A DNA stretch of 64,000 nucleotides from the human T2T-CHM13v2.0 reference genome, Homo sapiens, in assembly GCF_009914755.1 (NCBI RefSeq), contig NC_060935.1; one strand, 5' to 3'. The notes below the pieces were generated by a model that worked only from the letters and a program-made list of their open reading frames with translations, searched no databases and was not told where the DNA came from. Below, in pieces: positions 1-64,000 of the stretch; position 1 is the first letter of the stretch; each line of letters starts with the position of its first letter. Position numbers and translations under genes: made by a program.

Positions 1-564
1 CTCTGGACTTCCTACAGTGGCCTTTGCCTTCTTGAAGGTCTCATAAAGGTCTCATAATATTTTCCCAAGTCTGTTTTTGCCCTCACAGCTGAGGAAGCCC
101 AGCCACCCCTTCAGGGGGGCAGTGGTGGGAGTGATTTTCACCCCGTTTATCTCTTCAATATCAGCAATTTCTGTGTTCCTAACAGCAATGGATGTCATGC
201 TGGGTAATCCTCTTCCTGTTGTGAAAGGACCTGAGCAATTACCAGTGAAGTATTCAGGAAAGATCCAAGGGAAATGATAGCTAATGATGCCTTTTATCAG
301 ACCCACCAATATTTGAGCAAACATGCTTTGGAGAAAATAGAGATTGTATTATCTTTATGGGTATACAATGAATGTTGTGTTATAGTATTTGAATGTGCAT
401 ATGTGTGTGTGTGAATCTATATGTTTTAAAAGTCTTATCAGTATTCTTTTATTAAGAAATTCACTTTATTTTCAGGGCAACCTTTATCTTGTCAGAGAAT
501 CAGAGAAGATTAGAAAAAAATTGGCTTTCTAACTTTTCGTATGTTACACCCCTTGCAGTACTAC

Positions 565-1122
565 TATCCCTTCTCTTCAGAGCAATCAGAGTGGTCTTTT
601 AAAAACATAAAACAGATTATATCATATCCTCCATTAAAAATCTCCCAATGACATCCCACTGTACTTACAATAAATGCCAAGCTGAGGCTCACCTTGGCCT
701 TAACAGGGCCCTGAACGACCTGGCCCTGCCCACTTCCCGCCTTCCCTTTGGCCAGCCTCATCCATGCTCTGGTTCATTTGTTTCTTTCTGGTCTCTAAAC
801 ATGCAGGGCCTGTTCTCATCTCAGAGCCCTGTTAGTCCCACCTGCTGGTCCCACTGCCTGCACATGCCCTCCTTTCTGAAGTAGAAACCACCCATGCAGT
901 TACTCTGTTTCACTTTTCCTTGTTGGATTGTTTTCACAGCATTTGTCACTCTCTGAAATAGTCTTGTTTGTTCATTTGCTTAATGTCTGCCCTGACTCAG
1001 TGTAAGCTTCCTAAGGGGGAATCTTCTTGTTTTATTCACCACCACATTGCCAGCACCTGGAAGAGTAGCTGGACACTAACAGGTGCTCCATATATTTTTG
1101 AATGACTGAGTGAATTAGTGAA
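565..1122 (+). mobile_element. L2 (L2a-like) 3' end fragment
   Basis: Typical L2 3' motifs (tgtaagcttcc..., tttattcacc...ccagcacct, aggtgctcca...tttttgaatgactgagtgaat); boundaries approximate. Confidence 0.75.
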
Positions 1123-2099
1123 TATAAAATTTGGCTGCCACCTCCATCTGCTATGCTTTCCTCGGTCTAGTTTTTCTTTCAGGATTCTAATACAACTTTG
1201 GAGGAAGCTACCAATTGGTAGATCAAGTTGGAGTGAGTGCTATGTGGGTCAGGGAAATCTGGCTCAGAAGCCAGCTAAGGCAGGATGCATCAGGTACATG
1301 TAGGCATTTGGAACTCAGGGGGCTGCACCGTAAAAGGTATCCTCTTATCCTCAAGTTTGAGATGTGGGTGTCAGGAAGCTTCTGGAAGAGATACTCAGTG
1401 GACACTCAACAGTTATACATTTGTGCTCTGCCAACTGAATGAATGATTGCCATGAACACAGGAAACTCCTGAGAGCCTCCTTTAGCAGGGAAGCCCTTTA
1501 ATTGTATTTCTAAAATATCATCTGCCTCTATTCTGACACTTCTGTTTCCACTGCACTGCCTTAGCTAAGGTTCACTTTATCCCTCTCCCGAGGAGATACT
1601 GAAGGATCTGTCTTAAAAGCAAGTGCCAATGGTGAAAATCCCCTACTTACTCCTCATTGGAGAATATGGGAGTCCCAGCCTAGGGCTGCGGAGGTTTGCA
1701 CAGATGTTAACTATCAGATAGAGATAAAAAGGGTGTTTGCTGCCCTTTTAATCAATTGATGACCCTTTATAGCAATTCTTCTTGTAGACAGTGACCCTCT
1801 TTTATTGCTAGCTGCCAAAGACAATTTGCTGTATACTCATCTCCCCCTGCCTGGAGTCCCAGATTTACTGCTTTGCACCAATCTAAACAAAGTGGCAGAT
1901 AGTAAAGCATTTCACCATTATTCAACCTAGAAACTAAAAACTTTTCCAGATAAAAGAAAACGGAGAGAGAGACTTAGGCCAATCTAATTCAAAGGCTCTT
2001 AGGAAATGTCATCGACCTCATGGAGCCTGTAGGAATCACAGTGCAAGAACTCAATGTCATGTTTTGCTCCAAGAAATACCATTAGAATAAAGGCTTCTG

Positions 2100-2422
<323 letters not shown>

Positions 2423-2729
2423 AAAGGCTTCTATAAGTTGCCTCTATAACATATGGTAGAACAGTTATAAGGAGAGACAAATGAAGCAAGGCTACACATG
2501 ATTTTTGCCCTTTATTTGAAGATTTTTCTTCACTGAGGTCTTATAGATAAGATTTTCTCTTTATAAACTTTGCATTTTGTAAAATATATTATTTGTCTAT
2601 GAGCACAGAAAAAATTCATCCAGATAATCCAAGACCAAGGATATTTCTTAGATTAATGTCTTTTTCCATATGAGCATCAGCAGATGAGAATAAGACTCAA
2701 TGTACATAAATACCACATGTCTGTAGAAA

Positions 2730-3135
2730 GGCATTTCCTGAACTAGAGACCCAAAGGACACACTTTCCAGGATATTAATGTCACAGAAAATGTTTGGTGC
2801 ACCATTAAGTCACATTTACTGTAATAGAAGCTCCATGAGAAGAGGGACTTTGTCTTTTTTTACCACTGCAGCTCCAGCATCTAAAACAGGTCCTGACACA
2901 TAGTAGGCACTCAAAATATTTATTATTAAATGAAATGTTGCCTTAAACTAGTTTAACCAGGTTTCTTTACTGCAGGACTTTCCAGAGGCTTATCATGCTA
3001 ATATATGTAGTGAAGCTCCAAGAGGAGGTGCTGGCATAACTTATTTCTCAAACCTATTTGAACATGGGTCACCCCAGGACATATCTATTCACACCTAGTG
3101 GCACTGTGTTCCATAGAAGTTTGGGAAATGCTGAG
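2730..3135. mobile_element. hAT-Charlie MITE (MER103C-like) with an L2 3' end fragment (~2815-2935) within the span
   Basis: Terminal tttgggaaatgctg and tttctcaaacctatttga motifs; internal L2 motif tagaagctccatgag...cacatagtaggcactcaa. Confidence 0.45.
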
Positions 3136-3689
3136 TTAAATTAAAAGGACAGGTAAAAATATCTAAGGCAAAAGGGAGTACAGGTAGTTAATCCACAATT
3201 TAGGTTCTGTTACAACTTTTTGCTGACTTACATTCTTTGATCTTTGAATACAGGAAAAATGAAGAAGAGGATGGAGGAGAGAGCATGGGTGGGAGGAGAG
3301 AGAGGAAAAACAGAAAGGAAAGACAAAGAGAGACAGAGAGAAATGACCATTTGAGATGGAAGAAGTGGTACTCTGAATTGCAGGAAAAAATTCAGATTGT
3401 GCTGGGCTTTACTGGCAGATGATTGGCAGCTGGAAGCTTCTCGTGGAACCTAGTGATGATAATTGCCCACAGGCTGGATTTATCTTGTAAAGACTTGCTT
3501 GAAGCCTTATCTGCTCAATTGGCTGTGACCAGGAAAGAGGACACTGATGGTTAGATCTGTTCTCTTTTTTCAATATGGGTTCATCCACCCATCCTTTCTA
3601 CCCTGGGACACACATTAGTGAATGGTCTGGATTCGTTACTACAGAAGAAATTAGGCACAGATGAAGAATAGGTAATACTGCAGATTTTG

Positions 3690-3900
3690 GAGACAAGCAA
3701 TTGGGTTGATGGTGAGTATCCTGTGTGGTCTTGGACCTATTAACCTCTCTGTATTTCAGTTTCCTCCTCCAAAAAATGGAGATAATAATAATATTCACCT
3801 TATAAGGTCCTGAGTGTCAAATAAGGTGATACATATGCATTTATTACAGTGCCTTGCACATGGGAAGTGCTCAAATGATAATTATTGGTATCATTAGTAA
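3690..3900 (+). mobile_element. MIR
   Basis: Core taacctctctgtatttcagtttcctcctccaaaaaatggagataataata...aagtgctcaaat. Confidence 0.75.
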
Positions 3901-4584
3901 TAGTAATTAAATATAATATCTGGGTATTCTGTTAACTCATAACTTATATTTTAATTTATTTCTATGAACCTCATGTATAGCATTATGTAAGTAGATTTTG
4001 TAAGTTATTTCTTTTAATACAAAACACTTATTACAAATTCTACTTGCTTAGAAGAATTTGCTACATGGTTTTGAAGGTGGGTATCCTTTGAGGAAACAGC
4101 ACCTCTTGCAAATAGAAATATTCCCCCTGACCTTACATTATTCGTTCCTCTCTCTAAAGAAAAGAAAATAATGCCTATCCTGGAAGAAAAATTTAGACTT
4201 GCATCTCAAGTGAGTTGCTTAATATCCCATCTCAATTTTACTTTTTGCCCCCTTTTACCTTGTGCAATATGTTCCAAAGCCAAAAGTCTCTAACTCCAAT
4301 TCTCCAGGCTCTGTTCTACTGTATGAATAAAATGTAGCACAGCAGGAAAAAATGAGCCCTTTCTATACCTCATTTTCTAAAGCAGGGTGGGAGAAGGCGT
4401 CTCTCACCTGTTATGCACACCTTTGGCTCCTAGGTCATAATTACACCCGTCAGCTGGCCTCGCTCCATTTTGATGGCTCAGCCCACCTACCTGGAGGGGT
4501 TCTTTTAACTTAGGACTCTAGAAGGAAAATAAAAATGGTGATGAATGACTATGTACAAGGGTTGAATTATATTTAATTTAAAAA

Positions 4585-4872
<288 letters not shown>

Positions 4873-5302
4873 CCCAAAAAACAGTTTAGGTCCAATTGTG
4901 TATTTAGTCCACAAATGCTGTATCTCAAGTACCTAGAGCAATGCCTGGCATAGAGTAGGCACTCAATATCTTTTTTGAATGACTAAATATTAAATCTAAA
5001 ATTTAGTACCATTTTTAGGGTATAAAGAAGAAACCAAACAAAAATGAGCCCTAAGTTCCACACCCAGATAACCCCTACTGCCCCATATGAGTAATACATA
5101 AATAAGATTGGAAAAGTTGAACTAAACAGGAATTATTGAAGCAAAGCCTTCCATTTCCCTTTCTGCCCCTTATCCCGTCTTTAAAGGTAATCATTGAAAA
5201 CAATTTATTCGATGGTGTTTCCCTCAAAGCAATTATTTGTGTAAGGGTATAGATGAATACACAAGGCCACATTATTAATATAATGGACAACAAACACAAA
5301 AG

Positions 5303-5487
5303 CAGAGGTTCTCAAGGTAAAGTCTGACAACCCACATGAAGCCCAGCTGCCTCTGAAACACCTGGTTTGTCTGTTAACAGTACAGACTGAAATAGACATT
5401 CTGATTTGGTTGGTCTGGGCATGCCCAGGAATCTGCATTTCATGAAGCATCTCAAATACGTATATTCTATAACTGTAAAGTTGAAGG
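5303..5487. mobile_element. MER5-family hAT-Charlie MITE
   Basis: cagaggttctcaa terminus; ggtctgggcatgcccaggaatctgcatttc core. Confidence 0.6.
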
Positions 5488-7979
5488 ATGTGGCTCATTA
5501 AGGATCTAATGAAGCTCAAGATGATTCATGTTTTGGCACCAGACCCCACTTGTTGTGGAATTGGTGGAACTCTTAGCCAACTGTTAACCAGCTCTTAGAT
5601 GAAGCAACACATCTCTGCTGTGTGCAGCAGCTGACTTTATCAGCAAGCTTCCATCTTATCCAGTTATCTTAAAAGCCCCTTCCCGTTCCGTGTCTTCTAT
5701 CGAACTAGTTGAACTTGTTTCTTCATTGTAACAGACATGGCTATTAACTGCAGATAGTCTTAGTCTTTCTCCCTTCAGCTGCTTGATTGATGTCTAGCTT
5801 CATGTTTCTAGCTGTAGCTGTGGCTACCCCTGTTCTTGATGGTTCTGCTGCATAGAATTTAAAGCTCTTCTTCCTTAGGGACCTCATTCTGAAAAATGTC
5901 TGCTGATTATGACCATAGCGATGTCTCTGCCCTTCCCTCTGTCCCTTTCACTCTTGATCAGGGGGAACTGTGCCCAAGTGTGGGCCTGCCTTTCTCTTTT
6001 TGATTCTCAGGTAGTGAGAGCTTTTATAAGCTATCTTGGATTTTTAGGCAGAAAAGGATCACATGTAGGTTTTGAGATTGTTGAAAAATTCTTCCCCATT
6101 CTGTAGATGCCATGAGTTCCATGCATTGTGTTATTAAATGTGGTCACAAAAGCAGGAACCCAGGCTTTTTGCCCTCTGCTCAACTCTTTGAGGGCAGTCT
6201 CTGCTTGGCCTCTTAGATATCAGGTAATGAACAAGATGGAAGGGGAAAGAGATGACTCTGCCAGCTGATGTTTCTAGACAGATCATCAACATAAAAGGGG
6301 ATGGAGTTGGACACTGAATATCCTACCAAGGCAACCCATCCAGCAGTGGGATAAACATGACCAAAGAAGAGTGCCCTTTTCTCCAGGAAGATTTTGATGA
6401 TATAAGCTGACTTATGTTGGAAAAGGACCACTCTGATTACTGTGTTAGGAATTGGAAGCAGGGAGACCAGTTGCAGGGTATTATGGTGAGAAACTGAGAT
6501 TTGCCAGTTTCCTACCAGACTCACTAGAGATGACTGGCTCACACCAGGGTGGTAGCAGCAGGGGAATGAGAAACAGTTGGAGGCAACCCAGAAACTGCAT
6601 GATTGCTTGAGGTACACAGCCACCTGAAATTCACAAGCCATCAGATTCACCCCATTCACGTTTCTGTTTCTATTTCACCTCAAAGGTCCTTAATCACAAG
6701 ATCTCCTGAGATCTTCCTCTAACAAGCTGAACAATGTCTGGACGAGAGTAAAACATCTGGTACCCACAACTACCCAAGCAGTTTTGATCATTTGAATCCA
6801 CAATTTCCAGCTTTTGGGCTGTGTTGGTGCAGGCCTGTGGTGTGGTACACTTGAGAAGCACTGTGCTAGGGCTGGAGGAGCTGGTTTCTCATCCTAGTCC
6901 TGCCCCTGACTGTCATGCACCTTGGATAGGGCCCTTCTCTGGCCCCACCCACCCTGTTACAAAATGAGGAACATGGAGGATGTGGTTTCCAAGGCTTCTT
7001 CCACCTCAGACAGGCTGAAGTTCTTAATTGACTGATCCCTGGCTCCTTGATGAGGATTACAGGAAGCTGTCTGGTTTTCTCTTTTCTCATTCATTTAAAT
7101 TCTGAGTTTTAACATATGATCAACTTCCCTGAGAATCTGCATGTCAAGTTCAAGAGAGAGTGACTGCATTTAATGGGTGTCACTTTTGGAGCTGTTGCTC
7201 TGCTTTTTCTCAGAGAGCAGTCAACTCAGTTCCACTTGGAACATCACAGCCGCAAATTCCCTGGTTTGGAGAAAGCATTTTCCTTGCATGTTTCATCTGG
7301 TTCAGGCTCTGGAAGACTCAGGGGGTCTGTGAGCCTGCCTTAGGACATGCCTATTTACACTACTGGTTTCTCCTTGGACATGATTGGAAACAATCTCTAA
7401 AAGCTTTGGCCAGCTTCCTCTTTAGTTTTTGCACAGCATCCCACAAATGAATATTGTGCAGCTCTGTGGGATGCTAAGTGCCTCTTCCAGATCTGTGAGT
7501 GCCCAAGTCTGTCCAAAACCAATGTACATGGACTGGTGAGCTGAAGTGTCCAGGGGGTAAATATGAAGGAAGCTTTCCTTCTTGGCAGGCTTTTCTCATG
7601 AGGCATTTCTCAGGAGAGTTTTTCCTCTCTATTCAAGAGAGAAAGCTTGTAGTATTGTTTACACCAGAAAGCATCTTTGTAAATGTAGTCTGCAAATTGT
7701 GGAGGCCGATTTCCCCAGGGAGCAGAGGCCATAGCTGATGAGGCCACCATTAGCCAAAACCAAGGACCATGTCTGTTAAACAGTTCCAGGATGTTTTTGC
7801 AGTGGCAGTCTGGCCAACACTGACTGAAGAGTCAGAGGACCAGGAAAGTTTGGTGAATCAGGCTTCATAACATCTCCCTTTGGTGGTTCAGTGGTCAGAC
7901 CTCCCCAGAGTTCAGAGGTTGCCCTTGCCACCCTGACTAGGAGCCCAGTTGCAGCTATTACACTTGCAACCCAATACCA

Positions 7980-8150
7980 GCTAACATTTAACGAGCACAA
8001 CACTTTACCTTATATTACCTCACTTAGCCACTCCTGTCATTTTTCCACTTACAGATAAGGACACCAAGATTTATAGATGTAGCTATGTAAGTGGCAGAGC
8101 TTGGATGGTCTGAGACCCAATAGCCTGAGCTCTTACCAACTTAGCTGTAT
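7980..8150 (-). mobile_element. MIR
   Basis: ccacttacagataaggacaccaag...taagtggcagagcttgga. Confidence 0.55.
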
Positions 8151-8372
8151 TGACACCCTCAGTCATGCATCACCCAGAGAAAGGCACCTAGTCCTCTGCT
8201 CTCCCTCATGGGCTCTTATTGCAGAGACAGGGCCCACAGACCACAATGAGGAATAAAGTCATGTGGAGCCAGTGATTAGGAAGGGGTCAAAAGAATGTCA
8301 AACCAAGTGTAAAGTTTGGAGGTAAAGGAAATTCTGTGTTTTCAAATATGTTTGCCTAATAGTTAGCAAATC

Positions 8373-8840
8373 TTTTTTTTTTTTTTTATACTGGGAACAT
8401 TAAACCATTTTTTTTTATTATACTTTAAGTTTTAGGGTACATGTGCACATTGTGCAGGTTAGTTACATATGTATACATGTGCCATGCTGGTGCACTGCAC
8501 CCACTAACTCGTCATCTAGCATTAGGTATATCTCCCAATGCTATCCCTCCCCCCTCCCCCCACCCCACCACAGTCCCCAGAGTGTGATATTCCCCTTCCT
8601 GTGTCCAAAGACTTGGAACCAACCCAAATGTCCAACAATGATAGACTGGATTAAGAAAATGTGGCACATATACACCATGGAATACTATGCAGCCATAAAA
8701 AATGATGAGTTCATGTCCTTTGTAGGGACATGGATGAAATTGGAAATCATCATTCTCAGTAAACTATCGCAAGAACAAAAAACCAAACACCGCATATCCT
8801 CACTCATAGGTGGGAATTGAACAATGAGATCACATGGACA
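8373..8840 (-). mobile_element. Short L1PA2/non-Ta L1HS with 5' inversion and 20-nt 3' transduction
   Basis: TSD atagttagcaaatctttt at 8359-8376 and 8840-8857; T15, 20 unique nt, T9, L1 3' end on minus (8417-8607), inverted segment on plus (8606-8840); GAG (non-Ta) diagnostic. Confidence 0.93.
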
Positions 8841-9354
8841 TAGTTAGCAAATCTTTTAAGTTAAAAATTTTTCCCTTCTCTTTTAATTCCCCTGATTTTT
8901 ATTTCTAATTTTGTGTATTATATTGTGTTTTATTTATTTTATTCAGGAGTAAGTAAGCCAGTGACTTACCAATTTTTTTCCCTAAAGAAATAGCTCTTGT
9001 CTTTGTTACTTCAATTCCTACTCTATTTTCTAATTTATTGTGTTCTATTTTTATTTTACTAATTAATTCTTTTTATTTTACTAATTCTTTTTTCTAGTTT
9101 AATTTTACTAATTAATTAATAAATTAATTTATTGCTTTCTATTTTTATGTTACTAATTCATTATTTTATTTTACTAATTCTTTTTTCTGTGATTCAGATT
9201 CATTTCACTTTATTTTTAATTTGTTTAATTTAGTGCTTAATTCATTCATTTTATTCTCGTTTAATAATATAAGGTTGTACGATTATGAGTCTTTTTGCCT
9301 GCACACTTCTGACTGTATTACAATGGGTCCAATATGTAAAGATTCCACTCTCCC

Positions 9355-9880
9355 TTATTCATTGAATAATCTGTGTTTATTGAGTCTTACGATGTACCAG
9401 ACATTACACTAGTGGCTGGAGATATGGTCGCTAGAAATTCCTGCCTTCATGGGGCTAATTCAGGTGAGGAAAAGAAAATGATCAAGTCAATAAATAATGT
9501 CAGGCAATGATAGAGAGAAGAAGGAGAGTGATGAAGTGATAACTTGACATTTAAACAGAGATCTGGAAGAAGTGAGAAATATATATGAAGGAGAGGGATA
9601 TCTCAGATAAAGGAGACAGCAGAGACAGCACATATAAATGATCTGGTGCAGGAACATGCTTGGTGTGTTCTAAGATCCCCAGAGAGTACAGTGTGACTGG
9701 GGCAGAAAAGACTTAGAGGGAAGTGGTAGGTGGGATCTGGAGAAGTGTGCAGGAGCAAGGTCATTTGCAGGTTATGTGCAGCATTATAGGGCATGGCAAG
9801 GATTTTGGATTTTATTATAAGCGTGATAGGAAGATGGAGGATTTTGAGCATGTGACGGATGTGATCTAACTTATGTTGAT
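9355..9880 (-). mobile_element. L2 (L2a-like)
   Basis: attcattgaataa...tttattgag...cctgccttcatggggct...ggcaaggattttggattttatt. Confidence 0.75.
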
Positions 9881-9884
9881 AATC

Positions 9885-11600
9885 AGTTTATTAATGTATA
9901 AAGCTCACCCATTTTAAGTGTGCAATGTGATTAATTTGGACAAATACTGTTGTGTAAACACCAACATAATCAATATCAAGAACATTTGCAACACCTCAGA
10001 AAGTTTCCTTGTGCCCTTTATAGTAGATCCTCATTTCGACCCCCAGTCTTAGGGAATCATATATCTGTTTTAACTAACTATACGTTTATCTTTTTAGAAT
10101 TTCATATAAATTAAGTCATACACAAAGGTCTTTTGTGTCTGACTTCTGTCACTTAGCATAATAATCTTGAGATTCATCTATGTCCTTTCCTCTATCAGCT
10201 GTTAGTTTTTGTTTTTCATTGCTGAGAAACATTTCATTGTATGGATATACCACAATTTGTTTATTCATCTATCAGTTGATGGTGATTTCAGGTTGTTGGC
10301 TATTATGAATCAAGCTGCTATGAACATTAATGTAAGAGGCTTTGTGTGTGTATATATATATATATATATATTTTACTTTCTCTTAGGGGTATATGCGGAA
10401 TAGTAGTGGTGGGTCATATAGTAAGTATATAAGTTTTAAAAAACTGCTAAACTCTTTTCCAAAGTGTCTGTATTTTTCTGCATTCCTACCAGCTGTATGT
10501 GAGAATTCTAGTTGTTAACAGCTAACATTTACTACGTCTAAGTGTTAGAACTCCTAACGCTTAGTTAGGAGTCTTTCTAATTTTCGTCAACAGGGTATGT
10601 ATTGGTATCTTATTTTGCATTTACTTTACATTTCCCTTGTGACTATGTTGAGCATGTTTTCATGCACTTATCTTACCACTTGTATATCATTTCTGGCAAA
10701 GTATCTGTTCAAATATTTTGCCCATTATTTTATATAGGTTGTTTGCTTTCTTATTATTATGCTGATTAATTTAAAAATTTTAAACTAATCTTACATTTTC
10801 ATGATAAATCTCACTTGGACATGATGAATTGTTCTCTTTATATGTTGGTGTATTTGATTTGATAAGATTTAGTAAAGGATTTATATATTTGTTTATGAGA
10901 AATATTGATCTGTGGGGCTTTTTTGAGTAATTTCTTTGACAGGTTTTGTTTTCAGGTAACATTGACTTCATAAAATAATCTGAAAAGCATTACCCCTTTC
11001 TTCTATTTTCTGATAGAGTTTGTGAAGAATTGGGTTATTTTCTACCTTAAATATTTGATAGAATTATCAGTACATCTAATAGGTATAGAGCTATTTAGAT
11101 TATCTATTTCTTCTTGAATGAGCTTTTTTTGTTTGTTTTCCTTCCAAGGAATTTTAAAATTTCACCTAAGCTGTAGAATTTATTGGTATAAAGTTGTTTC
11201 TAAAATTCTCTTATGATTCCTTGTAATGTTTATAGAATGTGTATATTATTTTCTTATCTATTCCTGTTTTAGATTTATTTTGTCTTCTCTCTTATTTTTT
11301 GATTATTTGGCTAAAGTTTAATTGGCCTTTTCAAAGAGTGAGCATTTGATTATCTTTTTCTCTATTTTTTTTCGGTATGAGGTCATTGGTTTTTACTGTG
11401 ATCTTTGTTATTTCCTTTATTCTACTTACTTTAGGTTTGATTTGTTCTTCTTTTTCTAGTTTCTTAAGCTAGAAGCTTAGATTATTGATTTAGATTATCC
11501 TTATTTTCTAACTTTTGCGTTGTAATGCTATACATTTTGCTCTAAGGGCTACTTTAGCTGTATCCCACACATTTTTTGTATATTGGATGTAAAAATTTGT
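9885..11600 (-). mobile_element. Old L1M (L1MB/L1MD-like) 3' UTR plus deleted ORF2 fragments
   Basis: cacccattttaagtgt, cacttagcataat, atggatataccacaatttg 3' UTR motifs; minus-strand ORF remnant NVWDTAKVALRAKCIAL matches L1 ORF2. Confidence 0.75.
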
Positions 11601-11949
11601 TTGTTTCAAAATACGCTGTATTGACTCAAAAGGAAGATTGATGTCTTTTTCAATATGGCCAATTAAAAAAATCAGGGGTATTTGAAAAATTATCCTGTGT
11701 GTCATCTAGAAGCAATGTAATTAATGATCATACAAATCACCCATTGCTTTTGTAAGCCCAAAAGTTGTAGGCAAAACTTTCTGGTAAATTATATAGTTTA
11801 TACTCCATGGCTACAACTGAAAGCTAGTACTTTGAATTAGAATAATCTTTTAAACATAATAATGCCAGCAATAGATAGGAAATTTCTGAAACATGAGCAT
11901 ATGTCACACATAAAGGTGGTAAAATGTGACATTGGTAGACACAAGAAAG

Positions 11950-12140
11950 GCTTAACATTTAGCAAACACCTACTATGTGCCAGGTCTGGGCCAGGATTAT
12001 ACTGATCTCATTTAGTCACTTTAGTAATTCTAGGTAGGTATTTAGACATGAGGAAATTGAAGCTTAGAGGATAGAAACTACTTTTCTAAGATTATATATG
12101 ATTCAATCTCAGGGTGGTCTAATTTCAGATACTACTCTTT
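11950..12140 (-). mobile_element. MIR
   Basis: acctactatgtgccagg...atgaggaaattgaagcttagag. Confidence 0.65.
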
Positions 12141-13144
12141 TTAATACTTACGTGGAAATACAGAGTCAAGAGAAGAAAATAGAGCAATAACACGTATCAT
12201 AAGTAAAAAAATTCATTATTATAAATTATAAACTTATATAGACATTTTGTATATATAAAAGTACTTGATATGTCAGAAGCACTGGTTATTTAGGCAAAAT
12301 ATTTTATCTCAAATTTTTTCTTCTAAGATTAACTTATCTTACATAGAGGCAGGAATTCTATTCTTTTTTCCCATTCTAGGTAAATTCTTCTGAAAAGTAC
12401 TCAAATAATATAAAATAGTGATCTTCCAAGATAGAGGAGGACCAATTTTTTTTAGGGAAAGGAGTAAGAAAAGATAACATTGAAAATTTTAATATTTAAA
12501 TAAACCAAGTATTATACCCATTCTAATTATTGGCTATGCGATATTGGACATGTTACTAGAACCCTATGAATTCCAGTTTTATCATTTGAAAGTTAAGCAT
12601 TTCTTGAGTAACTTTATATGCCAATATCCTGAAGTAGCACACAGTATAGCTCTTCACAGGTTAGTAGAAAGGTCTTTGTTAAAAGGCTCTTACCCTAACC
12701 ATTGCTTTGTTACAAACGGATTATATTCTGCTCCTAGTACGTGACTTATTCTTTCCCTTTGTGCCATTATTTTTATCCTGTATGCACTTAGAGAAAGCAG
12801 AATAACGTGAACCATCTAACACTTTTAAAAGAGAGGTTTTTTTTTTTTTTCATTGCAACCACAAATATATGGATTGCCAGAGAAATGCCTCATTTGACAG
12901 TTGGAAGTCAGGTACTAGCTTTGCCTGGGAGGCTATCAGAGGCTCCTCAATTGCTTCTCCTTCTGTCCCAGTTGCATATTTATCTCAGGGATAGCACCCA
13001 GCTTCTAAGAAAAGGGAATTACGAGGTGGAACTTTGGGGGTTCCGTGACATATGGGATTTACTTTCTCTGGGTGAAGTAACAGGGCAGTGAAACCAACAT
13101 GAGAGTGCAAACTCTCAGAAGACAATTTTACCACCCATATATCT

Positions 13145-13460
13145 ATTGATTCATTTAGGCTTTATTAAATAAATATTTACTGAATGACTACTATGTACAA
13201 AGAACTGTGCTAAGTGATAGGAATCAGCAGGTGACAAAACAGAAGAAACACCTGTCTGCATGAAGCTTTTATTCTAGTAGTTTACAATAAATAAAAGATA
13301 TTGGGGGGCTAAATTTAAGCTAGGCATTATTCAAGTACTTTAGGCATATTACCTCACTAGTCTCATGGAAACCCCCTAAGGTCAGTACTACTGATGTCTC
13401 CATTTTACAAAGAAAACCGAGGGCAAGAAAAGTGAAGTAACATACTCAAGATCAGCAAGC
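13145..13460 (-). mobile_element. L2 3' end followed by MIR
   Basis: aaatatttactgaatgactactatgt (L2); ccattttacaaagaaaaccgagg...aagtaac (MIR). Confidence 0.6.
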
Positions 13461-13478
13461 TAGAAAGAGGCAGAGACA

Positions 13479-13879
<401 letters not shown>

Positions 13880-14149
13880 CTAGCAGAAGAGATAACGTGA
13901 ATTGACATTTATAACATGGATAGAAATTGTGGAAGGTGAATAGAGATCATATCTAATTGAAGATTCTGGGGAGATTTTCATGAAAGAAGTGACATTTGAT
14001 TTGGGGTTAGGCAGGTGGAAATGAAGAAAGAAGTAAGGGAAAAGATGAGTAAAGGTGCAGAAATTTGAAAGCACAGAATCCAGTCAGTTTGACTGAAGCT
14101 GAGGGTACACAAAGGGATTAGTGGTAATTAAGGTTATAGAAATGACTGA

Positions 14150-15445
14150 AGCTGCAAAACTCCTCAACAAAATGTTGGCAAATTATGATCAATAGTGTAG
14201 TGGAGATACTACCACCAGCTTACTACAGGAGCCTACACTTTAATCATTTGAACATTTAATATATAATTGTATCAGATTTCCAAAACACATTTAATGAAAG
14301 TTCACAACCATTTTAGACTAAAAAAAAAGAAAAAGAATAAAGACCTATTAGTAATGAAGTATACAGTGATACATTCATGTAAAACATCTACCCTAAACAA
14401 ACATCAAATGGACAGAGAAGTACGACAACACAGGTTTCTCATTTTCTCAATATTTTTCTGCTTAGATATGCCTGAAAGATACAATAAGCTTTATTGATAG
14501 AGGATCATTATGCAATGATTCTAAACTGTGAGTGACACAGCTTGGAGAACAGCTTATCAAGATCTCATGGAGAGAGGAGTATGATAACTCTGTTTTCATG
14601 TCCCTAACCCCAAAGTTTTTTATGCAGCCTCCCAAAGGTTATGAGCCCTTGGTTGAGAAACACTTCAATTACCCCAATAAATAAGGAATACTAAAATAAT
14701 GCTCACTATCATCACTCTTATTCCATTTGTTTGAAAAGTTCTAACATGCAGCAATAAAAGAAAAATAAGTATAAATATTAGTAAAGAATAAAGATTCTTG
14801 GAAAACTCATGAACTAAAAATGAAAAATACCACTCAAATTAATACAAAGATCTTCAACAGAAGGTCAGTTATAATATGAGAAAATAGATTTCTTAGGTAC
14901 CAGAACAAAGTGCAGTGAAAAGAGCTACCATTCACAAGAGTAAGAAAAACTTTAAAAGACCAGAAGTGATATTAAGAATAATTTTGCAGGCCTTATATGT
15001 GAATGAAACCACAAAACTTTACTAAAGAGAATAAAAGAAGCTCTGAATAAATGGAACAGCATTATGTTCTTAGATAGGAAGATTCAATAGGAAAAGAGCC
15101 AACTTTTTAAAAATTAATCTATAAGTTTAACTAGCTCAAATTCAAATACGAAAGAGAGGGCTCTGTTTCTGAAACTTGACCAAATTATTTCACAGTTCAC
15201 CTGGAAGAATGTATATAGATGGATACCAGGAAAATTTTGAAAAATTTGAATGACAAAGGTAAACTTTCATTTCCAAACATTAATAAGTATAATATCATAA
15301 TAGTTTCAATGGTTTGGTTCTTATTCCATGATAAGAATGGCCACATAGAATCTCAGAAATGTACCCAAGTAAGTAGTAAAACTTAGTATATGATAAACAT
15401 GATTTTTCTAATCACTGAGTAATTAGATGGATTTTTCAATAAATA
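14150..15445 (+). mobile_element. Ancient L1M (L1ME-like) ORF2 fragments
   Basis: Degenerate ORF2 motifs gcaaaactcctcaacaaaat, aataaatggaacagcattatgttc...ggaagattcaata, ttttcaataaatagt. Confidence 0.65.
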
Positions 15446-15573
15446 GTACAGGGTTAAATGTTGGGATATCTGCCAATTTTTTTGAGAAAAAAATGTCAGG
15501 GTTCCATTGGATATTGTGTTTTTTTCTGACTCACACCATTTCTTGATCTAAATATCTGACAAGGCATGTGTGG

Positions 15574-16336
15574 TGTTATGATATATGTTGTTTTTCATTC
15601 ATGGTGCCTGGCTCATAACTCCCATAGCCCTTGTTATAGTCTTTTGTTATGATGTTGGGTGTGTTAGGCCCCTGACTCTCTCCTGCCCTCCTTTCACTCT
15701 CAAGTTCCCCTGCCTTTCTGATTGTCCATGAGAGGGTCCCACCCTATACCCTGGGGGAAGGAATGTTGATGTGATGAAACCTCTATTAAAATCCAAGAGG
15801 AAGGGTTTGGTGAGCTTCTGAATAGCTAAACACATGGAGGTTCTTGGAGGGTGGCATGCCCAGGTAGGGCATGGAAGCTCTATGCCCCTTCCCCTATACC
15901 TAGCCCTAGACATCTCTTCATCTGTATCCTTTGCAATATCCTTTGTAATAAACTGGTAAACAAAAGTGTTTCCTGAGTTCTGTGAGCTGCTCCAGCAAAT
16001 TAATCCAACCCAAAGAGAAAGTTGTGGGAGCACCAACTTGAAGCTGGTTGGTCAGAAGTTCCAGAGGCCCAGACTGGCAACTGTTATGTGTGTGTGGGTG
16101 GAGGGGCAACTGTGGGGACTGAACCCTCAATCTGTGGGATCTGGAACTATCTCCGGGTAGACAGTGTCAGAACTGAATTGGATGATACCTGGCTGGTGTC
16201 CGCTGCTTGGTGATGGGGAGAGATGACCACATATTTAATCACATTTAATCACAGATGTTTTCTTCTGTGTCGATGATGTGTGATGAGGTGTGAAAACAGA
16301 GGAAAAACATGGTTTGAGGAGAGTTTTCCCTACACA
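15574..16336 (+). mobile_element. MER21 (A/B) solo LTR
   Basis: TG...CA ends; cctggctcataactcc, tcctgagttctgtgagctgctccagcaaatt, gacagtgtcagaactgaattg hallmarks; AATAAA ~15947. Confidence 0.8.
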
Positions 16337-17127
16337 GCATGAAACTGCTGATTTGCTTTGATGAGGACTGAGGCAAAGAACTAAGTCTATGGAAAGGGTC
16401 TGTTGGTAGCAGCAGAGGGGACCCACTGAGAAAACCAAACTTATTCTTTCTGGATGACCTGTCATTTTTATCCTAGTTTTATGAATGATGCTGCTGAATG
16501 GCACTGGTACCCTGACTGATGTTGCCTGTATTCGTGGTTTCCAAATGCTGGTGTTGGCTATGAGAGAATGTTTACTCTGTGGCAAAATGGAAAAGTTAGG
16601 ACAAATAGTGTTTGTCATAATGCAAATCTTATCCAATATAAAAAATTATCATTTTTCAAGATGTGAGTAGATGTTTCTCCAAGATATACAAATGGCCAAT
16701 AGGTATTTGAAAAATGCTCAACATCATGAATCATCAAGGAAATTCAAATTAAAACCACAGTGAGATATCACCTCACATCTGTTAGAATGGCTGTTACCAA
16801 AAAGAGGAAATGTAACAAGTGTTGGTGAGGCTATGGAGAAAAGTGAACCCTGGTGGGCTGTTGATGGGGATGTAAATTAGTACAGCTATTATGGAAAACA
16901 GTACAGAGGTTCCTCAGAAAATTAAAAACAGAATCATCAGATGATCCAGCAATCCCACTACTGGGTATATATCCAAAGGATATGAAATCAGTATTTTGAA
17001 GAGATATCTTCACTTCCATGTCCATTGCAGCATTATTCACTATAGCCAAGAGATAGAATCAACCTAAGTGTCCATCAATGGATGAATGAATTTTTAAAAT
17101 GTCGTATATGTACACAATGGAATGCTA

Positions 17128-18751
<1,624 letters not shown>

Positions 18752-19439
18752 TTAAGGACATTATGTGATGTGAAATAAGCTAGGCACAGAAAATAAATAC
18801 CACATTGATCTCTTATGTGGAATCTAAAAAAGATGAACTCATAGAAAAAGTAGATGGTGATTATCAGAGACTGAGGAGTGGGAAGATTGGAGAGATGTTG
18901 GTCAAAGAACACAAAATTTCAGTTAGACAGGATCAATACACTCAAGAGATCTATGTACAATATGTGTGAATATACATCACGGTGACTATAGTTAATAATA
19001 ATATATTGTATACTTTAAAATCACTGTAAGAGTAGATTTTACATGTTCTCACCACAAAAAGATAAGGATGTGAGGTGCATATGTTAAATAGCTTGATTTA
19101 GCCATTCCACAATGTATGTATATATCAAAATATCATGTTGTACACTATAAATACATACAAATTTTACTTGTCAATTACAAAAATTAAAAAATTATTCTTT
19201 TTTTGAAATTGTATTCATCTTAGAGATTGGTGATAAAAATATTCTTCTGTGAAATGATAGATTAGTATTTGGTGGCTTTTCTTTATTATTAAATATGAAT
19301 GTATGTACTAAGATAAAAAATTAAAAAGTTGAAAACCTGGCATCAGTTCCTCCAACCTAATTGTTTTTTATTTTAGTGGCACACATATACTTACAGCTCC
19401 CAAGTCTATGTAACACAATGCAGTACTAGTTATACTGAG

Positions 19440-20780
19440 TTTGTATGGATCAGAGAATGAAGTCATCTTAGAATTTTTTAGATTTTAGCCACTAAGCACA
19501 ATCTCTCTGCTATGTCATCTCTTCAGCAGCTCCTACAAAGGACATCCCATTACTTATTGAATAGGAGGCTCATTACTTCTCACAACACATCCTCTGCCAT
19601 TTGTAGACATTTCTACTTCGGAAATTTTCCTGTGGGACAGCAAAAAACGTGACTTCTTTCTTTCCCAAAAGACAGCCCTTCACTATTTAAAAGCAACAGC
19701 CATATCCTGCCAAGTCTCATCTTCTCTATGTAATATCACATCCTCTCTCATTTCCTTCTACCAGTTACCATCTGCCGGTGCCAGTGCCTGTGGATCAAAC
19801 ACCAACAACCTTGGATCATTTGGCAATCACATCATATAGTGTTGCCTATCAAGCTTATAGTTAACTAAAACAGCTTAAGCTTATTTTTTTCCTCACAGCG
19901 ACTATTTACCTAGGCATTCCCCACGTCTACCTATGAGTAGTTGACTTTTTGAATCTTTTGAAAACTTCACATTTATCCCTGTCAGTTGATACTGACCTAT
20001 ATTTCATTCAGTCATCTGGCTACCCTCCCAACTTTTTGTCATCCACATATCTTGATGAACATGTTGTCTGTGTGTTTAAGATACTGAAAAAAATATTAAA
20101 TAGATTAGGGCCGAGGACAGAGCCCTATTGCTAAGAATGACCACAAAATTCAATGTCCGTTTAAATGGTGGTCCCAAGCACAAATACTCTGTTCTGTTAT
20201 CTTCATTTACTGGTACAGAACAAAAGTCAACGGCCATAGCATTCAGCTAGAGATTTTTATCTGATAGTCATTATCACTATCAATAAAGATGTTTAACCAG
20301 CTACTGAGCAAATTCCCACTGTTTCTAGATTGCAGACATACCACAATATACTTTGTCACACACCTGACTGAAAATAAGCTAGACTTGTTCTACTGATAAC
20401 TCAATTAAAAAAAAAACATGAAATTTATTTGATAAGAGTTGTCTTTGTGGGACCTGGCCATTGTTGCTTATTTTCTCAGCTTTCAAAACCATTGATTTAA
20501 TAATCAATTATTGCTTTACTAGTGGTTGATTAACTAGCTTCTAGTTTCTAAATCTGCCTTCTGCCTTTTTATAAAACCAGCACAACATCATTTGTGCATG
20601 CATGTATTTACTCAACAAATATTTATTGTGTGCCTGTTATATGTCACGTACTGTTCTTGGCAATACAATACAAGTGTTATCATTGTCTTCATTCATCTTA
20701 TCGTTAAGCACCTTTCATTTTTATTTTTTTTTTATGATTTCTTGAAAAACACTGACAGGAAGTAGTTCCATCCACATATT
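19440..20780 (-). mobile_element. L3/CR1 fragments with a small L2 3' end near 20600
   Basis: CR1 RT-region hallmarks agggccgaggacagagccct, ttcacatttatccctgt, ctcccaactttttgtcatccaca; boundaries approximate. Confidence 0.65.
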
Positions 20781-22963
20781 CTCCAAGGCTTGGAGGCTTT
20801 GTATCACTGGCTCTGGTTGGCAGCTTTGATTCTTCTGGCATCATAGCCTTATGGTTTCTTTCCTCCACCTTCTATCTCTTTTCATCCTTTCTTCTTTCTC
20901 TCTCATTTTCTTTTCCCCATACTTTCTTTTCTTCCTTAACCCCTTTCAGGCTTGGAGACTCCCTTCCCAATATCTGGGAACAGGGCTAATCAGTTGGCGT
21001 TGCTAGAGTTGGCAAGGGATCTCTGAGGATTGCACACTTGCTGGAAATGGGGATGAAGTGGGACTAGGATTAAATATTGGAAGTCTCAGGCACCGTCTAT
21101 TATTTATTTATTGTTCAATTGGTCAAAAAGGGATAGGAAAATGGAATGAAAACTGTCTTGTAAATGGATAGGACCAAAGCTGATGAAGCCAGAATAATCT
21201 CTCTCCATTAATTCTTAGCATAGTTAGCCATTTCCCTTGGTTCTCTGCAACTCACACTCTTTAAATAACAATTAATAGGATAAACATTTCCCTCCCTGTA
21301 GTGGTGTGCAGTAAAGGATAATAGTAATTTATAATACTTGCATCCAAGCCATTAACTCTCCAGGATTTCCAGCATGAAATGGCAATTATTATTTAAGTGG
21401 GAACTCTCAGGGCACTGGTGCAAGAGGTGGGTGTTTCATCCTCACATGCCTTAGCTGAGATGAATTTTTGTTTGTTCCATATCCTCAGCCTGGCACACTG
21501 AACAGACTGTGTTAGGGCTGACTCTACGTTTAGCTCTGGTTGCTTCATGATGACAGTCACATGCTTACAGTGAAGATTTTGGAATGAATGGGTCGTTGTG
21601 TCTGGATTTCACCAATGTTTGCAATTTTCTGAAAAGGAAAAGCATGCTGCTTTTCTAGAATGTTTTTTGTTTTTTGGTTTTACTCCCAAATCCTTAACTT
21701 TCCCACTGGAGTAGAATCCATATCTGCGGGCTTGTGCTGTACATACACATATACACCCCAGAGCTGTTGGGCCTGGAGAATACCATTAATAATGCAGCCA
21801 AGTCTGGGTGCTTTTTAAAAGTCTATTTCTTGCTTATAAATAAGTGGTAATTTGTTTAAAACATCATTACACACAGTGTTCAGTCAGATCCCATGCATTC
21901 GATTATTTTAAATAAATGGACCATAAATGGAACAAGTTCTTTCTAATTTACAAATGATAGGAAACATTTTTCAAGAAAAAAAAAGGAAAAAGGAAAAAAT
22001 TTGTTCTTAACTACATCTCATTAATGTAGAACTGTTCAATGACCTGTAAAGATTAAAGAATTAGTGAATTGGTGGAATTATCAGAATGAAAAATCTGTAT
22101 AATTTTTGTTTCAATTTGAAAATCTACTAAACAGTCTAGCGACTTTAGTCTCGGATATTACTTTTTAATATCAGTTCCTACAAATGCATTGGCATCAGGG
22201 TTGCAAATGAGCTGAATGAAAAGCAACAAATAGTGTGTTTAAATTCACGGCACAACAGAGGAGCTAAGTGGGAAGGAGGGATGCCATGGGGGGAGGGATG
22301 GGTTATTTTTTTCCCAATAAAACAACTGAAGACATTTAATTAAGTGACCACTCTGCTAAGTGGAGCAAAAATTAATATAAATGCATTTATGTCCAAGCAA
22401 TGGTGCATAATTAAGAAGTCGGCTTCAAATAGAGAACCAGAGATGGAGCTATTTAACCAACATTGCCAGAACAATTTCTTCCTAAAATTGTTCTGGTGAT
22501 CATAAACAGGAAGAAAGATAGCAGGAGGGGAGTGAAGAAAGTCTTGCACATTGAATAGGACTCAGAAGATGAGGCCATCCCCACTGATAAGAGTCTGTTC
22601 ATAAGGGAAGGGTGGCTTAAGGGTCCCCTTCTCCTCCTTCCTGGATCTGCCCACTCCAACCTCCACCTCATTGTCACTCATGCCTATCTGCAAGGGAGGT
22701 CTCTCTTTTGAACTCCCCTCACCAGTCCCTGTCTGCTTTGGGCCAATTTAAACATAATTTTTAAATCTTTTCTGCTGGATGATAATCCTTTCAAAGTAAT
22801 AAATTATCTCTAAGGTCTCTCAGTGACCATCATCATACTAAGATCAGGGTAAAAGCACAATGAATGTTTTTAATCTGGGATTCCAGGCATCCCCAAAGAC
22901 TTGGTGGAGGCAGTTTGTGCTAGGGCTCTAGCTGACTGCCTAGAAAAAAAAGGCAGTCAGCTC

Positions 22964-23432
22964 TGTTGGATGCCTTTCACCTCTTCTTTTTTTTCACTGG
23001 CCTAAATATCTTCTATTGCTTCTTGATCTACTCACCTCTCCCTCCACTCCACTCTGTTCTCTGGGGGTCTGGCCCATCGAAACTGCAACAGCTCCCTTGC
23101 TTCTGGAGGCAGGAATGAAGCAAGAGGAGAGTGGGGTCAGAGATTTATTCCCTGATCCTCCCTTCTGGATGGAGGTAGGTGGGCTGCTTTCCATTCCTCT
23201 TCTCAAAAGACTGTCTCCATGGAGCCATGCTTTTTGATTAATCACTCCCTTCCCTTTTCTCTTATGGCCTAGAGATGATAGTGGCTCTTAGCTGTTATCA
23301 GGTCTAGAGTACTGCACTAGCCCTTTTCCTTAAACTCTGCCCACACCCTTAAAAAGAGTTCTTTTGTTAAATCCTCCTTTAGTTACCAGTTGCAATGTGC
23401 TGTCCCTTTGCTTCTAGGTCCCTGACTGATGC
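22964..23432 (+). mobile_element. LTR33-like ERVL solo LTR
   Basis: gagagtggggtcagagatttattccc, ctctgcccacaccctt, terminal ccctgactgat. Confidence 0.65.
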
Positions 23433-23853
23433 CACTCTTTCCAGGTCATGCCCTTTGGTCATTTTTCTCCAGCTTTACAAACCATGACTATGCTTAATAA
23501 GGACAGTGCCTGAATCCTGAATGCACAGGTCTCCTGGGAAGGCACATTGGGTCTCATGGGAACAGTCGAATGGGCCCACAAGTCACTTGGGCTTGTCCAT
23601 TTTGGAACAATAAAAACATGTTAACTAATAGCATGGAGAGACAGAAGCTTCCACGTCTTGTCTTCAGTGGAGACAGGCACACTCTGAGTCTTTGGAGTTG
23701 TGAGGCTGGAACACAGGTGCCTGAGTTTGGGGACCTAATCAGCTGGTGGGCTAATTCAAGTAGGACAAGTGGTAATAACTCACATCTCAGTGACTCTACA
23801 AAGTACTTTCATTAGCATTGTTTTCTCACAATTGCTCAGTGAATTATCTAGTG

Positions 23854-24069
23854 CAATTATTCTCAACTGCAGTGACTTTTTCCCCAAGGGAACAAATGGC
23901 CATGTCCATAGACATTTTTTATTGCCCCAATCTGAGGGGTATGCTGCTGGCATCCAGAGGGTAGAGGCCAAGGATGATGCCAAACATCCTACAACGCATC
24001 GAGAAATTCCCTACAATAACAAATTATCTGGCTCCAAATATAAATAAAGCAAAGGTTGAGAAATCCCAA
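23854..24069 (+). mobile_element. MER20 (hAT-Charlie)
   Basis: ctgctggcatccagagggtagaggccaaggatgatgccaaacatcctacaa...ggttgagaaa. Confidence 0.85.
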
Positions 24070-24674
24070 ACAGTGTTTTGTTTCTGCTTGAGGGATCAGA
24101 AGAAACCTGTGAGAGTATCTTTTGGAATTGATCTGTTAGATTCAGTGATTCAGAGTATTCTGGGTGAAAATTCCTCTAAGGGAGACCAAAATTAGTGTAG
24201 CCAGAGCAGGAGGCCAAGGAAGTGGCCCTGAGCATCGGACCTCAGAGATGAGGCCCCTGAGCACCAAATGTCAATGCTACCAGAGCCACATCGGTGTGGG
24301 GGCCGAAACTTAGAGCTCATGCAAAAACCTGATATCCTGTTTTTACCACACTCCTTGGCCTCTGTGCCCTATCACCCTCAATTTTGTATTTATGTATGTA
24401 TGTATGTATTTAAGATGAGAGTATTTGGATTTGAGAAGGAGAAAGGAGGCTTCCTGACATGTAGGCTTTAGGTCTGCTTCTTGAGGCCAACTGCCATTTA
24501 CACTCTGGACACATGGAATGGGAGTGTCTTGCTGAACATTTCATATATCCTTTCTCATGGGGATTCTGAAGCAGGATTAGTCTCCTGTTGTGGTGTTTCT
24601 GGAAATGTAGATACTGTGCACATAGTCCCCAGATGACAATGATTCTCTGCATCTTCATCATATTACTTGTCCAT

Positions 24675-25583
24675 TGTGAAAGACAAAACTAAATCTGAGA
24701 CAATTTAACCAAGGCTGTTTATTCTTAAACTTGCAGCGAGGAAATTCATTTATGGTCACTTTCATTTCAGCATAGAATTAGTGTTAGAAAGAAAAGCAAG
24801 ACTTACAGAGTTTAAAAAAAAAAAAGACTGAGGTGGACTCTGATTGTCAAGCATTCTATTAAAATAGGATTTTTGGAAGCAGAGAAGACCTTTTAACTGG
24901 TCTTCCGGTAGATTTAATAGGTTGAAAAAACAATCTGGGGACCTTTCAAAACAGGAAGTATTATTCAGTGTTAGCAGTGGGAGATTTTCTGTAGATGGCC
25001 ATTTTCTGGAACAAGTTGGGGATTGACAAGTGTTTCTTTATGGCCATACTATCAATAATGGTTCTTATGGGGGAGAGGGTTGCCATGGAAGACAGTTTCT
25101 TACTTTCATGCGAGTCCGTGTGAAGAGACCACCAAACAGGCTTTGTGTGAGCAACATGGTTGTTTATTTCACCTGGGTGCAGGTGGGCTGAGTCTGAAAA
25201 GAGAGTCAGCTAAGGGAGATAGGGGTAGGGCCGTTTTATAGAATGTGGGTAGGTAAAGGAAAATTACAGTCAAAGGGGGGGTTATTCTCTGGCGGGCAGA
25301 GTGTGGGTCACAAGGTACTCAGTGGGGGAGCTTTTGAGCCAGGATGAGCCAGGAGAAGGAATTTCACCAGACAGTGTTATCAGTTAAGGCAGGAACAGGC
25401 CATTTTCACTTCTTTTGTGGTGGAATGTCATCAGTTAAGGCAGGAACCGGCGATCTGGATGTGTACGTGCAGGTCACAGGGATTATGATGGCTTAGCTTG
25501 GGCTCAGAGGCCTGACACTTACCACGTAGGTGGGTCTGACAGCTCCCTTGGGAATCTTGAAGCCAGGTTTTCTCCCTTTAACA
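24675..25583 (-). mobile_element. Unclassified old ERV LTR-like element hosting the LTR7
   Basis: TG/CA ends, minus-strand AATAAA ~45 nt from the end; family not recognised, no clear TSD. Confidence 0.35.
25104..25517 (-). mobile_element. LTR7 (HERV-H) solo LTR
   Basis: Minus strand TGTCAGGCCTCTGAGCCCAAGCTAAGCC...GCATGAAA; 5-bp TSD cttac at 25099-25103 and 25518-25522. Confidence 0.95.
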
Positions 25584-25934
25584 CATGGAAGCTATTTGCG
25601 CTTCTAGAAGATGCTGGCTAGCTTCTGGCTTGGTATATCTCCCATTCTTACCTCTGCCTGTGGAAAGGGCCTGTTTTCTCAATTGAAAATGGTTTATTCT
25701 TCCATTGATGGCTCAGATGGTGCTGTAAGGAGTTATATAGGTCATGATTAAAATAACTTATACCATCTTGTAAATGAAGATTGTTTGTGGGAGGTTAGGT
25801 GATTTGGGGAATCTATCAAAGGGCGATTTGTAAGGCAGGTATGGCAGAACCAAGGAATGTAGAGAGAGCAGTTCAGATGCTCATCCACAAAGTTCAAGGT
25901 ACATTTTAAAAAACACTGTAGGAACCAGCAAATA

Positions 25935-26158
25935 CAAGAGTTGAAAGAGTGAGTATTGAAGTCAGAAACATTTGGATTCAGATTTCTGTAACTCATTACT
26001 TTAGTGACCTTTGGCAAGTTTTGTAACCTTTTGGAGCCTCATTTTTTAAATCTAAAGAATAAGGATGGTAGTAATGCCTATTTCTTAATGTTGTAAGGAA
26101 TACCATACTGTCTGCCCAGAGTGTGTTTAGTGTAATGGTGGCTGTAACAATTATTACT
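25935..26158 (+). mobile_element. MIR
   Basis: gtgacctttggcaagttttgtaaccttttggagcctcattttt...taaagaataaggatg. Confidence 0.7.
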
Positions 26159-26199
26159 GATGGGCAGGGAGGAAGCTGGGCAGCCAAGGGCCTGAAGTA

Positions 26200-27300
26200 A
26201 CTATGAGTCCAAATATCCCATGAAATGAGAGTAAGAAGAACATGAGAGAGCCAGAGGATTGGGATAAAAAAAAATTGGGTTTTGCTAATTTGAGGGTTTT
26301 GAGGAGTGGGACCAGTAACAGACCATATATTGCAGCAATATGAGTGGTTAACATGAAGGGAGTGGAGATAAGGCTCAGTGAAGACTAAAGGCAGCTAAGA
26401 AGGACAAGAGGCTGTGAAGTTATGGCTTTGCCTGGGAAATCCACATGGATATTGGGGCCACTTATGTGATCCAGGAAACAAAGCAATTGATGGTAATGAC
26501 AAGGAGGGACAGAAATCTAGTCTGATGGCATAAGCTCCAGTGCATGAAGGGTTTTGCATGGAGGTTACAGAACTATAATCTGCTATTCTGTTTTTACCAT
26601 ACGCCTTGGCCTCTGTGCAAAACCCTTCATATAGTTTAGTAGTGTTGATGAGAAGCTGGAGGAATGCTTAAACTACCTCCTGGCCCCACAGGTATGTGGG
26701 GTGGAAGAAAGACAGAACTTAATTGCCAAAGTTTATAGGGAAGTGGTATTTTTCAAGGGAAGACCAAGTTTCAGTTAATATTAATACTTGCTACCACTTT
26801 GTGTTTGTGTGTGCATGTGTGCATGCCTACTGCATACTAGAAAGTTTATAGAAACTGCACTACAGTCAAGAGGTGGGTGCTTATATTTTCATTTTATACA
26901 AACGTGAAGAACAAGAATCAGAAAAGTTAGAAGCCTCATCCTAAATCACACAATTAAATAAAAGACTAGGGATTGGAACATGAGACCATCCAACTGACAA
27001 GCCCACCCACACTTTTTCCACTCAAGTAGCTTATTTGCTCATTGGGCAAAGAGAAGAGAATTTTGAGAAGAGTGTGAAGATGTTTGGTTTTGTTAACCAG
27101 GTAATAGAAGTTTCAAATACACAGAAGAAAGGGGTAAAAGAGGAGGAAGACATTGGGAAATCTAGAAAATAGGGAACAACCAAAGATGCCTTGGGCTGGC
27201 CTTGGCAGAAGAATCAGTCATTAAAGAAGCTGGGGAGGAGAAGAGTAACCAAGGGTCACAAGGAGGCAATGGGTGGATGGGACTGATTTTGCCTTAGCAT
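26200..27300 (-). mobile_element. Old L2 body fragments with an embedded MIR (~26800-27020)
   Basis: Purine-rich degenerate L2-like sequence; MIR motif cattttatacaaacgtgaagaac. Confidence 0.4.
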
Positions 27301-28199
27301 CTCAAATTTGCTAGAGTCGTTTTGACATCATAGAAACTCAACCTTTTCAATAGTGAAGATGATGCTTTTGGGGAATTTCCTCAGTGTATCCCTGGCATCT
27401 GCCTGTCCCTGGAGAACTGTCAAGTAACTATGCCCAGGAGATCAAAGAAGAGGCGGGGTCAAGTACTTGGAATGCATAGACCTGGAGGTTGGCATGGCAG
27501 ACGGTGGCAGTGGAGGAGTTGTCCGCAGATGCATGGCTTCCTCCAAGCACGCAAGGGCTTCCAGCATTCTTTGAAATCAGTCAGCGGTCTGCCTGTAATA
27601 ATTGATGTGCCTAATCAGGGACTGGAGTCCAATGCCAATTGTTTCTTTTACTTTTTAATGGAATCGAACTCCATACCCGAGCTTAGAAAAATCAAAGCAC
27701 TTCTGGAAGATATTTATTAGCGGCCAAATTATAAAAACACATAGCAAACCTTTAGTTTGCATTACAAGTGTTAATATATGCAGAGCCCCGTGAATAGCTC
27801 ATCTTTCTGCCTCTCTTGTATCTTAAATTTTTCATTACAAATTTCCAGGGCTTCAAAGTAGAATCTCACAGCCGGCGCCTCTTTTCTCCCTTGCATGACA
27901 AAGAGCTGTCAAAAACGGTTCCTGGGCTGGCTAGTTTCTTCCCCTTTTTTCTCTCATCTAAATGTCAAACAACTTAGCTTAAATAAAGCCCAGCATTCTT
28001 CGTCTGGTGCTTCTCAAAAGAAAAACACCACCACAGAAGGCATCTACAAAGGCCCTAATTAATGTTTCTCATTGATTTGGTTTTAGTGTGATGTATTTTA
28101 TTAAAAAAATATGAATCCAGAAGGCACTCTCATTAAAATCATTAGCGGCTCAACATTGGCTGCAAACAGCCTGGTGCATGGTAGGGCTTAAGAGCCCAG

Positions 28200-28500
28200 A
28201 CTCATACAAACACACTGACACAGGACTCACACGTGCACTTGTACATACATATGACATGCTTTCCAGATCATGTATAATGCACCTGGGTGTGTACACATGC
28301 AGATTCATGTGCAAGATACACACAAAATATCTGCATGCACATGCATACATTAATTACTGATGCACAGGTATACATACGTGTGTCTCACCATTCACAGTGT
28401 GTATGTGCAAGCACAGCATACATACATCTGATTATACATACATGCACAGAATATACACTGTAGCATATGCTCACACATGCACATCCATACATGCACACTT
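28200..28500. repeat. Degenerate (CA/TA/TG) purine-pyrimidine low-complexity tract
   Basis: Repeated cacatgca/catacata/tgtgtaca units. Confidence 0.8.
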
Positions 28501-29434
28501 AAACCTGTGAGCATGGCTGCTGACCATAAGCCAATGAACATCCATGTAATAGAGGACGAAGGGAAGAGAACTAGCTCATGTTTCTTAGAATTATGTCATG
28601 GAAGAGATTAAGGAATACCAAGGCCAGTGGTTTTTCACATTACTACTTTCTCTCTTATTATTATTACTTTTTCATTTGGCCTCCTAATACCATGATCCAA
28701 AGCTATTGGGACATATCAGGGATATGCACCTGTCCTCCTGCTGGGACTTGAGTTTTCTTTGGATGGGCTGAAATATTTTCTGGGGCTCTCTCTTCTGATT
28801 GGTCTCTTTGCTCCTCATTATGGGGATAGAAAAAAAGAAAAGAGGGATTATAGATCTTGATAGTGCAGGGAGAAGAACTCCATGATCTGAAACTACTGCA
28901 GTTGAGATTTAGGCTTTTTAGATGGCAGCTACTGCCCAGGGTGGTTTTGGCGTTGATGAAAGCCCTACTGCTTCCTAGACACTTGTTCCTATCCCTCACA
29001 TTTTGTTTCCTTTCCATAAATTAGATTTTGGCTAAACAAACCCTGTCTTCTTCTCACATCTTATTTTTAAAGTATCCTTTTTTTGTTTTTCAGGGATGGC
29101 AATTTTGAAGGGGTTTCATGACTTATAGAGGGACCCTGGGGAAGCTGCCTCCTCAACTTCATCCCTAAGATACATATTCTCTGCTCTCATTGTGATGTGT
29201 GGATATACTCTGGGCAGCCAGTTTGGGGGTTGGTCTGAGGTTAACTGAAATGTTCTTCCTCCAAGGCTAGCTTATTTTTTCTTTTTAAATCAAAGTAGAT
29301 CATTTTATTTCTCCATATTTTCAGACATTCTTTAAAAATTTAGTACCTTTTTTTAAATTCACAATTTGGCATTTCAAAATCAATTACTTATGCCAAAATA
29401 ATTTCTACTGGTGAACTTCTTCCAATTATTATCA

Positions 29435-29488
29435 TTATTTTTATTATACTTTAAGTTCTAGGGTACACATGCACATGTATACACATGT
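29435..29488 (-). mobile_element. L1PA extreme 3' end stub
   Basis: ttattatactttaagttctagggtaca is the L1PA terminus on minus strand. Confidence 0.75.
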
Positions 29489-32400
29489 AAGGCTAGCCTA
29501 TTAGAGTTCAACATTGGGCCCTAGCCATTGCTAGTATCAAAAAACAGATTTGCTCTCACATTAAAATGCTTTGCTGTTGTTTCCTGGGCATATATTTCTT
29601 TCAAAGATTTTCCAGGGTGGGATTCACTGAGCCAAGGCATGGTTTACGTATTTTCAGAGCCCATGTGTCAAGATATTATCTCAACTCAAATGATACATGA
29701 AACTTGGACTAGATATAAATAACGTGGCAAATCCTCTGAAATAATCAGAGACTCAACTTTTTACCTTGTCCTAGGGTTTTTTACTGAGTCCATAGGGAGT
29801 ACAGACTTTTCTTTTAAGGGGACTCTCCTGTCCTTTCCCGGGGTGCAGGAGGGGGCACCTTTGCTCCTCCACACATTGCATGCTCACATCTCCCCTACAC
29901 AGGAGAAGTCACTAACCCAAGTGTAGAAACCTTACATTTGGGGTCCATATCTTCCCATGGAAATCACCTCTGTGTTCAGGATCAGGGCTCGTGTAAATGC
30001 CTTCTTAAGTTCTTGCCTTCTCTTAAGCTTTCTGCCTCTTCCTCACCATGTGATGATTGTGGTATTAGGCAACCATTTCTCTCTTTCACTCTCTTAAGAC
30101 ATGAATGACTGGAGTCCCCAGGTTTTAGATTAGGAAAGCAGGAGAAAGCTTTTGTTTAGCCTTAGTCTTAAGCTCTGTTTTACAATCCATTTTTACCAAA
30201 TGTTAGGGCTTTAGATACTTGTGTCCATTAATAATATGACCAATACTTTGCTTTCTGTTTGGTTTGACTAGTGACCATGGCAGACCATCACTTGGAACCC
30301 CAGAAGGGAGTAGAAATGAAGGCAGTTTTAATCCACAGCATGTATAAACACAAGCAACATTCACTAGAGACACATTGAAATGAAATAAGTAATGGCAACT
30401 TTACGCGTTGGAAAGAGCAGGGGTGGGCAGAGAAGGGGGATTTATGCACCAAAGCTTCCCCACGTAATTAAAGCACAGTCTTCATGTTTTGCCATTTGTC
30501 AGGACAAAGTAAATACTGGAATCTTACTACTTGCATCTTCTTGGCTAAATATCCTTCTGTGGCTGTTGCTCAAATATTGAAAATACTTGTGTAAGTTCTA
30601 GTGCAAAACTGCCATTGGAGTGATTTATGTGGAGACATAACCTGCTGCCTCCCTGAATTCATGCATTCACCATCACAGTTCATATCAATTTTGCTCTGGT
30701 CCCCATTAGCAATGTTGTCAAAAAAAAATCACAGAAAAATAATGACCCCGCAAAGCCAAGAAATTTAGATCCGGATATGAGCCGTAAATCTGTATTAATT
30801 TAATAGTTAAAGTGCGTTAATGCTTTGTAATATTTTTTCTTTATAGAGAACACAATAGTGAGGTCATCTGTAATAAAGATGTTAATCCTAAGCCACCTGC
30901 TAGTTTGTTTTGCCTCTTGGGGCAAGAAGACGTTAATGGATGAAATATGGCCTCCAGCTCCTTAAAATGGTGTTTTATGGCAACCTCTATGCAGGGCTAT
31001 AAAACATTCACTCTGAGTGATAAAGAGTCTCAAGAAGGGATATACACTCTCCATCATGCCTGATCTGACATTAGCTTTGCTTAACTTATCACTCATCCAC
31101 AGACACCCACTGGGCTGGGCAGCAAAGGGAGACCAGGGCTCAGGGAAAAGGAGGTGAATTGTCTGGCCTTTTGGACCAGTTTCTGGGGCTCAGCCCCTGG
31201 AGGAGATGTCCATTCTGAAATCTGTTGCCTATTTTTCTCCCTGGCGTTTTGGTTTAGGAAAATGGTTCATTGTTCTATCATGGGTCTCCCGGCACGTTTT
31301 GTCAAATACATAAGAAAAAGAAATAAGTCATACTTACCCACCTATTTCCAAAAATACTTCCTGTTTTATATTGTGCGGAACATCCTTCATTTAAATTTCT
31401 GTGGTCTCTTTTCAGAATAACAGAATAAGCCCCATTTACAGCCTTCTAATTCCTCTTTTAATACCTATAATAATTTTCTTCCTTTCTTTTTGTTGAAACA
31501 GGTCTGTTACACTAACATGCAAAACCCTATTCAAATTGTACCAATCTTCAGGTGAGGAAACTTCACTATCTCCCCAGGAATTGCAGAATTAGGGGGTACA
31601 TACCTCACTCTGGCATTCAAGGGTCTTGGACCATAATCAAGGAGAATGAGGAGGCAGAACGCTTGCAGCTTGTTAAAGCAGCAGGGATTGGAAGGAATGG
31701 CTCACATATCTTCCCTCAGCATACATGGGGAGTCAGCCCCTGGTAATCTCCCTAAGAGAACATAGGCTCTGGTTGGTCCAGGGGAGGGAGAGGCAAAGCT
31801 GCCAAGAAGGTCATAGTCAATTAGCACTCAGAGGGTTTGTTACCTAGACTAGCTCCTCAGCAATCATGGGGTAGCCAGAGAGCAGTACAGCTTTTAGGTA
31901 AAAGGGGGAAGTCTACATATGAAGTTCCAGAAGGAAGGACAAGTGATTCACATGGCAGTGGGGAGGCAGGCACAGGAAGAGGTCCTCAAAGCCCCTAATG
32001 CTGACAGCAGAGCACAGAAAATCCAAGCTAGCTGATACCTTGGCAGGATGCTTCTCAATATTGGTGGCTTAGGAGAGTGAAAATTAAATTAGGATTCCCC
32101 ACAGGGGACTGATGGCTTGAGGTTCACACATGGGTACAAGCATTTGCACTACCTCTACCTCTTTTCTGGTGGGGACCAAGAACTAATACCTGTTCAGTGG
32201 TTGTAGAAGGAAGATGCAGCCCACAGCTCCTGTGTGCACCTTTGGAATACCCAGGTTGGCCCAGGGCTGACATAGGCTATATATCTATGGTCACATCCCC
32301 TCTGAATAACTGAGAGCTTGTATCTTAGCCACTAGACCAACTCACTGGATGTGAATAGGTGAGTAAATGCATAGGTGGCAGAGGTTCTCCTTGTTTTAGT

Positions 32401-32610
32401 TCTCCCTACCTCAGATTTTAAGGTCCTGCCATCAGCTTAGTGGATAAACACTCCTTAATGAGAGTAAATACAGACCAGTGTGGAGCAAAGCTTCCCTCTC
32501 CAGTTTATTTATTTTAGCTACTGTTTATTGTTCCCCTAATTGCTAAGCCCATCATAAATACTATCCCATTAATCCTGAAAATAATACCTTAATCAAGTTC
32601 CTATTGTCAT

Positions 32611-32656
32611 TCTTTTCTTTCTTTCTTTCTTTCTTTCTGTCTTTCTTTCTCTCTCT

Positions 32657-32700
<44 letters not shown>

Positions 32701-32765
32701 TCCTTTCTTTCTTTCTTTTCTTTTCTTTTCTTTTCTTTTCTTTCTTTCTTCCTTCCTTTCTTTCA
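32611..32765. repeat. (TTTC)n/(TTTTC)n polypyrimidine microsatellite (Alu tail)
   Basis: Directly read. Confidence 0.95.
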
Positions 32766-33043
32766 ATGGAGTCTCGCTCTGTCGCCCAGGCTAGAGTGCA
32801 GTGGAGGGATCTCGGCTCAGCTGCAATCTCTGCCTCCGAGGTTCAAGCGGTTCTCCCGTCTCAGCCTCCTGAGTAGCTGGGATTACAGGCATGTGCCACC
32901 ATGCCCGGCTAATTTTTGTATTTTTAGTAGAGACTGGGTTTCACCATGTTGGTCAGGCTGGTCTCGAACTCCTGACCTTGTGATCTGCCTCCCTCTGCCT
33001 CCCAAAGTGCTGGGATTATAGGCATGAGCCACTGCACCCAGAC
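32617..33043 (-). mobile_element. AluSg-like, inserted in a MIR
   Basis: TSD tgtcattctttt at 32605 and 33044; ctgaccttgtgatc 2-bp-deleted form. Confidence 0.9.
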
Positions 33044-33714
33044 TGTCATTCTTTTTTTTTTAACCAATGATGAACTTGAGGCTAGAGGTGAATGAACTCA
33101 CCTAAGATCACAGGCCAATCAGTGGCAGAATTAGGATTCGGTCTAGGTCTGTGTGTTTCCAAAGTCTGTGGTCAGGACCACTTGCTGCAGTCCCTCCACA
33201 ACACCTATGACTTTAGTCTTATAGTAGTTGGTCAATACATATTTGTTGAATGGAATGGTGCTGGTGACAAATTTACTGTCAGCACTGCCATTTAGTTCTC
33301 TCAGAGTCACTAGGTTAACACATCAGGTGGGCTTCCATTCTCTTCCATGTTCCTCCTCCCCAGATATGACTCCTTTGTGTATTAGCTTTGAGGACCTAGA
33401 GGGCCTTGGAAGGCCTGTAGGAGAGAGGTTGGTGATCTTTCTGCTTCTCTTCCTTCTTGTTACTTACGGATTGCAGTCTCCAGTGGCATTTGATTATTAA
33501 ATTAAAATTTAATAAATTTCAGCTCAGCTCCTAGGCTGAAGAAGACCCTTCATCGTGATGGTTCTGTATAATTTTGCCAAGGGCCAGAGACACATGGGGA
33601 CACTGGGGTGAGCAGCGTCCACTTAATTAACTCAGCTTTCCTGTCAGCCACCAACTGGAGGCTGATTTCTGGAGTCTGTGGGCTACTGAGTTGGTAGAAA
33701 AGTCCTATGGGAAT

Positions 33715-33925
33715 GAACATTTACTGAGCACTACTTTATGTCAAATACTATGTTAAGCTCTTAGTTATTAACTTGATCCTCATCTTAAACCTAAGGAGTG
33801 AGAGTTTTGCCCTTATTTTATGAGGAAGAAACAGGTTCAGAGGGATTTAGTTACCCACGCAAGGTCACTCACAGCAAATGAGCAGTAGAGTTCATTTGAG
33901 CCTAGATTTGACCATAAAGCACATA
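33715..33925 (-). mobile_element. MIR
   Basis: aacatttactgagcactact...atgaggaagaaacaggttcagag...caaggtcac. Confidence 0.7.
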
Positions 33926-34809
33926 ACACGTAAGGAAATTTGCAACAAGCAAGAAAGATGACTGAATGGATTCAATGGAAAACTATACATTGTTTAGAAC
34001 GTACACTTGAAGTTTGTCTGATTTTAGCCTTTCATTGTCCTTGAACTACTTACAGTGTAAATTGTAGATAAATGATAGCAATGCAAAATAATGCTTGTCT
34101 ATAGAGATGTAAATAAATTTTGTCCAGTGTAGGTTTAATTGATTCTCCCCCTACCCAGTTTCATATCTATTTGTAAATTCATTTTAATTTTTTTATATAA
34201 ACATGTGGTTCTTTGATTTCTCCTTTGAACAGGTTGTAGCATCTTTTCCCATTTTTCTTTTACATACTTTTATTTTATATTGTATATTTACTAACATATG
34301 AGAGTCATGATTTTTCCTTTTTTAGAAAATTATCTTTTAACAGCCATGTGGTAAAAGGCAGGGTTCAGGATAAGATGGCTGTGCAATAAGGCCAGTCCCT
34401 GCTTAGTTGGATTGTATAAATCCAGAGCTGGACAAAGAAAACTAAGAGGCAAGAAGGCCCATCGTCTCCATTGTCCAAGCCAGGCTGGATAGCCTAGTTA
34501 TTGATTAAAGGAATCACATACCACTGCTATTTATAAACTCAGGGCTCCAAAAAGAATGTTTGTTTTTTCCTGCTTTTAATTATTGAACATGAGATACTAG
34601 TGTTGTTTTGCCAACAGCGGCACAATAGGTCTCTAATGAAACTCACTGAGCTACTAATAATTAAACCATCAAGCAGAAGTAACCAGTGCAGTGAGATATC
34701 AATTAACATTCTTCAATAAACTCTCTTTGTTTTGATTGTTTTAAAGGAAAGTGTTTTTGCTGTTATTTCTTCAAATATATCACACAGAACTTCCACCTCT
34801 GGAGAAACT

Positions 34810-35092
34810 ATGCTAAGGCTTGAGTTCTGAAATCAGAAATTCCCCAGTGCAAATCATTGCCTTTCCACTAACTACAGGATGACTCTGGGCACATGACTTC
34901 ACTTTTCTGAGTGGAATTTCTTGATATGGAAAGAGGAGCTAATGATAGTTATTTGGAAGAATTATTGTGTAGTTAAAGTAGGATGATGTATTAGGTTGGT
35001 GCAAATGTAATTGTGTTTTTTGCCATTACTTTCAACAGCAATAAGTTTTGGAGCCTAACTTGTATTTAGCACATAGCAGAGGTTCAAAACAT
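34810..35092 (+). mobile_element. MIR interrupted by MADE1
   Basis: gactctgggcacatgacttcacttttctga...ggagctaatgatagt; resumes ttagcacatagcag. Confidence 0.6.
34991..35058. mobile_element. MADE1 (Hsmar1-derived MITE), right TIR degenerate
   Basis: TA + ttaggttggtgcaaatgtaattgtgttttttgccattactttcaa. Confidence 0.85.
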
Positions 35093-35127
35093 TTTAGGTT
35101 TCCTCCCTCTGTTCCTCCCTTTCTTAG

Positions 35128-35452
<325 letters not shown>

Positions 35453-36544
35453 CTTCTTTCACCTTCTAATCTGTTTTCCTTAAGCCTTGTAGTCTCATCA
35501 GAGATTCCTATAGGTGTCTCAAACTGTGCTCCTATACCTTCATCTTTGAAATTACAGCTTCATTATGGTCTCTGCCAAAGGGATGGGTCTAGACATTTGT
35601 AAATGTATCATAGGACCCTAGCAATAGATGATTGGTTCAGCACTAATCAATTCAGGAAGTGGGTCAAGCCAATCAGATTCTCTATTGTAAGAGAAGGAAA
35701 CAAATTAGTGGTGGGGTCTAACAGTAAAGCTAACAGGTCACACAGGGTCAAGGTGAGAGCAGGTGCCATGGCAAGGTCATCTGTCCTTGTGAAGGGAGAA
35801 TGGGAAGTGTGAAACCAGAGGAAGCCATGAAGCAACAAGAAGCAGATCCAAGCAGAGATGAGTAACCACTGGAGAGAGAAAGTGAGACAGAGAAAATTTG
35901 CCAAATGAATTCCTGGCCCCCATTAAGCCTAATTGTACTTCCTTTAAACGTCCATTTATTAAAGTAACCAAAAGTAAAAAGTACCTGACTGAGCAAACTG
36001 ATCTCTCTGGTAATGGGGCAGGGAATGGTCATGGGAAAAGGGGATTTTCTTAAAGAACAGGAAGATTTTAAGATGACAGTATGTATAGTCACACTTTTAA
36101 GGGTGGTCCAGTGGATAAGAAAGTGGAAGTGGCAGGAGAGGCCCCAGACTTGGGATGTTAGAGGCCAGGATTGGAGCAGGAGTGGTGACTTTTGGGAGGT
36201 GGCATGATGGGGCTTATTAGCGCATTCCCTCTGGAGTCTGAGGGGTGGGATGGAGAGGCAACTTCCTTTTATTAGAGGAAAGAAGACTCACGTGGCACCT
36301 TTCTTGAGGAGACAGGAGAAAGACTTGCCAGTTTTCATCTTTTAGTTACCTATAAGCTCATTTCATTTTAAGGAATCTGCGAATCACCAACTGGAGGGGA
36401 CAAACAGTTTCTAAGTAAGAAAGAGAGGCATCTGGGAGGGAAAGGAGACACTGAGGAGATGGAGGGAGTCACAGTTTGCCTGGTTTGCAATTTGGGGCAG
36501 AGTGCTTTCCTGGCCTGCCACTAAATTGAATTAAATACTGTCAA

Positions 36545-37027
36545 TTCTGTTCAATTTAACAAACGCTTACCTAAAATATGCAAGACATGATGCTAGATAC
36601 AACAGGGAACACAGGGATGGTTCTGTCTTCAAGCAAGGATATGGCATGCTCATGAATAACTCTAATAACAGTCAGAATATCGTGAGAATATAGCAATAGA
36701 CACCAAAAAGTGATCTGGGAACTGAATTGAAGAGGAAACTACCCCAGGTTGGGGAGCTTCCTGAAGAAGGTGGATTGTAGATGATCCTTGAGTGATAGAT
36801 AGTAGTTTGACAGATGTCAGTGGGCAGGTCCAGAGAAGAATTCCAGAAGGAGAAAACATCATGTGACAAAGTGTAAAGGCAGAAAATATGAGAATGTTTG
36901 GAATGCAGGAGTGGTCCTTCTTCGGGTGGAGTACCCGAGTATAGACCATGATAAGCTGGAACTGCATGCTAAGGCCTGTTCTGGAGCATCAACGCCAGGA
37001 AAAGGAATTTGTTCTGAGTTTGGCAGG
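36545..37027 (-). mobile_element. L2, appears to continue at ~39255-39530
   Basis: ttcaatttaacaaacgcttac...ggggagcttcctgaagaaggtg...atccttgag. Confidence 0.65.
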
Positions 37028-37492
37028 TGTGATGGTTAATACTGACTGTCAACTTTATTGGATTGAAAGATGAAAAGTATTGATCCTGGGTGTGTCTGTG
37101 AAGGCATTGCCAAAGGAGATTAACATTGAGTCAGTGGGCTGGGAAAGGCAGACCCACTCTTAATCTGAGTGGGTACCATCTAACCAGCTGCCAATGCAGC
37201 TAGGCAGAAAAACATAAAAAGGCTAGAAAGCAGGCAGAAAAATGTAAAAAGGCTAGACTGGCCTAGCCTCCCAGCCTACATCTTTCTCCCATGCTGGATG
37301 CTTCCTGCCCTTGAACATTGAACTCCAAGTTATTCAGCTTTGGGACTCAGACTGGCTTCCTTGCTTCTCAGCTTGCAGATGGCCTGTTGTGGGACCTTGT
37401 GATCATGTGAGTTAATACTACTTAATAAACTCCCCTTTATTTATGTGTCTATCCCATTAGTTTTGTCCCTCTAGAGAACTCTGACTAATACA
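37028..37492 (+). mobile_element. MLT2A (MLT2A1-like) 5' LTR of HERV-L
   Basis: tgtgatggttaatactga...ctagagaactctgactaataca; gggctgggaaaggcagacc; AATAAA ~37424. Confidence 0.92.
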
Positions 37493-37860
37493 GATTTTGG
37501 TACCAGGAATGGTTCTAGAGGACATAATATTAAGGATGGAGTTCTTTCATTGGTTTTGGGGTTTCTGGAGTTGGCTGTTTAGTATAATTAGACTCCAAAA
37601 TGCTAAGGACTCTATTTCTAATAGTATGGAGAACACTGATAGTCCTTGGCCTGAACTGCTTAGAGAGCTATACTAAATTAATGCATTTGACATTCCTGAT
37701 TCACTGCTCATGAGAGGCAAGGAATTTTGTGACTCTATACATAATACTTTTGACTATATGTGGAGAACCAAGGAACATAATGAAGTTGATTGGCTGCTCC
37801 TAAGTTCACTGGAAAAAGTGATGAAAGAAAATGATAACTCAGGGATTCTAACTCCTGAGT
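37493..37860 (+). mobile_element. HERV-L internal: PBS and gag 5' remnant, truncated
   Basis: gattttggtaccagg PBS directly after the LTR; ORF 37710 MRGKEFCDSIHNTFDYMWRTKEHNE resembles HERV-L gag. Confidence 0.85.
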
Positions 37861-37869
37861 TATCTGAGT

Positions 37870-39254
37870 TATCAAATCTGCTAACATTACTGGGTGTGCA
37901 TGCACTCAAGGCGATGCTGACATGCCAACCCCCTGCTGCCTTGGCCCCCTCCAGACTTTGGACACCGAAGAGCATGGGAGGGAGGCCAAGCAGGTGCTGA
38001 GGGAGGGAGGCTTGGCATGGGCCTGCAGGCTCTCCTCTGCATGAATAGCTTGGGTGCCATGGATGACATGATTGATGGTGGCAGGAGCCGGACAGGCCCC
38101 TGGGAAGAAATGGGAGGGTGCCTGGTGAAGCCCCACCTTCAAGCCAGAAATGGCCTGAAGGATGGGGGCTGGGCTGTAAGTTCTGGGTGGAGTCTGCAGC
38201 CTGGAGGGAGAACTTATGGTACTTTTTCCAGGCCTGCCCATGGCCTTGCATGGACCAATCAGCACATACTACCTTCTTCTGAAACCCATAAAAAGTCTGG
38301 ACTCTGCCAGACTCACAGAGACATCCAGACTACCAGCTGTGAGAAGGAGCTACCCACTTCAAATCTCCTCTCTGTCGAGAGCTAGACACTTGTCGGGATG
38401 AGCTGGCTGTGGAAAGTAGCTATCCACTCCAGGTCTCCTCTCTGCTGAGAGCTAGACTTGTTGGGATGACCCGCCTGTGGAAAGGAGCTACCCACTCCAG
38501 GTTTCCTCTCTACTGTGAGCTGGACACTTGTTGGGACAACCTGCCTGCAGAAAGTAGCTACCCATTTTGGTTCTCCTAAGAGCTGTTCTGTTGCTCAATG
38601 AAGCTCCTCTCTGCCTTGCTCACCCTCCAGTTGACTGCGTACCTCATTATTCTTGGACATGGGACAAGAAAATCAGGACCTGCCTAATGGTAGGACTGAA
38701 AAACCTGTAACACAAACAGGGCTAATACATGCCTCCTCACTCTCCATGTTGTGGGTGACAAGAAGGAAAGAAGAGCTTTGGCCCTTTGGGGATCTTAGAC
38801 CTAGGGGCTTCCTGAGCCAGGGCTGTGACACCCTCTTTGGGGCTCTGTATTTCCTGGCATCTCCAAGCTTCTGGGCACCACCATGTCCCCCTTGTCCAGA
38901 TGTGGGTGCCCACAGTGGAAGCTGTGTATGGTACATCTCACCCAGCCACAGCCTCTCATGTAGCTGGCACCTGTGCCAGTGCCTGGAGCTGCCTGTTCTG
39001 CCACAGCAACCAGCGTGCCTGGCTTTGCACAGTGGCCTCACCCCATGCTTGCTCACTCATGTACCCCTTGTCACTCTGTGCCTGACTTGCCCTTGGCAGT
39101 TATGGAATCTGGGCTGGTAGCAAAAGCCTAGCACAGGCTGCTGGGCTGAGTGGGCGAATTGAGCCAAGTGGGCCTGGTCAATACTCAGGTATAAAGTGCC
39201 ACTGGCCACAGAGGTTTCTGGCTGGGGAAGTGACATCACAAGGACCCCATGAGA
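37870..39254 (+). mobile_element. MER52 (A-like) ERV1 LTR, 5'-truncated
   Basis: gccttggccccctccagactttgg, catggaccaatcagca, ~70-bp internal repeats, terminal gaggtttctggctgg. Confidence 0.8.
38330..38585 (+). repeat. About four ~70-bp tandem units within MER52
   Basis: Recurrent gaaag(g/t)agctacccact...ctcctctct...gagct(a/g)gacacttgt. Confidence 0.8.
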
Positions 39255-41139
39255 TCAGGATTTGGCCTTTTGAGGAAACTAGGCATGGGCAGCCCCATTT
39301 GACTCCAGCTTATTTATTTATTTATTTATTTATTTTTATTTTTTATTTGAGACAGAGTGTTATGGAGGAGTAAATCAACATGGAGAAGCTTAGTTTTGGA
39401 GTGATGAGTGTGAGGAGCCTGAGGCTCACCCAGAGGGAAATATTCAGTAGGTGCAGGGTCCACAGCCTGACACTCAGGAGGGCTGCACTGTGGAGCGGAG
39501 CCAACGCATGGATGAAATGGCCCAGAGAAAGTGTCCTTCCCTCAGAATCAACAAGACACAACACATGTACCCAAATGGTGAGGCCTGGAGGCAATTGCCT
39601 AAAACAGTCACTGGAGGGCCTGAGGCCTGGAGCCAGGCAGCGTATGGTGAATATTCAGCCCCCAGTCCTGGTTTAAGGATGTTCCATTCCAGGGCAGCTG
39701 CCACCAGTTCAACAGGTCTTCAGAAGACCTGGGCTGATTTTTCTTTCTGAGAGCCAAAGGGAATGCAGAAGATTTTAGAGCCCACACCAGGTCACCCCCA
39801 GGCCATTCTCCGCACACAGCTCTGGCTTTCTCGGGAAATCAGCTAACAGCTTTTCCTTGGCTTTCCTTGGACTCCTAATGCAATAGCGCTTATTTTCAGA
39901 ATCTTTGTGAGGCTGAGGAAAGCATCAGAGTTTCATTGTAAATCCATTATGTCTTCTTTGGTTAGAAATTATCCCTGACAAGCAGTCCCACAGCAAAGAA
40001 AAGTCAGTATTATTTTGCAGAATAAAGAGGGGGATTGACCTCTTCTTTTATTATTTTTTTATTATGACTGTCCTCCTTTTGGTTATGACATTCGATGTAT
40101 TATTTAGTTTAAGTGCTTGATTAAGGAAGAACTGGTGGGGGGTGGTGTAGGAACAGCAAGGGGGGCAGTTGCGCAGATGCTGGTCTTCTTCCTCCTGTCT
40201 TGGTAGCTGGGATGGAAATAAACTGCCATGACCCTTTGGGGATCCCGAAGTGTTACCCTCAGCACAGGAGATCACGTTCTGGCTAAGGGACCTTCTGGAC
40301 GTTTCTGGGTCAGCAGAACCTTGGTGCCTTTCTTTCATATGCCGGAACCCTTGCATATTTATTAAATATTAATTTGCTGTCAATAATTAAATGCTGATTA
40401 TTTGATCTCTAATGGGGTCAGGATTCCCACAGTCCCATATTAGTGTAATAATGCAAAAGTAAAAATTGCCTTTCAGATGGAAAAAAATGTACTTATTATT
40501 CTTTCTTTGTTCAGAGTAAAATGGTTTGTCTTAAATTAAAAATTAAAAGCAGAATTTTCTTTAATCTTCGAATTAAATTAATGCTAATTAGTTCTATTTT
40601 CTGTACAACATTCACATGCTAAAATCTCGGCCATTCCTTCAGCGTGTTAATGGTGCCCTTTGGCTGTAATCAAGATTGTCTTACATTAAAAATGATACAG
40701 TTAACTCAATTATATTAAGATTCATTGTTCTCAAATCACAGGGTTATGACTAGAAGCTGTTGGAACTGGTGGAAGGGCTGAGACTGCCAGGGTGCAGAAC
40801 AAAGTCAGCCATCATTTCCATTTCAGAATCCCAAACGCTGGTGTGAGGCTCACAAAGCATCTGAGATTTACAGGTATCCTTCGGATGAGTGGCAGACACA
40901 GGGGTCATGTGCAGATTTCATGCCCATCCTGTGGAGACCATGGCAACATTCACTACTCTCCTTTGAAGGAGGAGGAAAAAGAGAAAGCCTAAGGGAGTCC
41001 TCATTTTGGGGTGTCGCTATATATAGAGCCACCTGTTTCCACCTCATCCCTCACTACCTTGGGAAATAGTACCTGGATTTTGAGTCAGTCAGCAACAGCA
41101 GCAGCAGCCACAACAGCAATAACCACACCTACTACTACT

Positions 41140-41365
41140 ACTGCTTATTGAGCATCTACTCTGTGTGCCAGGTTCTAGAAACCAAGTGCTGTAAGACATG
41201 TCTTCGTTTAAACAGTACCTTGCAAAGGTGGTATTGTTAGTCTTATTTGACAGTTGGCAGAGAGGATTGATGAATGATTTTTCAATATCATCTAGCTAGT
41301 TAGGTGGCAGAATCCACACTCACACCCAGGCGTGTCCGATTCCAAAGCCCATACTCTTAATTATG
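41140..41365 (-). mobile_element. MIR with (CAG/CAA/CTA)n low-complexity tail at 41090-41145
   Basis: ttattgagcatctactctgtgtgccagg...ggtggcagaa...gattccaaagccc. Confidence 0.7.
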
Positions 41366-41729
41366 CTCTATGATCACGGCAATTCTTTTTCAAGAGGTGT
41401 TTTTTTCCCCACAATCAGAAAGATGCTGTATGTGTTTGTGTGCATGTGTGTTGGTGTGTTGGTTTGTGTGCGTACTTGCATGTGCACATGTGTGTTGAGA
41501 AAGGGAAGAGAGGGAATAAGTCTGAAATTTTCTGGCAAGGCGGCACAATTACTCAAACGCTTTTGACTTAAGAAAGATTCTTTTCCTTCTGGGCCAGCGT
41601 CTTTGTATGAAGTTGTATAGGGAGGAAAAGGAAGGTCCCATTCAAAAGCCCTACCATTGTATGACAGTTGTAGTTTCCATTGAACTATCTCTGTCCCCGA
41701 AGGAATCTGAAGGGCAGACTCCTACGAAC

Positions 41730-42053
41730 TGTTACTCTTACTTATCCATGAATGATATGTCTCAAGGCCACCAGTGGATGCCTGAAACCAGGGATAGTGC
41801 CAAACCCTACATATACTATGATTTTTTCTATACATACATACATACCTATGATAAAGTTTTATTTATAAATTGGGCACAGTAAGAAAGTAATGATAACTAA
41901 TAAAATAGAACAATTGTAACAATATATTGTAATAAAATTTATGTAAGTGTGGTCTCTCTCAAAATATCTTATTGTATGTAATATTTTTGCATTGTGATTA
42001 ACTCTGGGTAACTAAAACTGTGGAAAACAAAACCACAGTTGAGAGGGACTATT
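41730..42053 (+). mobile_element. MER44A-like (TcMar-Tigger)
   Basis: ccagtggatgcctgaaacc, cctatgataaagtttt, ggtctctctcaaaatatctta, gtaactaaaactgtggaaa. Confidence 0.8.
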
Positions 42054-43193
42054 TTATAGCATGGTCAGCTCAGATGCCATCACATTACACAGGCTTAAAC
42101 CATAACCTGAACTCATTGCTGGGCCTTCCTCTACCTATACACAAGTACCTTTCAATGTTACTGATGTCGGTATGCAATGAACCTCAGCATTTGGAGTTCT
42201 GTGGTCATTTGGTTTAGGATAACTACTGTAGCTCTGATCTTGGGGAGAGGAAAATTCTCCCAGTATTTGTTGCAAACGTGCTTGGGCACCCAAACCAATT
42301 AATTGAGCATTATGCATGTATGAATTTCACTCACTCTCACAACAACCCTGTGAGATCACGTATGTCTATTCCATAGATGATAGAGTGTGAGAGAAGTAAA
42401 ATAATTCTCTGCAGTCTTATAATTGAGATCCTGTCTTATGCCATATCCTATGCTCTTTCTATAACACCAGACACTTCATTTTGGAAACTGTGTTTGGATT
42501 CTAGAATTAGAATAGAACCACATTAGAAATACAGGTCTAGATCAGAACCTGGTCTGTCCTGCAGAGGACTAGAGCCAACTAGGGCTGCTGGGAAAAAGAC
42601 AGTGTTTCCTCAAGGACATTATTCACCAGGTTTAATTACACCATCAAATAAGACTATCTGAAGTAAATATGTGTTTTTTACGATTCCATACCTTAACACA
42701 TTAACAGACTTTTTTTTCTTAACCAATGCCAATACTGATAGCAGAGTGTCTAGTAGGTATTCATCCTTTGTCTGTCCTCCAAGACTTCCAGGCTTGAATT
42801 CTAGGTATTGGCTGTAAGATGAAGGTTTAATTCCACATAAGAGAGCTGCAATATCCTTTACAGAACTGGCACACCCTGGCTTGACAGTGGTTCACAAGCA
42901 AATGCCTGTGCCCTTTGACTCAGCTCATGGTTCCTTAGAAACTCCATTGTCAGTATTCTTCCAATGCTTCATTAGTCAATCTATAGTGTCCAGATCAAGG
43001 AAAATAATCTCATGGGTCTAAGTGAGAAAGCTTGAGAAGAGGATACAGACAAGGTCACATAAAGAGAAATACAGAGCAAAGGGAACAGAATCGGTGACAG
43101 ACACCAAAAGACAGAGATGGAGATGAAAGTGGGCGAGAAGAGATAGAGAAAAAGAGAGATATGGAATGAATGAATGGAAATAAAAGAGAGATG

Positions 43194-43467
43194 GGCTGAG
43201 CGTGATGGCTCATGCCTGCAATACCAGCACTTTGGGCAGATCACTTGAGGTCAGGAGTTCAAGACCAGCTAGGCCAACATGGTAAAACCCCATCAAATAC
43301 AAAAAAATTGGCTGGGTGTGGTGGTGTGTGCCTGTAATCCCAGCTACTCGGGAGGCTGAGGCATGAGAATTGCTTGAACCTGAGAGGCGGAGGTTTCAGT
43401 GAGCCAAGATTTCACCACTGCACTCCAGTCTGGATGACAGAGACTGTGTCTTAAAAACAAACAAACA
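43194..43467 (+). mobile_element. AluS with two small internal deletions
   Basis: TSD core aaaagagaga on both sides; short segments missing after cactttgg and after cccatc. Confidence 0.9.
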
Positions 43468-45239
43468 AAAAGAGAGACTGCACAGGAAGAACTGTCTCTG
43501 TATTCTCTTATATTGCAGTAATGATAGCCAGCAAAATAAATGCACATTAATTTCATAATTTATGACAACAGGCCTTTCTTGTGTGTATGCTCCTTGAACT
43601 GGATTCCTCAATCACCTTTCTTACATAAACCATTCCCACAATGCAGAAGTTTTGATTTTCAGTTTTCATCCTGTTAAGATAGATCTATAACTTAATGATA
43701 CCTCCAGAACAGTCTGAAAAAAGAATACTTCTAGACTTTCACCACTTATTAATAACTTTCAAGATCTGTGACAGCTGTTTTCTTACTATTAATTCATAGC
43801 AATATGTATTTTTAGCAACTCTCCTTTAGAAGTTTTCCGAAGTATTTAACTTAGTTTTCATAGAAACAAAATTCTTTTATTTTCTTTTGTTTATATTTAA
43901 TTGATTATGGGATATTTAATTACATTTATGATGAAAAAGAAGTGGAATTGGTGCAAATAGGCTTTGGTACAAGCACCCGAATAGTGAGAGCTGTAGCATG
44001 CAGCATCCCATGGAGCAGGCGATTGGCTGCAGGAATTTGGGGTGGTGAGAATCAAAGTTTTTCAGAGGGACTGGAGAATGTCTTAACCGAGTAAGTCAGT
44101 TCAGTGGAGGTCGGCTGAAAGCACTTTACACTTGGGGCATGGCTGGGACTGGAGCCCTGGTTGGGGGTCTGGGTAGCTCTTTTCAACATGGCACATCACA
44201 TTTTTGTCACAGTTTTCACAGTGGTGCTTCCAGGCTCTCATCGGTCACCACTTCCTCTTCTGATTTTTTACCTAACATTTTATTTACCTGTACTTAAAAG
44301 CAGAGGCACATTTCTGAGTTAGAGGGAATTTTGAAATTAGGCACCAAATGTCTAATTTTCAAATCCTGAATTAAATGTTTAAGACATATTTTTAATGGCT
44401 AAAAAAATAGTAATGTAAGAACCTGTATGTAGAGATTAGAGAAAGTGTCATCCACAGAAGTTCTGAAAAATTTCTGCTCCATCTTCTGTAGCTGGGGCCT
44501 GAAGGAGGGCACCAGAGAGTCTGACTCCTATTTCTCCTGCTGAGGAAGTGGCATGGTGGCCTGGCAACAAAGTACTGTAAAAACTTCTAGCGCCCTCTAA
44601 TTTGGAATGGCAGTGATTGACTGTGAGGATGATGCTCATGACAGCTGGGGAGCCCTCATCTGCAATCATGTTTGCTGCTATAGATCACGCCCAAATGAAT
44701 AAGCCACATGAATCTCCCACAAACAGAAAGGTCCTAGGTACCAGGGCCTCTTCTGATTCCAGGGGTCAGGGGCCAGTGGGCATATGAGATATTGATCAGT
44801 CCAAACAGAAAACATGATATGGACTGGTGGTCTTTCAGCATCTTCCAACATCAGAATGTGCAAAGCCACTTCCTCTTGCTGGGAGTGCTGGGCCGTCACC
44901 CTAAGCCTTTTGGGCTGCCATATCCCTGTACAAACCCTGCAAAACTGCATCTACCAGACCTACATCTTACAATCTGAATGGCAAATTCTATGCACATCAG
45001 GTGGACAGTTACACAATCCAAAGGGAATATCTCCAACCACTCTCTCTTTTGATAAACATCTGGTCTTAAAAGAGCTTTTATCATTCAAAACTGAGAATAC
45101 AGAAAACAACAATAACATAAAATCCCTATTCAAAATGATGTACAACATAAAGAAGAACAGCATCGTTCTGGGTGGGCAGAGGAAAAGCAGAAACAGAAGT
45201 AAATGTTTTACTCTTTCTGCTTCAGGTTCTTAATAAAAT

Positions 45240-45870
45240 TCAATATGATAAAACACAAGACTGAGAAGCTAATGAAGCTGATTGAGACAATGGCAAAACT
45301 GCGAGAGGAAACTGAATTAGATAAACAAGGCCAAAAATTCCACGGCAAAATTTAAATTGTATTAGAAGCCTTCAAGAACAAAATAGGCACTGTAGAACAT
45401 TTAATCAGCAATACAGAGGACAAATTTGAGAATCTCCCCTGAAATGTGAAGCAGTATGTTAAAAGAGATTAAAACAATAAACTATAAGTTGATAGATGTG
45501 GAGGGCAGAGAATTAAAGTCTAATGTATAGATGTCTGAACTTCTAAAAAAAGGGACCAGAAAAAAATGGATCTGATGCAATTATATAAGACACAAAACTT
45601 AAAAAATAATTCTCAATTTTCAAATAGAAAATAACTCAACAAAAGTGGATTTGTTCTATTGAAAATTTGAATTTTAAGCCCAAAGAAAATATCCTGCATG
45701 TATTCATCTAAAAGACAAATAAGATTAGACTTTCTATTAATAAAATGGCCTGGCCACATTGTTCTCCACCACAAAACTAAACATCAGATGGCTGTGATAT
45801 TATGAAGGACAACATGTCATGAGCCAGGAATTCTATATCCAGCTAAATTGTCATTCACTACAGGTGAAAC
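45240..45870 (+). mobile_element. Ancient L1 ORF1/HAL1-like fragment
   Basis: ccaggaattctatatccagctaaattgtcattc, aaaatatcctgca ORF1 motifs. Confidence 0.55.
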
Positions 45871-46044
45871 AGGAATATATTCTTAGACATTCATTTTTTA
45901 TTAAACCTAATGGTCTTCCATTTTCTGTTTGCCTACTGTCTAAAATGAATACTGTGAAAAATGTCTTTACACATTTTAACTTGTCATTAAAATTTTTGAT
46001 CATAAATTATAGTAGTTGCAAAGAATGAAGAAAATAAATATTGA

Positions 46045-46610
46045 CTTTTTAAAGTCAGCTTTATTAAATTATAACTTACATAGAGTAAAATTCCCTTTTT
46101 AAGATGTAGTCTGATGGGTTTTGAGAAACGTATGCAGACATGTAATCAACACCTCAATCAAAATATAGAATACTTGAATTATCCTAAAAAGTTGTATCAT
46201 GTACTTTGTAATCAACTTTGCTTTCCACTTCAGTCCCTGACAACCAATGATCTAATTTCTGTTGTTATAGTTTGCCTTTTCCACATTGGCATATGGATAG
46301 AATGACATAATATATGTTTTCTTTAGTGGCTGGTTTCTTCCACTCAGCATAATACATTTGAGATTCATTTATGGTTGTTACGTGTATCAGGAGTTTGTTC
46401 TTTTTTATTGCTAAATAATATTCATTGTATGAATATATCACCATTTGTTTATCTATTCACCAGTTGAGGACACTGGAGTTGTTTCTAGTCTTTGATGATT
46501 ATAGATAAAGTTGTTATGAACTTTCATATAAAGGTCTTTGGATGAACATATGTTTTCATTTCTCTTGGGTAAATATTAAGGAGAGGAATGGCAGGCCATA
46601 TGAATATTTT
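46045..46610 (-). mobile_element. L1MB/L1MD-like 3' UTR
   Basis: cagctttattaaattataacttacatag, ccactcagcataat, tttcatttctcttgggtaaata. Confidence 0.75.
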
Positions 46611-47960
46611 TTAAATGAACTTTTTTCTAACTCTTTAAAATGCACTTAATGAAATGTAAAACACATAGAGATTTGCTACTTACTGTAGTCTAAAATGAAA
46701 TCATAAACAAGTTTTCTTTAACTATTAGCACTTTATTGTTTACCTTATATATAGTCAATGTCCTCCCAGAATGATATTCTAGTGAAATATATTTGTATAT
46801 TTGGGAATCTTTGATTCTCCTTTCGTTCTTCTCTGTAACCAAAAATATGTGCATAAGTATAAATTTATTTATTTTTATTTCCTGAAAACATATTACCTTA
46901 AGGCCTAAATGATTTATTCTGATTGACTTATTATTACAATTATTGTTAGTGTGCATGTGATCCAAACAACATACATATATTTAAATATTTGAAAAATTAT
47001 TGAACATAAAAAGTACTTGTATTGGAAAAATATCTTAACAAGATGGGCAGAAGGTGGTGAGTCTTATTTAAATAAGCTTCTCTGATACCAAATAGTTAAA
47101 ATTATCCATATGTTTCATGCCCAGGAATCTTTTATATTATGAAGCAATGTATCCTAAGAAGACATTGAATGTGTGAGAAGTATGGCTAAAGATAATTGTG
47201 AAAGGGGCAATGGCAAGGAAGCCCCACAAAGAGGTGAATCCTCAAGCAAATAAGTTATACTTAAAAAGTGCATATGGAATTTGAAGACGTGGAAAATAAG
47301 TATGTGCAAACTACCTATCCCCATAGGCCCCTGGAAAAGTTGATGTTTCTTGAAGTACACATAACCTACTCTGAAGATCTCTGCTCCAGACAACTGTGTA
47401 AAATGTGTAAAAGGTTACTCAAAACAAAGCATTAAAAATGAAAACTATTTTCTGTAAATTTATTTTACAGAAACAAATTTAAACCTAGAATCAAGCCTAT
47501 GATTTTGCTATAAAACCAAATTTATATGTCATTAGCCCTGATAAATTTAGACACATAATATGGAAATGAGGTAATAATGAACTAAGTTTAAAACACAGTT
47601 CTTAACCAAACACTGTAATAGGAAGAGGGAAGGACAAGAAGAATTAAAAATGTGAAATGTTATTGTCTTTATAGAGGAAATTAACAAACATGGGTTTATT
47701 ATTAATGTTGATAATTGGGGAAACATAGTTTTTTCTTAACATTAAGATAACCATTATTTATATGTTTTAAATCAATAAAATAACTCTTAGCCCAAATACT
47801 ACAACATAAAAGCAAGCATAAGAAAACATTCAGGAAATATATATATATTTTTTTAAATTTATAATATTTATTAAAAATAAAAATTCAAAATATATAAAGG
47901 CCTTTTATTTCTCATATTTCCATTTCACATGTAAAATTAGGACATCTATAATCTCCTTAA

Positions 47961-48166
47961 TTTTTTTTTATTATTATACTTTAAGTTTTAGGGTACATGT
48001 GCACAATGTGCAGGTTAGTTACATATGTATACATGTGCCATGCTGGTGTGCTGCACCCATTAACTCGTCATTCAGCATTAGTTATATCTCCTAATGCTAT
48101 CCCTCCCCCCTCCCCCCACCCCACAACAGTCCCCAGAGTATGATGTTCCCCTTCCTGTGTCCATGT
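47961..48166 (-). mobile_element. L1PA3/4 3' end (~200 bp)
   Basis: Near-consensus L1PA 3' UTR; no clear TSD. Confidence 0.9.
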
Positions 48167-48169
48167 ACT

Positions 48170-48625
48170 TTCCCTATAATAATTGATACTCTCATGCAAT
48201 AATTCATACATGTCCAATTTCTTTTTCATTTTCTTTCAAATTCAGGAGGTATATTCATATCTCTTGATAAAGTTTTACGTGCATCACACTTTCAGAGTTA
48301 ACGTTGTTCATTTATTAGAATTCAGAACTCTCAACTGAAAATGAGATAAGCAAGGAGTAAATTTTGAAAATATTATTGATTAATTTGGTTCCATTTTAGG
48401 CCAGGAAAGGAACATTACAATAAATTCTGGTTTCACTATAAATAAAATATTTAAACGTAAAACAATGTTGTGACTTTAATATACTATTTTCCTGTTTTTC
48501 AATATTTTTCAGACATTTTAATATTCTAGAAAAATTAACCCTTCAAAATACATACAAACATATACTACTGGGGACATATATTTCCTTTTGTCTCAGTCTC
48601 TAATATGGCTCGGCATGGCATTATC
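48170..48625. mobile_element. Zaphod/MER115-like hAT-Tip100 fragment
   Basis: ttccttttgtctcagtctctaatatggctcggcatggca resembles the family terminus. Confidence 0.4.
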
Positions 48626-48672
48626 AGAAACTTGTTTTTACTTGAAAGTTGTAAATTTAGTTCATTATGAAC

Positions 48673-48983
48673 TTTTTTTTATTGTTATACTTTAAGTTCT
48701 AGGGTACCTGTGCACAACGTGCAGGTTTGTTACACAGGTATACACGTGCCATGTTGGTTTGTTGCACCCATCAACCGGTCATTTACATTAGGTATTTCTC
48801 CTAAAGCTATCCCTGCCCCAGCCTCCCACCCCCTAACAGGCCCCGGTGTGTAATGTTCCCTTCCCTGTGTCCATGTGTTCTCATTGTTCAACTCCCACTT
48901 ATGAGTGAGAACGTGTGATGTCCTTGTGATATTTTGCTAAGAATGATGGTTTCCAGCTTCATCCATGTCCCTGCAAGGACATA
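48673..48983 (-). mobile_element. L1PA5-7 3' end
   Basis: tactttaagttctagggtac, gcaggtttgttaca, acaggccccggtgtg. Confidence 0.88.
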
Positions 48984-49047
48984 TTTTTAAATGATAGAAG
49001 CACATCAGTTATTTTTAGAAATGCAAATTGCTTAAATGTTATACTGA

Positions 49048-49930
<883 letters not shown>

Positions 49931-50528
49931 TTTGAAAAAATTGACTCAGAGTAAATCAAAACATTGGTCAAATAAAATACAAGTTAAACAAAAGCAAGTA
50001 AAAGAAAATCAGAGATTACATTATTTTTAAGAATGAAAATAACTCAAGAAAAAATGGGAATGAGAGGTATATTTTTATTTATATAGATTTTAAGATACGA
50101 CAAAGTTATAACCATCAACCAAGTTTAAAGTTATACAAAGAAAAAAATTGAAGATATAAGGAGAAATGAATGAAAAAAAGTTTACCAAAATTGATGCAAA
50201 CTGGATAATACATTAAGATTTAAACTACCATTTTGATAGTTACAATAAAACTTCTGCTATTTTTGGAAAAATATAAATCAATATATAATTTATTCAATAA
50301 CTCAAAGATACAAACAAAAAATAACTGAGGACAAAAATTTTAAATGTTGTCAAAGTTTTAGCTTCAAAAAAACCACTGGATCAATATGACTCTTATAGTT
50401 GTCTTTCTAATTGGCAAATAAATTATTGCAACACATAATTGTAGAAGGCAGAAAATAGTGACAAGTTTCAAACTGATTTTATTATCAGTTTCAAAGTCAA
50501 AAACTTTAAATATAAAGAAATACAGCAG

Positions 50529-51028
50529 GGGTGGGTGCGGTGGCTCACGCCTGTATCCCAGCACCTTGGGAGGCCAAAGTGGGCGGATCATTTGAGATCA
50601 GGAGTTCAAAACCAGCCTGGCCAACATGGCAAAACTCTGCTTCTACTAAAAATACAAAAATTACCCAGGCGTGGTGGCAGGCACCTGAAGTCTCAGCTAC
50701 TCAGGAGGCTGAAGCAAGAGAATTGCTTGAACCCAGGAGGTGGAGGTTGCAGTGAGCTGAGGTTGTGCTACTGCATGCCAGCCTGGGTGACAGAATGAGA
50801 CTGTGTCTCAGGAAAGAAAGAAAGAAAGAAGGAAAGAAAGAGAGAAAGAAATAAAGAAAGAAAGAAAGAAAAGAAAGAAGGAAAGAAAGAAAGAGAGAAA
50901 GAAAGAAGGAAAGAGGAGGAGAGTGGGGGAGGGGAGGGAAGGGAAGGGAAAGGAAAGGAAAGGGAAAGAAAGAGGGAGGGATGGAGGGAGAGAGAGAAAG
51001 AAAAAGAAAAGAAAGAAAGGAAAAGAAA
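50529..51028 (+). mobile_element. AluS with expanded purine tail
   Basis: Body 50529-50809; degenerate TSD at 50514-50528 and 51029-51043. Confidence 0.9.
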
Positions 51029-51035
51029 AAAGAAA
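50810..51035. repeat. (GAAA)n/(GGGAA)n/(GGGA)n polypurine tract
   Basis: Directly read, ~225 bp with only a few pyrimidines. Confidence 0.95.
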
Positions 51036-51138
51036 TATGGCAGAAAGGAAGTAAAATGAATGTTGTTGAACTTACCCTAATCAGGCACTGTTTGAAGCCC
51101 TTTAAATATAAGAAAGATAGGAAGAAAAAAAGTCTGTA

Positions 51139-51435
51139 GGCTGGGCGTGGTGGCTCATGCCTGTAATTCCAGCACTTTGGGAGGCTGAGGTGGGAGGATC
51201 ACAAGGTTGGGAGTTCGAGACCAGCCTGACAACATGATGAAACTTTGTCTCTACTAAAAAAAACACACACAAAAATTAGCCAGGCATGGTGGTGCATGCC
51301 TGTAATCCCAGCTACTCAGGAACCTGAATCAGGAGAATCACTTGAACCTGGGAGGCGAAGGTTGCAGTGAGCCCAGATCGTACCACTGGGTGACAGAGTG
51401 AAACTCCATCTCAAAAAAAAAAAAAAAAAAAAAAA
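51139..51435 (+). mobile_element. AluSg-like
   Basis: gatcacaaggt, small deletion in right arm, A-tail. Confidence 0.9.
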
Positions 51436-51439
51436 TTTG

Positions 51440-53300
51440 TAGACAGATAGGCATACCGATATCATAATAAATACATGATCTGATCAAATAAAATATCTAC
51501 CAATCAAATCCAGCAACATATTTTAAGGCACATTGCATTAAAACTAAGAAAAATCTATTATAAAAATGCAAGGATGGTTCAATAGTCATTCGGTTCAATA
51601 GCCATTCTCAACTTTTAAATTCCCTATACTAGAGATAGAAGAATTTATCCTTAAAATGACAAAGATATTTTCTCAAACAGGTACATAGAAAACTTTGAAA
51701 ATGCAGAAGCAATTATGCTCAAAATGAAGACAAGAATCCCCATTATTTTTACTATTTTTAAATATATTTTTTTGGGTTCCAGCCATACAGTGCACAATTG
51801 GGAAAAAAATCATTGTGTAGTGATTGAGAAAAAAAGATATACTTTAAAAACTGTTTTATATTAAATATATTCATCTTCTTGGTAATAACTTGCTAATCTA
51901 TTTGAGCTAGTTATTATATTCAGTATTGTTGAAAGTTTAAAACATAAAAATCAATACTTTTCCTCCATATCAACAATAAATAGTAACAAAAAATAAAATA
52001 TTCCATTCTCTAAAGCAAGAATATACCAATAATACAAGCAAACAAATAGATATACATTGAGCAAGAAATGCATAAAAGTTTTATTAAGAAGATAATATGG
52101 ATTTCTACTTCCAGCAAATTAGCAAGCCAAGATTCTTAAAATCCTCTCTGTTACATTCACAGAAGCTGGATAAAATATATGGGGAAAATGTAAATTTTTA
52201 GTTAACTTTGCAAAAAAGAAAATCCCCAGGAGCCAAACAAGGCAAAGAAACTGAAAATCAGAGTTGTAAGTGAGTGAGATGATGCTGTTGCTGCACTGTG
52301 GTAACTGCATTAATTCATGTTATGGATCCTCTAAGCCATGGATTTGGCTTCTAATGTCCTTCCAATCCCAGACGATGAAGAATTTATACCTAGGTGAGGG
52401 GATGCTGAGAGAGTGAGAATCCTGCATGAAGCAGAGACTGTTGAAGGGATATCTCCCTCAATATAAGAGGCAGATTAGGAAAAAAATAAAACAAAGGAGC
52501 CCATTGAGAGGCCAAGAAAACCTGTTCCTGAAAGATCTCTAGAAGAAGAAAAAAGCTCTCTTGAGATACCTAAATACTGACTTTGCTCTGCAAGCAGGCT
52601 TGGGATTGAAATTTATACTACCCATGAGGCCTGTAATCATAACAATGAGAAATTATTCCCCATCCAAGATATCTCTGTGATGTTTGGGAAAAGTAAATTC
52701 AAAACCTCTCTGAAAAAAACACTACCACAATCAGACTACATGGCATTATTACCAAGATCATTGAAGATGAATTCACAATTCAAAACACACACCACACACA
52801 CACACACACACGGTTCATTGTGAGTTGTGGTCAGCAGAAACAACAGAAAGATTAAAGCCCCGAGACATTCAAATAAAATGGTCTGAAAAAGAAATATGCT
52901 TAAAATGGATAGAGATATAAGTGCTAGATCCCCCCAAATAATAATAAGATATTAAGAAGAAAAACTAGGCTTTCTTTTAAAAAAGTATCCATTGTAACTA
53001 AAAGACATGCAAAATATAATCTGACATTCATAGACACTCCTGGTGAAAAGATGAAGAATAAACTTCTGGAAGAAGGAAATTAAATGTAGAAGAAAGGAGT
53101 AGGCTGCATAAAGAAATAATTTCTCTTACTTAAAAGAAATGAAAATTTACCAAGTGGAGGTGAAAAAAATCTGAATAAATAGAGAATTCCATCAAGTTGT
53201 TAAATGAGAAGAATCACTGTAAACGTGTCAGTTTCCTCAAATCAATGTTTAACTACATTCCAATTTTTCAAAATTTAGCTGTATTAAAAAATGTGAGTGT
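51440..53300 (+). mobile_element. Ancient L1M fragments (ORF2 pieces, then 5' UTR/ORF1-like pieces)
   Basis: aatccagcaacata, aatgcaaggatggttcaa, acataaaaatcaata; very degenerate. Confidence 0.5.
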
Positions 53301-53522
53301 CTATGTCTTTTACATTTTCATGTATATGATTGTTTTCCCCTAGTATACCTATGGCATTCATGTGGTTTTCAGGAAAATGATGAAATGGTGTCATCAGTAT
53401 TCTTACATTAAGCATTCGAAGAGTGAATATTTGGCTTTAGACATGGAACAAGAAAATAGAGTACAGAACTTATAAAGACAGAAAAAGATCTATAACTTCC
53501 TTGATCTCTTCCATTAGTCTAT

Positions 53523-53800
53523 ACAGTTGGCACTCCATAACCATGGGTTCTGCATCCATGGATTCAATCAACCATAAATTGAAAATATTCAATTCCACAA
53601 AAATTTTAAAAAGCAAAATTTGAATTTGCCACATGCTGAGTACTAAATTGAATCCATGCAAATGAAGTGATCTGTGTATTTTATTAGTACACAGTAGTCT
53701 AGAGATGATTTAAAATATATGGAAGAATGTGCATAGGTTATATGCAAATACTATGCTATTTTCTATAAGGGACTTGAGCCTCTGTGGATTTGGGTATCAT
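53523..53800. mobile_element. Tigger3-family (MER7/Golem) DNA transposon
   Basis: cagttggcactccataaccatgggttctgcatccatggattcaa; ataggttatatgcaaatactatg...ataagggacttgagc. Confidence 0.85.
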
Positions 53801-55527
53801 AGACGTTCTAGATCACAGAAGTTTATCCAGAAAAGATCTAGAACTGACAGGAAGAAAGAAATAAAGACTTCCTCTTCCATTCTGGATACTTTATAGGAAT
53901 AAAGAAGAAAGAGGAAAAGAATGCACATTTCTTATTTCCCTATGCACCTCCTGCAATGCTCTACCTCAGAGTGGAAAAAGGGGATACAGAAGCAGAAACA
54001 TCCAGATTTGTTCCTGAGAGCATCATCACATGCAGTACTTTTCTCTAGGCATCCTTAGAAGGTGCACCTTCTAAGATGCTTTTGGAAAAGATCTTCATGA
54101 GACAACTTGGAACGTAGTGTAGGATGATAGTGCAGCAGCATCAATGGAGGTAGGCGGTAGATAATTACAGGCAGTGCTGCTGCTCCCTATGTCCTGCTTG
54201 TGGAATGCAGGGGGCTTGGAAATTCTCACACGCCCTGGTGAGGGGGTCCAGAGGGGATGCGAATAACCATGGATTGGCAGAAGACTATGCATATCTAAAG
54301 ATGCCTCTGCAAATAGGAATTTCAAGAAAAAGGCTGGATAATTTTGACTTCTTCTTTCCCCCTGTAGCTAGCTAACTTTCCCATTTCATTTGGGACTTAC
54401 TTGTCTAATGTTCTACTTTTATTTCTTGACTAGTTTTGTCAGAAAAAGTTATCTTTTAGAAACAAAATTATTATTTGATTTTCTTTGTCTTCTCAGTATT
54501 TTTTATTTTTGTTTCGATCATTATTATTGCCAACCTTCTTATTTCTTTGAATTTGTACTGCTATTATTTTCCCCAATTTTTTATTTTAATGCTTATCTCA
54601 TTTGTTTTCATTCACTTTTGCTCTTTAATAAGTGGATTTAAAACTATAAAGTTGCCTCTAAGGACTGCTTTATCTGTGTTTCACAAATGCCATTCTGTTC
54701 TAACCACACTGTTAAATTTCCTTAATTTTGGCAGGGATGTGAGATTATATATGTGTGTGTGCATTACATAAATATAAATTATACTTTCTTGGTTATTTTA
54801 TAATATATATTTTCTAGATTGATATATTAAACATGTTCTTTTTTAGCGATTTTAAAATATTTTTGCATTATAGATTAAGACTGTAGTCTATATAATTTTT
54901 ATTCTTTGGATATCACTGAGTTTACTTTGGTTGCCTATTATATGGTCAATTATTGTTAATGTCTCATATGTAAATGAACTAACGTGAATTTCCCATTAGT
55001 TGGGTGTAATATTCTATATCTATTTGTTCATTTATCATTTAACAATATTGAAATTATTGAGTTTTTTATCCAAATCTCTCTCTTTGCGTATTTTGTATCT
55101 GCTTGGTCTATTAGTTTCTGAGTGGGTATATTAAATCTCCAAATAAAATTGCTGCTTTGTTAACTTGGGGCTATATTGTTAGGGGTATTTATGATATATA
55201 TTTTTTCTTTGCATATATTTGAGGGATATAAGGGAAGCTTTATTGCATAGATAAATCGAGTAACTGTGAAGTCTGGGCTTTCAGTGTATCCATCACCCGA
55301 ATAGTGTACATTGTACCCATTAAATAATGTCTCATCCCTCACTCCTCTCCCACTTTGCAACCCTTCCAAGTCTACAATATCTATTATTCACATACTATGT
55401 CCATATGTACACATTATTTAGCTCTCAATTTCAAGTGAGAATATGTGGCTTTTGACTTTCTATTTCTGAGTTGTTTCACTTAAGATTTTGTCCTCCAGTT
55501 CCATTCATATTGCTGCAAGTGACATAA

Positions 55528-55825
<298 letters not shown>

Positions 55826-57634
55826 AATTTCATTATTTTTTATGGCTGAATAGTATTTCATTGTATAAATATACCACAGATTCTTTATCCAGTCATCCAC
55901 TGATAGACATGTAGGTTGATTCTACATCTTTGCTATTGTGTATAGTGCTGTGATTAACATATGTGTCCAAGTATCTTTTTGATATAATGTTTTATTTTCC
56001 TTTGAGTAGATACTAGTAGTGGGATTGCTGGATAGAATTATAATTCTTAGTTCTTTGAGAAATCTCCATATGGTTTTCCATAGAGGTTGTACTAATTTAC
56101 ATTCCCACAGTGTATAGGAATTCCCTTTTCTCTGCATCCTCACCAACATCTGTTATATTTTTACTTTTTAATATTAGCTATTCTGACTGGTATAAAACAG
56201 TACTTCATGGTTTTAATTTGCATTTCTCTAAAGATTAGTTATGTTGAGCATAAAACACTATCTCATGGTTTTCATAATTGTTTTATAACCAATCATCTTG
56301 ATTTTAACTAATCATCTCATTATTTCTCTGATGATGAGTTATGTTGAGCATTAAACAGTATCTCATGTTTTTTACATTGTTAAGTATAAAACAATACCTC
56401 ATGGTTTTAATCTGCATTTCTCTGATGATTAGTTATGTTGAAATTGGCCATTTATATGTCTTCTTTTGAAAAATATTGATTTATGTCCTTTGCTCACTTT
56501 TTAGTGGGGTTATCGTGTTGTTGAGTTGATAGAATTGCTTATAAATTATGAATATTAGTCCCTTTTCAGATGAATAGTTTGCAAATATTTTCTCACATTT
56601 TGCAGGTTATTTTTTCACTCTTTTGATTATCTTTTTACTGTGCAAAAGCTTTTTAGTTTAATTAAGTCCTTTTTGTCTATTTTTGGTTTTGTTAGTTTTG
56701 CTTTTGAGGTCTTAGTCATGAATTCTTCACCTAGACCAATGTTGATGAGTTTTTCCTAGGTTTTCTTCCACTATTTTTGTAGTTTCAGGGCTAACAATTA
56801 AGTTTTAATCCATCTTGAGTTAACTTTTATATATGGTGAGAGACAGGGGTCTATTTTCATCCTTCTGCATATGATAATTCAATTTTCCCAGAGTCATTAA
56901 TTGAAATGGGCGTCCTTTTCTCAGTGTATGTTTTTGTTGACTTTGTTAAACATCAATTGACTGTATATATGTGGCTTTATTTCTGGGCTCTCTATTCGGC
57001 TCCATTGATTCATGTGTCTGTTTTTAAACCAGTACCATGCTGTTTGGGTTACTATAGCCTTGTAGTATAGTTTGAAGTCAGGTAATGTGATATTTCTGCC
57101 TTTGTTCTTTTTGCTTAGGATTGCTTTGCCTATTCTGGCTCTTTTTTGATTCCATATGAATTTTAGGATATTTTTCAAATTCTATAAATAATGACATTGG
57201 TATTTTGATAGGGATTGCCATTGAATTTGTAGATTGCTTTGGGCTATATGGCCATTTTAATAACATTAATAATTTTGATCCATTAGCATGGGATTTTTTC
57301 CATTTCTTTGTGTCATTTACAATTTATTTCATCAGTGTTTTGTAGCTTTCTTTGTGGAGATCTTTTACTTTATTGGTTAAGTATATTCCTAGACATTTTG
57401 TGTAGCTATTGTAAATGGGATTGACTTCTTGATTTGGTTCTCAGCTTAATTGTTACTGGTGTATAGAAATGCTACTGATTGTTGTATGTTAATTTTGTAT
57501 CCTGAAACTTACTGAATTCATTTATTAAATCTAACAGTTTTTTTAGGAGTCTTTAGGGTTTTCTAGGTATAAGATAATATCATCAGCAAACAGAGATAAT
57601 TTGACTTCTTTTCCCATTTGGATGTCTTTTATTT

Positions 57635-57957
57635 ATTTCTTTTTTTTTCTTTTTCTTTTCTTTTTTTTTTTTTGAGGCTGAGTCTCACTCTGTTGCCCAG
57701 GCTGGAGTGCAGTGGCACCATCTTGGTTTGCTGCAAGCTCCGACTCCCAAGTTCACGCCATTCTCTTGCCTCAGCCTCCCAAGTAGCTGGGACTATAGGC
57801 GCCCGCCATCATGCCCGGCCAACTTTTTTTGTATTTTTTAGTAGAGATGGGGTTTCACCGTGTTAGCCAGGATGGTCCCGATCTCCTGACCTAATGATCT
57901 GTCCGCCTCAGCCTCCCAAAGTGCTGGGATTACAGGCGTGAGCCACTGTGCCCAGCC
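57635..57957 (-). mobile_element. AluY (older, CpG-decayed)
   Basis: AluY diagnostics; 13-bp TSD atgtcttttattt at 57622 and 57958. Confidence 0.9.
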
Positions 57958-58912
57958 ATGTCTTTTATTTCTTTATCTTGCCTGATTGCTCTGGCTAGAA
58001 CTTCCAGCCAGAAGTTGAATATGAGTGGTAAAAATGGGCATCTTTGTCTTGTTCCAGCTTTTAGGGGTAATGCTTTCAACTTTTCTTTGTTCAGTATGAT
58101 GTTGGCTGTGGATTTGTCATATGTGGCCTTTATTATTTTCAGATATGTTTCTTCTATCCCTAGTTTGTTGAGGGTTTTTATCATGAAGGGATGATACATT
58201 TTGTGAAATGAGTTTTTCTGCATCTATTGAGATGACCATATGGTTTTTGTCCTTAATTCTGTTTCTGTGATGAATCACTTAACACACATTTATTGATTTG
58301 TGCATGTTGAATCATCCTTGCATTTCCGAAATAAAACTCACTTGATAATGGTGTATTACATTTTTGACGTGCTATTGTATTAGGTTTGCTAGTATTTTGT
58401 TGTGAATTTTTACATTTATCTTCATCAGCATTATTGGTCTGTAGTTTTCTTTTGTTGTGTCCTGTCTGGCTTTGATATCAGGGTGATAGTGGCTTCACAA
58501 ACTGAGCTAAGGAAGATTTCCTCCTCCTCAAATTTTTTGAACTGTTTGAGGAGGATTGGTACCAGTTCTTCTTTGTATGTCTGGTAGAATTTGGCTGTGG
58601 ATCCATCTGGTCTTCAGCTTTTTTGGATGGGAGATTTTAAATTACTGACTCAATGCAACTATTTATTATTGGTCTGTTCAGAATTTCTACTTCTTCCTGG
58701 TTCAATATTGGGAGTTTGTATGTTTTCAGGAATTTAACCATTTCTCTAGGTTTTCTAGTTTGTGAGTGTATAGTTGTTCATAGCAGTCTCTGATGATTTT
58801 TTGTGCTTCTGTGGTATTTGTTATAATGTCTCCTTTTAAATTTTGATTATGTTTATTTGAGTCATCTGCCTTCTTTAATTTTTGATTGTATTTATTTGAG
58901 TCTTCTCTCTTC

Positions 58913-60064
58913 TTTTTTTTTTTTTTTTTTTGGAGGAAGTCATTTTATTCAAAATTTTTACATACTCACTCAGGCCAACAAATGTTTCAAGAACTTTTTA
59001 CCTGCCAGGCACTATGCTGAGTAATTAGGTTAACATAAGTGAGACAAACTGACATGGTGCTTTGCCCTCATGGGGTTTACAATCTTGTAAAAAGACAGGT
59101 TTAAATCAAATAATCATACAATTAAGTACAAGCCTTGGTAATTGTTACAAAATGTAGGGTACATGAGGGCATGTAACAATTGAGAAAGCAATGTTTTTAC
59201 CGTAAATTGAAGGAATAGAAGTGGGTGATGAGAAAGAGATTTCTTTTTTTTTATTTTTTATTATACTTTAAGTTTTAGGGTACATGTGCACAATGTTCAG
59301 GTTAGTTACATGTGATGTATACATGTGACATGCTGGTGTGCTGCACCCACTAACTGGTCATCTAGCATTAGGTATATCTCCCAATGCTATCCCTCCCCCC
59401 TCCCCTCACCCCACAACAGTCCCCAGAGTGTGATGTTCCCCTTCCTGTGTCCATGTGTTCTCATTGTTCAATTCCCACTTATGAGTGAGAATATGCGGTG
59501 TTTGTTTTTTTGTTCTTGCAATAGTTTACTGAGAATGATGATTTCCAATTTCATCCATGTCCCTACAAAGGACATGAACTCATCATTTTTTATGGCTGCA
59601 TAGTATTCCATGGTGTATATGTGCCACATTTTCTTAATCCAGTCTATCACTGTTGGACATTTGGGTTGGTTCCAAGTCTTTGCTATTGTGCATAGTGCCG
59701 CAATAAACGTACGTGTGCATGTGTCTTTATAGCAGCATGATTTATAGTCCTTTGGGTATATACCCAGTAATGGGATGGCTGGGTCAAATGGTATTTCTAG
59801 TTCTAGATCCCTGAAGAATCACCACACTGACTTCCACAATGGTTGAACTAGTTTATCGTCCCACCAACAGTGTAAAAGTGTTCCTATTTCTCCACATCCT
59901 CTCCAGCACCTGTTGTTTCCTGACTTTTTAATGATTGCCATTCTAACTGGTGTGAGATGATATCTCATTGTGGTTTTGATTTGCATTTCTCTGATGGCCA
60001 GTGACGGTGAGCATTTTTTCATGTGTTTTTTGGCTGCATAAATGTCTTCTTTTGAGAAGTGTCT
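58913..60064 (-). mobile_element. L1PA3-like 5'-truncated insertion with 312-bp 3' transduction
   Basis: 15-bp TSD gtcttctctcttctt at 58900 and 60061; T19, transduced 58932-59243, T-rich source tail, L1 body 59260-60064. Confidence 0.93.
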
Positions 60065-61963
60065 TCTCTCTTCTTAGTCTAGCTAGTGGATTATCAATTT
60101 TGTTTATCTTTTCAAAGAACAAGCTTTTAGATTCTTGATCCTTTGAATTTTTGGTCTCAATTTCATTTAGTTCTAACCTGATCTTTGTTTATTTTTGTCT
60201 GTGAGCTTTGGATTTGATTTGTTCTTTTTTGCTAGTTCCTTGAGGTGCAATGTTAAGTTGTTAATTTGTGATTTTTTTAAGATTATTTGATGTAGATATT
60301 TAGTGCTGTAAACTTTCCTCTTAGCACTGCTCTTGCAGTATTCCAGAGGTTTCAGTATGTTGTGTTTCCATTTTCATTCATTTAAAAAATTTCCATCTCG
60401 ATTTCATTTGTAAGATAACTTAGAATCATATTGTTTCATTTTTACATATTTGTATAGTTTTATGAGTTCCTTTTGGTATTGACTTCTAGTTTTATTCCAC
60501 TGTGGCTTGAGAAGATATTTGATATGATTTTGACTTTTTAAACTTCATTGAAACTTGTTTTATGACCTAACATATCATATATATTGGAGCATGAGGAGAA
60601 GATTGTATATTCTGTGGTTGTTGCATAGAATGTTCTGCAAATGTCTGTTAGGTCCATTTGGTCTAAAGTCCAATTTAAATGTAGTGCTTCTTTGTTGATA
60701 CTCTGTCTACTGATGTGAGTGGGGTGTTGAAGTCCTCCACTATTATTTTATTGCTATCTGTTTCTTTAGGTCTAGAAATATTTATTTTATGAATCTGAGT
60801 ACTCCTGTGCTGGGTGTATTTATGTTTAGAATTGTTGTATCCTCTTGTTGAATTGATCCTTTATCATTATATAAGGTCATTCTTTTTCTTTTTTTAACTG
60901 CTTTTGATTTAAAACCTGTTTTATATAAGTATAGTTACTGCTGTTCACTTCTGGTTTCCATTTGCATGGAATATCTTTTTCTCCCCTTTACCTCCAGTCT
61001 GTGTGTCTTCACCAGCAAGGTGGGTTTCTTGTAAGTAGGATATAGTTGGATCCAATCTGCCAACCTATATCTTTTAAGTGGAGCATTTAATACATTTATG
61101 TTCAAAGTTAATATCGATATGTGAAGTTTTGTTCTTGTCATAATGTTAATTGATTTCTAATTGGTTGTAAATTATTTGGTGTGTGTGTGTGTCTGTGTGT
61201 GCCTGTCTTTGTAGTTTGGTGGAGTTCTCTCATGTTGCCAGTTGATTTCTTTCTCTTCCTTTTTTGTATAATTGTTTCATAGGCTTATGAGTTTTATACT
61301 TTCATGTATATTTATAATGGAGAATATTGACCTTTTGTTTCCATGTTTAGAATTCCTTTGAGCATTTCTTTTAGAACTGGTCTACTGGTGATGAATTCCC
61401 TGAGCATTTGCTTGTCTGGGAAGTAATTTAATTTCTCCTTCATTTATGAATCTTATTTTAGCAGGTATAAAATTTATGGTTGACAGTTTTTGTCTTTAAG
61501 CACTCTTAAAATTGATTTCAGTGTTTCCGGCTTGAAGTTTCCTGCTGAGAAGTTCACTGTTAGTCTGATGGGTGACTAGACACTTTTGCTGATTTTAGCA
61601 TTTTTTCTTTCATTTTGACTTTAGACAGTCTGACAACTACAGGTCATGGTGAAATTGGTCTGGCAATATGTTTCTGGTCTTTGTTGCGCCTCTTGTATCC
61701 GGATATCTAAATATCTCGCTAGACTAGTGAAATTGTTTTGTCAATTATTTCCTTAAAAAGGTTTTCTAAACATTTTACTTTTTATTCTCCTTTGGGAATA
61801 CTAATAGTGTACAAGTTCAGTCACTTTATGTAGTCCCATACTTCTAGAAGGCTTTGTTCATTTCTTAAATTCTTTAAAAAATTTTTTTCTGAGACTGGAT
61901 TAATTCAAAAAACCTGTTTCAACTTCTGAGATTCTCTCTTATGCTTAATCTATTGTTGAAACT

Positions 61964-62273
61964 TCCTTCCTTCCTTTTTTTTTTTTCCATAGACAAGGTC
62001 TCACTCTGTCACCCAGGCTGAGTGCAGTGGCATGATCACAGCCCACTGCAGCCTCAATCTCCCAGGCGTAAACCATCCCCCTGCCTCAGACTCCTGAATA
62101 GCTGAGACTACAGGCAGGTACCACTATGCTCAGCTAATTTCTGATTCTTTTTTTGTAGAGGTGGCATCTCACTATATTGCCCAGACTGGTCTTGAACTCC
62201 TGGCCACAAACAATTCCCCAACCTTGGCCTCCCAAAGTGCTGGCATTACAGATGTGAGCCACCATGCCCAGCC
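61964..62273 (-). mobile_element. AluJ
   Basis: acaaggtctcactctg, gatcacagcccactgcagcctcaatctcc, tttttgtagag. Confidence 0.88.
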
Positions 62274-64000
62274 AAAACTTTCAACTGTGTTTTGTAATTA
62301 TTTTCAATGCATTTTTTTATTTCCAGAAGTTCTATATTTAAAAGATATCCATCTCTGTTGTAATTTTCTCCTTCATATCTTGAATTGGTATTCTGTTTTA
62401 TTTTATTGGTTTTCAGATTTCTTTTGGATCTCAATGAACATCTTTAAATTCAGTATTTTGAATTCCTTATCCGTCATTTCAAAAACTTCTTTTTGGTTAG
62501 AATCTATTGCTACAGAATTAATATGTTCCTTCGGAAATGTCATAACACCCTGCTTTCTCATACTTTCAGTATTATTACACTGATTTCTTAGCATCTGTAG
62601 AAACAGTCACTTCTTGTTTTTCCGTGTACTTTCATTGGGGTGAAACTTTTTCTTTCCTCTTGAGGATATGACTATGATGTATATAGAGTAGGGCCATTTG
62701 GCTTTGCTTTTGAGTGTGTTCAGTAGTGAAGAGTTTATGATTTTCTTAGTCATAAATAGCCTTAGTATGGTGGCTTTCTCAAATGTCAGTTGTAGTAGCA
62801 GTGTACTGGGTGAATGAGTGGGCCAGCTAGGTATCCAGGGTGGCATGAGCAACATTGGTAGCAGAGGTTACGAGAAGCTCGTCTCCTTCTCCAGTGCTGT
62901 GCACTTGTGTCAGCAAATATTGTAATGGGCTGTATGGATTGACTTCAGGGCCAGTGGGTGGCACTTGCAGGTGACAGTCAGGTGCAGTGGGTGGTGGTAG
63001 AATTTATGCATAATCTTTGTTAACCAGGAGAAGTACTTGGTGTCCCAGGTGATGGGTTGGGCCATGGAATTCTCTGTGGTCTAGGTCCCACACTCTGCCT
63101 CTAAGTTTGGTGGGGCAAAGCCAGGTGGGGCTGGGCTGGGCAAGACTGTACTCAGGCTCCCCAATGGTGGCTGTAAGTGCTGGCCCCAGCAGTGGTCAGT
63201 GGTATTCCTCAGGACCCCAGAGAAATGCTCCAGCAAGGAGTGGAGCAACTGCTGCTGTGCCAAAGATGCAGGATGGGGAAAGAAGGGTGGCTTCAGTTCC
63301 ACAGACCAGCGTGCCATAATGAGATCCACTTCACCCTCATGTTCTGGACCTGGCAGAGCTCTCTCCCATGGCCTGACCTCAGTAGCAAGTCAGGACAGTT
63401 AGTTATGTCACAAGCAGTTTGCTTTGAGTCTCTGAAACTATCTCACTCCATAAAACTTGCTATCCAGGACAAAACCATGCCTCTCAGGCAGATCTCTCCC
63501 TGTTCTGGTCCCACGGAGTGGGGGTACCCAATTCCAGTGCCTGTGGCTGTGGCGCATGTCACACTTGTCTCTCAGTTCTGACTGATGGGGTCCCTCTCTC
63601 CACTCTAGATCAGCTCGCCAATTCCTGGCCCAAGTCTGTCCAAACCAGTGACTGCTGCCCCTGCTCGCTGGAAAGTTCTTGCATAGCCCTCTATGAGCTA
63701 GAATCAGGAATGGCCTCCTTCTATTGGTGTCCAGGTCTGGAAGCATGCATAGGACACTTCCAGTGGTATTTCTTCACGGTCTTCTGACTACTTCTCAAGT
63801 CAGATCCACAGCTTGGTGGGGTCAAGGAGCTCCCCTGTGGCCAGGATTGCCTGGCTCCCCAGTGGGAATGTGAATTGTAGAGACACTCACTCCCCCTCCC
63901 ATGCACTGGAGATTGATTCACCATTTTCTGCCAAACCCCGCCACATGGGCTGCTGTCTGCTTTCTTTTTCCTGGTATGTGAAGTTTTCTTTTGCCTTTAT

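What the first reader, a model, noticed from the sequence alone, without database searches (positions are those of the whole stretch)
58900..60075. L1 3' transduction that moved an ancient L2 fragment into a younger L1
Seen on the minus strand within a 15-bp TSD: ~800 bp of L1PA3-like sequence, its A-rich tail, 312 bp of foreign DNA (59243 to 58932), AATAAA 12 nt before a second A19 tail, and a 4-nt GTCT microhomology at the 5' junction. The foreign DNA looks like an L2 3' end (caacaaatgttt...tgccaggcactatgct...gccctcatggggtttacaatct). L2 became inactive before L1PB4 existed, so this impossible nesting order independently supports transduction. The tag should identify the source locus.
Basis: partly seen in the sequence, partly recalled or inferred. 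Interest (0 to 1): 0.7.

Follow-up and report, generated by a model that had tools for sequence, protein, structure and literature searches.

The report
L1 transduction with a vanished parent
A jumping-gene (L1) copy on chromosome 11 carries 312 bases copied from a spot on chromosome 3 that holds no L1 in this genome, so its parent element was likely lost; this is an ordinary, well-described kind of event.

Summary
On the minus strand a perfect 15-bp target-site duplication encloses four parts: 799 bp of L1 3' end (ORF2 C-terminus plus 3' UTR, about 97% identical to its closest copies), an A-rich tail, a 312-bp tag, and a second A-tail 12 nt after AATAAA. The tag has exactly one other copy, at G000:C3:21352122-21352433, 306 of 312 bases identical. 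That donor site has no L1 upstream and no poly(A). The tag starts at an L1-endonuclease-like site, ends at the first AATAAA downstream, and lies in an old, likely L2, repeat that seems to continue across the junction. Best reading: a 3' transduction from a source L1, roughly 10 My old (4-21, recalled clock), that is absent from this genome and likely never became fixed. No siblings were found. The main rival is capture of a chr3 transcript with no L1 ever at that site (about 10%). L1 3' transductions, including parentless ones, are well described, and two more candidates lie in this window. Subfamily names (L1PA3, L1PB4, L2) rest mostly on recall. No ape genomes could be searched. It is a new member of a known kind; interest is low.

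The parts
60061..60075 (-). 5' copy of the 15-bp target-site duplication; nicked strand reads TTCTT/AG, an L1-endonuclease-type site
60061..60064 (-). 4-nt microhomology shared by the TSD end and the L1 sequence at the 5' truncation point
   Evidence: present in 28 of 29 closest L1 copies
59262..60060 (-). 5'-truncated L1 3' end (ORF2 C-terminus with one in-frame stop at 59819-59821, then 3' UTR); L1PA2/L1PA3 type by recalled diagnostics; carries a 3-nt insertion at 59312-59314 found nowhere else in the genome
59244..59261 (-). first A-rich tail, likely inherited from the source L1
58932..59243 (-). 312-bp tag copied from G000:C3:21352122-21352433 (minus strand), 306/312 identical
58964..59131 (-). 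[quoted passage not shown]
   Evidence: weak mir-28 match; PMC6433296 passages
58944..58949 (-). AATAAA, the first poly(A) signal downstream of the donor junction
58913..58931 (-). second A tail (19 A, 2 of them inside the TSD); not present at the donor site
58900..58914 (-). 3' copy of the target-site duplication
55200..58899 (-). 3' part of the older host L1 (75-79% identical to its best relatives; L1PB/L1MA-like by recall), interrupted by Alus; outer limit approximate
60076..60560 (-). 5' part of the host L1 next to the insertion; its 5' limit was not determined

Best explanation
The insert is a truncated L1 copy plus a 312-bp tag from a chromosome 3 site that holds no L1 in this genome, likely made by read-through (3' transduction) from a source L1 that once sat at that site and was likely lost without becoming fixed. 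Inferred steps: (1) a full-length L1 of roughly L1PA3 age inserted at an endonuclease-like site inside an old L2 remnant on chr3. (2) Transcription ran past its own weak poly(A) signal to the first AATAAA, 295 nt downstream, and the RNA was polyadenylated 12-14 nt further on. (3) Target-primed reverse transcription at a TTCTT/AG site in an older L1 on chr11 copied the tail, the tag, the old tail and 799 nt of L1, then joined through a 4-nt microhomology, leaving a 15-bp TSD. (4) The chr3 allele bearing the source was lost by drift, selection or lineage sorting, while the daughter persisted. Shown directly: the anatomy, the single donor, the absence of L1 and poly(A) at the donor, and the site sequences.
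For: One paralogue only, with homology starting exactly after the L1 tail and ending exactly at the second tail. Three exhaustive 32-34-mer probes at up to 3 mismatches (5' end, middle, 3' end) each find only these 2 loci. The donor flanks are single-copy apart from a local 82% inverted pair, so this is no segmental duplication. The donor junction reads TTTCT/AT on the strand that would be nicked; only 0.4-3.3% of positions in 110 kb of chr3 pass such criteria. The AATAAA is the first in the sense direction, and no A-run follows at the donor, which argues against internal priming. No young L1 lies within C3:21.30-21.41 Mb; the closest is 92-94% identical, about 25 kb away and on the opposite strand. 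Tag divergence of 1.9% (95% CI 0.7-4.1, both copies together) and L1 departure from its relatives of 2.1% (1.2-3.4) are compatible with one event. Donor sites without an L1 are reported in primates (PMC4862182 section 14) and are the majority in dogs, 24 of 27 (PMC13141329 passages).
Against: The source L1 is not observed and its former presence is inferred. The endonuclease-site criteria were chosen after seeing the site, and there are 2 possible registers, so the chance is nearer 1-7% than the raw figures. The site has 2 mismatches to TTTTT/AA. Continuity of the L2 across the donor junction is weakly supported. Only 2 of 20 copies showed significant similarity 5' of it. The profile hit spanning it (53 bits against 46 for the 3' part alone) used 6 copies chosen for the upstream motif, and the 5' part alone gave no hit. 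The donor copy is 41-47 nt longer between the two motifs than those 6 copies. No sibling carries the tag. One haploid human genome and no ape genomes were examined.
Confidence: 0.75

Rival explanations
1. Same transduction, but the source L1 was fixed and later removed precisely on the human line, for example by recombination between its target-site duplications or by conversion from an empty allele.
For: The donor site is clean, with no tail remnant and no duplicated target, as precise removal would leave it. The estimated age could predate the human-chimpanzee-gorilla splits (recalled clock).
Against: A clean site is equally what a never-occupied allele looks like. Precise loss of fixed L1s is rare (recalled), whereas unfixed sources are the usual explanation in print.
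Confidence: 0.08
2. No L1 ever sat on chr3. A polyadenylated RNA from the chr3 region was reverse-transcribed by L1 proteins and either switched template onto an L1 RNA's tail, or inserted later into the A-tail of an existing chr11 L1, with its own TSD hidden among the A's.
For: No L1 at the donor. A-runs flank the tag on both sides (A9 and A17-19) and could hide a pure-A TSD. A real poly(A) signal is used. Retrocopies can mimic transductions (PMC4862182 section 14).
Against: It needs the tag's 5' end to fall by chance on an endonuclease-like site (about 1-7%). It also needs the switch or second insertion to hit exactly the L1 tail. No transcript there was shown (none could be looked for). Partnered 3' transductions are common: 8.8% of polymorphic L1 insertions carry a transduction (PMC12350158 passages).
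Confidence: 0.1
3. The source L1 still segregates in humans and CHM13 simply carries the empty allele.
For: CHM13 is one haplotype, and non-reference sources are known (PMC9311842 passages).
Against: 6 differences in 312 bp and about 2% L1 divergence point to millions of years, far beyond usual human allele ages (recalled). The insert lacks the 3' UTR triplet recalled as marking the active human subfamily, which the L1 at window 17138-18725 does carry.
Confidence: 0.04

Closest known systems
Partnered L1 3' transduction (183 high-confidence L1 cases catalogued in CHM13: bioRxiv 10.1101/2021.07.12.451456; 466 polymorphic L1 transductions: PMC12350158)
   Same: L1 fragment, first tail, foreign tag, poly(A) signal and second tail inside one TSD; donor on another chromosome; tag length within the reported 7-997 nt range (PMC9311842).
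   Different: It is old (about 2% diverged) rather than polymorphic, the tag is itself an ancient repeat, and the donor has no L1.
Parentless transductions (dog: PMC13141329; primate class 1 source loci: PMC4862182)
   Same: The tag maps uniquely to a site with no adjacent L1.
   Different: The published cases are recent, with sources presumed still segregating. Here the source is probably extinct in humans.
L1-mediated retrocopies and template-switch chimeras
   Same: Non-L1 RNA copied by L1 proteins, with poly(A) and a TSD.
   Different: Here the foreign part lies 3' of an intact L1 tail and starts at an endonuclease-like site, which those routes do not predict.

Membership tests
L1 3' transduction | One TSD encloses both the L1 part and the foreign DNA | tested here: met
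L1 3' transduction | Two A-tails with the foreign DNA between them; second tail untemplated and preceded by a poly(A) signal | tested here: met
L1 3' transduction | The tag maps to a second genomic locus that lacks the tail | tested here: met
L1 3' transduction | A source L1 lies directly upstream of the donor, or the donor is its empty site | tested here: inconclusive
   No L1 is present. The junction is endonuclease-like. Former occupancy cannot be shown without other genomes.
L1 3' transduction | Endonuclease-type target site at the new locus, with host sequence continuous across it | tested here: met
   TTCTT/AG. The flanks abut with 15-16 nt overlap in 2 of 3 host relatives once a 39-bp tandem duplication is allowed for; the third is ambiguous.
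LINE-1 | Encodes the ORF2p C-terminus followed by a 3' UTR and tail | tested here: met
   (E 6.5e-71); Pfam gave no match for 2 of 2 pieces
L1PA3 subfamily | Best match to the L1PA3 consensus; 129-bp 5' UTR segment absent from L1PA2 (PMC5860796) | not testable with these tools
   No repeat library, and the 5' UTR is missing. Mean identity to the 29 closest copies is 97.1%. L1PA2 is not excluded.
L2 (LINE-2) 3' end | High-copy, deeply diverged repeat matching the L2 3' consensus | tested here: inconclusive
   High copy and old: 234 against 1, about 62-69% identity to 20 copies under permissive gapped alignment. The motif aligns with the L2-derived mir-28 model only at E 9.3. No consensus library was available, so the name is partly recalled.
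L1PB4 (host) | 3' UTR matches the L1PB4 consensus | not testable with these tools
   An old L1, 75-79% to its best 39 non-self hits; the name is recalled.
Segmental duplication | Homology extends beyond the tag into the flanks | tested here: not met

The most novel reading that the evidence does not exclude
The tag is the only surviving record of a once-active full-length L1 on chr3 that apes still carry at this site but humans have lost cleanly, through precise excision of a fixed element or deep lineage sorting. Mining old parentless tags genome-wide would then give a dated census of vanished source elements.
Probability: 0.15. Interest if true: 0.45.

Novelty: new member of a known kind. 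Interest (0 to 1): 0.17.

Why it matters
As a single locus it matters little: both ends are without annotated genes nearby as far as seen, the tag is non-coding, and the mechanism is textbook. Its use is as a marker. It gives the exact base where a source L1 should be looked for in ape genomes, which tests whether active full-length L1s of that age were mostly lost before fixation or removed later.

Tried and rejected
Segmental duplication or gene conversion: rejected, because homology stops exactly at both tails and the donor flanks are single-copy. Independent L2 insertion: rejected, because the copy is 98% identical to one chr3 locus while L2-like copies are about 65% alike. Internal priming on a genomic A-run: rejected, with 7 A in the next 20 nt and no run. 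A source L1 displaced nearby: none at 95% identity or more in 110 kb. Siblings: none by BLAST or 3 exhaustive probes, 0 of 29 closest L1 copies carry the tag, and the 3-nt L1 insertion is unique. Single-sequence nhmmer found no other L2 copies in the sequence held. The first 280 or so columns of my second profile were Alu-contaminated, so only its 3' half is meaningful. Rfam gave 3 matches, all far below threshold. A hairpin inside the tag is only marginal (z -1.8; 9 of 200 shuffles as good). Searches of the PMC12350158 supplements for the coordinates found nothing, but the control term occurred only once, in prose, so the source tables were probably not among the files read and the result is uninformative. 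No ORF of 100 aa or more in C3:21.40-21.41 Mb. Four papers asked for by id were not held.

Full report
Observation. A 15-mer is repeated exactly at 58900-58914 and 60061-60075; in the whole window it has 2 exact and 1 one-mismatch matches against 0.02 expected. Between the two copies lie 799 bp of L1, an A-rich tail (59244-59261), 312 bp of other DNA (58932-59243) and a run of 19 A (58913-58931), 2 of which belong to the TSD. The L1 part encodes the end of ORF2p with one in-frame stop; the stretch after the stop matches LINE-1 ORF2p residues 1160-1275 in solved structures at E 6.5e-71. Of 6410 candidates, 40 were scored and the best non-self ones are 96-97% identical. Among the 29 fetched, mean identity is 97.1%, and 28 of 29 continue 5' with the same 4 bases that end the TSD, confirming the microhomology. 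The target reads TTCTT/AG on the nicked strand. The host is a much older L1 (75-79% to its best hits). Its two flanks, aligned separately, abut with 15-16 nt overlap in 2 of 3 relatives once a 39-bp tandem duplication beside the site is allowed for; the third was ambiguous.

The donor. A genome search with the tag gave 2 matches from 2 candidates: the window and G000:C3:21352122-21352433, minus strand, with 6 substitutions and no gaps in 312 bp. Homology starts exactly after the first tail and ends exactly at the second. The 801 bp downstream are single-copy, and the 1038 bp upstream match only a local 82% inverted copy, so this is no segmental duplication. Exhaustive probes from the middle, 3' end and 5' end of the tag at up to 3 mismatches each find only these 2 loci. 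None of the 29 closest L1 copies has the tag in its 3' flank, and a 3-nt insertion in the L1's 3' UTR occurs nowhere else. No sibling was found.

The donor has no L1 upstream, no tail remnant and no duplicated target. In C3:21.30-21.41 Mb the closest L1 match is 92-94% identical, about 25 kb away and on the opposite strand. The junction reads TTTCT/AT on the strand an L1 in this orientation would nick, 2 mismatches from TTTTT/AA. Depending on the criterion, 0.4-3.3% of positions pass. The criteria were chosen after seeing the site and 2 registers are possible, so I take the chance as 1-7%. The AATAAA used is the first in the sense direction, at +295, and no A-run follows at the donor, so the second tail was added to an RNA.

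Is the tag L2? A 17-mer from it has 234 genome matches at up to 1 mismatch against 1 for the control. Profiles built from other copies, without the chr3 or chr11 copy, match the tag (45-46 bits). Rfam aligns the same motif to mir-28, but only at E 9.3; mir-28 derives from the L2c 3' end (PMC6433296, passages). L2 is therefore likely but was not tested against a consensus. Continuity of the repeat across the donor junction is weakly supported. One profile hit spans it (53 bits against 46 for the 3' part alone; the 5' part alone gave no hit), but 6 of the 14 training copies were chosen for the upstream motif, and 0 of those 6 matched significantly further 5'. Only 2 of 20 unselected copies matched 5' of the junction (z 4.1 and 2.8). 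The donor spans 218 bp between the two motifs against 171-177 in the 6 copies, which were selected within 162-192. So nothing appears deleted there, and the 41-47 extra bases are unexplained.

Age. The tag differs by 1.9% (95% CI 0.7-4.1) summed over both copies, and the L1 part departs from the majority of its 29 relatives at 17 of 796 sites, 2.1%. With a recalled rate near 1e-9 per site per year this is about 10 My (4-21). That fits the L1PA3-L1PA2 period; PMC4083085 (passages) puts L1PA6 to L1PA3 between 26.8 and 7.6 My. The subfamily call itself is recalled. The 5' UTR feature that separates L1PA3 from L1PA2 (PMC5860796, passages) is missing here.

Mechanism. Most likely (0.75) a full-length L1 at the chr3 junction read through to the first AATAAA, the RNA was reverse-transcribed into chr11 with 5' truncation, and the source allele was lost without fixing. 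Including precise later removal (0.08) and a still-segregating source (0.04), transduction totals about 0.87. The real rival (0.10) is capture of a chr3 RNA with no L1 ever there, by template switch or by a second insertion into the tail with a TSD hidden in the A-runs.

Known or new. Papers seen as passages: bioRxiv 10.1101/2021.07.12.451456 (183 high-confidence L1 3' transductions in CHM13; supplement closed, and its Table S13 may list this locus), PMC9311842, PMC12350158 (466 of 5311 polymorphic L1 insertions; supplement searches uninformative), PMC13141329 (only 3 of 27 dog tags next to an L1) and PMC3024322. PMC4862182 was seen as passages plus section 14: donor L1 found for 3 of 6 human calls, and none within 5 kb for 13 macaque, 9 orangutan and 1 chimpanzee loci. 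My ten searches were by topic, not by coordinate, and none showed this locus; I cannot say it is absent from print. It is a new member of a known kind, and the window holds two more candidates of the same kind. Interest 0.17.

Noticed in passing
window 17138-18725: Young L1 with a 5' inversion inside a perfect 16-bp TSD (17138-17153, 18710-18725). Its A33 tail is followed by an Alu right arm (about 18531-18679) and a second A-tail. Its 3' UTR has the triplet recalled as marking the active human Ta subfamily. It is a candidate second 3' transduction (or an Alu inserted into the tail) and may be polymorphic.
   Followed up: partly
window 8359-8857: Short 5'-inverted L1 inside a 16-18-bp TSD. About 20 bp of non-L1 sequence (about 8388-8408) lies between two A-tails on the minus strand: a candidate third, very short 3' transduction. 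Source not searched.
   Followed up: partly
window 58835-58912: 39-bp tandem duplication in the host L1, 85% identical, directly beside the 3' TSD; its divergence suggests it predates the insertion.
   Followed up: partly
G000:C3:21349084-21349355 and 21352815-21353085 (L047, L046): Inverted pair of 272 bp, 82% identical, about 3.5 kb apart, enclosing the donor site; no other copy was found in the genome search. Likely an old local inverted duplication; unexplained.
   Followed up: partly
L005 (G000:C6:89981096-89981891): Closest L1 relative (97.7%); shares 4 of the insert's 17 departures from the majority, 2 of them seen in no other of the 29 copies. Possibly an untagged sibling or close lineage.
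   Followed up: partly
window 59062-59170: Imperfect inverted repeat inside the tag that folds as a hairpin over the L2-like motif, resembling L2-derived microRNA stems; marginal (z -1.8; mir-28 E 9.3).
   Followed up: partly
window 56190-56441: Repeated segment of about 58-130 bp in the host L1's ORF2 3' region (copies 76-91% alike), an old local duplication.
   Followed up: no
window 38337-38564: 70-bp tandem repeat, 3.3 copies, 81% matches.
   Followed up: no
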